A stretch of DNA of 64,000 bases from Eledone cirrhosa (lineage: Eukaryota), in NCBI GenBank assembly GCA_964016885.1, contig CAXHJY010001064.1, positions 1 through 64,000 on the forward strand, read 5' to 3'. A model generated the notes under the pieces. That model made no database searches. It was not told the DNA's origin and saw only the letters and a list, made by a program, of their open reading frames with translations. The first letter of the stretch is position 1, and every line of letters begins with the position of its first letter. Shown here piece by piece: positions 1 through 64,000 of the stretch. Made by a program: the position numbers and the translations under genes.

Positions 1-138
1 ATCACATGAGATAATTTTTACAAGTGTGTAAACACACATAGCTAGTTAGATAGCTAAATAAAGTTGACTAGAACTTCAAAAATAGTTACCTACCTAGCTA
101 TGTGTGGTTACACAATTGTAAAAATGATCTCATGTGAT
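1..138. repeat. Imperfect inverted repeat (foldback/MITE centre), ~56-bp arms
   Basis: 1-56 atcacatgagataatttttacaagtgtgtaaacacacatagctag... is the reverse complement, with few mismatches, of ~83-138 ...ctagctatgtgtggttacacaattgtaaaaatgatctcatgtgat. It probably continues beyond the window start. Confidence 0.8.
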
Positions 139-299
139 TATTCATGTTTATTTATATGTTAATCAATTTCTAGTTATTATAAAATGCTCGGACCTACTTG
201 TTAGAATCTTAGAGATTATTTTCCGGGAGATATGGCGCATTCCTTTCCGGCATGACACCCATAATTTTGATTTAGATTAAATTCATTTAATTTATCTTA

Positions 300-303
<4 letters not shown>

Positions 304-370
<67 letters not shown>
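304..370. repeat. (GT)n microsatellite
   Basis: Direct reading. Confidence 0.98.
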
Positions 371-376
<6 letters not shown>

Positions 377-380
377 TGTG

Positions 381-645
381 TGAAGGCGCATGGCTTAGTG
401 GTTAGAGCATTGGGCTTGCAATCGAAATGTTGTGAGTTCAATTCTCGGACCGGGTGATGTGTTGTTTCCTTGAGCAAGACACGTTATTTCACGTTGCTCC
501 AGTTTGCTCAGCTGTAGAAATGAGATGAACAGGTGCCGGCCTGCCCGCCCAGCCAGTGGGATGGCGTTATCTTATGGCTAAAACAGCATGATGTGCTGTG
601 ACCAGCGGCGCCGTATGGACGTCCGACAGACTGGTCGGTCAAGGA
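381..645 (+). mobile_element. tRNA-derived SINE, family A
   Basis: A box TGGCTTAGTGG (391) and B box GAGTTCAATTC (~434), then a core ...ccttgagcaagacac...gctgtagaaatgag shared with 3086, 9430(-) and 30100. Confidence 0.8.
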
Positions 646-651
646 TATATG

Positions 652-682
<31 letters not shown>

Positions 683-689
683 AATAGGT

Positions 690-800
690 AAACAGAAATA
701 ACAACACAATCGGTACAGTATATGAAAGGAATATATTAGGTTAACGCTTGAAATAGCAGGAAGGTGTCTTAACGTTTCGGACGCTAGTCCTTCATCAACA
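690..800 (-). ncRNA. Minimal hammerhead-like remnant of Penelope-type terminal repeat
   Basis: Minus strand tTGATGAa-GGAC-tagc-GTCC-GAAAC-gtta. The first C of CUGA and stem I are lost to a (GT)n tract. Confidence 0.55.
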
Positions 801-1236
801 CACACACACATACATTTATATGTGTTTGCATGTGAATGTGGACATAAGAATATAATAAACATGTTAACGTTAGCTTCTATGAATTCAACAAGCTAAGATA
901 GACAACAAAAAACTATTTACCCCTCCCATAAATATTTCGGGAATTACCGGTGTCAATCTAAATATGACATGAGGGTAGTGATTTCTGATGAAACATGCTT
1001 TAATCACAACACCCATGCTACTCCCACCACACCAAACACCCCGATAACTTGAAATCGTCTTCAAATTACTGTAATTTGGATGAATCGATTTCAACTTATC
1101 CTCTGGGGCAGATTGAATGTAATTTTGTCTTATACCCTTTCATTTCTTCAGATTACTCCTTAATTTTTATTCTCTCTGGGTCTTTTCAGTTCTTGCTTCA
1201 TATGTAAATAGCTATTTTCATCATTTATACTTAAAA

Positions 1237-1238
<2 letters not shown>

Positions 1239-1290
<52 letters not shown>
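1239..1290. repeat. (TA)n microsatellite
   Basis: Direct reading. Confidence 0.98.
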
Positions 1291-1292
<2 letters not shown>

Positions 1293-1410
1293 TATAGCGG
1301 TGTAATCTTAAACAACCCCCAGCAACATTGATAAACTAAAACTTCAAAGATGTACTATCGGGGTGTAGTCTTAAACAACCCCCAGCAACAATCATAAACT
1401 TCAAAGATTT
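1291..1410. repeat. ~60-bp tandem duplication
   Basis: ggtgta(a/g)tcttaaacaacccccagcaaca...aaacttcaaagat occurs twice. Confidence 0.8.
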
Positions 1411-2109
1411 TAAATAAAAAATGCAAAAAATAGAATCAGTTGGTAAAATTGACACAATAGCGACGTCAGTTTATTAGCATTCTCCGAAAAATTTTTCTAA
1501 TTTTTCTGAAAAATTTTTCTGAAAAATTTTTCTGATCATCATGAAAAAGAAGTTTTTTTTTTGTTTTTTGCTGACATGATTGTTTATGATTTTGCTAAAA
1601 ATAGCAGCCAAATTTACCTCCTGCTATGTTTTCAAACAACGAAGGACACACATTAAACAATGTAGTCTCAGATACCCATATAAACACATGGATGTCATTG
1701 ATTGTATGCATAATAGATAAGATAGTCTCTGCGCTCTCATGACCATCTCTTTGGGTAGTGGCTCTATTTGCTAGAAATAGCAGCCAATTTTCCATCGATT
1801 TACCAGATCCTATTAGATGTGTGTTACATATCAAGGCAATCTTTGTTTTCTTTTTTCTTTTCTTTTGCTTCATATTTTTTTCTATGTACGCAAAGATTAG
1901 CAGAATATGTTTTCCCTTTATAACTAAATTGAATTTATATTAGAATTCCTAATAAAAACAATTATGCATAAATAAATATAATTTTGATAACTTTAATAAC
2001 TTTGATAGGTTTCGGCCAGTATTGGCCCAGGCCATCTCTAACTTAATAGCACCACCAGTATATAATTAAACTATATACATATTTATATTAATTCAATAAA
2101 TATATATTG

Positions 2110-2790
2110 TGCACTCATGTACACTACTGTACAAACTGGAGACGTTGAGAGGCAGCTTGTGGGAACTAAGTTGTGGGAGATCCGTGTCAGCGTATACCTA
2201 CGACGTCAACTACAGTGATGGGCAACGCTCTCAGGGTATATGAAACGTTAACAGGGATAAAATTTCACTAGGCTAAATCTGTGCCTACGACTCAGTACCT
2301 GGAGAAACGAATCTATACATTCCAACAGCGTCGTCAGGCGATGGACTGGTGGGCCGGTTAAATTGTTCGGGGTTTCGTTTGATCCAGACCTCCAAATGAA
2401 TAGAAACTTGAAGGTAACAAGCAGAGTGACCAAGCGCATCCAAAATTGGGCCGTGAGAAAGCTATCTCTGAAGGGTCGGCCACAGATAGCGAATGCGTAC
2501 ATCACATCTGTCACCTACTACCTACTGTCTGACCGGTTAACAGGTGTGGTCGTCGTATGTAAGGCACCTCTTTCCGTAAGTTGTCTCTTTGACTGAGATG
2601 CAATCGTAGATCAAGCAAAGACCAAGATTGGGTGCCTGCTATCAGGAATTTTGTCAAGCGCACACAGCCGTCTACTAATTGGGCATTGCGGTCAATGGGC
2701 ATTCTACATTAGAGTTCTATAGAGGACTGGTGGTGGACAAGTACGACGACGTTCTCGGGGGTGGGGCGATCTCGGCGTCGACGATAACGA
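2110..2790 (+). pseudogene. Degraded L1/Tx1-clade LINE RT relic
   Basis: SVSAYTYDV (decayed AYADD) near 2185 and FGVSF...W..RKLSLKGRPQIAN..ITS..YY, typical of the L1/Tx1 post-RT region. Confidence 0.65.
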
Positions 2791-2846
2791 ACTAACCGGG
2801 GGATTTTCAGCTGTATTGCAGATAATCATTATAAATGGTGGAAATT

Positions 2847-3025
2847 TGCTGTATCGGTAGAGGGTCGGACGCCATGCTTTCCAGCATAGTTACGTCCCTT
2901 TACGGTCTGAGTTCAAATCCCGTCGAGATTAACCTTGCCTTTTATCCTTACGGGTCTATAAAATAAAATACCAGTAATGTACTGAGTAAATTGCTGGCCT
3001 TGTGCCAAAAGTAGAAACAATTATA
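2847..3025 (+). mobile_element. SINE family B with 18-bp target site duplication (TSD)
   Basis: B box gagttcaaatccc, core cctttcatccttacggggtcgataaaataaagtaccagt (slightly varied), tail aagtagaaacaattat. attataaatggtggaaat is duplicated on both sides. Confidence 0.85.
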
Positions 3026-3085
3026 AATGGTGGAAATCATGCCTCACCCACAATCTCATTTCACCTTTAGTCAACAGTACCTCTT

Positions 3086-3250
3086 GTGAAGGCTTAGTGG
3101 TTAGAGCATTAGGCTTGCAATCAAAAGGTTGTGAGTTCAATTCTCGAACCGGGTGATGTGTTTTTTCCTTGAGAAAGACACTTTTTTTAACGTTGCTCCA
3201 ATTTACTCAACTGTAGAAATGAGATGATAGGACTGTGGTCCCTATCATTA
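3086..3250 (+). mobile_element. SINE family A copy
   Basis: Same head and core as 381-525. Confidence 0.8.
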
Positions 3251-4078
3251 AATTACCCAAGACACCTCCAACGAGATATACCTTGGAGGAGGCCAGCTAA
3301 ACCAGCATAGGTGTGAGCTGTCACAAACACACACACACAACTCTTCCCCAGGGCGTAATGGACCTTTTTCGACCTTGAATTCCAAACCCCTGATTTAAAT
3401 CTGAAAACTTGTCAAATCTAACTCTTACAATGTAAGGGAGTGGAAAATGAACAAGACATAAATTGACTGATTCCTTTTTGTGTCAGTCGACATTCAAACA
3501 TTTGGTCTGTTCAATACCCGGAATGTCGTTTTCGTCTGTCAAATCGGGACGAAAGCATCAAAAACTGAGAAATGAGTCCTCCAGTTGAAAGGAATGATGG
3601 GTATCGTCAATTGTTCATTGTGGCAATATTCTCGCCATCTTGTCTGCTAGACACAGCTGAAATATGCCACCCGGCCATATGTACAGGGTTTCATACTCAC
3701 CACACAGCCTTTCCCTTTTATTTATTTATTTATCTATTTATTGCTCTTTCCTTTATTAATGCAATCTAAAATAGGAAAATATAAAGAAAAAACGAGAGAG
3801 AAAACGGAAAGGGTGTAGGGAATGGCAACGACTCTAGTGTCAAAGAAGAATGGGGAGGTGAGGGGGGGGGATTAGTTATTCATAAATAAATACGTACAGG
3901 GTTTCACCCCGACTCCACAGCCTTTTTTCCTACCATTTATTTATTTATTTATCTATTTATTTATTTAATTTTTTTTTAGTTATTCATAAATAACGATTTT
4001 GTATTTTTGCGAAAAACAAACAAAGAAAAAAAGCAAAAAAAAAATTGAAAACTTAACATTTAAAATGTTCCCTATTGT

Positions 4079-4152
4079 CATTATGACGTCATAATGCTTA
4101 TAACGTCTATAGAAGGTTATAAATAGATGTGATTTGAAATAATTAATCAGTC
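4079..4152 (+). promoter_or_regulatory. Candidate Pol II core promoter (CRE palindrome, TATA, initiator)
   Basis: 18-bp palindrome CATTATGACGTCATAATG (4079-4096), TATAAATA at 4118, TCAGTC with A at 4149 (TATA at -31). Confidence 0.5.
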
Positions 4153-5320
4153 TACTGCCACGGGTAACCCGATATGGTTTGTAGTTGAGTCCGTCTTGAA
4201 GACTAGTGTGAAGTAGCAGTCATCTTCACCTTGTTTTCGACGTTTACCAGGCAGTCTTGGGTTCTTAAACACCCCCTGTAACCTAGTTGCAAGGTGTACG
4301 GTACAGCCGCACGCGCTGTATGAACTCTTGACCAGGCTCTTCCAGGGCAGGAAACCTGGGGCTTCCGAGAAGACAAGAGATTTACTCTCGATACCAAAAA
4401 AAATCGAAAACTGGAGAAGACTGGTGAACACCAATACACAATGGCTCCCCTCGGGAGTGAAGGCCTTCGATACGAAACGCACACACATGCATACATACAC
4501 ACACATTATTAATCTAGACATCGGTGAATATGTGTTGGAAATAGATTTTTTTCTAGCTCATATCTGCCGATGTCCAGATGAAAAATACAACTCATTTTTT
4601 ATTTCTTTCAGATTCTATAAAGAGCGAATGATTCAAATGCAGCAGCAAAATGTTTGTTAATATAATGAATAATGTTACGAAAATTGTTTGTGTATATTGA
4701 ATAAATGCATGTTTATGATATTCACTAGTTTGTTATATTTGTCATTGAAAAAATATTTATTAAAATAACAGATTAAGCAAAGATCCGGTTAAGGGTGAAA
4801 GCAGCGATTCTTTGCTAAAACTTTAATCTGTTATTTTAATATATATATATATTATTATATATATATATTATTATATATAATGTGTGTGTGAGACTTGGGG
4901 TAGGTTTGATTGAAAAACAGTCCCAAGAAACCGAAGAATAGAAGCTGAGATGTTGAACAGAAGTTGAAGTAATTCGCCACTCGAATAGCAAGACTAATTC
5001 CAGAAGTAAAAAGTGATATAAGAAATAAAATGTCTTCTAGACAATAACAACAACAACACAAAGCGTTAGACTGGTTGGAATGCAACTAACATAGTAACAA
5101 AACATTGGCTGGTTGTAATGGCGTTGTTTAACTTTCGAAAACTGAAATTTGTTTCGTTAGAAAAGTAAAGTAAACTATTTCGCTGAGTATTAAGAAAACA
5201 ACCAGCTAGAAAATATTTGTTTCACTTAACTGAAATTTTTAAAAAATATTTCACTATTCCCTGAGTCCCGACAGGTATGGAAATGCCGTCTATAAATTAT
5301 TTTTTACTCTGAAATATATA

Positions 5321-5386
<66 letters not shown>

Positions 5387-5429
5387 ATGCCGTCTATAAA
5401 TTATTTTTTACTCTGAAATATATATATAC

Positions 5430-5529
<100 letters not shown>

Positions 5530-5539
5530 GGTATATATT

Positions 5540-7290
<1,751 letters not shown>

Positions 7291-8200
7291 TTGTGTCTAT
7301 CTTACACAACAAACTTCAAATGCTTTCTTAATGTGACGCAGTAGCAGCTGCCTCTTCCCCCTCGCCTGTGCAGCTTCAGCCATTCACTGCCACCCAGACG
7401 AGACAGGGATCCTGTTTAATGCTTCCTCAAACCTCGTCGATCAACATCGTTGAGCTACGGAGGGTCCTTCTCGCTTTCCAGGGACCCTAGCGTTCGTTCT
7501 CTGTGTGCCTTCTCCTACGTGACCACTGGTACAGGATGAAATATTGTAGGTGTTTTCGTGTAAAAAGAAATATCTCAAAAATAACAAACATAAAGAATTT
7601 AAGCCAAAGAAAACTCCGCAATAGAAGTCTTCCGAGTGTCACTCATGAAGAAACCTAACAAAAATCGACGGTTTCTCTGTACGCAATGGTAAGTATTCAG
7701 AATAAGATCTATACTGGCGATTGGCGCCGTGGTACAGTTGTAGCACAGTTATTCTCCTTATGTCAACGGTGACTCTGATACAGACTACAGATATTTTTTT
7801 GTATCGAATTACTTTATAAAATCCAACAGAAAATCAAATTGCCTAGTTAGTACAGCTTTTAGATCGTCTCATCAAATTATGGGCGTTTTAAACAGCATAC
7901 AGCCTAAGAAAAAGAAATAATTTCAGTTATATTTTTTTATCTTGCTCGCACATACACACAGAGGTTGAACGCTTCCTTGTTAAAATCATGCAATATATTA
8001 GCCCTAAAATGAGAAGCAAAGCAGCATTGCCACTGTGGTACATTTGTAGCGCAGCTGTTCACCATACTGCAAATGGGAGTTCGATTCCGATTAACGGATT
8101 TTTTTTTGTTTTTGTTTCTTTTAGTTTATTTTTTTTTGTATGTGAATTGTTAAAGTAATCAAACCCGGTATAGAAGAATATAATATTATTTACATATGTA

Positions 8201-8320
8201 CAGTCTGAGTTCAAATCCCATCGAGGTTAACTTTGCCTTTCATCCTTACGGGATCGATAAAATAAAGTAGCAGTAATGCACTGATATAATTGTTGGCCTT
8301 GTGCCAAAAGTAGAAACAAT
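8201..8320 (+). mobile_element. 5'-truncated SINE family B with 16-bp TSD
   Basis: attatttacatatgta on both flanks. Confidence 0.85.
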
Positions 8321-8384
8321 TATTTACATATGTAATTTTGAGTATTTTATTATTTATAATTATTTGAGCAAATAATAGAACCCT

Positions 8385-8970
8385 CTGTGTTCAGGGAGCG
8401 TGAGGTCGCCTATGAGACGTGGGACAGACTGGGACTTACTCCAGTAGACGTCCCTCCTCTTCCACCCCCAAAGTGTATGGGATGCCATCCAGTGCAGTCT
8501 GGCCTCAGACAGACACACGCGCCAGTTCGACCAGCACCACCTTGCCTGTTTTCGCGCTGCCTCCAAACTCCACAGTGGTGTCTGGCGGCTCCATGCCTTG
8601 CCCTCCTTCTCCACTGGCACGCAGCTGGATAACGATAGCCGCAAGCTGGTGCAGTCTGCGACTAACCCAGGTACTGCTGCACGTCGGGCTGAGGAGGCCA
8701 AACTCTCCAAGTACCGGTCGCTCTCCGATAGGTTCGCGGTCGTGCCCTTTGCAGTGGAGACTTCTGGTGTCCTTGGCCCTAGGGCTACCTCCCTATTCAC
8801 CACCATATGTGCTGAGATGGCCAGCCGCAGGTGTGAGCCTCGCGAGTTGGAATGGCTCTTCCAGCGCATCTCCCTTACCAACCTCCGGAGAAATACCTTC
8901 TTCATCTTGTCCGCAGGGGATGTGGGGATGCCAGCACGTGGGACCCCATTTGCTCACCTTACAAATTAAT
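8385..8970 (+). pseudogene. CRE-like non-LTR retrotransposon C-terminal restriction-like endonuclease (RLE) relic
   Basis: AARRAEEAKLSKYRSL...VPFAVETSGVLGPRA...PRELEWLFQRIS matches the RLE C-terminus of metazoan CRE-type elements. GC-rich island. Confidence 0.7.
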
Positions 8971-9429
8971 AGACAAAGTTATAATCTATTGTAAATAAAC
9001 CTATTTAATAGCCTAAAGCTTGAGGATATGAAACAAATAATGCATAGAGAAATATAAAACATGTAATACGATATTGAAATAAAAGTTGTATACTCTCAGG
9101 TCTTGATTAATCCCCCCACATCCGTTTATTGATTTTTCAATTTTTTTTCTAAGCCCCTTCGCTTATTAAATTTTACTAATCTATCTCCGGCGAAATTGTA
9201 TAAGTGATTCCTATTGATACAGCAGCTGGAGAATCTTATAATAATTTTATTTTGATTAAAAAAACACTATGTAATAAAAAAAGGAACATTACAAGAAATC
9301 CCATATTTACGAACATACACTTTATAATTACCGAACCCCCACCCCGCACACACACAATGTTTATTTTTTTCAACGCATTAAGATTTTAACAATAAAAAAA
9401 AAATTGTCAACCGACTTTCGTCAAATCAG

Positions 9430-9545
9430 ACCGAGGAAACAATGTTGCTCAAGGACATAACACATCACCCGGTCCAAGAATCAAACTGATAACCTCACGA
9501 TTGCGAATCTAGTTCTTTAACCAATCAACCACACGCCTTCACTAT
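9430..9545 (-). mobile_element. SINE family A head
   Basis: Reverse complement of gtgaaggcgtgtgg...ggttaaagaac...gttatgtccttgagcaac. Confidence 0.7.
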
Positions 9546-10266
9546 ATATGTGTGACTAATAGCTTGGAGAGGGACTCCACCAGGCTTTAAAATGTCCAAG
9601 AAACGGTCAATGTCATTACAGTGCCCCTACGACTCCACTAGGAGATACGGAACAATATATACATGACTAATTTACACAGTAGTATTGCAGAATAGTATGG
9701 GGTTGGTAGTGATTCCGACTTCTACGTCTCTATTGACTTTCCAGGAGTTCGCTGATACTGCTGTGGGGACTAATTGTGGGGTGGCTTTATGTTGGACTGT
9801 GTCACGGACCGCGCTCAGTATTCTTCTCGGAAATTCTCACTTCTGAGTTCTCTCCCATCATTAACTTCTTTTTTTTTATATTTGAGTTATCTTCCCCTCT
9901 TTTCGATTCTAGAGAAGATACAATTTGTTTCTTAGAAGACGAGGTTTGTAGAGTTTAATTTATTTTTTCAATTTCAAGTTACCGGGAAATAAGATAAACA
10001 GGTAATATGAAATCATTATAACGGTGACATAATTACATCGGTATTTTGAAATTCATTTTGGATATTATGTTTATGTAAAGTTTTAGTTGTTGTGGACATA
10101 AGGACATGTCTCTACCTTGACTTTTTTCGTTCATAAAGCCCTTCCTAACTTATGTTGAGAATGTATATAAAAATACCACGTCATAATTATTGGCTTGCTC
10201 TTCACGACCATAAAATACTTCACACTGTTCCCAGACATTCCACAAGCGGCCCTTCTTAGTATTGTA

Positions 10267-10605
10267 TAGGGTAGTCCGAAAGTCTTGTCACCCCCTACCA
10301 AAAAGTAATGAGAAACAATTTATGTTCCCATCGCAGTGTCGTCCTCTTCAGAGGAGCTGGTTTGCCGATCCTTGCAGTGAAGTCATGTCGCACATCCTCC
10401 ATGCTCTTGCCAGAATGCACACGATCATGTCAATACACTTGCAAGCAGCCTCTCTCCCAAACTGTAAGAGCTCTAAAATAGAAAATTATATTATTATTGT
10501 TATATATTATAATTAATGATATTATATATTATATTATTAAAACATAGAATAATGAAAGTTAAAACAATATGTGACAAGGGGTGATAACACTTTCGGACTA
10601 CCCTG
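10267..10605. mobile_element. Tc1/mariner-type non-autonomous element
   Basis: ~30-bp terminal inverted repeats (TIRs) tagggtagtccgaaagtcttgtcacccc and ggggtgataacactttcggactaccctg, flanked by TA. Confidence 0.85.
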
Positions 10606-10901
10606 TATATTTATCTCTTCCTACACTTAAGAGATGTGTCACAAGTAATTGGCTTTCGTAAGTCACCACAAATATAATAGAGTGCGTCAGCTATTTGAGA
10701 ACAAATCTTTTAAGAAACATAAGTGGCTTAAACTTTAACTAAATATCCTCTGTTTTTTAATCCGCAACATAGAAGCTTCGAATCTAACAGAAATTATCAA
10801 AAGGCGTGCCTTTTTCTTCGTCTTAGCCGCCAACCACGGTGATTCTGAATTCGTCAGTTACAGAACATAGATTGTCAACAACAAAAAAGCACACTCACAA
10901 G

Positions 10902-11106
10902 TTTAACACTTTCGTGGCCATGACCATATTTCTAATGAAATACATTCTGCTTAAATTAAGTAATGAAGACATTTGAGCGAATTTCTAAAATTATTCATTA
11001 TTTCGTAACTAAGATAGTCACTTAACATATGGTTCTTATATAAAATCGGTGGTTTAGTTTCGTAGAACCAGGGATAGTTTTAGGTAGATTGGTATAAAAG
11101 GGTTAA
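10902..11106. mobile_element. TTAA-flanked piggyBac-like MITE, family 2
   Basis: ttaacac...gaccatatttctaatgaaatac...aaagggttaa. Related to 41751-42030 and 42978-43420. Confidence 0.55.
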
Positions 11107-11274
11107 ATAGGCACCCTTTAAAATTGGTACTTTTCTTTCTTATAAGCAGAGCTAATTTTGTGTGGGTAGGTATTAAAGGGATTAAATAGGACCTCTTTAA
11201 AAAGGGTGGTTTTGTTTCATAGAACTAGGGCCGGTTTGTGTGGACTTAAACAGGAACAGTGAATGAAACAAAAT

Positions 11275-11553
11275 GAAAAATCAACGCAAGTTACGTCTTC
11301 CAGCGTAGTTACGTCCCTTTACGATCTGAGTTCAAATCCCGCCGAGGTTAACTTTGCCTTTCATCCTTACGGGGTCGATAAAATAAAGTACCAGTAATGT
11401 ACTGGGTAATTGCTGGCCTTGTGCCAAAAAGTAGAAACAATTGTTTCTACTTTTGGCACAAGGCCAGCATTTAAACCAGTGTATTACTGGTACTTTATTT
11501 TATCGACCCCGTAAGGATGAGGTCGATGAAACTTAACTTGCGTTGATTTTTCA
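11275..11553. repeat. Foldback palindrome made of SINE B and its flank
   Basis: Centred on gaaacaattgtttc (~11441). The flank tgaaaaatcaacgcaagtta recurs inverted at ~11535-11553. Confidence 0.8.
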
Positions 11554-12749
11554 TATCCCGTCGAGGTTAACTTTGCCTTTCATCCTTACGGGGTAAAGCA
11601 CCAGTAAGTACTGGAGTCGATTTAATCGACTTTCCCCTCCTCTTCAGATTGCTGGCGTTGTGCTAAAGAAAGTAGAAACAATTATTTATTGAGATCCTAA
11701 AAAATAAATCATAGCATCTCATTCTTTTTCATCTAAAATAAAGAGCCTAAAGGCATGTTGAAAGATAAATACCAACTAAACCTTATGATAGTTTAAAGTT
11801 AAATGTTTCGCTCGAACGAAGATTGCCCATACTCTCTGCTTCCGTCTATCGTTGTCAGTATCAGGAACTGACAAACCCAGCTCTATCCACTGAATTAAAA
11901 CTTCCTCCATCTCCCTGGTGGAACTAGTCCATGTTGGAAAGGAGAGGATGTTACTCACTAAAAGGGAGCAAACGTGGATGGAGGAAAGAAAGCAGGTAGA
12001 GACAGAGATGTTATTTACTCAAACCGAGACCTCCAAACTGTTTGGGCAAGGCATGTGCAAATGGTCTGTTAAAATTATGTGAACTGCGTGTTTATTCAAG
12101 TTCACTTGGCGATCAAAAATATATCTTACAGATACATGAGTTACTCTCCGTGGATAACAAAAACACAAAAATTACGGTTACATTATTCTTACCTCCCTTG
12201 CATATCTCGTGTATAATAACATCAACCATCGTATTACTTGCCTGAAAGATGAAACATCATCGTTGTCGTCGTCAACATAATCATCACCGTTTAACGACCA
12301 TTTTTCCACGCTTTCATGTGTAAGATTAGTTGTTCCGTTGTGAAATATGAATGTGTATATGTACGTGTGTGTGTGTGTGTGTGTTTAGAAAACCTGCTAG
12401 AGTGTTAATTTGCTGGATTACTTTCGTCATAATTCTATAAAATAACCGTTGTTAAGGTGCATTCCAAACACTAGTTAAATAATAAGAAATCTAATTATAT
12501 TACTAAATCTCTCTACTTTCTTTATTTGAAATTAATAGGCAGTGTCATCTATTAGAAATATGGTAACGAAAATGTTAATGCAGGCAAATTGACTGTTTAA
12601 CTGATGAAAAATGTCCCAACACTCTCGATGTGAGTGATTGACAGCAGGAAGTGTAAGGGTCATCCACTTGAAACTGAAAATAAAAGCAAAATAAAAACAA
12701 AATAAATAAATCTGATTCAATAATACACAAATGTACAAAATTGAGAACT

Positions 12750-13365
12750 GCCTGTAAGGTGTTAGTGCTGGAGTCATGATAAAAAACATCCATTCCACTA
12801 TGTGAGGAGGTAGTGCTGGTGCAATTTCAAAAAGCACCTAGTCTCCCCAGTAGGGTGGTAGTGACAGAATTACAACAACAAAAACATCCAGTCAACCCTG
12901 TAAGGTGGTATGGCTGGTGCCACAATAAAAAGCACCTAGTTCACCCTGTAAGGTGGAACTGACAAAGTCACATTAAAAAGTATCCAGCCTACACTGTAAG
13001 ATGGGAGTGCTGGTGCCATGATAAAAAGCAACCAGTCTACCCTATGAAGTCATAGTGATGGTGCTAGGATAAAAAGTACCTAGTCCATCCTGTAAGGTGA
13101 GAGTGCTGATGCTTTGATAAAATGATCCCAGTACATGCTGTAAAGTGGTTAGTGTTAAGAAGGGAATTTAGCCATAGAAACCAAGCCAAAAATGAAGCGT
13201 GTATGAGCAAGATATAGTCGTCTGGTCAGTTTGCATGTTGTAAAAAGCAACTAAAAGGGTTAGTAACAGGAAGGGCATCTGGCTATAAAATATTACCTCA
13301 CAAAGTCCTGCCCAACCCATGCCATCATGGAAAATTCGATGTAGAACCAATGATGATGGTGATAT
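12750..13365 (+). mobile_element. RTE 3'-UTR-derived fragment with ~8-9 x 48-bp units
   Basis: Units of aaaaagcacc(c/t)agtccaccctgtaaggtgg...tggtgcc, then aagggaatttagccatagaaacc...gatgatggtgat tail. Confidence 0.8.
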
Positions 13366-13399
13366 CATGTTTTGGTATATACAATTACACATCTATTAT

Positions 13400-13610
13400 A
13401 GCATGCATATCTAGCTTCATTCCAATATTTATACATCCTCTTGCACATAAAGCCCAAGTCTCATTTCCATGCAGCATCATAGTTTGTACTCAAGCTCCAT
13501 AATATATATATTTCACATTGAAGTAGAAATACTTTGTAGCCAGCAATGGTAGTAGATCCGACATTTGTCTCACTCTGGCTACTGTACTTTCAGAACACCT
13601 ACCAACATTA
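13400..13610 (-). pseudogene. Decayed RTE RT fragment
   Basis: Matches the CSESTVARV...LLATK...MLHG.ETWAL region of the PHD-RTE family. Confidence 0.6.
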
Positions 13611-13689
13611 CTAATGTTTATATTTTGATTTTAGCATCTGATGAGTAGATCAATACCAGAGTCATATCAATTTTCAATGTAGGATAATA

Positions 13690-14200
13690 ATTTTGTCTGC
13701 ATATGCAGACATGACCCTCCTATGTTTGAACAGGTTGGCCCTCAACATTGCCAATATTTACAACAATAGCTCAAGCCCCAAAGTATCCAGAAGAGATAAA
13801 ATGGGAATCCTTAACAGATCAAGCACATATTTGAAATGGCTTCAATAGGTGGCATGTTAGTTTGACCACTGAATATAAGCTTCTGTATAATCTAATGGTT
13901 CGGGGTCTGAAGATGGTATTGAAACTGACAGTTTAGAACATCCTCCAAGTAATGGTGTTCAACTCTGTCAAATACATTAGACTGATCTAAATGGTTTAAA
14001 CCCCTACCAAAGCCACATCAAGTCCTGAATCATTCTACAATATATTGCATGATGTGGTGTATATCCATTGAGGATTGCCTATATTTGTACATCTTTGGCT
14101 ACACTACTGAATAACGTACTAACCTCATAGCAATCACCTTTGCCAAAAGATTTTAACTTTGTGTCTAGCAGAGTCATGGGTCTAGAATTATCTATTATGT
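13690..14200 (-). pseudogene. Degraded L1/Tx1-clade RT relic
   Basis: Minus strand LDQSNVFDRVEHHYLEDVL (~13985-13935) and SAYAD (~13710). Confidence 0.65.
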
Positions 14201-15058
14201 CCATATTGTTCAGATACTTCAGCAGCAGTGTAACCACTCTTCAGCTCACACAAGTTAGAATGCTCCCAATCAACTATCATTTGTTGTAGACAGCTGCCAA
14301 GACTGTATTTTAACATAACAAACAAGTTTGGTACATTACAATACAGTTTGTAGCACAGGTCATTCAGTCTTGGCAATTTGCCCCTTACATTACTTATTAA
14401 GGTTGTCATTATTTTTCCTACTGAAATTAGCTTTTCACATTAATTTGTGGTTTTCAGCAAGCATCAAGGTAAACATCAAAGTTTACCATCTTATCCCATT
14501 GCTCTTTGTGAACATTTATGTGAAGTAGTGTACACATTTGCTTCAAATCAGATATGTACTCATTACACTCTGTCAAAGATCAAAGTGTAGTTTTGTTGCT
14601 TTGCTGTGCCTCTACCACCTGGGACCATTCAACGGTTTATGCTTCCTTTTGTTTCTTAGCATGTGTTCTAACCTAAATAAGTTCTTCGTGTTTTATGCTG
14701 AAATAATGTTCAATGGTAATTTTCACTGCTAGCACTTATTTTTATTTGCCTCCTCTAGTTCCTCCTCTAGTTTGTTCTCTGTTGTAACACCAAGTGATGG
14801 AAATGAAGGGAGCTCATTCTTCTACTTTTGTGTTTCCAGGGAGGAGCAGTCTTAGTTATATAGCACCTACCACTCACCTTCCCAACCTCAGCCTCAAGTC
14901 TTTAGCATACTCCTAATTCCTAAAACCTATTTCCATCACTCATTACACCTTCACTAAAGCTAAGATATGTGGCTCTATTTTTTCTCTAAATGAAACCAAA
15001 CAAATATTGTTAATAATTCTGCCCATTAATTGTCACTTACTTACATGTTAATCCAGCC

Positions 15059-15230
15059 CAGTGCCGGATTTAGGACAAATGTGGCCATATGCTAGTTAAG
15101 TTATGAGGCCCCTTACTTGTAAAAAATTCATCATAAAAAAAAATTTGGCAGGAAGATACCCCTCCCCCCTCCCCAGAAAATGGGGCCCTGTGCTTAAGCA
15201 CACCTAAACACAATGGTAAATCCAGCAATG
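15059..15230. mobile_element. hAT-type MITE with 8-bp TSD
   Basis: TIRs CAGTGCCGGATTTA and TAAATCCAGCAATG. ATCCAGCC is duplicated at 15051-15058 and 15231-15238. Confidence 0.9.
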
Positions 15231-15790
15231 ATCCAGCCCTTGAACATTTTCCATACTAGGAAGTGCATGTTCAGCTTCAATAGCTGAATCCCTGTCTATT
15301 AGTATTGACCAAGTTGACTGTACAAATCACAAAATTTGTCTGTTTAGTCAACTACACAAAATTTATTGACTAACTGAATAAAAACTTTATTAAAGTATGA
15401 CCTGGATAATCTGCAGAGGTTTTTCCAAATACAAATTGGCACATATTGGAAATCCGATAACCTGTCCAACAATCTGAACAACAGAGAAAATCTCCAATTT
15501 TTGCTGCTATATATGACATATTTTTGGCATGGTTTTTATGACTGGGTGACTTTACTATGGACAACCAATTTACAATATTTTATCATATCACTAGCAAATA
15601 TACACCATGGAAAATGGACATTAAATGATGATGATATACAAATAATGTTTGGTCAATATTGATAATTTTTGGCCAGTATTGGCCCAACCCATGTTTAATT
15701 TAAAAACACCACACATATATATATATATATGAGGATGGATTCAGTTTGAAACTAAATAGACCATTACTCAACAGAGTACTTGATAGTTGG

Positions 15791-15923
15791 AGTAGTAAAG
15801 TATGGTTATATTATATAGAGTCAGGTAGTAAAGTATGGTTATATTATATAGAGTCAGGTAGTAAAATATGGTTATATTATATAGAGTCAGGTAGTAAAGT
15901 ATGGTTATATTATATAGAGTCAG
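15791..15923. repeat. 33-bp minisatellite, 4 copies
   Basis: agtaaagtatggttatattatatagagtcaggt repeated. Confidence 0.95.
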
Positions 15924-16004
15924 GACCCAACGGCTGAGCTGTTGTCATTTCAGCAGCTGTCTGGAACTAGCTGTTGAAATGGCAAGAGCTCAGCCATCAA
16001 CTTT

Positions 16005-16049
<45 letters not shown>

Positions 16050-16688
16050 AAGGCACATGTTAAATAAGGATTATATAAATATATATAATGAAAATGATTG
16101 TGTACAGTGCTCAGGTGTGAACAGTGTATGAGTCATGATATACACACATGAATATTAACATCACCATAACCATCCCTTTAATGTCTGCTTTCCCTGCTAG
16201 CAATGGTTGGACATGTCTATATAGATCAAGTCAGTGCTGAAGCAGAGCTACTGACCTCCCAGGCAGGCTAGGTATCTGCATCTCGCTTATGTATGGTCTC
16301 ACGTTCTACTGAATGCACAAAAGAAGGTGTCATGATATGACACAACTGAAGGGTCCTTCCAACCTTTTGTTTAGCAAGTTTTCTACAGCTAGATGCCCTT
16401 CCTATCACACAAACCTCAGAACTGAAATGACAAAGGATTACAATGGTTGGTAGATCATATTTCTTCTCATAATCTTCTGCCCTGCTACACATATCCTCCC
16501 ACCTTCTATCCACTATATCTCACACTCTTCTCATCAGAATCACTCCCACTCACTTTCTTTTTTCAGATCCTCTATATCACACAGCCCACAAATTAAGGGT
16601 AGATTGGGATCTGTCAGATTCCTATGACCGTCTCTCTCCTTCCCATATTCTTCTTTGCTAGATGCTGCCTACATTAAGAGGGATGATT

Positions 16689-16982
16689 TTAACCCTTTAG
16701 TGTTCAAACCGGCCAGAATTATCTACCTCTTCCTGTTGAAACTGGCTGTAACTGGACGCTCAAACTGATGTTAAGGTATTGTTTTCAAAATAAATACTTT
16801 CAAAATCTCATAGATTAAAATATAATAGTATATATAAAATAATTGTTTCTACTTTAAGCACAAGGCCAGCAATTACCCAGTACATTACTGGTACTTTATT
16901 TTATCGACCCCGTAAGGACGAAAGGCAAAGTTAACCTCGGCGGGATTGTATATATAAAATAATGTGAATGCTAACGGGTTAA
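16689..16982. mobile_element. piggyBac-like MITE family 1 with nested SINE B (~16840-16947, minus)
   Basis: TTAA-CCCTTTAG...GCTAACGGG-TTAA. The SINE is flanked by the TSD gtatatataaaataat. Confidence 0.8.
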
Positions 16983-17255
16983 TCCTACATATATTCAAAT
17001 CCCACTTTTGCCTCAAATTTTGTGAAGTATTCCCCCCACTACCACCAATGCATTTGTATGTATATATGTATATATGAGTGTGTATGTATATATATGTATG
17101 TATGTGAATGTATATATATATATATATATATCAACATTATTATCATTGTTTAAGGTTCATTTTCCACATTAGCATGAGTTAGACATATATATAGAGAGAA
17201 GGGAGATAGTGAGAAAGACAGACAGTGTATGTGTTTGTTTGTCTGCCTGTATGTA

Positions 17256-17357
<102 letters not shown>

Positions 17358-18094
17358 TAAGAGAGAAAGAGAGAGAGAGGGAGAGCAACAGTGTGAAGTT
17401 GTTATAGTCAGCTTTTATCAGTGGAATTTACCCCTCACACTGCAAAAATAAAATAAAAAGTTTAAAGAAATAAAACATACAGAAGACTTTGTTATCAAAC
17501 CATTGGTAACTAACAGGCACTACCTACCAATACAGGCCATTTTAGTAAACAAGTTAAATGATGCCATAGCTACTAAGTAGGAATTGTTCTATGATTACTA
17601 CATTGGCTAATATCTGCCAAGATTATTATATCCAAATGATAGATGATCCTGTAGACATGCTTATGGGAATAGAATATTACCAAATAACTTGTTGTTTTTA
17701 AATATAAGTATACTAATATCATTGAAGAATAGCTGGGATGGATTTTCACCTGTTTCGATGATGAGTGTTTCCAGTTGTTTGATCAATGGAACATTCTGCT
17801 CATGAAATTAATGTGTAAGTGTCTGAGCTTTCCACAGTTACCATGTGTACCCTTAATGAAATTTCTCTGGTAAAGAATATCTAAGACAGGTGCTTTGAAT
17901 TATATGCAGTCTATCCAATGGGCTTCCAAACAGTTTCCGTATACCAAAATTCACTCACAAGGCATGGGTCAATCTGGGGCTAAGGTAATGACACTTGCTC
18001 AAGATGTCAAGTAATTGGATCGAACTTGGAACCTAATGATTATGAAGCAGACATGTTAACCATTCAGCCATGCTGTGTCCACAAATAAATAATA

Positions 18095-18280
18095 ATTGTT
18101 TCTACTTTTGGCACAAGGCCAACAATTATCTCAGTGTGTTACTGGTACTTTATTTTATTGACCCCGTAAGGATGAAAGGCAAAGTTAACCTCGGCGGGAT
18201 TTGAACTCAGAATGGCAAGGGCCATAACTCTAATATCATGGTGTTCGACCCTCTACTGATACTGCCAATCCACCGCCAAT
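18095..18280 (-). mobile_element. Full-length SINE family B with TSD
   Basis: ccacaaataaataataat on both flanks. Confidence 0.85.
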
Positions 18281-18309
18281 CCACAAATAAATAATAATAA
18301 CAATACTTG

Positions 18310-18545
18310 TGTCTCCAACACAACCCCTTCACAGGTTGGGCTGGTTGCTTTTGTTGTGTCGATGTCATGCCCACTTTACAGGGTGGGCTGGGCATTTATT
18401 GTCATGTCATACTACCAGCCTGACCACTCCACTGAGTGAACCAAACACCTTCTGTTGTACCACCAATATGACTACCTTTCAGTGGAAGCTGGGTGCTGTT
18501 TGCCATGGCACCAAAACGACCACTTCACAGTTTGGACTGGGGGCT
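18310..18545 (-). repeat. 48-bp RTE-UTR unit array, ~5 decayed units
   Basis: Reverse complements of aaagca.ccagccca.cctgtaaagtgg. Confidence 0.7.
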
Positions 18546-18698
18546 TGGGTGGTGAGGTGTATGGGGATTGGGGACAAATATCTAAGGACGTCGGTGTGGG
18601 GTGGAGTGTTAGGATGTGGGAGGTGTATGGAAGGGGGAAGTTGAGGAAAGTGGTGCATACTAGATGTATGCTTCAACCCACGCACATGGGAAAACAGA

Positions 18699-19450
18699 TA
18701 ATAATAATAATAATAATATTAATAATAATAATAATAATGAAATTATTGTGTAAAGTGCTCAGGTGCACTACAACTCGTCAATATAGTACATAGAATAATA
18801 CACAAATGTCAGGGAAGTACATGTGTGTATGTGTTAGCTGTTCTGTTGGCGGATCTCGGGAAGCATGGAGGCCTTAAAGGATGCAGTGTCTCGACAGCTA
18901 ACAACTGATGCAGGTAGTTTGTTCCATGCTTCAGCAACTCTGAACGTGAAAAAATGTTTCCGAAAGTCATGGGAACTGTGCTGTTTTCTTACTTTGTGGG
19001 CATGTCCACGTGTGTTAGACACATGGAAATCGAAAAGGTACTCAGGGTTGTTGTTGGCAACATGGTTAACAATTTTGTGGGTGTTTACCAAGTCAGTTGC
19101 CAGGCGTCGGAGCTTCAATGAATCCATGCCCAGGGAAGCAAGGCGCTCAGAGTATGGTAGATGCCTGATGGAGGGTATTCGCTTGGTTGCACGTCTCTGA
19201 ACAGTTTCCAGGCGGTCAATGTCCTGAGCAAGATAGGGGTTCCAGACTGGTGATGCAAATTCTAAGTGTGGTCGCACCATAGCTGTATACAGCCTTAAAT
19301 AGATATCTGGAGAGCGGCTGACAAAGGTCTTGCTGAGTGATGCTAAGACACCCTCGGCCCTCTTGACAATTTTAGAGACGTGCCTCGTCCAACGCAAATC
19401 GCTGCTGACCGTAATGCCCAGGTCACGTTCACAGGAAGCTTCTGTATAAC
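18699..19450 (-). mobile_element. 5'-truncated CR1-clade LINE
   Basis: ORF 18834-19493: ERDLGI...LYTAMVRPHLEFASPVWNPY...LETVQRRATK...TRGH...RKHFFTFRVAEAWNKLP, followed by an (ATT)n tail. Confidence 0.9.
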
Positions 19451-20177
19451 TGCATAATGCCAATATATGTATACAATACTGAGAGACAGGCACTCACACA
19501 CAACTGCTGTGTCCTACAATTAAACATGTATTATGCATGTATGCATCACTGGCCTGTAAAATGTTTTTGTTGAGTAGCCAAAATAACATCCCAGTGTCAT
19601 TTTAAGCTACCTATCCTCCATGTTTCCATGTATAAATTGCTCTATTTCCATTATTATACTATCTGTTAAAACTATTTCAACCCATCAGCCAACAATGGAG
19701 CTTCTATATTAATACACGACTTGCTAGAAATAGCAGCTAAATTACCTGAAAATTACGTCTTACTATTTTGAAAACTGAAAGGACATATTGGATAATGCTT
19801 TGTAGTCTTAGATACACTGTCTGAATTTATAGTATAACGCACAATGTAATATATAATTGAATTAACTATCACCTTATGCACTAAAATTAGGCAAATTGGC
19901 ATGCGCCGTTTTCCGTTGCTGTCATATTTGATGGATGTATAAAAAGTCTTTAGTTATATATTTCTCTGTACATTGAGAAGGATGTAGATAGCTTTTGATG
20001 CTGATTTTAACAAAGATTGAAACCCTGATCAAGCTGTTCATATTTTTCAATATATGGAGAAGTATGTAAATAAGAAAAGTTTGCATGTTTAAATATATAA
20101 AGATGTGTATTTACATCCACACCTCTTGCAGTTTTGTTTAAAATCTGTAGAGATATGAGTTTATTGTATATTTCAGC

Positions 20178-20690
20178 TGTGGTTGTGTTGGTAGCATGGT
20201 AAAAGGCACCCAGACCATTCTATAAAGTGGTCATGTTGGTGACATGACAAAAAGCACCCACTCCACCCTGTAAAGTGGTTGTATGTGACACATCAGAAAG
20301 CACCCAGCCCACCATGTAAAGTGGCCGTGTTGGTGACACAAGGGAAAGCATCCAGTCCACCCTGTAAAGAGGTTGTGTTGGTGACACAACAAAAAGCACC
20401 CAGCCCACCATGTAATGTGCTTGTACTGGTGACTCAATGAAAAAGTGCCCAGTCCATCCTGTAACGTGTTCATTTTGATGCCAGGACAAAAAGCACCCAG
20501 TCCATTCTGTAAATGCGGTTGGAATTAGGAAGGGCATCCAGTTATAGAAACCAAGTCAGAAAACAGTTCTATATGAACAAGAGACATGGTCACCTGCTCT
20601 AATTTGTCTCACAATGGGACAACTCGCCTAACTCATGCTAGTGTGGAAAATGGGCATTAAACGATGGTGATGATGATAATGATAATGATA
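20178..20690 (+). mobile_element. RTE 3'-UTR-derived fragment with 7 x 48-bp units and (GAT)n tail
   Basis: Units followed by taggaagggcatccagttatagaaacc...catgctagtgtggaaaatgggcattaaacgatggtgatgat. Confidence 0.85.
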
Positions 20691-20814
20691 AATGTATGAG
20701 TGTGAGGAAAACCATAATCAAGTTCATGGGAGAGGGAGAAAAGATATCAATCACAGTTAGAACAGCAAAGAACCAGTTGTGTAAATATAAAAGTTGATCT
20801 TTTGAAAAAATGTA

Positions 20815-21240
20815 GTAGTTTCCCCAAACCATCCAGACAACCTTGAAACCAGATATAGTCCTGTAGGCTGAAAAGGTAAAGAAAATCCTTCTAATCGAAC
20901 TCACATTCTCATGGGAAGAAGAATGCAGCTCAGTCTTTGAATAGAAAAGTGTCATATACTAAAACTCTTTGCATGAGTGCAAGGAGAAAGGATGGTAGAC
21001 ATGGATCTTGCATTTGACGCTAGCATTAGAGGATTCCCTGTTTAGTTAATATGAAGAATGGTTACAGAAATTAGAATGACAAGGAGGGAGAAGATAGTAG
21101 CATGCAGGATAGGGGAAGCAGCAAAAAGAGACACTTGTTGGTTATAGATTAGGAGAGAGGAGCTAAGCTGGAAGCCAAGAAAAGAAGAGGGGCAGTGATT
21201 TGACCACCAATATTGGTTCAGGTACAAAAAATCTAATGAA
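20815..21240 (+). pseudogene. Hero-like (R2 superfamily) RLE domain relic
   Basis: LKPDIVL*AEKVKKILLIELTFSWEE...ECKEKGW...IRGFP, with several stop codons. Confidence 0.7.
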
Positions 21241-21780
21241 CATTGGACATATGTATAATAAACATACATTAGTTTTGCTATGAGTATTTCAAGCTGTCAT
21301 CATATCACAGCTACCTGAACATTTGTGTGTGTGTGTGTAAGAGAGAGAGAGAGAGAGAGAGAGTGTGTGTGTGTCTGTGCATGTTTTTGCAATGACACTA
21401 TTTAAGCAAACTATGACATTTGTTTATGTCCCACATAAACAATGTGTCAAACAGTTTAGCAGTAAATACTATATTTAAGTTATGGGTTGGTGTCAGAAAG
21501 GGCATCAAGCCCTAGAATACTACAAGCATGGAAAAGTGAATCAGGCCCACAAGGAGATATAGTTTTCTGTTCTAAGTGGTAAGGCTATGGTATTAATTCA
21601 TACATGTTTCATTTCATTAGCTTTTGTTTTACATTATAGTCAGGAGGGCGGTAAAGTCATTGGAACATTTGATAGAAAGCTGAGCCATATTTATTCTGGT
21701 TCATGGCATACTGAGTTCAAATCCTATCAAGGTCAACTTTGCCTGGCAAAATAATAAAGTACTAGTTTTGTACAGGGGTC

Positions 21781-22600
21781 ATCATCATCATCATCACCAT
21801 CACCGTTTTACGTCCGTTCTTCCACGCTAGCATGGGTTAGACGGGTTGTCCTGTTGTGGGCAGTGTCTGGTCGGCTGACCATGCCTTGCTCATACAGGAA
21901 CTGATCTGGCTTGATTTCTACAGCTGGATGCCCTTCCTAACACCAACCTCATTTACAGTGAGTGCTGGGTGCTTTTTCGTGGCGCCTACACGTCCACTTT
22001 ACAGTGTGGGCTGGGTGCTTTTTTGCCGTGGCACCTCCACGACCACCTTGTGGTGGTGGGGGGGGGGGGGGGGGGGCATATTGTCTATATGCTTCAGCTT
22101 GTACCCATGGGAGGTCGGGTACTCTGTATTACTGCGTGACACCAGAGGGCATGGTCGTGTGTCATCGCTTTTGAGAGGTGTAATTGGGTAAGGTCGGCTT
22201 TTATCACCTCATCCCAGGTCATCTTGGGTCTCCCCACTCCGCGGTTTCCATCAACTTCTAGTGCTCTGCACCTTTTTATGCAGCTGTCATCCTTCATACA
22301 CATCATATGTCCATACCAGCGCAACCGCCTCTCCTGGACACAGCATTTGATTCCTCTTATGCTCAGTCTCTCTCTCAATTCATTTATGCTTTGTCGTTCA
22401 CGTATATTACTGTTACACATCCATCGGAGCATGCAGGCTTCGTTTCTCTCTAATCTACGTAAGTCTTCCACCTTCAACGCCCAGGTCTCACTACCATGCA
22501 ACATTGTTGTTCGGATACACGCATCATACAGTCTGCCTTTCATTCTGAGGGAGAAGCCTTTTGCAGCTAGCAGTGGTAGTAGTTCCCTAAACTTCTTCCA
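21781..22600 (-). mobile_element. 5'-truncated RTE LINE (PHD-RTE family), 3' end
   Basis: ORF 22094-22543 KGRLYDACIRTTMLHGSETWAL...RRLRWYGH...GRPK, then a 3' UTR with two units and a (GAT)n tail. Confidence 0.9.
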
Positions 22601-23479
22601 TCAATATAATCAATTTATCCCTATCCCTAAAATGTGTGGCCTCATGCTAAAATTAGAAACCATTATAGTTAGAAGAGGAAGAGCAATGACCACGACCTTC
22701 ACAAGCCCTCCAAGACTGGTGTGATTGGTGTAGTTGATGTTTAACATGAACATCTATAAGTCAATATCCACAGGGAAACATGGATGAGGAGGGAATTCCT
22801 TAGTGTTTTAGTTCTAAGAAGGAAGGAGTGAACAAGATCTTTCATTTGGAGTCTAAAAGGTAAGACACACTGGAGTTGATAGGATTAAGCAAAGAGAAGG
22901 TTTAGTATTGTTAGTAAAGACAAAAAGAGAAAGGCTCATATTTTTTATCTTTCCTCTCCTTTTTCGTGTATTAGTTAGTGAACAGCTGCCTATCTGTCCC
23001 TGCAACAAAGAATGAAAGGGTACTACAGACTAGAGTACCCATAACATTTCAGATCGAAATGATTTTTAATTTAATATCTTAACTATGTAACAAAACAAGA
23101 CTGGAAAACGGGATGGTCACATTTGGAGCAATGTTGATAAGTGATTTACTGGATCAAGGTTAACCTAGGGTTAACCAACAATAAATAGACGGAGAATAAA
23201 ATACCAAACAACAACAACACAAACAAAGACAAACATAAATATAGAAATAAATTTAGCAACAGCTGAAATAGCAGTAGTAGTAGCAGTAGAAACAATAAGA
23301 GCTACAACAGCTTTAGTAGCAGTTGTAGCTGTTAGTACAACTGTAGTAGACACAATGACTGTAGTAGCAACTATAGCAGAGACGATGACTGTTATAGTAA
23401 CATTAGTAGGAATAGTAGCATCAATAGTTTTTTTTTAGTTCAGCAGCAATGAATGTTAGCAAGGATGATAATAACAAGC

Positions 23480-23670
23480 CAGCAAGAGAGCTTCTAAGTG
23501 GTCACTTGACCTGTTAGAAATAACAGCCAAGCTTCCCTCAAATCAAACCATACTGTATTATATAAAGAGAGATAAATTGGATATACAAAACAACTGGATA
23601 CTCATAAATGGAACACTTTTGATCATAGGTCTGCTCAATCAAAGCTGACCAGTGGCTAAACAACAACAAT
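23480..23670 (+). mobile_element. SINE-like family C with (AAC)n tail
   Basis: agaaataacagccaa...tttgatcataggtctgctcaatc...ggctaaacaacaac. Related copies lie near 1595, 19720, 25215, 32200 and 44600. Confidence 0.6.
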
Positions 23671-24319
23671 AAAAACTGTGGCTACTAATGTTGTTGTTGT
23701 TTAGGCCAAGGTCTGTCTGTTACTGATGTCTGTCTATATTCTTACCTCCAGAGTGCACCATATTGAAGGAGGGGAACATGAAAAAAGGAACAAAGAAATA
23801 TTATATTTAACTGTGTTGAGGTTAAAACTGATATCTTTCAGAAGTTAGGAAATAGTAGAAAGAGAGGGAGCTTACTAACCACAACCTACAGAGTAAATAA
23901 ATTTTCCTCCAGTGAGTGTGTACATATGAATTTACATTTACATGTATGGCCAATTGACAGAATCGGTAGAGTATAAGATAGAATGGCTTGCAATATTCAA
24001 ACGAGTTCTTTGTATTTTGATATCAAATCACATTGAGTCAACTTTGCTATTTATTCGCTAGTGGTCGAAAAGTAAAGTACAAGTCCATGGTGGATTGAGG
24101 AAATTGCTAAAGCATCAAATGGGCAAAATTCTTTGCAGTATCTGTTCCAGCTCTCTGCATTCTAAGTTCAAACTCTGCTTGTGTTAAAGGTGAGGACTAA
24201 TCCTCATGACTATGGGAGCATCCTCTTCAAATCCACAGTTGGCCCACATAGGCTGGTATGCTCAGTATAAATAAACTTCAAATCTAAAGTCTGTCTTGAG
24301 CCCAGAGTCTTATCAAACC

Positions 24320-24570
24320 GAGGCTCATCAAACTGATGCTTATCCTGGTTTTCGTGGCATTAAGCGACTGAGAGTACAAGACTCTCCTAGGACAGGACAC
24401 CAGTCCATCACAGGGGTAAACCCTCAGTTATTGCTGGTACTCATTTTAAGCTGAGTATACTGGAACAATGTGAAATGAAGTGTTTTGCTCAAGGACACAA
24501 CACAGCAGAACCCAGTCCAGGAATCAAGCCCACAACATTATGATTCTAAGTCCAACACACTTACCATGCA
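24320..24570 (-). mobile_element. tRNA-derived SINE with conserved central domain
   Basis: ...ccagtccatcacagggg...gctggtactcatttt...gtgttttgctcaaggacacaac resembles widely shared metazoan SINE cores. The superfamily was not assigned. Confidence 0.6.
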
Positions 24571-25966
24571 GAGCCAGAATAAGTCTTTTTGAGATCCTAA
24601 TCACTTAAAAGATTATGGTGCCCACTATATATAAAGGCTACAGAATTAAATTTTTGGTAAAGACAAATACATTTAATTTGAATAAAACGGTTTCCCTTTT
24701 CCCTTGATGCACTAAATTTTTGCTTATTTTGCTGCGGAGAAAATCCCACCCTGGACTTCAGCTAAATAGAAAAGATTTGAAATGCATGTCTCTGTATGTA
24801 TGGGAATTTGTGTGCATATGCATTTGTGTAGATATATTTGTGCACACGTAGTATGCAGATTTGTGTCCAATGTAAATGTTTGTATGTGAATTTATGTCCA
24901 CAAATATATAAATCTACATTAATTTATGTGCATGTGGGCATGTACCTCATTTTGTGGGTATGTATGTCTTTATGTAAAGTTAAGGGCCACACTTTTGCAT
25001 TATACTATTCTGCATTGCAGTACTCTTCTACATTGTATTAAACTAACACTGCAACATCTGGAAGATATTGCACACCTGATCATTTGACTCCTATCTATTC
25101 TATGTAACAGTATTGATCAAAATATTTGTTTAGTCTTAGATCGCTCTAATCAAGTTGACCTATGTGCTGGTGAGAGGATACATCTAAGCTGCCTTATCCA
25201 CATTGTTATCAATGAGAGAGCTTCTATATGATCATTTGACTAATTAGATATAGCAACCAAATTTATAGCAACCTTGAAATCACTTCTTTTTTTTTTTTTA
25301 ATTGTAAGGTGTTAGGACAGATTAAATAATGTAATCTTAGATATGCTATGTCTGAATACAAGATGGGACAGTTACTGAAGGAGCACCTTGTTCATGGTTA
25401 ACCTGAGGAATAAACAGCAATATTGGTCTTATGTAATGTTATTGAAAGAAGAGTCAAGGTAGTACATAAAATGTTTGTGGAATCTACATACATAAATTCC
25501 ACACTTCCAAATTAACCATAATTTAATACTGACATATTTAGAATGCATCATTATCATCATAATCATCATCGTTTAACATCCATTTTCTCTGCTAACAAGG
25601 TCAGCAGACCAAGTCGGTACTAAAGTGGAACTACTGACCTCACAGATAGGTCAGGGCCTGCTTCTTGCTTACATATGTTTCTGCACTCTGTGGAGTGCTC
25701 AGATAGGCCAGCAGTCTGAAACTCACTTACATACAATCCTGTACACTCGCAAATTCAGTTTATCATAACAACAGCATTAAAAAGGTTGTCATGTCTTTAA
25801 CGCAGCCAAAGAATCCTCCCAACATTTTCTCAGGTTTTCAATGGCTGGATGCCCTTCATGTTACAAACCACTTTACAGATCGTACTGGGTGCATTTATCA
25901 TGCAAGTGTATATATTCTGGATGTTCTAGGTGAATGTTGCACATCCATAAAAGATGAAAAATTTTC

Positions 25967-26570
25967 ATCATCATCATCATCCTCATCATTATTTTACATC
26001 TGTTGTTCAATGCTTGCATGGGTTGAATGGGTTTTTTTTTCAGCACAACATCTCTCCACTTATCACGTTCATTCGACAGCTACTCTGTAAGCTTCAGCAA
26101 ATTGAGATCAGCTCTCATCCCCTCCGCCCAGGTCTTTCTTGATTTTCCTCTACTGCATCTTCCTTCCACTGGAATTTCTTGGCATTTTTCACCCAGTGAA
26201 CACTATCCATACACATAACATATCCATGCCAGTGCAATCTTCTCTCTTGTACATCCATCGAAGCTTGGTTGCTTCATTTCTCTCCAGCTGTCGGATATCA
26301 TCTGTGTTCACTGCCCATATCTCACTACCATGCAGTATCACACTTTGCACATAGATGTCATACAGCTGTCCTTTCATTCATAAGGAGAAACCTTTTGTCA
26401 TCATCAGAGGAAGAAGCTCCTTAAACTTTTTCCATCCCGTCCTTATTCTTGTTACTATACTCTCAGAGCACCCTCTTCCACTGCTAATTATATCACTGTA
26501 ACATGATAACTACACATCAATCATCTAGGTAGCAAGGCTATCAACCATTTCTATGGGTCCTTCCTAGAGT
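25967..26570 (-). pseudogene. Decayed RTE 3' half
   Basis: KGQLYDIYVQSVILHGSEIWAV...LERNEA and a (GAT)n tail. Confidence 0.8.
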
Positions 26571-27234
26571 TGTAAAAGGTTTATATCAGTGACACTTTTA
26601 CTATCAATTGTCCCTGAAAATGTCCTTTATATCTATTCTGTTCTTGCCATATTATAATATATCATGGTCATGATTTGTTTTCAAATCTAATAATACACAC
26701 TGAGAAACAAAGATTAAGTCTGATTGGCATCCTATTGTGTATAAAAATAGCCTGTGTATGTTTATATGTATGCCAGGGTATTACATTCAGCACAATGACA
26801 CACCATGTGACAACAGCCCAGTTATCACTGCTGGGAGGGTGCAGCTGTCACTGGCATACACACATGCACACACACACACACATAGCACAATCACAGTTAC
26901 ACATACACATATGCACACACACACACAGCACAACCAGTTACACATATACACATAGCAAAATCACAGTTACATATACACAATAACACATACACAACGCAAC
27001 ACAACAACAGCTATACATGCACACACACAAAACAACCACATAATTACACACACACCAACACAACCACCCATGCAGCAACACACACACACACACACACACT
27101 CACACACAATTACACATACACCAACATAACCACACATACAACCATATACACACATACAGTAACACTCATACACATATGCACACACACAACATAATCAGTT
27201 ATACATACACACATACAAAACAAACGCTCAGTTA

Positions 27235-27510
27235 CACATACACACACTCATACCCACACAACACAACTATACACTTACACATACACACACTCATACCCAC
27301 ACAACACAACTATACACTTACACATACACACACTCATACCCACACAACACAACTATACACTTACACATACACACACTCATACCCACACAACACAACTATG
27401 CACTTACACATACACACACTCATACCCACACAACACAACTATACACTTACACACACTCACACCCACACAACACAACTATACACTTACACACACTCACACC
27501 CACACAATAC
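27235..27510. repeat. ~42-bp CA-rich minisatellite, ~6 copies
   Basis: acacactcatacccacacaacacaactatacacttacacat repeated. Confidence 0.9.
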
Positions 27511-27784
27511 AACCATACAGCTACACATATATGCTTGAATAAATCTGTCGCTCTGTTTAACACCTCTTACCTAGACCCTCGCGGCTTTTAGGGAGCTCCA
27601 CCTTGTTGTAAGCATTCAGATTAAGTCTACCTTTTGAATTTACACCTTCATCCTTCCTTCTCTCCCACAAGTCACCTTTAAAAGGGTCATAGGCAGTGCC
27701 ATTCCTACTCCATCAATGAAATAAAAAATAAGAAAAATACAGCTCATCCTTGTGGAACTGGTTAACTGCAGGACATATTAATAA

Positions 27785-28420
27785 TGATTTCTACTATAGG
27801 CACAAGGTCAGCAACTGTGGTGGAGGGGGAAATTCGATTAAACCTTTAGCATTCACATTACTCTATATATACTATTATATTGTCATGGTAAATGCTTTAT
27901 CTCATATAATTATCTCACCTAATATCGAATCTATGAGATTTTGAAAGTATTTATTTTGAGAACAATACCTTAACATTAGTTTGAATGACCAGTTACAGCC
28001 AGTTTCAACAGAAAAAGGTAGAGAATTCTGGCCGGTTTTGGCCAGTTTGAACATTAAAGGGTTAAATCAACCCCAGTGTGTTACTGGTGCTTTATTTTAT
28101 TGACCCCAATAAAGTAAAGCTCCAGTCACACACTCATGAAAGACAAAGCTAACCATAGCGGGATTTGAACTCAGAACGTAAAGGGCCGTAACTCTGTGCC
28201 ACAAAGCATATTGTTCGACGCTCTACTGATGCTGCCAATCCACTGCAGGACATATTAATAATTGTTTCTATTTTTGGCACAAGGCCAGCAATTATTCCAG
28301 TACATTACTGGTACTTTATTTTATCAACACCGTAAGGATGAAAGGCAAGGTTAACCTTGGTGGGATTTGGATCAAAACGTAAAGAGCCGTAACTCTGTGT
28401 TGTAAAGCATGTCCTATGTG
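27785..28420 (-). mobile_element. SINE B-like element interrupted by a piggyBac-like MITE (~27838-28065), followed by a second SINE B
   Basis: TSD actgcaggacatattaataat at ~27764 and ~28242. MITE ends ttaaacctttagcatt and taaagggttaa. Confidence 0.7.
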
Positions 28421-28934
28421 TAGTCCTATGACAGGGTTTCTCAGTTTCTTTCAACCAAATTGTCTCACACACACACATGTGCACACACACACACATGTGC
28501 AGACACTCACACAGATGCACATATACACAAATCGTAACTCCTTCCTTCATCAACCAATTCTCTATTATCACTCACTAGATCCTCTAATTAAGCATGTCCT
28601 CCTTTTTGTCTTGTTTTTGTTGCTACAAGTGAAACTTCCACTGTTTTAGTTTGTTTTTTTAATTTTGTTTTTTGTTTTTATCTCTCATGATTCAATGAAA
28701 TACACCTGCCTCTCTACTTGTCACTACTACTACAACAACAACATGCATTGTGTTTACCGAGCCTTCCGAGTCCCTGAGCCCCAACAATAAAATTCTTTTC
28801 ACAACTCTTTCTTTCCTACAACTGGAACTACCTTCTCCTGTTTATATTTCTACTAACAGTTAAGAAGAACCTCAAAGAGCACATGTGTATATGTATATAT
28901 ATATGTGTGTATATGTATACATATATCATCTAAG

Positions 28935-29280
28935 GTGGGTAACATTCCCAAGATCCATGTACAAGTTCTCTCCAGTGGTCTCTGTCCTTCATCATCACCG
29001 CCATCTCCTGCATCTCCCACAGACCAGTGTCTGTCCTTAGGGCATCAATATGTCAACCTTGGTCTCCCTCTTCTAGTGTGTTCATGTAGGGACTCCCACA
29101 GGACCACTGAGTGCAGTATCAACACTGAATGTTGGTGAGCATGTCCAGCTAACCTCAGTCTCCTCTGTGTTACTTTCAAGCTGACTTTTGGGAGGTTCCC
29201 GTACAGCTCTGAGTTCTTCATCCTCAGTATATACTGATTAATGTTCAGAGCCATCCTCAGCATTGTGGTGTAGCACCTAT
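28935..29280 (-). mobile_element. RTE 3' fragment (same family as 6720-6965)
   Basis: CYTTMLRMALNI...LYGNLPKVS...[11 protein letters not shown]...RGRPRLTY. Confidence 0.85.
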
Positions 29281-29286
29281 GATATA

Positions 29287-31665
29287 TCATCATCATCATC
29301 GTTTAACGTCCATTTTCCACGCTAGTATGGGTTAGCATGGGTTGTCCCACTTGAGGCAAGGTTGGTCGGGTGACCGTGTCTCGCTCATATAGGACTATCT
29401 GGCAGGTTTTCTACGGCTGGATGCCCTTCCTAACACCAACCACATTTACAGTGTGGAACTGGGAACTTTTTACCATGGTACCTACACGGCCACATTACAG
29501 CGTGGACTGTGTGTGTTTTTTTCTCGTGACACCTACACGATCTCGATCTCATTATCTCGTGCTGTTGGCGGGAGTGGGAGGATAGGGTAGGGGTAGTGGG
29601 ATTGGGGTGTATATTTGGTTAGGAGGTGCCTACTGACTGTAGGTTTCGCTTTGTACATAGGCAAGGAGAGTCTTCTGTATTACTGTGTAGCGCCAAAGAT
29701 CTCGGTCCAGTGACATTGTCTTAGAGAGGTGCAAGTGTGTAAGGTCAGAATTTATCAAATTGTCCCAGGTTTTTCTGGGTCTACCTACTCCGTAACTACC
29801 ATCAATTTTGATCACCCTGCACTTTTTTATACAGCTGTCATCTTTCATGCGCATCACGTGGCCATACCAACGTAGTCTTCTCTCGAGTAAACAGCATCTG
29901 ATCCCTCTTATTCCTAATTTCTCACTTAGTTCATTTATGCTTTGCCGTTCACATATATTACTATTACACATCCAACGGAGCATGCATGCTTCGTTCCTTT
30001 CCAGTCTACGCAGGTCCTCTGCACGCAATGCCCAAGTCTCACTGCAATGTAGCATTGCTGTTCGTATACAAGCATCATGCAATCTGCCTTTCATTTTTAT
30101 GGAGGCACATGGCTTAGTGGTTAGAGCATTGGCCTTGCAATCGACCTTGCATCAGACCGGGTGATGTGTTGTTTCCTTGAGCAAATATTTTATTTCACAT
30201 TGCTCCAGTTTACTCAGCTGTAGAAATGAGATGATAGGGACTGGGGTCCATATCATTCCACTGCAAAGTGGTCATGGAGGTGCCACGTCAAAAAAGCACC
30301 CAGCATTCACTGTAAATGAGGTTGGTGTTAGGAAGGGCATCCAGCTGTAGAAATCAAGCCAGAATCAGTTCCTGTCCCACCCTTGCAAGCAGGGAAAAGC
30401 GGACGTGAAAATGATGATGAAAATGATAATGAAACCTTTTGTGGCCAACAGCGGTATAAGCTCTCTGAACTTTTTCCATCCCGTTCTGACTCTGGCTACT
30501 GTACTTTCAGAACACCCTCCACTACTGCTGATTTCGTCACCCAGGTAACGGAAAGTGCCTACTATTTCTATAGAGCCATCTGGGCAATAGAAGGGGCTAG
30601 TATCCTGTGGACACTTGCTACCTATTGCACCTGAGCATCGGCCACATATAAAGTCTACGTTCTTAGATAGTTTACTTGTGATCCCACTACATCTTTTATG
30701 TACCCATACTTTGCATTTGGGACATAAAATTGAATTTCTGCCTACTCCTTTCCTACACACTGAGCAAGGCCATTTCCCTGAGGGTACCTGTGCCTTGTTT
30801 TCCTTTCTACAAACTAGGACTTTAGTCTTAGACAAGTTAACTTTAAGGCCTTTTGATTCTAGGCCATGCTTCCATGTTTGGAATTTCTTTTCTAGTTCAG
30901 CCATTGATTCAGCTATGAGCGTTAGATCATCTGCGTATAGGAGTTCCCATGGGCAGCCGGTCTTGAACTCCTCTGTTATAGCCTGAAGGGCAATAATAAA
31001 TAGGAAGGGGCTAAGGACAGAGCCTTGGTGAACACCAACTTTTACACTAAATTCTTCACAATATTCATTGTTAATTCTAACCTTGCTGACTGTTTCTTTA
31101 TACATGGCTTGTATAGCTCTCACAAGCCATTCATCAACACCTAGGTTTCTAAGAGCCCACCAGATAATGGAGCGGGGGACTCTGTCAAAGGCTTTTTCCA
31201 GGTCTACAAAAGCTAAGTAGAGGGGTTTACTTTTAGCTAGGTACTTCTCTTGTAGTTGTCGTACAAGGAAAAGCGCGTCTGTGGTACTTTTACCTGACAC
31301 AAACCCAAACTGCATTTCATTTAGATCAATTTGCTCTCTGATTAGTTGCGCTATAACTCTTTCTGTGACCTTCATGACCTGGTCAACTAACTTAATGCCT
31401 CTATAGTTTCCTCTATCTAGAGCATCTCCTTTACCCTTGTAGCAGTTAATGATGATGCTGCTACGCCAGTCTTTTGGTATGACCCCATTCTGTATTACTT
31501 GGTTAACTATACAGGTGACCATAGTATGTCCCACCATTCCAGATGCCTTCAACATCTCAGCAACTATCTCCGAAGCTCCAGCTGCCTTGCCTGTCTTCAT
31601 ATCTTTGACTGCCTTACTTATTATACTACCTTTAACTTGCACCGCTGATCCTTCTATTGGATCGA
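29287..31665 (-). mobile_element. 5'-truncated PHD-RTE LINE, split by a SINE
   Basis: ORF 30365-31642 (NYRGIKL, FVDLEKAFD, HQGSVLSP, YADD, PHD finger, FRYLG) and ORF 29630-30094, then 3' UTR and (GAT)n tail. Confidence 0.95.
30100..30432 (+). mobile_element. SINE family A with RTE-derived 3' tail
   Basis: tRNA-like head and core, one 48-bp unit, taggaagggcatccagctgtagaaa, GAT tail. Confidence 0.85.
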
Positions 31666-31960
31666 CATATATATATATTAGATTTGGTGCTCTGAAATAG
31701 CGATGTTACATAAATGTATGCATAGTATATTTGCCAATATACCGTATGTGTAATTAAAAACATTTTGAAGACTTTACGCTATCATTTTTAAATGTCACTT
31801 ACTTCTTTTTGGCGAAAATATACACACATATATATATATATGCACATATATATATACACACACAAAAATATATATATATATATATTTTAACATTTCAGAC
31901 AAAGCCTTATATAAAACATAGAATTATGAATGACATTCAGCCTGCTAAATACTACAGCTA

Positions 31961-32159
31961 CTAAGTTCGGCTGAAAAGTTCATAGGCTGACTATGAAGGA
32001 ATGATGCTACAGCTGTGAAATCTTGCATACGTTAGTTTCAACTCTTCTTATTAATAACTGCATTGTTTCTTTCTAGGGGACTATGTTGAAAAACAAACCT
32101 CATTTGGTCATTCAATGAGAGTATCTTGGGTAGCCTATGAACTTCTCAGCTGATCCTCG
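31961..32159. mobile_element. Mariner-type MITE (~197 bp)
   Basis: TIR tcggctgaaaagttcataggct and its reverse complement. Copies at 35799 and 42070. Confidence 0.85.
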
Positions 32160-32859
32160 TAGATTTCCCTTATATTATACCTGCCATCTTCATAAAAGGT
32201 AAAGGCACACTTAAGAGAATGTAGTCCCAGTCAACCCACTACTTCTGGTGAAAACAAGATGAGGCAGTTATATGTAGCTAGAACACCTTTGATCATGGTT
32301 CTGTTTGTTCAATCAGGATTGACCTGAGGCTAATCAATAACAACAATACCAACAATATGTGTGTGTATACAGACATACATACCTAAATACATACATACAT
32401 GCATATATACATACATACATACCTAAATACATACATACATACCTAAATACATACATACATACCTAAATATACATACTTACATACATACCTAAATACATAC
32501 ATTCATACCTAAATACATACATACATATATGGTGGCTGCCAACTCGTTTTCGAGTACGGCCACTACTTTATATCCATGTAGGAGAACTCCTACCGATGCC
32601 CTGAACGAGTGTTACTTTTTAGTCCAGCCAGCGACTTGAAAACTCTGGTACAAACACTACACTTGTGACAATTATTGACACATAGTGCTGGGCCCATGGT
32701 ACCATGTGACGACACGTGCAGAGAGATCTCCAGATATAAAGCAATGCCTGTACCATGAAGCTTTTATAGTGAGCAAAGGCACTGTACAAAGCCAGTCCCA
32801 CTCTCTTAACCAAGATGATATTTACCAAAAAGAAGAACAAGTCAACATCATTGGATACC

Positions 32860-33135
32860 ATCAGGGTTGCAGGTGTTATATCAGAGTTTTCCTTCTCCTA
32901 GAATTCTGCCTTGACAAAAGCTAAGTGGTCATCTCTCCTGGTGATTTTGGATGGCCATTGACTCTTAAGAGCTCCTTTGGCCTTTGACAGGTTTTTTTTT
33001 TGTCCTGCAGGATGTCCAAAGTCACCCTCCTCACCAAGAAACCTTGGTGGGGTTGCCAGTTTAGTCGCCAACGACCCGACCATGAGACAGGTTGTACTGG
33101 GATACATGTTACCAGTAGCACCAACTGGTGACCTG
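32860..33135 (-). mobile_element. Probable LINE (RTE-like) 5' UTR with HDV-like ribozyme remnant
   Basis: Minus strand ccagt-ac-aacctgt-ctc-atggtc-GGG-tcg-ttgg-cga-CTAA-actgg, plus ggagaaggaaaactctgat, a motif I recall from RTE 5' UTRs. Confidence 0.45.
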
Positions 33136-33186
33136 ACATACATATATACATACATACATACATACATACCTAAATACATACATACA

Positions 33187-33978
33187 GACCATAGAGGGGA
33201 TAAACCACTCAAAAAGCCTGGCATGGAGTTCCGACAAGTTTATGACATCACACCTTGAGGGATATCTCTATGCAATACAGGAACAAGAACTCCCTACCAA
33301 ATATCTACTGCACAAAAGGGCCATCAGCTGACAATAAATGTAGGCTATGTAAAACAAAGGTCGAGGATGTAAGCCACATTGTTGCCAGCTGCGAAAGAAT
33401 GTCATCTCGCTACTACCTCCCCATGAGACACGATGGGATAGCTAGAACCATCTGGAACGCACTTCGAAAAACAAAATTAACAACAAACGAGGAAGAATAT
33501 ATTGAGACAGATGGCACTAAGGAATACTGGTAGAACCTGAAAATAAAAACTGCCACCAAATTAAAGCACAACCGGCCTGATATTGTTGTTTGGGACCACA
33601 CATTGAAAACGTGTTCTGCTGTGGAGATCAGCTGTAAACGTTGTCAGAAAAATACAGGAGAAGGAGGACATCTACGGACCATTGATGAGGAGTTTACAAA
33701 TCCAGTATCCAAGATACACCTTTAGCTTCATACCCATCATTATTGGAGCTACGGGTTATATACCAACCCGCTTGGACCAAAGTATGACTGAACTTCGATT
33801 TGCGGACAAAGAGCGCAGCTCCCTAATTCATAGTCTACAAATGGCTGCAATAGCTGGCACCTTCAAAATTTGCAAAACATTCTTGCAATTCAAGGGATGA
33901 CAATTTCTTTTCTTTTACAACCTTGCCAGGAAGGTGGCCGGTCAAAAGAATATACTCGAAATTAAGAGAAAGAGATAA
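33187..33978 (+). mobile_element. 5'-truncated R4/Dong-like LINE (CCHC knuckle and RLE) in an (ATAC)n tract
   Basis: CRLC..KVEDVSHIVASC...RHD, NRPDIVVWD...VEISC, IPIIIGATG. One stop codon and a frameshift. Confidence 0.85.
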
Positions 33979-34060
33979 CATACATACCTAAATACATACA
34001 TACTTAAATACATACATACATACATACATACATACATACATACATACATACATACATACA

Positions 34061-34091
<31 letters not shown>

Positions 34092-34529
34092 GTGTGTGTG
34101 TGACTGTCTGTGTGTGTATATACATACATACATACCTAAGTACATACATGCATACATATATTTATACATACAAACATTGCTGTGTGTGTCTGTCTGTGTG
34201 TGTGTCTGTCTTTGTGTGTGAGCTTATGTATGTGTGCATTGATATATATACACACACAGAATTAAAAGCCTGCTGTAGGGAAGAAAAAAATACGATTGCC
34301 AAAGTAGCGGGTAGCAATTGTATGGAAGAGCAAAAGAGTAATAAAGAAAAGAGGAATGAAAGAGGAAAGCGAAAATAAAAAGATGAATGAAACACAGAAT
34401 TATGAAAAAGAAAGAGGAGAAAGAAAGAAAGAAAGCATCAATCCAATAGATTGAGTTCTTCTTAGATTAATACAATAATATTAGCAATAGTATGAGAATT
34501 GGACATTTCATAGAGCCTACTGACTCCTA

Positions 34530-34665
34530 ACATACAGACACACACATATATAGGCAGGCACACTCACACACACATACACATATATAGGCAGGCACACTCA
34601 CACACACACACATATATAGGCAGGCACACTTACATACACACAGACATATAGGCAAGCACATTCAC
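34530..34665. repeat. ~32-bp tandem repeat within a CA-rich tract
   Basis: catatataggcaggcacactcacacac, 4 copies. Confidence 0.8.
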
Positions 34666-35798
34666 ATACTCACACGCAGCTCACACACATATCCATGCAC
34701 ACTCACATGCACACACACACATGCACATACACATACTACATACATACATATGCATGCACACTCACATACATGCACTATGATATGCACACATAGACATATA
34801 CAACATACACACTCGTGTACATATACACACTCATACACACATATACACACTTTCATACACACATGTGCACACGCATACAGGCAAAAACATCAATTAGTAT
34901 ACAAATATAACAAAAACAACATGCACATATAGGCATACACATTCATACACACATATACACATTCACATGCATATATATATGCACACACATGCAGGCACAC
35001 ACATATAGACTCATAATCATATACACATACAGGCACACCTACATACACACATACACACATTCACACAGTCAAATTCTGGTTGCTATGAGCAACACAGATC
35101 AATCATTATAACAATGTGAATGTTGAAGGTGATTGCTATTGAAAATGACTGTTATTAATATTGGTGAAAATATGTATACTTTTTTGATAACTAAAACGTA
35201 GTTTATTCTTGAGATTGTGAAAAGATGAATGTGAGTGTTCAGCTGTGTCAAGTACATTGCTCCACTTTACTGAAATGGTTATGAAAGTGTCTGCAGGTCA
35301 CGATGCCATGGTGTGCTTCGATCTGGTGCCCTCCTTGTTGCAGTATTATTATATGACACCTTGTATAACATAGAGTTGTAGGGGTGCTGTGGTGACATAT
35401 ACAATGTATCTTGGGAATGTTTAAACCCTAGCTGAAGCCCATCCCTTCTCCAGGTCTCTGAACACAGTTGATTTCTTCAAGAGAGAGAGTGTGACTGAGA
35501 GAAAGTGAGAAAGAAATATGGAAAAATAATTGTTTCTACTTTAGGCACAAGGCCAGCAATTACCCAGTGCATTACTGGTACTTGGAAAAATAATCACTCC
35601 CAATTACGTGACTGGTAATTTTTGTATAGATCTCGGAAGGATTACAGTCAAAATAGACTTTGGTGGGTTATAAATTCAGAGTTAAGAGCATTAGAAGGAA
35701 TATTGCAAAGCATTCTATCTGACATTCTAACAACTTCGTTCATTCACCACCTTTTATTATATCTTAACAGAAACCCAAACTTCTATAAGGACAATATA

Positions 35799-35994
35799 CG
35801 AGTGTCGGCTGAAAAGTTCATAGGTTGACTATGAAGGAGTGATGCTAGAGCTGTGATATCTTGTGTGCATTAATTCGAACTCTTCTTATTAAAATACATT
35901 GTTTCTTTCTAAGGACTATGTTGAAAAATAAACCTCATTTGGTCATTCCATGAGAGTATCTTGGTTAGCCTATGAAATTTTCAGCTGACCCTCA
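35799..35994. mobile_element. Mariner-type MITE
   Basis: TA-CGAGTGTCGGCTGAAAAGTTCATAGG...CCTATGAAATTTTCAGCTGACCCTCA-TA. Confidence 0.9.
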
Positions 35995-36917
35995 TATTTA
36001 ATATTTAACACAGCAACAATAGAGTAATCTCCCCTTAACACATAATGCATTGTTAAGGAAAGAAATTCATTAAAAAATTTCAGCGTGCTGAAGGTTAATT
36101 GCTCTGAATCTTAACAAAAGGATGATCTTTTAACTTTGTTTAAAACAGTTTTTATATATTCAATTTTTGATGATGACTATGAAATAAAATTTTATGAGAT
36201 TTACAATGGAGAGGTAAACTTCCCATCTGGCTAGCTTGAATGAGTGTTGAAGTCACTGATAAATCAGTATATGTATGTGTGTATGTAGTGGTTAACTTTC
36301 ACTTTGTCACAATATAATAGTATATAAACCGGCTGTATTTGGCTAACATTCTCTCATATCTGGTTTAAATGCTAAAAGGTTAAGGGACATGTGTTGTGAA
36401 AGACATTTCACTAATTCTCCAGGCTCACTACTCTCCTGAATTGAGAGTTGACATCATCTGAACTGTGATAACAGAACTGAAAGCCATCCTGAATATGCTT
36501 TGTAAATTTTGGTGGAAGCTATAATCGATTAAATTGACCATAGTAATTAACTGGTACATATTTTATCAACCCCCATTAGCATTTAATCTCAGAATGTAAA
36601 CAGAATCCATTAAATACATTGCAGTACTACATTAACTGTGTTACCAATTCTGCCAATCTATTTAATTACATTAAAGTCAACTTAATCCAATTAGACCTTC
36701 CCTAAAGATTTAGCCTTGTACCTAGTCAAAAGAAAGCAGATATAAAGTTTGATCTTACACTAAACTAAATGATAGGATTACCAGAAATATCCATATTTAG
36801 TTTTTATGCAAAGAAAATAAATATATAAATATAGACAAAAAAAAAAATCTACCAAAAGTATAAAGGAGAAAATCAATCTATCATTTGGTTAGAAAAGATT
36901 ATTATTTCTCTGGAAGT

Positions 36918-36918
36918 G

Positions 36919-36949
<31 letters not shown>

Positions 36950-37137
36950 GTAATAACAGCAGCAACAAAAAAACAAAAACAACAACAACAGTAATAACAG
37001 CAACAACAACAACATTAATAACAGCAACAACAACAGCAACAACAGTAATAACAGCAACAACAACAAAAACAACAGCAACAACAAAAACAACTAAAACAAC
37101 AACAACAACAGTAATAACAACAACAACAACAACAACA
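36918..37137. repeat. (AAC)n-derived compound microsatellite
   Basis: Direct reading. Confidence 0.95.
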
Positions 37138-37451
37138 TAGTCATCAAGTATAGTCTGTCAAGGAATTAATGATCAAATTTTTCATAAACGGGCATAAGAG
37201 GAGAGACTAAAAGAAAAATAAGTTTGGCAGTTAACCAATTATAGTAAATTAAATTTAGCCAACCCACCATAAAGTGGTATGAAAAAATGTATTGACTACT
37301 ATGTTATAATAGATTTATTTTTTCAAAATATGGTTTAATACATACAGAGTGCAGGAACTTATGTAAGAAAAAGGTCAGTAGTTCTGATTAAGTACTGATT
37401 TTGTCTGTGATAACCTGCCCAGGCATTGCAACCAGGGCAAGCAAATATTAA

Positions 37452-37672
37452 CCCTTTAGCATTTAAACCAGCCATATCCAGTCAGAATTCTCTCACCTCT
37501 TTCTCCTTAAACCAGCTGTAACTGGCCACTCATACCAAGGTTAGGGTATTGTTCTCAAAATAATAATAATATCAAAATCTCATAGATTCAATATTACGAG
37601 ATAATTATGTGAGGTAAAAGCCTTTACTGCAAAAGTCAATAGTATATATAGAGTAATGTAAATGCTAAAGGG
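37452..37672. mobile_element. piggyBac-like MITE family 1
   Basis: TTAA-CCCTTTAGCATTTA...TAAATGCTAAAGGG-TTAA, a perfect 14-bp TIR. Confidence 0.92.
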
Positions 37673-38917
37673 TTAAGTCATGATCATCATTATGGTGGTA
37701 TATAAATAGAAAACTTATTTGCTGTAGTTATCACAAATATAATTTTATTTTGTTTATAAACAGGCTGATTGATTTTCCAATTGCAGGTGTTATATGATAA
37801 ATTATACATACATATATATACAATATACACAACGGGTATTCAGAAGATACATTACATACCTGAATGATTATAACAAATATAAATATATATATATATTGCC
37901 AAACAAAGGGTCGAAAGGAGTCTTCAAGTAGGTCAAATGCATCCAGTACACTGTGTAAAGTGGTTAGTGACCATGGTTTGCTCATATAATTCGTTTTTAG
38001 CTTGGTTTTCTATGGCTTGATGCTCTTCCTAATGTCAACTACATTTCAACATGGACTAGAAACTATTTTAGTGACACCAGCACTACTACGTTCAGAGTTG
38101 TCAGGGTGCTTTTTGTCATGACAGCAATACAACCACCTTGCAGAGAGGATTAGTTACTATTGTTGTGGCATCAGCATGACAACCTTACAGAGTGGACTGG
38201 GTGAACTGGGTGATGTGCATATGTGTATTTGTCTCTCTCTTCTCTTTGCATATTGACATTGCAAGAGGTGATATTTGTTTACATTCTGTATAAAGAGAAA
38301 TTTCGCTATTCAGTAGTAAGATGTGCAAAGATCTGTATTTAACTTCTAAATTTTGCTCTCAAAGTACTGGTCAGTCCAAGGCTATAGTAGACAACACTTT
38401 CTCAAGGTGCTACGCAGTAGAATCAAAACTGAAACCACATAGATGTCAAGCAAACTTCTTTACCAAACAGCCATGCTAGTACTATTTAGTGACAAATAAC
38501 CTTCTGAATGATATTAGTTACTCTTTGATAGTTGGGTTATATGTGAGCTATTTCTAGCATCATTTCATACCTGTCACATTGTCCATGATATACAAATATT
38601 TGCTTGGTTGGTTGATCCATGCATGCATGTAATTTTTACACCACGCTGGATTGGTAAGGATTTATTCCATTTACCAACAGGTAAATATTATTTTTATACT
38701 TAAAAAAAAGCCCTCTGAAGAAATTATATTCTTCAGCATTGTCTGTTTTATGTATTCAAATGGTCAATGCTTTTTCTTGACAAATGAAACCACAATAAGG
38801 CTAAGATTATTGGTAAAGGTGTCTTATTTAGGAGGTTTACTAGGAATCTGCCTGTAGATAACTTTGTAAAATTTATACTATATGTATATCATAATCATCA
38901 TCATCATCATCACTATT

Positions 38918-38948
<31 letters not shown>

Positions 38949-40420
38949 ACACGCACACGTGTGTGTATGTGTGTACACATGCATTTATTTCTTGACTGAT
39001 TTCAGTCATTGAGCCTTAACTATGCTGAACCATTTCAGTCTGATACATGATTTATTCATGAACTGGTTAAGTTACTATTGACATCTAGGGACTGATGGTA
39101 TATACTATGCACACACACAGACACATACATATGTATTATAACCATACGTTTATATATGTTCGCTTGCTTTTAAGTACACATGTGTGAGGTATTGTTGTTT
39201 AGCTCCAAGTCAGTTCTTATTGAATTGTCCTATAGCACATACATGATCAGTTAAATGACTAGGTGCCATCTTTCAATGGGTACAAGGTGAAAAATGGCCA
39301 CAGGATGCCATTGGAAAGAAGCTGTTGTAGAAGAAGACTGGAAAACTCTGGATAAAGGTAATGAGAACTGATCTCAAAACACTGAACCACGTAGTGAAGA
39401 TGATGAAGTAATGTTAATAGTGTAAGGAGGCTGTGCTGAAAAGGACCCATCCAACCCATGCAAACATGAAAAGGTAGATGATGATGAGGATGATATATGC
39501 TTTAAAAAAAATATATATATATATATATCATCATCATCATCACTGTTTAACGTCCATTTTTCCATACTTGCATGGGTCAGATGGGTCATCCGCATAGAGA
39601 GACATGCTGTACATTGCTTCGGCGGGACTGTAAATTTGGCCGGAGATTTTACAGCAGTATGCCCTTCCTAACACCAACCACATTTACAGTGTGGGACTGG
39701 ATGGCACCACAATGAGGAAGGGTATGCTAGTTGGCTGTGTCACAGCAGAACCATGGTTTGGGTGCCACAACCACATTTGCAGAGTGGAACTGGAGGGCAC
39801 CTCTATGAGGAGGAACAGGTCAGTTGGCTGCACTGAACCCATCTGATAGGACCTGGTGGAAGAAGTGTTTGAGGACTCTGCCCCCACAACCCTCTCAGGA
39901 ATAAGTGGGCAAAGAAAAAGATATGTTGATTGTGTAACAGCTAATAAATACATCAGCTAATTATATCCAGTATATACACATTGAAGGACCTTCAGCTATA
40001 GAAACCAAGCCCAAAACAAAATATATGAGCAAGACATGGTCACTTGATAGTCAAACCATACGGATTTAAAAACTGTCTAACCCATGCAAGCATGGAAAAT
40101 AGATGATGATGATGACATATATATGGAAATGTATGGAAAACTTACATGCATGTTTTAGTAAACAAACATTTCTAATCTCATGCTGAAATGTTGACACCAT
40201 GGTTAAATTCTAAGTTTTTTCCTAAGAGCCAGAAAAAACAGATCAGGCTGACTAGTTTCAGCATTCACCAGTTACTCCTTTCTCTTCACAGAGAAAAAGA
40301 GTAGTTTACACTGAAATGAAATATTCATTTTTCTCTGTGTATATTTTGTTTCTCAATTTCTTTTCTTTCCTTTTTTCAAGTCACAACTTTATTTAATATG
40401 TGAATGATGTGATGAATCAT

Positions 40421-40591
40421 TTAAACCTTTAGCATTTATACCGGCCATATCCAGCCAGTATTCTCTCACCTCATTCTGTTCAAACGGGCCATAACCAGCT
40501 GCTCATACTTATGTTAAAGTATTGTTCTCGAAAGCCTTTACTGTGAAAATACAATAGTAAATGTATAGTAATGTAAGTGCTAAAGGATTAA
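40421..40591. mobile_element. piggyBac-like MITE family 1, internally deleted
   Basis: ttaaacctttagcattta...gtgctaaaggattaa. Confidence 0.75.
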
Positions 40592-41420
40592 GCCCAATGC
40601 AACCATAGTGAATTATAACAATATTTATTTTTCATTTTATTTAATTATATTTTTTATTAGTTAATAATTTTTTCTTTTTCTTTTTTCGAAATTAGTATTC
40701 ATTTAAGTATTTTGTATAAACACTATGAAATTTGAAAAAATATAGTATTTTGTTGTCTTTGGAATGTTGCTGAATGTTACTGTCAGAGGCAAAAGTGTAC
40801 TCCCAAAATTGTCCAATATACAACAGGTAACCAGGTCATCTCTTTACTGAAAACATTAGATTCTGAACTTATGCAAACATGTTCAAATAAAATATATACA
40901 TATTTCAACACAGAAGCAAAACAGCTAGAGTGAAACATCAAATATCTTTATTTCTATTTCTTGGCTGTCTTTTCTACACAGTTACTAATATATAAATATT
41001 CAACCTGGATATTAAATAAAACATAAGTAGGGAAGGATATCAAAGATATAATTGAGTTTGCAAATACTTTTTATTATAGATATTTTCCTTATGGAAGACT
41101 TCTGCCTTATCAGATGTGTTTTGAGGTAAAGGCTGAAAGTATTTACAATCCTGATTATATTTTAATAATGGTTTTTACTTTAGGCACAAGACCAGTAATT
41201 ATATTCTAACAATGAAAGCACCAACTGAAGGTTGGTTAGCTTTGTTTGTTAGAGTGTAAAGTGGATAACATTATCATTATCATCATCATCATTTAACATC
41301 TATTTTCCATGCTAGCATGGGTTAGGCAGGTTTGTCCCATTAGAGTCAAGGGGGACCAACCCGTCTAACCCCTGCTAGTGTGAATGTTAATGGTTCAATT
41401 CTCATATTAGCCATCTTTTA

Positions 41421-41640
41421 GTGTGGTGGATTGGCAGAGTTGGTAGCACATTATAAAATACCACTGGAGTATTTGTACTGGCTCTTTACACTCTGTGTTC
41501 AAATCCTGCTGAGGTCAACTTTACCTTTCATCCTTCTGGAGGTCAATAAAAAAAAGTACCAGTAAAGTACTGGGGTTGATTAAAATCAACTTTATCCTTC
41601 ACTAAAATTTGCTGGCTTTCTGCCTATGCTGGAAATCAAT
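41421..41640 (+). mobile_element. Diverged SINE B-like copy
   Basis: gtggtggattggcag...gttcaaatcc...cctttcatccttc...aagtaccagt. Confidence 0.75.
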
Positions 41641-42069
41641 AATGAAAGCACCAGCCAAGTAATGAAGAGGAGACACATTTCATTGACTTTCCACTCTTCC
41701 TACCTCACTCCCAAAAAAGGATCTGTCACCATGTTCTTAAGCTAGGTCCTATTAACCCTATTGTGACCATATTTCTAATGAAATACACTCTATTTCAATT
41801 AATTAATGAAGAAGTTTAACAGATATACTAAAATAAGTAATTATTTCAATATTAAGATAATAAATAACTTAATATATAGCTCTTATATGTCAGAAGATTT
41901 TAATTTAAAATGAGATGACCCCCTCCCCACCACCACCACGAATAAGTGATAAAAAAAAAAAGAAGAGAAGTTTTGCTTCATAAAACCAGAGCCAGTTTGT
42001 GCTGGGCTGGGCTGGTATCAAATGAGTTAATACATAATTTTTTTTTTTTAAATCATAAATGTGCTAATC

Positions 42070-42270
42070 TGAGGGTCGGCTGAAAAGTTCATAGGCTGAC
42101 TATGAAGGAATTATGCTAGAGCTGTGAAATCTTGCATGCATTAATTTTAACTCTTCTTATTAATAAATGTATTGTTCCTTTCCAGGGGCTATGTTGAAAA
42201 ATCAACCTCATTTGGTCATTCCATGAGAGTATCTTGGTCAGCCTATGAACATTTCAGCCGACTCTCCTCA
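42070..42270. mobile_element. Mariner-type MITE
   Basis: gagggtcggctgaaaagttcataggctgac...gtcagcctatgaacatttcagccgactc. Confidence 0.9.
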
Positions 42271-42977
42271 TATGTAAATGTTAAAGTTTTCTTTAAGGGT
42301 AAAATGTAAGATAGCTGTCTATATAAACAAATAATAGACTATTTACTTGGACAAAAGGGGAGATTTAATACTCACTTGTTCAGTCAATATCAATATGAAA
42401 GGCAAAAAATAAAATAAAAGGCAAAAAATAAAATAAAAGGCAAAAAGCTTTTGTAGTATTTTATGTTGAATTGTTTTCTCTTTAAATTGATTTTATGGCT
42501 GTGGAGATATTCCAGAGAAGAGGTTGTATCAAATATCTATTTTTCCATGTTGGCATAGGTTTAATTGGCAGAATCGTTTGAGCATCCAATAAAGGCCTTG
42601 TAGCAAATTGTTCTAACTCACAGTGGGATTTGAACTTTCTGGGAGGTCAACTTTGTTTTTAATACTTCTGGGATATGTACTACCAGTCAATAACTAGGAT
42701 TGATCTGTTTCCTCTTCTTCTTCCTTCTCCTCTTCCTCTTCCTCCTTCTTCTTCTCTCCCCCTCTCTCTCTCAAAATTGGCTGTTAAGCTGGAAGACAAC
42801 CATGAGGGAGCACTCACAGTTTTCCTTGCCTCCAGGAGACTAGGAGGTTTGAGTAAAATGCTAACAACTGCTTCTTAATAAAAAATGTTGCCAAATCATC
42901 GAAAGGAACAAGATAATACAGTATGTATGAGCAGACAATTGTGCTTTATGGCATGGAACAATATTAAAGGAAATACA

Positions 42978-43420
42978 TTTAACCCTTTTGTTGCTACATT
43001 TCTAATAAAAGACACTGTCTATGATATTCAAATAACTTGGAAAATAGAGGTATTTAGTAATATGACTGAATTTCTCTTTATTAACCCATTAGCATTTACA
43101 TTACATTATATTTATTATTGTATTTTTTCGTGGTAAAGGCTTTATCTCACATAATATCGAATCTATGAGATTTTGATATTATATTATTTATTTTGAGAAC
43201 AATACCTTAACATCAGTATGAGTGGCCAGTTACGGCCAATTTGAACAGAAAGAAGTGAGATAATTCTGGCTGGATACAGCCAGTTTAAATACTAAAGGGT
43301 TAAGATGGTGTTTGGAACATAAATCAACAAAGGTTCGTACATAAAATAATGATTGAAGGTTTAAAACAAACAGTTTTGTATTGTAGAACCAGGGGTGGTT
43401 TCAGCCAGTTTAATATCAAA
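42978..43420. mobile_element. piggyBac-like MITE family 1 (43081-43303) nested in a family 2 MITE
   Basis: Inner element ttaacccattagcattta...tactaaagggttaa. The outer sequence resembles 10902-11106. Confidence 0.7.
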
Positions 43421-43621
43421 TAAGAACCCCACCCCCTTATTTTTGAGTGGCCTACACTTCTTAATATGTTTTTCTCTATTACAAGTATCTTCCACTGTGA
43501 TCACATTTCCATCCTTCACATATTGTCCATTATATATCATGTCTTCACACCAGAACAGTTATCTATCTTGCTAAACAGCTGATGCCTTTAATGGGCAGCT
43601 ATTTTCTCACCTGTGTTTTGT

Positions 43622-43900
43622 TTCTGTAAAGTGGTTGTGTTAGTGCCATGCCAAAAAGCACCCAGTCCACACTATAAAGTGGTCATTTTGGTGCCAAGAT
43701 AAAAGGCACCCAGTACACAATGTAAATGTGGTTGGCATTAGGAAGGGCATCCAGCTGTAGAAAACAAGCCAGAAATGGTTCTGTATGAGCAAGACACAGT
43801 CATCTGGTCTGACTTGTTTCACAACAGGACAACCCATCTAACCCATGCTAGCATAGAAAATGCACATTAAACAGTGATAACGATGATGATGATGATGATG
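43622..43900 (+). mobile_element. RTE 3' end fragment (2-3 units and GAT tail)
   Basis: aaaagcacccagtccacactataaagtgg...taggaagggcatccagctgtagaaa...gatgatgat. Confidence 0.85.
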
Positions 43901-44130
43901 TAGATTAGCATTACACATCCAACAGCTCACTCTTACCTTATTTTATCCAACTTCCATAGATTTTCTATATTAAATTACCATGTCTCAACAATATGCCATG
44001 TCTCAACATATCAAACATGTATTTTTATATACTAGAGTTTGTTTCAACATGCTGACACATATGCGTATGTGTGTGTATGTAGATTGTACACACAAGTGTA
44101 GTGGATGTTAGATACTGTTTTCTGTAGTTT

Positions 44131-44490
44131 GTCATCACCCCTTCCTTCCTCAATCATCTCTAGTGTGTGACATCGTCACCCCTTCCTTCCTCAGTCATCT
44201 CTGGTGTGTGACATTATTACCCCTTCCTTCCTCAATCATCTCTGATGTGTGACATTATTACCCCTTCCTTCCTCAATCATCTCTGGTGTGTGACATCGTC
44301 ACCCCTTCCTTCCTTGGTCATCTCAAGTATTTGATATCATCACCCCTTCCTTCCCCAATCATCTCTAGTGTGTGACATTGTTACCCTTTCCTCTCTCAAT
44401 CATCTCTAGTGTGTGACATTGTCACCCCTTCCTTCCTCAATCATCTCTAGTGTGTGACATCGTCACCCCTTCCTCCCTCTAGTGTGTGAT
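44131..44490. repeat. 41-bp minisatellite, ~8.5 copies
   Basis: cgtcaccccttccttcctcaatcatctctagtgtgtgacat repeated. Confidence 0.95.
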
Positions 44491-46347
44491 GGAAGGATGG
44501 ACAGAAGTTGCTCAAATTTATATAAGCATGCTTCATGTTGACAGCCTTTCTTTTTAATATACGGAGAGACATATCATTTCTTAATAAGACGTGACTGTTG
44601 GACTTGCTAGAAATAACAACTAAATTTACTTTAAACCAAACCCCACAGTCTTAAAAAAGGAATTGATACATTATATAATCTAGCCCTACATATATCATGT
44701 CTGCCAAAATGTAGGATGGCCAAGAGGCTGGAACACCTTTCATCATAGGTCCACTCTATTAGAGCTGACTAGGGAATAACAACAACAAAGGAAACAGTTT
44801 TCTGAATGTGTTTCTCTCTCGCTCCCTTTCTCTCTAGAATGGACCTATGATGAACACCTTTCATCATAGGTCCACTCTATTAGAGCTGACTAGGGAACAA
44901 CAACAACAGCAGCAACAACAAAGGAAACAGTTTTCTGAATGAGTTTCTCTGTAGCTGCTATACTATCATTACAATCCTTCAACTATCTCCAGGAAGACTA
45001 ACTAGATCACCTAGACAACAGAAAATATCTACTAGATTCTGGTGTGTCAACTGACCATTTTTCATTGACTTCATTTCATTGTTGTTCCTACTTTGACTAT
45101 TTCCATACATCACATGTCCTCATTTTAATTTTGAAACAAATAGAAAAAAAGCAAAGAGCAAAAAAACAAACAAAACAAAAAAAAAAGTGTCTAGTCAGTC
45201 TGTAAGTAAACTGTTCAAGTTATACAAATATAAGGATGGCATCAGATCCTGTCTGTATTTGATACCATCAATCTTATTTTACTACTCTTTCACCACTCCA
45301 CCCCCCTCTCTACCATGTTACTCTTTATTGACATCCACCACACTATATCTCTCACTTACAATCAACCATATTTATTGTTATTCATCATCTACTATCTCTT
45401 ACCACTTCCCATCTTTATTGTTAATCTTTAATTTTTTCACACACACACACATACTCTCTCGCTATCTCTAATGCGCATTACTCTTTACTCCATTACTTTT
45501 TGTTCATATATATATCTCTCTTCCTCTTTTCTATCACTCTGTCACTCCCACATCATCCATCATGTCACTCATGTGTTTTTAATCAATATCCTTACCAGAA
45601 ATCAACATGTAGCTGTCTGCCATTGCCATTGCCACTGTCCTACGAGTCTCTTGCACCGTATCATTCTGTTTCACCCAGATTTAATATCTTATTTTTCCAT
45701 TCCTGCATGGCTAAGACAGTTTGTCAGGTCAGGTGACCAGCATCTTGCTGATATGGATCTGTATTTTGACTTGGATGCTCTTCCTAACACCAACCAGGTT
45801 ATAGTGTAGACTGGGTGCTTTTTATCATGGCACCAAAACAGCTATCTCACGGGGTGGACTGGGTGTTTTCTTGTCATGTCACCAATATGACCAGATGAGG
45901 TCTGTGGAAGAATGAGACCTACAAAGACATGGGATGAAGAGGTGAAGTCTGAACTTAGGCAGTTGAACCTCACCTCAGAGATGCCAAAAGACTATGATAA
46001 CTGGTGACATGTGGTATGAAAAATGCACTCAGGACACCCTGTAAGGTGGTTGCTTATAAGAAGGGCATCCAGCTGTAGAAACCATATCAAAAAGGATTGA
46101 AAAGACTTCAGTTGTGTCAAGAGTACAGTAACTTCTCTAGTGTTGGTGATATGATAAAATGCACCCTGTACGCTCTCCTGAATGATGGAATGTAGTTCAG
46201 TTAGATGTGGCTCAGACACATCTGAGAGATCAGTGGTTTCGATTAAGAACTGACCTAATCTGTAACGACTCATCTAATTCCCAAGCAGGGAAAATGACTG
46301 TTAAAATTATGATGATAATATATATACATCTATATATACACACATTT

Positions 46348-46387
<40 letters not shown>

Positions 46388-46399
46388 GTAGAAGTATTT

Positions 46400-47280
46400 A
46401 TCTAAGAGTAAACCTGTGTATCAAGCATTCACTGACCTGGAAAAGGCCTTTGACAGAGTATCTTGTTCCATAATCTAGAGGCTCACAGGAAAATAGGCGT
46501 AGATGAGTGGCTGTTGAGGTCTGTACAAGACATGCACAGAGATGCTGTCAGTAAGGTTAGAATTAACAATTACCTAGTTCTCAGAGTTGAATCCACAGAA
46601 AAGAAATAGCAGACATGGAAGCCTTAAAGTCAACTTAGCAAAAACTTAAATCCAAGTAAGAAAGATGAAAGAACCCTAATTCTGGCAGGGAAATAGCCAT
46701 GATAAATATGCAAAAACAGAATTGGTAGAATCTATGGGTACATGAGAGATGTAGTGAGATCTCCGGGAAGCTTTCAAAGAATGTCCACATGTGACTGATG
46801 TAGGAAAGGTTTTGGGAGCTATTACCTATGTTAGCTACAAAGGGTTTCTCCCTCAGGATGAAAAGAAAATTGTATGGTGCCTGTTTGAAAACTGCAATGA
46901 TGTATGGATGTGAGGTATGGGCCTTGAATGTAGAGGATTTATACCAGTGACCATGCTCCTACAGGTGTGTAATAGCAGTGGGCATGAATAATGAAGCAAT
47001 ATTGAACTAAAAGAAAAGTTGAGTATAAGGATTCAAGATGCAATGTACAAAAGAGAAGCCTGCACTAGTATGGTTATATGATATATATGGAAGATCACAG
47101 CTGCATAAAGTGCAAGGCACACAAAATTAATGGACACTGAAGAAAAGGTACACCAAGGAAAATTTGTGGTATGTGTTGACCTCAAAAAGGTTGACCTCAA
47201 AAAGCTGAACCTTATGAAAGAGATGAGACAAAATCGAAGTGACTGGCACTGTCATATTACAGAAGACTCACTTCCCCACA
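46400..47280 (+). pseudogene. Heavily decayed RTE RT relic
   Basis: AFTDLEKAFDRV, VSKVRINN, LKVNLAKT and KGFSLRMK, with many stops and deletions. Confidence 0.75.
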
Positions 47281-48328
47281 ACAAAGTAAGATGAAATGAG
47301 ATTGGAATTGTAGATAGTAAAAAGCATACAGGTGAAACGATATTTAGGACCCACTTCTCAGCCAATATACTCTCTTCTATCTTTTCTATCTTGCACATTT
47401 GATTTCCCCTCTCTCACCTTACTCACTCCCCCATTCACATCCCTGAATCTTCCTTCCTTGTCAGCATGGAAAGATGGACGCATCGCCATAGTGTACAGCC
47501 ATACGTTGCTTGTTGACTCTCTCACATTCAAAAGTCACCCCATTACCCAACAATTATTTTTCCTCTATTTACATCCCCAAATTCTCACTCCCTTGCCCAA
47601 ATATGCCAGCTGGTAAAACGCGTGTACCAAACATTACTCTTTAAGGCCACCCCTCTGTCGGCAAGCAATATCTAGATTAACCCCTGCTATAATTGACCGA
47701 AGATGCAACAAGCACTTAGTGTCAAAACATGGTAACGCTTGTGCCATGATAAAATGCATCCAGTCCTCTCTATCAAGTAGAAAACGCACCTTGTTTATTA
47801 TGTAATTATATATATATATATATATACATACAATGAATATGTATGAATATTATAATATATATATATATCATATACAAATGAATATATGATACAAATGAAT
47901 ATATGATAAACACTAATACAAGTATATAAGTGTTTGTATTGCAAATGACCAAGTTAGCTGGATTGAAAAATACTAATTAAATTAATACAGTTTGCCTGTC
48001 TAGATTTAAAATAATAAATCAATAAAAACAAACCCATATTAGCAAAAGCCAATATATAGTATATATAGAGTATATATCATATATGTATATTATATATATA
48101 GGTGCCCCAGCATGGCCTCAGCCGGATGGCTGGAACAGGTAAAAGAGTATTATATATATCATATATATATCTATCATATATATATATCTATATATATATA
48201 TATATATCTATATATATATATATATATCATATATATATATGTATTACATATATATATATATATATCATATATATATATATATATTACATATATATATATA
48301 TATATCATATATATATATATATATATAT

Positions 48329-50428
48329 GCTACTAAATGAGGAGAATAAATGGGAGAAAGACAGTCTCCCCCATATCGACCCAATAGAGGGACCAGCAGT
48401 GTTAGTCGAGGGGAGTATAATAAGTAAGGCAATCAAGGATATGAAGACAGGTAAGGCGGCTGGGCCTTCGGAAATAGTTGCTGAGATGCTGAAGGCATCT
48501 GGCACGGTGGGACACACCATGGTCACTCGCATAGTTAACCATGTCGTACAGAATGGGGTTGTTCCGAAGGAATGGCATAGCAGCATCATCGTTAACTGTT
48601 ATAAGGGTAAAGGAGACGCCCTAGATAGGAGTAACTATAGAGGCATTAAATTAATCGACCAGGTCATGAAGGTCACGGAAAAAGTAATAGCGCAACTAAT
48701 CAGAGAGAGAATTGACCTAGATGAAATGCAGTTCGGGTTTGTGTCAGGCAAAAGTACCACAGACGCTCTTTTCATAGTACGACAACTACAGGAGAAGTTC
48801 CTAGCTAAAGGTAAACCCCTCTACTTAGCTTTTGTCGACTTGGAGAAAGCCTTCGACAGAGTCCCCCGCTCCATTATCTGGTGGGCTCTTAGAAAACTAG
48901 GCGTTGACGAATGGCTTGTGAAGGCTATACAAGCCATGTATAAAGAAACAGTCAGCAAGGTTAGAATTAACAACGAATATAGTGAAGAGTTTAGCGTAAA
49001 AGTTGGCGTCCATCAGGGCTCTGTTCTCAGCCCCCTACTATTTATTATTGCCCTTCAGGCTATAACAGAGGAGTTCAAGACAGGCTGCCCATGGGAACTC
49101 CTATACGCAGACGACCTGACACTCATAGCGGAATCAATGGCCGAGCTAGAGAAGAAATTCCAAACATGGAAGCACGGCCTAGAGTCAAAAGGACTTAAAA
49201 TTAACCTGGCTAAGACCAAAGTTCTAGTTTGTAGGAAAGAAAACAAGGCGGCGGTCCCTTCTGGGAAATGGTCGTGCTCGGTGTGTAGGAAAGGCGTAGG
49301 TAGAAACTCCATTTTATGTCCTAAATGCAAAGTATGGGTGCATAAAAGATGTAGTGGGATCACAGGTAAGCTAACTAAGAACATAGATTTTACATGTGGC
49401 CGGTGTTCTGGTGCAATAAGTAGCAGCAAGTGCCCACAAAATACTAGCTCTTTCAATTGCGCAGAGGGTTCTATAGAAATAGTGGACAGCTTCCGTTACC
49501 TGGGCGATAAAATCAGCAGTGGGGGAGGGTGCTCTGAAAGTACTGTAGCTAGAGTCAGAACTGGTTGGAAAAAGTTCAGAGAGCTTATACCACTATTAGC
49601 TGCTAAAGGGTTCTCCCTAAAAATGAAAGGCAGGTTGTACGATGCCTGCATACGAACAGCAATGTTGCATGGCAGTGAGACCTGGGCATTGTGTGCAGAG
49701 GATATACGCAGACTAGAGAGGAACGAAGCTTGCATGCTCCGCTGGATGTGTAACAGTAATATACGTGAACGGCAAAGCATAAACGAACTAAGGAAAAAAT
49801 TAGAGATAAGAGGGATCAGATGTTGTTTACTCGAGAGAAGGCTACGTTGGTATGGACACGTGATGCGCATGAAAGTCGATAGCTGTATAACAAAGTGCAG
49901 GGCAATAAAGATAGACGGTAGCCACGGAATAGGCAGACCTAGAAAAACCTGGGACGAGCTGATAAACTCCGACCTCACACACTTACACCTCTCCAAGACA
50001 ATGTCACTGGACCGAGACCTTTGGCGGTACTCAGTAACAGAGAAGACCCGCCTTGCCAGTAGGCATCTCTAACAAAATACACCCCGTCCCGCCACCACCC
50101 CCACCCCATCCACACCACCCCGTTCTATGTAAAGTTATGTTGGTGCCGCGCCATCCAGGCCGAAACAAATGAGATCGTGTAGGTGTCACGACAAAAAAAC
50201 ACACAGTCCACGCTGTAATGTGGCCGTGTAGGCAACACGGTAAAAACCTCCCAGACCCACACTGTAAATGTGGTTGGTGTTAGGAAGGGCATCCAACTGT
50301 AGAAAACCTGCCAGACAGTCCTATGCGAGCAAGACAATCACTCTTGCCTCAAGTGGGACTACCCCCGTCCAAACCCATGCAAGCGTGGAACACGGACGTT
50401 AAACGTTGATGATGATGATGATGATGAT
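48329..50428 (+). mobile_element. 5'-truncated PHD-RTE LINE (RT frame open 48330-50072, 3' UTR, GAT tail)
   Basis: All RT motifs including YADD. The listed ORF start at 48102 merely reads through a (TA)n tract. Confidence 0.95.
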
Positions 50429-50557
50429 TACATATATATATATATATATCATATATATATATATTACATATATATATATATATATATTACATATATATAT
50501 ATATTACATATATATATATATATTACATATATATATATATATTACATATTATATATG

Positions 50558-50591
<34 letters not shown>

Positions 50592-50644
50592 CATATATAT
50601 ATATATATTACATATATATATATCATATATATATATATATATAT

Positions 50645-50679
<35 letters not shown>

Positions 50680-50682
<3 letters not shown>

Positions 50683-53600
50683 TGGGGTGGGTCTGCTAGA
50701 TTCATTGAGGGTAAAAAACGATGTTATAAGCTTTTCTGGGTGGGAAACGACGATGGGCTGGGTGGAGTAGGAATCATGGTAGCAGAAAAGTGGGCAGATA
50801 AGATAATAGACGTAAATAGAGTGAATGACAGAATAATTAAAATACGACTTGTCCTCAATAGAACTACGGTGACAGTAATATCTGCGTACGCACCCCAATC
50901 CGGACTGCCCGGCACTATAAAAGACAGATTCTATGAGACACTGATGCTAACTACCTCCCAAATATCCGACAGTGACTATATAATTATTGCAGGCGACCTA
51001 AATGGTCACGTTGGACAACATTGTGACGGCTACGTACGACGAAATCCATGGAGGCTATGGGTTTGGTACTAGAAATGAGGAAGGCTCCAGAATCCTGGAA
51101 TTCTGTGATGCAAATAACCTAACTATCTGTAACACTAACTTCAAAAAACGTGACAATCACCTGATCACCTATAGATCCGGGAAACACACAAGCCAGGTAG
51201 ATTATATCCTTACCAGAAGACGTGACAGAGTGTCTGTTGTAAACACTAAATCCCTCCCCCATGAAGAATGCACCTCGCAACATAGACTGATAATTAGCGA
51301 CCTCATAGTCAGGACAAGACGTACTCGACAGCAGAAGAGGACTATCCTCAGGAGAAAAATATGAAAGCTAAAGGACCCCACAGCCAGGAATAAATTTCAA
51401 AGCATATTACTTGATGCTTTCGACAGTAAGGAAGAACATTTAGAGTCGGACAATATAGAGGGAGAGTGGGAATTTCTGAAAGCAAACCTGCTGTTGGCGA
51501 CAGACGAAGTCTGTGGCTGGAGCAGGCCTGTAGGCAGGAGGAGAGTAACATGGTGGTGGAACAGTAAGGTGGAGGGGTCAATTAAGGCCAAAAAGCAAGC
51601 TTGGAAAGTATGGCGGGATGGGGGAAGTAGAGAAGACTATCAAGTGGCCAGGAGGGAAGCTAGGAGACAAGTGTACTTAGCAAGAAGGGAAGCTGAGGAA
51701 AGAAAGTTCAAGCATGTTCTACAACGCGATGACCAAAAACGTGAGGTGTTCAGGATTGCTAGGCAATGCGTCAAGGAAAACCGTGATATTGTCGGGGAGA
51801 AGTGTGTACTTAACGATGATGGCATACTTGCCATCACCGACGCTGATAAGAAGGTAGCTTGGAAGTGTCACTATGAAAGGCTACTAAATGAGGAGAATAA
51901 ATGGGAGAAAGACAGTCTCCCCCATATCGACCCAATAGAGGGACCAGCAGTGTTAGTCGAGGGGAGTATAATAAGTAAGGCAATCAAGGATATGAAGACA
52001 GGTAAGGCGGCTGGGCCTTCGGAAATAGTTGCTGAGATGCTGAAGGCATCTGGCACGGTGGGACACACCATGGTCACTCGCATAGTTAACCATGTCGTAC
52101 AGAATGGGGTTGTTCCGAAGGAATGGCATAGCAGCATCATCGTTAACTGTTATAAGGGTAAAGGAGACGCCCTAGATAGGAGTAACTATAGAGGCATTAA
52201 ATTAATCGACCAGGTCATGAAGGTCACGGAAAAAGTAATAGCGCAACTAATCAGAGAGAGAATTGACCTAGATGAAATGCAGTTCGGGTTTGTGTCAGGC
52301 AAAAGTACCACAGACGCTCTTTTCATAGTACGACAACTACAGGAGAAGTTCCTAGCTAAAGGTAAACCCCTCTACTTAGCTTTTGTCGACTTGGAGAAAG
52401 CCTTCGACAGAGTCCCCCGCTCCATTATCTGGTGGGCTCTTAGAAAACTAGGCGTTGACGAATGGCTTGTGAGGGCTATACAAGCCATGTATAAAGAAAC
52501 AGTCAGCAAGGTTAGAATTAACAACGAATATAGTGAAGAGTTTAGCGTAAAAGTTGGCGTCCATCAGGGCTCTGTTCTCAGCCCCCTACTATTTATTATT
52601 GCCCTTCAGGCTATAACAGAGGAGTTCAAGACATGCTGCCCATGGGAACTCCTATACGCAGACGACCTGACACTCATAGCGGAATCAATGGCCGAGCTAG
52701 AGAAGAAATTCCAAACATGGAAGCACGGCCTAGAGTCAAAAGGACTTAAAATTAACCTGGCTAAGACCAAAGTTCTAGTTTGTAGGAAAGAAAACAAGGC
52801 GGCGGTCACTTCTGGGAAATGGTCGTGCTCGGTGTGTAGGAAAGGCGTAGGTAGAAACTCCATTTTATGTCCTAAATGCAAAGTATGGGTGCATAAAAGA
52901 TGTAGTGGGATCACAGGTAAGCTAACTAAGAACATAGATTTTACATGTGGCCGGTGTTCTGGTGCAATAAGTAGCAGCAAGTGCCCACAAAATACTAGCT
53001 CTTTCAATTGCGCAGAGGGTTCTATAGAAATAGTGGACAGCTTCCGTTACCTGGGCGATAAAATCAGCAGTGGGGGAGGGTGCTCTGAAAGTACTGTAGC
53101 TAGAGTCAGAACTGGTTGGAAAAAGTTCAGAGAGCTTATACCACTATTAGCTGCTAAAGGGTTCTCCCTAAAAATGAAAGGCAGGTTGTACGATGCCTGC
53201 ATACGAACAGCAATGTTGCATGGCAGTGAGACCTGGGCATTGTGTGCAGAGGATATACGCAGACTAGAGAGGAACGAAGCTTGCATGCTCCGCTGGATGT
53301 GTAACAGTAATATACGTGAACGGCAAAGCATAAACGAACTAAGGAAAAAATTAGAGATAAGAGGGATCAGATGTTGTTTACTCGAGAGAAGGCTACGTTG
53401 GTATGGACACGTGATGCGCATGAAAGTCGATAGCTGTATAACAAAGTGCAGGGCAATAAAGATAGACGGTAGCCACGGAATAGGCAGACCTAGAAAAACC
53501 TGGGACGAGCTGATAAACTCCGACCTCACACACTTACACCTCTCCAAGACAATGTCACTGGACCGAGACCTTTGGCGGTACTCAGTAACAGAGAAGACCC

Positions 53601-53979
53601 GCCTTGCCAGTAGGCATCTCTAACAAAATACACCCCGTCCCGCCACCACCCCCACCCCATCCACACCACCCCGTTCTATGTAAAGTTATGTTGGTGCCGC
53701 GCCATCCAGGCCGAAACAAATGAGATCGTGTAGGTGTCACGACAAAAAAACACACAGTCCACGCTGTAATGTGGCCGTGTAGGCAACACGGTAAAAACCT
53801 CCCAGACCCACACTGTAAATGTGGTTGGTGTTAGGAAGGGCATCCAACTGTAGAAAACCTGCCAGACAGTCCTATGCGAGCAAGACAATCACTCTTGCCT
53901 CAAGTGGGACTACCCCCGTCCAAACCCATGCAAGCGTGGAACACGGACGTTAAACGTTGATGATGATGATGATGATGAT
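50680..53979 (+). pseudogene. Near-full-length PHD-RTE LINE (APE endonuclease and RT) with a frameshift and a nonsense codon
   Basis: GVGI, SAYAPQ, GDLNGH, DYIL and SQHR APE motifs. A 4-bp tacg duplication at ~51031 and TGA at 51362 in the likely W position of RKI[W]KLKD. RT ORF 51494-53623. Confidence 0.95.
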
Positions 53980-54108
53980 TACATATATATATATATATAT
54001 CATATATATATATATTACATATATATATATATATATATTACATATATATATATATTACATATATATATATATATTACATATATATATATATATTACATAT
54101 TATATATG

Positions 54109-54142
<34 letters not shown>

Positions 54143-54195
54143 CATATATATATATATATTACATATATATATATCATATATATATATATATATAT

Positions 54196-54230
<35 letters not shown>

Positions 54231-54233
<3 letters not shown>

Positions 54234-54915
54234 TGGGGTGGGTCTGCTAGATTCATTGAGGGTAAAAAACGATGTTATAAGCTTTTCTGGGTGGGAAACG
54301 ACGATGGGCTGGGTGGAGTAGGAATCATGGTAGCAGAAAAGTGGGCAGATAAGATAATAGACGTAAATAGAGTGAATGACAGAATAATTAAAATACGACT
54401 TGTCCTCAATAGAACTACGGTGACAGTAATATCTGCGTACGCACCCCAATCCGGACTGCCCGGCACTATAAAAGACAGATTCTATGAGACACTGATGCTA
54501 ACTACCTCCCAAATATCCGACAGTGACTATATAATTATTGCAGGCGACCTAAATGGTCACGTTGGACAACATTGTGACGGCTACGTACGACGAAATCCAT
54601 GGAGGCTATGGGTTTGGTACTAGAAATGAGGAAGGCTCCAGAATCCTGGAATTCTGTGATGCAAATAACCTAACTATCTGTAACACTAACTTCAAAAAAC
54701 GTGACAATCACCTGATCACCTATAGATCCGGGAAACACACAAGCCAGGTAGATTATATCCTTACCAGAAGACGTGACAGAGTGTCTGTTGTAAACACTAA
54801 ATCCCTCCCCCATGAAGAATGCACCTCGCAACATAGACTGATAATTAGCGACCTCATAGTCAGGACAAGACGTACTCGACAGCAGAAGAGGACTATCCTC
54901 AGGAGAAAAATATGA
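54231..54915 (+). pseudogene. Duplicated APE endonuclease segment of PHD-RTE, 3'-truncated
   Basis: Appears identical to 50680-51364, including the frameshift. Confidence 0.95.
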
Positions 54916-56955
54916 GCTTCTTCTCCATCTCAGGCTGGATCCTGTTAAGAATCATCCTGTTGAGGGTCTTTGCCACAAGTGACGTCAGTGAGATCCCCGG
55001 TAGTTGTTGGTGTTAGAGAGATCTCCCTTCTTTGACACTGGGACGATGTTACTGATCCTCCACTGATTCGGGGCAACTCCTTTCTCCAGTGCCCCGTTAC
55101 AGAACCCCAGGATGATATCATCAAAATCACACCTCTTCATCACCTCTGATGCCACTCCATCTTCTCCATGAGCCTTGCCCTCCTTGATCCTCTTCTTGGC
55201 TCTCTGAAGCTCCTCTCTGGTGAAGGACTCTGTCTCAACATCCAGTTCCTCAAACAGCTGCCTGATCTCCCCAGTGCTCTGGGCTGTGGAGGGTGGCTCT
55301 CCTAGTAGGGTCCTAAAATGGTCTAGCCATTTCCTCTTCCTATCCTCGGGCCCTGTTCCCTGGATCTGACTCGACACCTTCTCTTCCTCCCTGTGATCTC
55401 GTTGATGATCATCCAGCTCTCCTTACATCCAGATCTGTCAACCGCTCTCTCCACACTTCTGATCTTCTCTATCAGTGCCTCCTCTCTGACCTCAGTGTAA
55501 GCGGTACAGAGCTCTTCCCTCATCACCTCCACAGTCTCCATCCTCTCCTCTGTAGGATCAGCATAGAATTGATCCCTGGCAGCTTTCAGGTGTTCTCTGG
55601 CTGCACACACTTTTGGGTTTGCAGAGCTGACGTGCTTCCCTTTGTTCTTTTTCCTCGGCACCAGGGTTTCACTTGCTTCCGCCACTGCATTGGTGAAGTG
55701 CCCGTACCTCCTCGTCACACTCTCCTTGGTCCATCCAATCTCTCTCTCCTCTGACTCTCCACACAGAGCACTAAACCTGTTTCTCACTTCCACTGTGAAC
55801 CTCTCCTGTAGCCTATCATCTTCCTTGAAAGCTCCCCAGTCATAGATTGTTCTCCGGGGCTGAGCCTTGCTCTTTCTTAAGCTCACGCGGACCTCACTCA
55901 TAACAAGCCGGTGGTCACTACCCAGTGTACTGAAATAGCAGTATGGTTCCGTGTTCAGAACACTATTCCGCCACTTTTTCCTCACCAGAATGAAATCAAT
56001 CTGGGACTTGGACAGGTGCATATCTGAGATGTAGGTCCACATCTTCCCCAGATTCTTCCTAAACCCTAGGTTGGTCGCCATCAAGTTCGCCTCCAGCAGG
56101 GTGTCTCTCAGTAGTCTTCCATTTCGGTTGGTGTTGTTATGGAAGTACCAGCAAGGATCTTCACTGCCCTCCTTACTCAGATGTTCATTGAAGTCCCCCA
56201 AAACAAGCAGGATATTGTGTGCCTGAGTAGTGTTGACAGCTCTACACACCTCCTCATGGAACTCTTCTGCACTCACATCACTGTCCCCCTCGGTTGGACT
56301 ATAGGCTGAGATGACTGTCAGTCTTGGGTTTCCATTGAAGGTCACCCTCAACACTCGCGGGGAGATAGGCATTATTTCCCTCACCAACAGATTGGTTTTT
56401 GTACTGAACACAAACCCACTCCTCCTACTGCAGCATTTGTTGTGTTCTTCACTGCCGATGTAGTGATGAGCTGGCTCTTCCTCCCGATCATCACACTCCT
56501 CACGGGCTCATCGTGTAGAATCCTGTGTTCTTGGATCGCAAGTATCTGTATACCACTCTCCTCGAACAGATGTCCCAAATCCTCTCTCTTCTCCAGCGTC
56601 CGAATAGTCCTCACATTCAAAGTGCCCATTTTGATGGTTCTTCTGCAGGACAAAACTGCATTCTTTATATTTGTCTCAGAGACAGCTGATCCATCATCCA
56701 CTGGCCCTCTCTGTGGCTCTAAGCCAGCAGAGTCATAACGACCAGGCTGCTCCTTGACAGTGTAATTAGGCGCTCTAACCCTAGTGCTGTTAGATCGACT
56801 CTCCATATTTCTTTTCAATGGCTGACAATACCTTACCGGCGCCACTCGAATAAGGTAGTTATGACAACTAAGGGGTAACTCCACATTCCCCACATCTCCT
56901 GAACTCCCGAACTGGAGCCTTGCCACTGGATGTAGTTTAATGTCATACCCAGGAC

Positions 56956-56956
<1 letters not shown>
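54916..56956 (-). mobile_element. Second RTE-clade LINE: 5' UTR, APE and RT N-terminus, 3'-truncated, two frameshifts
   Basis: GTLNVRT, AIQEHR, SAYSPT, GDFN, IDFIL, SDHR and KKGDLSNTNNYRG in ORFs 56381-56926, 55323-56411 and 54985-55377. Confidence 0.92.
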
Positions 56957-56987
<31 letters not shown>

Positions 56988-56989
<2 letters not shown>

Positions 56990-57095
56990 ATTGTTTCTAC
57001 TTTAGGCACAAGGCCAGCAATAACCCAGTACATTACTGGTACTTTATTTTATCGACCCCGTAAGGATGAAAGGCAAAGTCAACCTCGGCGGGATT

Positions 57096-57098
<3 letters not shown>
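56988..57098 (-). mobile_element. 5'-truncated SINE B in a (TA)n tract
   Basis: SINE B core and tail. Confidence 0.85.
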
Positions 57099-57143
<45 letters not shown>

Positions 57144-57225
57144 TATATATATTTATATATATATATATATATATAAATTAATAAAATAATGGATAAACAA
57201 AGAAACAGTTCCTTATATTAAAAAA

Positions 57226-57365
57226 TTCATCATTTTACGATCGTTTCTAGGATATATATGTTTGTGTTGGTATGCATATCCTATAGATCTATGTAAAATT
57301 TTTACAAACTATCAGAGGGAATATACATACCTACACATATATATGCTGTCTTCAGAAATAATGAT
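57226..57365 (-). ncRNA. Type I hammerhead-like ribozyme with extended stem II
   Basis: atcattattt-CTGAAGA-[~100-110-nt hairpin]-GAAAC-gatc-GTA-aaatgatgaa, with palindromic stem III ACGATCGT. Other copies at ~59995-60135 (+) and ~60657-60800 (-). Confidence 0.6.
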
Positions 57366-58371
57366 ATTTGTCTGTTTGGGAACAGGTTTTGAATTGACCA
57401 ATAGAAAGATAGTGAAGGTCAAGATAGTAATATAGTAGTAAAAGAACCTTAATTTATGGGTAGAGGAAGGTAGATTTTAGTTTTGGATGGAAAGAATATT
57501 ATGAATGAAAGATTATTTTCGGGATGAGAATAGGTCATATGCTGACCTCAGAAATAATTATATTTGTTCATTGAATAAAACCAACAAAGATTTAGTATAG
57601 TAGGTTTGTTTGGGAACAGGTTTTGAATTAACCAATAGAAAGGTAATAATTGGCCAAATGGTAAAATAGTAGTAATTGAAATTTATTTTGGGGTAGAAGA
57701 AGGCAGATTTCAGTTTTGAATGGAAGGAGTATGAAGAATGAAAAGTTTATTTTAGGGTGAAAATAGGTCAGGTCAGTAAAACGTAACACTAAAAGTTGCT
57801 GTTATAAAAGAATAATGCCAATGTAAATATCTAAGGAGACTAAAATTTTACGATAAAAGTGTTAGTGAAAAAAATATATATGGAATTTACATCTATGAAA
57901 AGAATATAAATTAATTTAATTGATGGGTATATTTATATTGATAAAATTATATTAATGCATATAGATATGATAAATAAGAGTTAGATGTAATTGAAGAGTG
58001 CTGTTAAAGACGAGGGGAAATTAAATAAATATAAAAAGAATATATATATATATATATATAATTATTGTGGAGGGGGGGGTGTTAAATTTATTAGTGAGAA
58101 ATAATAAATATATAGAGATTTCAAGGAACATAGAATCATAACCCGAAATTAAAATATTATATATATTTACTTAATGGTATCAATTTTAGGAAAAGATAGT
58201 TGTAAGAAGGAAAGTAAAATTATGTAGTTCATCAGTAGTAGAATATTAATTATAGGTTAAGTAAATTAAAAATAGTTTTTATATTAATTTCTAAAATGTA
58301 TATTAATTACGTTTATAATATTTAAAGGTTTTTATCAGTTTATGATTACACGATATTATTAATTCCTGTCG

Positions 58372-58556
58372 TGGTGGATTGGCAGTATCGGTAGAGGGTT
58401 TGACGCCATGCTTTCCAGCATAGTTACGTCCCTTTATGATCTGAGTTCAAATCCCGCCGAGGTTGACTTTGCCTTTCATCCTTACGGGGTCGATAAAATA
58501 AAGTACCAGTAATGCACTGAGTAATTGCTGGCCTTGTGCCTAAAGTAGAAACAATT
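58372..58556 (+). mobile_element. Full-length SINE B inserted in Penelope copy 1
   Basis: 17-bp TSD attattaattcctgtcg. The empty site is present in copy 2 at ~62073-62089. Confidence 0.95.
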
Positions 58557-60318
58557 ATTAATTCCTGTCGCTTATTTAATAGGATATCCTTAGATTTCAT
58601 TATTTCAAAAAGTTCTTGGGAACATAATCTACATTCATATCTATTATTTTGATAAGGGGTGGCCCTTTTGAGCACACTCCAGGTCAGGTCATAATCTATA
58701 TTCCTCTTTCTATAATTATTAATTATTTCAGCTAGAGATGTTGTATTAGCTAATGCGGCATTTTTAAAACTATGTTTGTGGGTATAAAATCTTACCTTAA
58801 ATTGGTTAGAGGTAGCTCCTATATATGAATAAATTGAGTCCTTAGTGTTAACTTTACATTTATATACTATGTTATTAACAAGGCAATTTCCTTTTAATGG
58901 GCAGTTTGCTTTGTTTCTACAGTTACAACTTTTCGTGAATCCTGTATCAGAGGAGATATTATGGTTAGTTTGATGTACTGGTGGTATACTCATGTTTTTT
59001 TACATTTATATGCATTGTAGGCACTTATATTTTGTTTTATGTTTTTGGTTGTTGAGTAGGAGAATTTAACCGTTGATCTATTTAAAATTTGATGGTATTT
59101 GTTGTTTGGCGGGAAGTTCTTCTCTAGGATATTAAACATTTTTTTAGGTATATTATCCTTAATTTGTAAATTAAATGGAGCATTATACCAAGTAACTCGT
59201 CTATTACGGTTTCGATGTTGTTTATTATTTTTATAGGATGTATCCTGATGTTTATTAAGAGAATTATTGTTAATGACTTCACCACACACATTTTTAGTTA
59301 GATTTATTGATTTAGGTGTTTTAGCTTGTTTATTAGGAGTTTTATTATTAACATTTATTAGAGTAGTAGGATGAGTAGTTTTTTGAGAGTTACTATATTG
59401 TATATTAGAAGAGTTAGAGAAATTTGGTTTTATGTTGGTATTTTGGGGTATAGTGTGAGTGGCATTTAGGTGTGTATGTTTCATTTGGTGTTTGTTGGTA
59501 ATATTAGGTTGTATGTTTGTAGTGTTATTGGTACAAGGTATATATACTAATTTATTTTTGTGGCCACTTCTAGCTAAAGCTTCGTTATAGAAGGTCGCAT
59601 TTTTATCAAATATATCCTGGTTAGACGAAAGGTTAGAAATTCTAAGTGAGATATTATATGCAAGGTTTTTAAGGATAGATTTAGGGTGATTAGATTGTGA
59701 GTGTATGTAATGTAAATTTTGGTTAGGTTTATGGTAAGGTTGGTCGTAGATAAGTCTAATGTTATATCAAGGAAATTAACTACTTTAGTTGTGTTTTCAA
59801 ATGTAATATCTAGACTATAATAGTCTTTGAGGAAAGTTCTAATAAGCTTTTTATTTTTTTCTATCTCTGAAAGGCTAAGGTTATTGGAAAGAAGAAGACA
59901 GTCGTCACTATATAAACCACCTTTAAGGTGGGCAAAGGAAGCATTTATGTTAAAAAGAAGAAAGAGGCCTATTGGTTTTTTCAATAAACAAATATCATTA
60001 TTTCTGAAGACAGCATATATATGTGTAGGTATGTATATTCCCTCTGATAGTTTGTAAAAAATTTACATAGATCTATAGGATATGCATACCAACACTAACA
60101 TATATATCCTAGAGACGATCGTAAAATGATGAATTTTTTAATATAAGGAACTGTTTCTTTGTTTATTCATTATTTTATTAATTTATCTTGACTCTGTTTT
60201 CCGTTAATTTTCACCTAAAAATTTTTTTGAATACATCTTCTCTTTTCATGATATTCGGATTACATTGAGTTCTTCATACGGATTGGACACTACCGTACAT
60301 TTTGGTAGATTTATCTAC

Positions 60319-64000
<3,682 letters not shown>

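What the first reader, a model, noticed from the sequence alone, without database searches (positions are those of the whole stretch)
20178..20520. Variable-copy arrays of a covarying ~48-nt RNA structure (hairpin plus H-type pseudoknot) in an RTE 3' UTR
Seen: a ~48-nt unit occurs once in the SINE at 30100, about twice in RT-linked elements (~21960-22050 minus, ~50180-50280), about 5 times at 18310, 7 times here and 8-9 times at 12750. Where the 3' end survives, the array sits just before the conserved RTE tail. The variable half keeps pairing through compensatory changes: GTCATGT/ACATGAC, GTTGTGT/ACACAAC, GTCGTGG/CCACGGC, CCGTGT/ACACGG, TCGTG/CACGA. Its (T/A)GGTG loop is complementary to the CACC that follows an A5-6 linker, which is H-type pseudoknot geometry. 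A second hairpin (CCAC/GTGG, CCACC/GGTGG, CTCA/TGAG) presents a near-constant CTGTAA loop. Established: stringent LINEs recognise a 3' stem-loop shared with partner SINEs. Inference: this is a multimerised structured RNA module (RT-binding site, nuclease block or unknown ribozyme) under structural selection. I do not recognise it as a described motif.
Basis: partly seen in the sequence, partly recalled or inferred. Interest (0 to 1): 0.8.

Follow-up and report, generated by a model that had tools for sequence, protein, structure and literature searches.

The report
Retrotransposon 5' leader repeated at tail
This is an old, decaying copy of a jumping gene's 3' end in which a short piece of that gene family's 5' leader, likely a folded RNA that helps start translation, is repeated seven times; most of the apparent 'compensatory' changes are what ordinary CpG mutation gives, but the motif next to the repeat does show paired changes across distant relatives.

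Summary
The 7-unit, 48-nt array is real, and the unit recurs at about 13 places in the window. Young copies carry CpG in both stem arms, and its two lead 'compensatory' pairs are the products of CpG decay (12 doubly decayed units: 6 Watson-Crick, 4 G-U, 2 mismatched; odds ratio 1.0). Covariation over 24 units is not above shuffles, and only 2 of the 7 units here keep a perfect stem. The module is 5' UTR-derived. In 9 of 9 related full-length RTEs the adjoining 'anchor' motif lies in the 5' UTR, 26-34 nt before the ORF's first in-frame ATG, and two of them carry a structurally matching unit just upstream. Their 3' ends lack both. Window copies keep the ATG at +28 to +33, followed by the RTE tail, so the cassette is a miniature internally deleted RTE appended behind the ORF. 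The anchor covaries well (0/500 shuffles) and has no Rfam match. Likely role: cap-independent translation or ribosome positioning in the 5' UTR (inferred). The array is probably a passenger expansion.

The parts
20178..20518 (+). Array of seven 48-nt units (stem S1 with TGGTG loop, A-run, GCACCCAG box, hairpin H3); 5'-truncated and decayed
20519..20550 (+). Anchor motif: conserved RTE 5' UTR element with two stacked helices; covaries across relatives
   Evidence: present in published hagfish RTE 5' UTRs
20573..20575 (+). ATG 33 nt after the anchor; likely the relic start codon of the donor RTE ORF
   Evidence: compared
20620..20691 (+). RTE 3' tail stem-loop and (ATG)n-type microsatellite; the likely RT-recognition end
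12751..13350 (+). Older array of eight units of another sub-family, then an anchor, a second 5' UTR-like stretch with a second anchor, and the tail
18307..18546 (-). About five units behind a C-rich tract like the one that follows the ORF stop in RT-linked copies; 3' end missing
21779..22600 (-). 5'-truncated RTE: RT C-terminus, C-tract, two units (21949-22043), anchor, ATG at +32, tail
29285..31669 (-). RTE copy with two units (29442-29541), anchor, ATG at +30 and tail; its ORF is interrupted by the SINE
30100..30432 (+). SINE inserted into that RTE: tRNA-like head (by eye), one unit (30271-30319), anchor, tail; the ATG stretch is deleted
   Evidence: ARAGORN finds no tRNA gene here
38007..38203 (-). 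Three decayed units plus a part, then an anchor
43625..43899 (+). 5'-truncated copy with two units, anchor, ATG at +32 and tail; closest window relative of the finding (79% over the downstream segment)
45680..45891 (-). Two units, anchor, shortened tail
48330..50428 (+). Young RTE copy: ORF to 50072, C-tract, one relic and two intact units (50174-50271), anchor, ATG at +28, tail; 335 nt from stop to microsatellite
50680..53979 (+). Near-identical tandem copy (3 differences in 2097 nt) with endonuclease, RT and PHD finger; units at 53725-53822

Best explanation
The array is a 5'-truncated, neutrally decaying retrotransposed copy of an RTE-family 3' end that carries a cassette derived from an RTE 5' UTR (repeated units, anchor, ATG, tail); in its native 5' position that leader likely folds to load or position the ribosome on the start codon, and the seven-fold repeat is probably a passenger expansion. 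Shown: (1) unit and anchor lie in the 5' UTR of related full-length RTEs and are absent from their 3' ends; (2) the first in-frame ATG lies 26-34 nt after the anchor in 9 of 9 such elements, and 7 of 11 window copies keep an ATG at +28 to +33; (3) the anchor helices and the hairpin in front of it keep their pairing under sequence change; (4) CpG sites in these elements mutate far faster than other sites. Inferred: an internal deletion fused a 5' UTR plus start codon to a 3' tail (a bipartite mini-element). That cassette then replaced the tail of a coding RTE by template switch or recombination and supplied the 3' half of a tRNA-headed SINE. Units multiplied in master copies by slippage between repeated H3 hairpins. 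Untested: cap-independent translation as the function; the pseudoknot as a real fold. Confidence is about 0.9 for the origin and architecture and about 0.5 for the translation role.
For: [quoted passage not shown] ATG offsets 28, 28, 34, 30, 33, 28, 32, 26, 30. 3' ends: 31 of 40 loci show a microsatellite within 260 nt of the protein match, none with the anchor before it. Unit homologues: an HMM trained on window units has its best hit among 79 loci at L015 321-353 (E=0.17); a covariance model from window units hits L015 315-365, ending at the anchor (E=0.6, third of 8 hits); a sequence-free pseudoknot descriptor hits L015 and L017 49-51 nt before the anchor; L015 shares a 100/98 clade with the window RTs. 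Against window units, S1 changes T-A to A-T at one non-CpG pair in both L015 and L017 and keeps pairing. Anchor: 96.6% of cells paired against 85.4%, score 0.418 against 0.183, 0/500 shuffles, on 17 rows with one window row; RNAalifold gave the same two helices by itself. H3: combined p=4e-4 over 16 external elements. CpG decay: 7 of 10 CpG sites against 7 of 87 other sites carry variants at 4% or more in run X1; tail CpGs 20/64 against 12/112; doubly decayed units give the table [[4,4],[2,2]].
Against: No experiment supports translation; fixed spacing to the ATG could also reflect a DNA promoter element or a protein-binding site. Three of the eight relatives (L011, L015, L017) have an out-of-frame ATG a few bases earlier. 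The unit homologues rest on two loci with weak scores, and 2 descriptor hits near 31 anchors is not above the 1.5 expected in 230-nt windows; only their position and loop sequence make them persuasive. Part of the anchor's double changes come from a one-base register shift in L003, L017 and L087, the inner-helix change is 2-3 events, and the shuffle control ignores relatedness. Only 5 of 16 H3 hairpins reach p<0.05 singly. The two units of the young copy are only 68% alike outside CpG columns yet both keep S1 and H3, and young plus external S1 stems score 0.294 against 0.181 (20/500); selection on two units in active masters is therefore possible. The 5' UTR of this family is not in the window. 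PMC9476566 (passages) reports low methylation on octopus transposons, so CpG decay was not a given; it was measured here.
Confidence: 0.55

Rival explanations
1. One reading: the units are RT-binding modules that were multimerised in the 3' UTR under structural selection to raise retrotransposition.
For: Units are kept in the young RT-linked copies and the SINE; both young units keep S1 and H3 despite 68% identity; suggestive S1 covariation in young plus external units (20/500).
Against: Related RTEs end without units (31 of 40 loci), as does another RTE family in this window. The tail itself is the shared, paired 3' structure. There is no covariation over 24 units, and the 12750 sub-family carries S1 mismatches in all 6 parsed units. 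The youngest copies have the fewest units.
Confidence: 0.12
2. The unit is a compact pseudoknot that blocks exonucleases, first protecting an uncapped 5' end and now stacked in front of the tail (by analogy with repeated nuclease-resistant folds in viral UTRs; analogy recalled).
For: H-type geometry with an A-rich linker in young units and in L015 and L017; RTE RNAs can lose their cap by ribozyme cleavage (PMC8501958, passages).
Against: The pseudoknot is broken or shifted in young terminal units; there is no Rfam match; it does not explain the fixed ATG spacing.
Confidence: 0.1
3. The unit never had a selected structure: it is a neutral minisatellite grown from a chance palindrome beside the anchor.
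For: Covariation, folding energy and CpG outcomes in the window fit neutrality; within-array identity is 75% against 71% between arrays.
Against: H3 pairs in distant relatives with different sequence; L015 and L017 keep S1 with changed pairs at the same place.
Confidence: 0.1
4. Anchor and units act as DNA (internal promoter or transcription-factor sites), as PMC5786205 speculates for conserved RTE 5' UTR pieces.
For: High sequence conservation; retained in SINEs; multimerisation is common for promoter monomers (own knowledge).
Against: Double-sided changes keep the anchor helices paired, and G-U pairs are tolerated on the sense strand, which points to RNA.
Confidence: 0.08
5. The unit is an unknown self-cleaving ribozyme. 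A weaker form holds that H3 is a dead remnant of a twister P2 stem.
For: In the published RTE-2_EBu the slot 5' of the anchor looks by eye like a twister ribozyme (consensus recalled, not run); twister variants head the RTE Perere-3 (PMC8501958); several H3 loops share a short TAA motif.
Against: No Rfam ribozyme hit in the window or in 32 loci. An active cutter upstream of the tail of a coding element or inside a SINE would sever the RNA. There is no invariant catalytic core.
Confidence: 0.05

Closest known systems
Bipartite RTE-derived non-autonomous elements and SINEs (Kojima 2018 PMC5786205, parts 1-4 of 5 and part 1 of 15 of its supplement read; Kojima 2020 PMC7245038, passages and supplement hits)
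   Same: [quoted passage not shown]
   Different: Here the cassette also forms the 3' UTR of coding RTE copies, and its upstream unit is repeated up to 8 times. In the parts I read these papers give no RNA structure or start-codon spacing for the segment.
Ribozyme-led, cap-independent RTE leaders (twister variants in Perere-3, PMC8501958 passages; HDV-like ribozymes proposed as IRES in R2, L1Tc and RTE, PMC6765202 passages)
   Same: A structured 5' UTR that supports translation of an uncapped retrotransposon RNA.
   Different: Those papers credit the ribozyme fold. The anchor here lies downstream of that slot, is constant while the slot changes, and has no ribozyme match.
Stringent LINE 3' tail stem-loop (ZfL2/UnaL2 type; PMC4176376, search listing only)
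   Same: The window's tail is such a shared LINE-SINE end.
   Different: The 48-nt unit lies more than 100 nt upstream of the tail and is missing from relatives' 3' ends.
Alu domain/SRP9-14 ribosome binding as a SINE strategy (PMC7245038 passages citing Ahl 2015)
   Same: A folded, retained domain that may bring a non-coding retroposon to the ribosome.
   Different: Unrelated sequence; ribosome binding is only a hypothesis here.

Membership tests
RTE-clade non-LTR retrotransposon (host element) | Single ORF with APE endonuclease followed by RT | tested here: met
   PF14529 and PF00078 in the window copy, whose frame is broken; single ORFs of 986-1137 aa in eight relatives
RTE-clade non-LTR retrotransposon (host element) | 3' end in a short tandem repeat behind a conserved tail | tested here: met
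RTE-clade non-LTR retrotransposon (host element) | RT groups with named RTE references in a tree | not tested
   The tree held no named references; the clade is inferred from domain order and the 5' UTR motif shared with published RTE-2/4_EBu
Bipartite RTE-derived element | 5' UTR-derived segment joined directly to the 3' tail | tested here: met
   Anchor in relatives' 5' UTR; anchor, ATG, about 50 nt and tail in window copies
Bipartite RTE-derived element | Own 5' end (LINE 5' terminus or Pol III head) and target-site duplication for the copy at 20178 | tested here: inconclusive
   The copy starts inside a unit; no clear duplication in the flanks; it could be a truncated LINE or a non-autonomous copy
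LINE 3' RT-recognition stem-loop | Located at the 3' terminus and shared by all family relatives | tested here: not met
   The unit is absent from relatives' 3' ends and from the family at 26035-26617
H-type pseudoknot | Loop of stem 1 complementary to a strand downstream of stem 1 | tested here: met
   87.5% of cells paired over 24 units; descriptor hits
H-type pseudoknot | Covariation in both stems | tested here: inconclusive
   One double change in the four core loop pairs; S1 20/500 in young plus external units
H-type pseudoknot | Folds as such in solution | not testable with these tools
   Needs SHAPE/DMS with compensatory mutants
Known ribozymes and other Rfam RNAs | Match to an Rfam covariance model | tested here: not met
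   No hit over units or anchor at E<=1 in the window, in 18 loci or in 14 loci
IRES-like leader | Fixed spacing between structure and start codon | tested here: met
   26-34 nt in 9 of 9 relatives
IRES-like leader | Drives cap-independent initiation | not testable with these tools
   Needs reporter and toeprint assays

The most novel reading that the evidence does not exclude
RTE retrotransposons across animals share an undescribed compact RNA structure (hairpin or pseudoknot unit plus a two-helix anchor) that recruits the ribosome about 30 nt before the AUG. RTE-dependent SINEs keep it as their counterpart of the Alu domain, to sit on ribosomes beside newly made RT. This lineage moved the whole leader behind its own stop codon and multimerised the pseudoknot to strengthen that capture.
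Probability: 0.25. Interest if true: 0.75.

Novelty: new variant of a known kind. Interest (0 to 1): 0.42.

Why it matters
Why RTE-dependent SINEs keep a piece of the LINE 5' UTR is an open question (PMC5786205 offers only a guess). The covarying anchor with fixed spacing to the AUG gives a small, testable RNA candidate, and RTE UTRs are being optimised empirically for gene writing (PMC13708176, passages). A coding LINE that ends in a miniature copy of its own clade's leader is an unusual architecture. The case also shows a pitfall: a CpG-containing stem yields false compensatory pairs in half of the double decays. The array at 20178 itself is a dead copy with no sign of a host function.

Tried and rejected
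No whole genome is held, so units could not be collected genome-wide. Viral contigs: three patterns gave 0 matches and the protein search gave no relative. Rfam: nothing relevant. Earlier scan findings: none. Sequencing runs: no RNA holder listed. Folding z-scores near zero for the array, two young 3' ends and L015 (+0.51, +0.04, -0.73, -0.08). The model search in five MAG genomes gave two weak hits that are not units on inspection. A third anchor helix (columns 6-8 with 15-17), which would make the anchor a pseudoknot, has no double change and 82% pairing and was dropped. An 18-codon mini-ORF after the relic ATG in three copies is within chance, so I do not claim it. Upstream-slot types do not form clades on the RT tree. 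A pistol ribozyme was considered from recall and rejected because the unit has no P2 strand between the linker and the loop-pairing strand. Nine answered paper searches found no description of the unit or of the anchor's structure. The library lacks most subscription journals, Repbase and the original octopus SINE paper of 1994; figure-only alignments such as SFigS4 of PMC5786205 were not readable and may bear on novelty.

Full report
Setting. The window is AT-rich, microsatellite-rich animal DNA. It is probably an octopus: a close named homologue of its RT is from Octopus bimaculoides (P0027, 60% identity). This is an inference. No whole genome was available.

Observation. The array is real. 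TRF gives period 48, 6.5 copies, 75% matches at 20201-20513. An iterated HMM gives seven units here and 42 hits in the window at E<=1, against 0-1 in each of 5 shuffles. The layout is H3-(S1, A-run, box, H3)n, then a conserved 32-nt 'anchor' (core GGAAGGGCATCC; 15 matches against 0.1 expected), an ATG, about 50 nt, the tail and a microsatellite. The array at 20178 has no RT next to it. It starts inside a unit and is tied to the RTE family by its downstream segment (74-79% identity to RT-linked copies). Copy number is partly confounded by 5' truncation, but elements with a defined upstream border do differ (1, 2, about 5). In run X1, some contigs skip or go back by roughly one unit (tables 5 and 5c, weak support).

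The claimed covariation. The young RT-linked copies have CpG in both arms of S1. Of 32 units parsed, 12 have both CpGs decayed: 6 Watson-Crick, 4 G-U, 2 mismatched; the 2x2 table is [[4,4],[2,2]], odds ratio 1.0. CpG hypermutability was measured. In run X1, 7 of 10 CpG positions but 7 of 87 other positions of 50174-50270 carry a variant at 4% or more (contig depth, positions read from the table by hand). In tail matches 20 of 64 CpG sites against 12 of 112 others have changed (the 16 rows include the two near-identical young copies and at least two doubtful matches). The window's CpG observed/expected ratio is 0.45. Over 24 units (those I could align whole; deleted or partial units were left out) the covariation score is 0.203 against 0.177 (45/500), cells paired are 77.1% against 74.6% (11/500), and RNAalifold finds no consensus pair. 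In this array only units 2 and 5 have perfect S1 stems. The copy behaves like a neutrally decaying insertion.

Where the module comes from. A scan of metagenome contigs with an alignment of 30 related proteins kept 79 loci of 463 confirmed stretches. Of 40 loci whose match reaches the C-terminal part, 31 show a terminal microsatellite within 260 nt (median 66), none with the anchor in between. The young window copy has 335 nt between stop and microsatellite. Another RTE family in the window also runs straight into the tail. The anchor instead lies in the 5' UTR of all eight near-full-length relatives in which I found it and of L080; the first in-frame ATG follows at 26-34 nt in 9 of 9. [quoted passage not shown] SINE-like copies in MAG contigs show the same anchor-plus-tail layout. 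Seven of 11 window copies keep an ATG at +28 to +33. The cassette is therefore a miniature internally deleted RTE of the bipartite kind described in PMC5786205, here appended behind the ORF of coding copies. The second anchor at 13260-13290 suggests that such tail additions recur.

Is the unit structured? Two relatives, L015 and L017, have the unit's anatomy directly before the anchor. The scores are weak (HMM E=0.17 and 2.6; covariance model E=0.6 for L015 with two chance-looking hits above it), and two descriptor hits near 31 anchors are not many. The position and loop sequence match, and L015 is in the same well-supported clade as the window RTs. With these two and the seven young or SINE units, the four core S1 pairs are kept in 34 of 36 cells, with a non-CpG T-A to A-T change, and the score is 0.294 against 0.181 (20/500): suggestive only. 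H3 is better supported: a hairpin ends at the anchor in sequences that differ widely (combined p=4e-4, 5 of 16 singly below 0.05). The pseudoknot is possible but not shown: its pairs barely vary and are broken or shifted in the young terminal units. The anchor has the clearest signal: two helices, 96.6% paired, five pairs with double changes, 0/500 shuffles, also found by RNAalifold. Caveats: I proposed the fold after seeing the rows, some changes come from a register shift, and relatedness is not corrected.

Mechanism. Shown: origin in the 5' UTR, fixed spacing to ATG, covarying anchor, CpG-driven decay of the arrays. Inferred: RTE RNAs can be cut from host transcripts by 5' ribozymes and still be translated (PMC8501958, PMC6765202, passages). 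A constant fold about 30 nt before AUG, downstream of an exchangeable slot (unit A in L015, L017 and here; other folds in L002, L003, L005, L011, L080; a twister-like stretch in RTE-2_EBu by eye), fits an element that loads or positions the ribosome. Its retention in SINEs would then parallel the Alu domain. In the 3' UTR the units are most simply passengers that expanded by slippage in master copies. L005 shows an independent tandem duplication in the same slot. Selection on one or two units in active masters is not excluded.

Comparison and verdict. The bipartite layout and the anchor sequence are known. I found no description of the 48-nt unit, of its arrays, of a coding RTE ending in such a cassette, or of the anchor's structure and spacing (searches; Rfam), within the limits of the library. 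Verdict: new variant of a known kind. Interest 0.42.

Noticed in passing
window 48330-54915: Two and a half head-to-tail RTE copies separated by (AT)n; 3 differences in 2097 nt and the same 5' break point, so a recent segmental duplication or an assembly artefact. The protein has a PHD finger after the RT.
   Followed up: partly
window 54916-56960 (minus): A different LINE with an endonuclease and an apparently intact 5' end next to (AT)n interrupts the third RTE copy.
   Followed up: no
L002 1-88, L011 120-212, L085 upstream of 959 (minus), window 13232-13262: A second conserved fold fills the slot 5' of the anchor; it is also in the published RTE-4_EBu. No Rfam match. Candidate unrecognised structured RNA or ribozyme at LINE 5' ends.
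   Followed up: partly
L005 95-198: Tandem duplicate of another two-hairpin unit just before the anchor in a 5' UTR; single copies in L003 and L080.
   Followed up: partly
published RTE-2_EBu 5' end (PMC7245038 supplement 2): The stretch before the anchor looks by eye like a twister ribozyme starting at its cleavage site (consensus recalled, not run); H3 might be its remnant.
   Followed up: no
L080-L090: Bacterial and archaeal MAG contigs hold animal RTE and SINE copies, which points to contamination of these genome records.
   Followed up: partly
window 49900-50430: Half or more of the sampled words are held in 14 runs from 11 coded organisms; 4 runs were laid and all cover the anchor region. 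Shared ancestry or horizontal transfer not resolved.
   Followed up: partly
window 26035-26617 (minus): A second, older RTE family whose ORF reads straight into the tail, without units or anchor.
   Followed up: yes
window 18676-18740: An RTE-like tail with (ATA)n on the plus strand abuts the minus-strand array at 18307-18546; the element borders are unclear.
   Followed up: no
window 44135-44479 and 27232-27529: Unrelated tandem arrays of 41 nt (8.4 copies) and 43 nt (about 7 copies).
   Followed up: no
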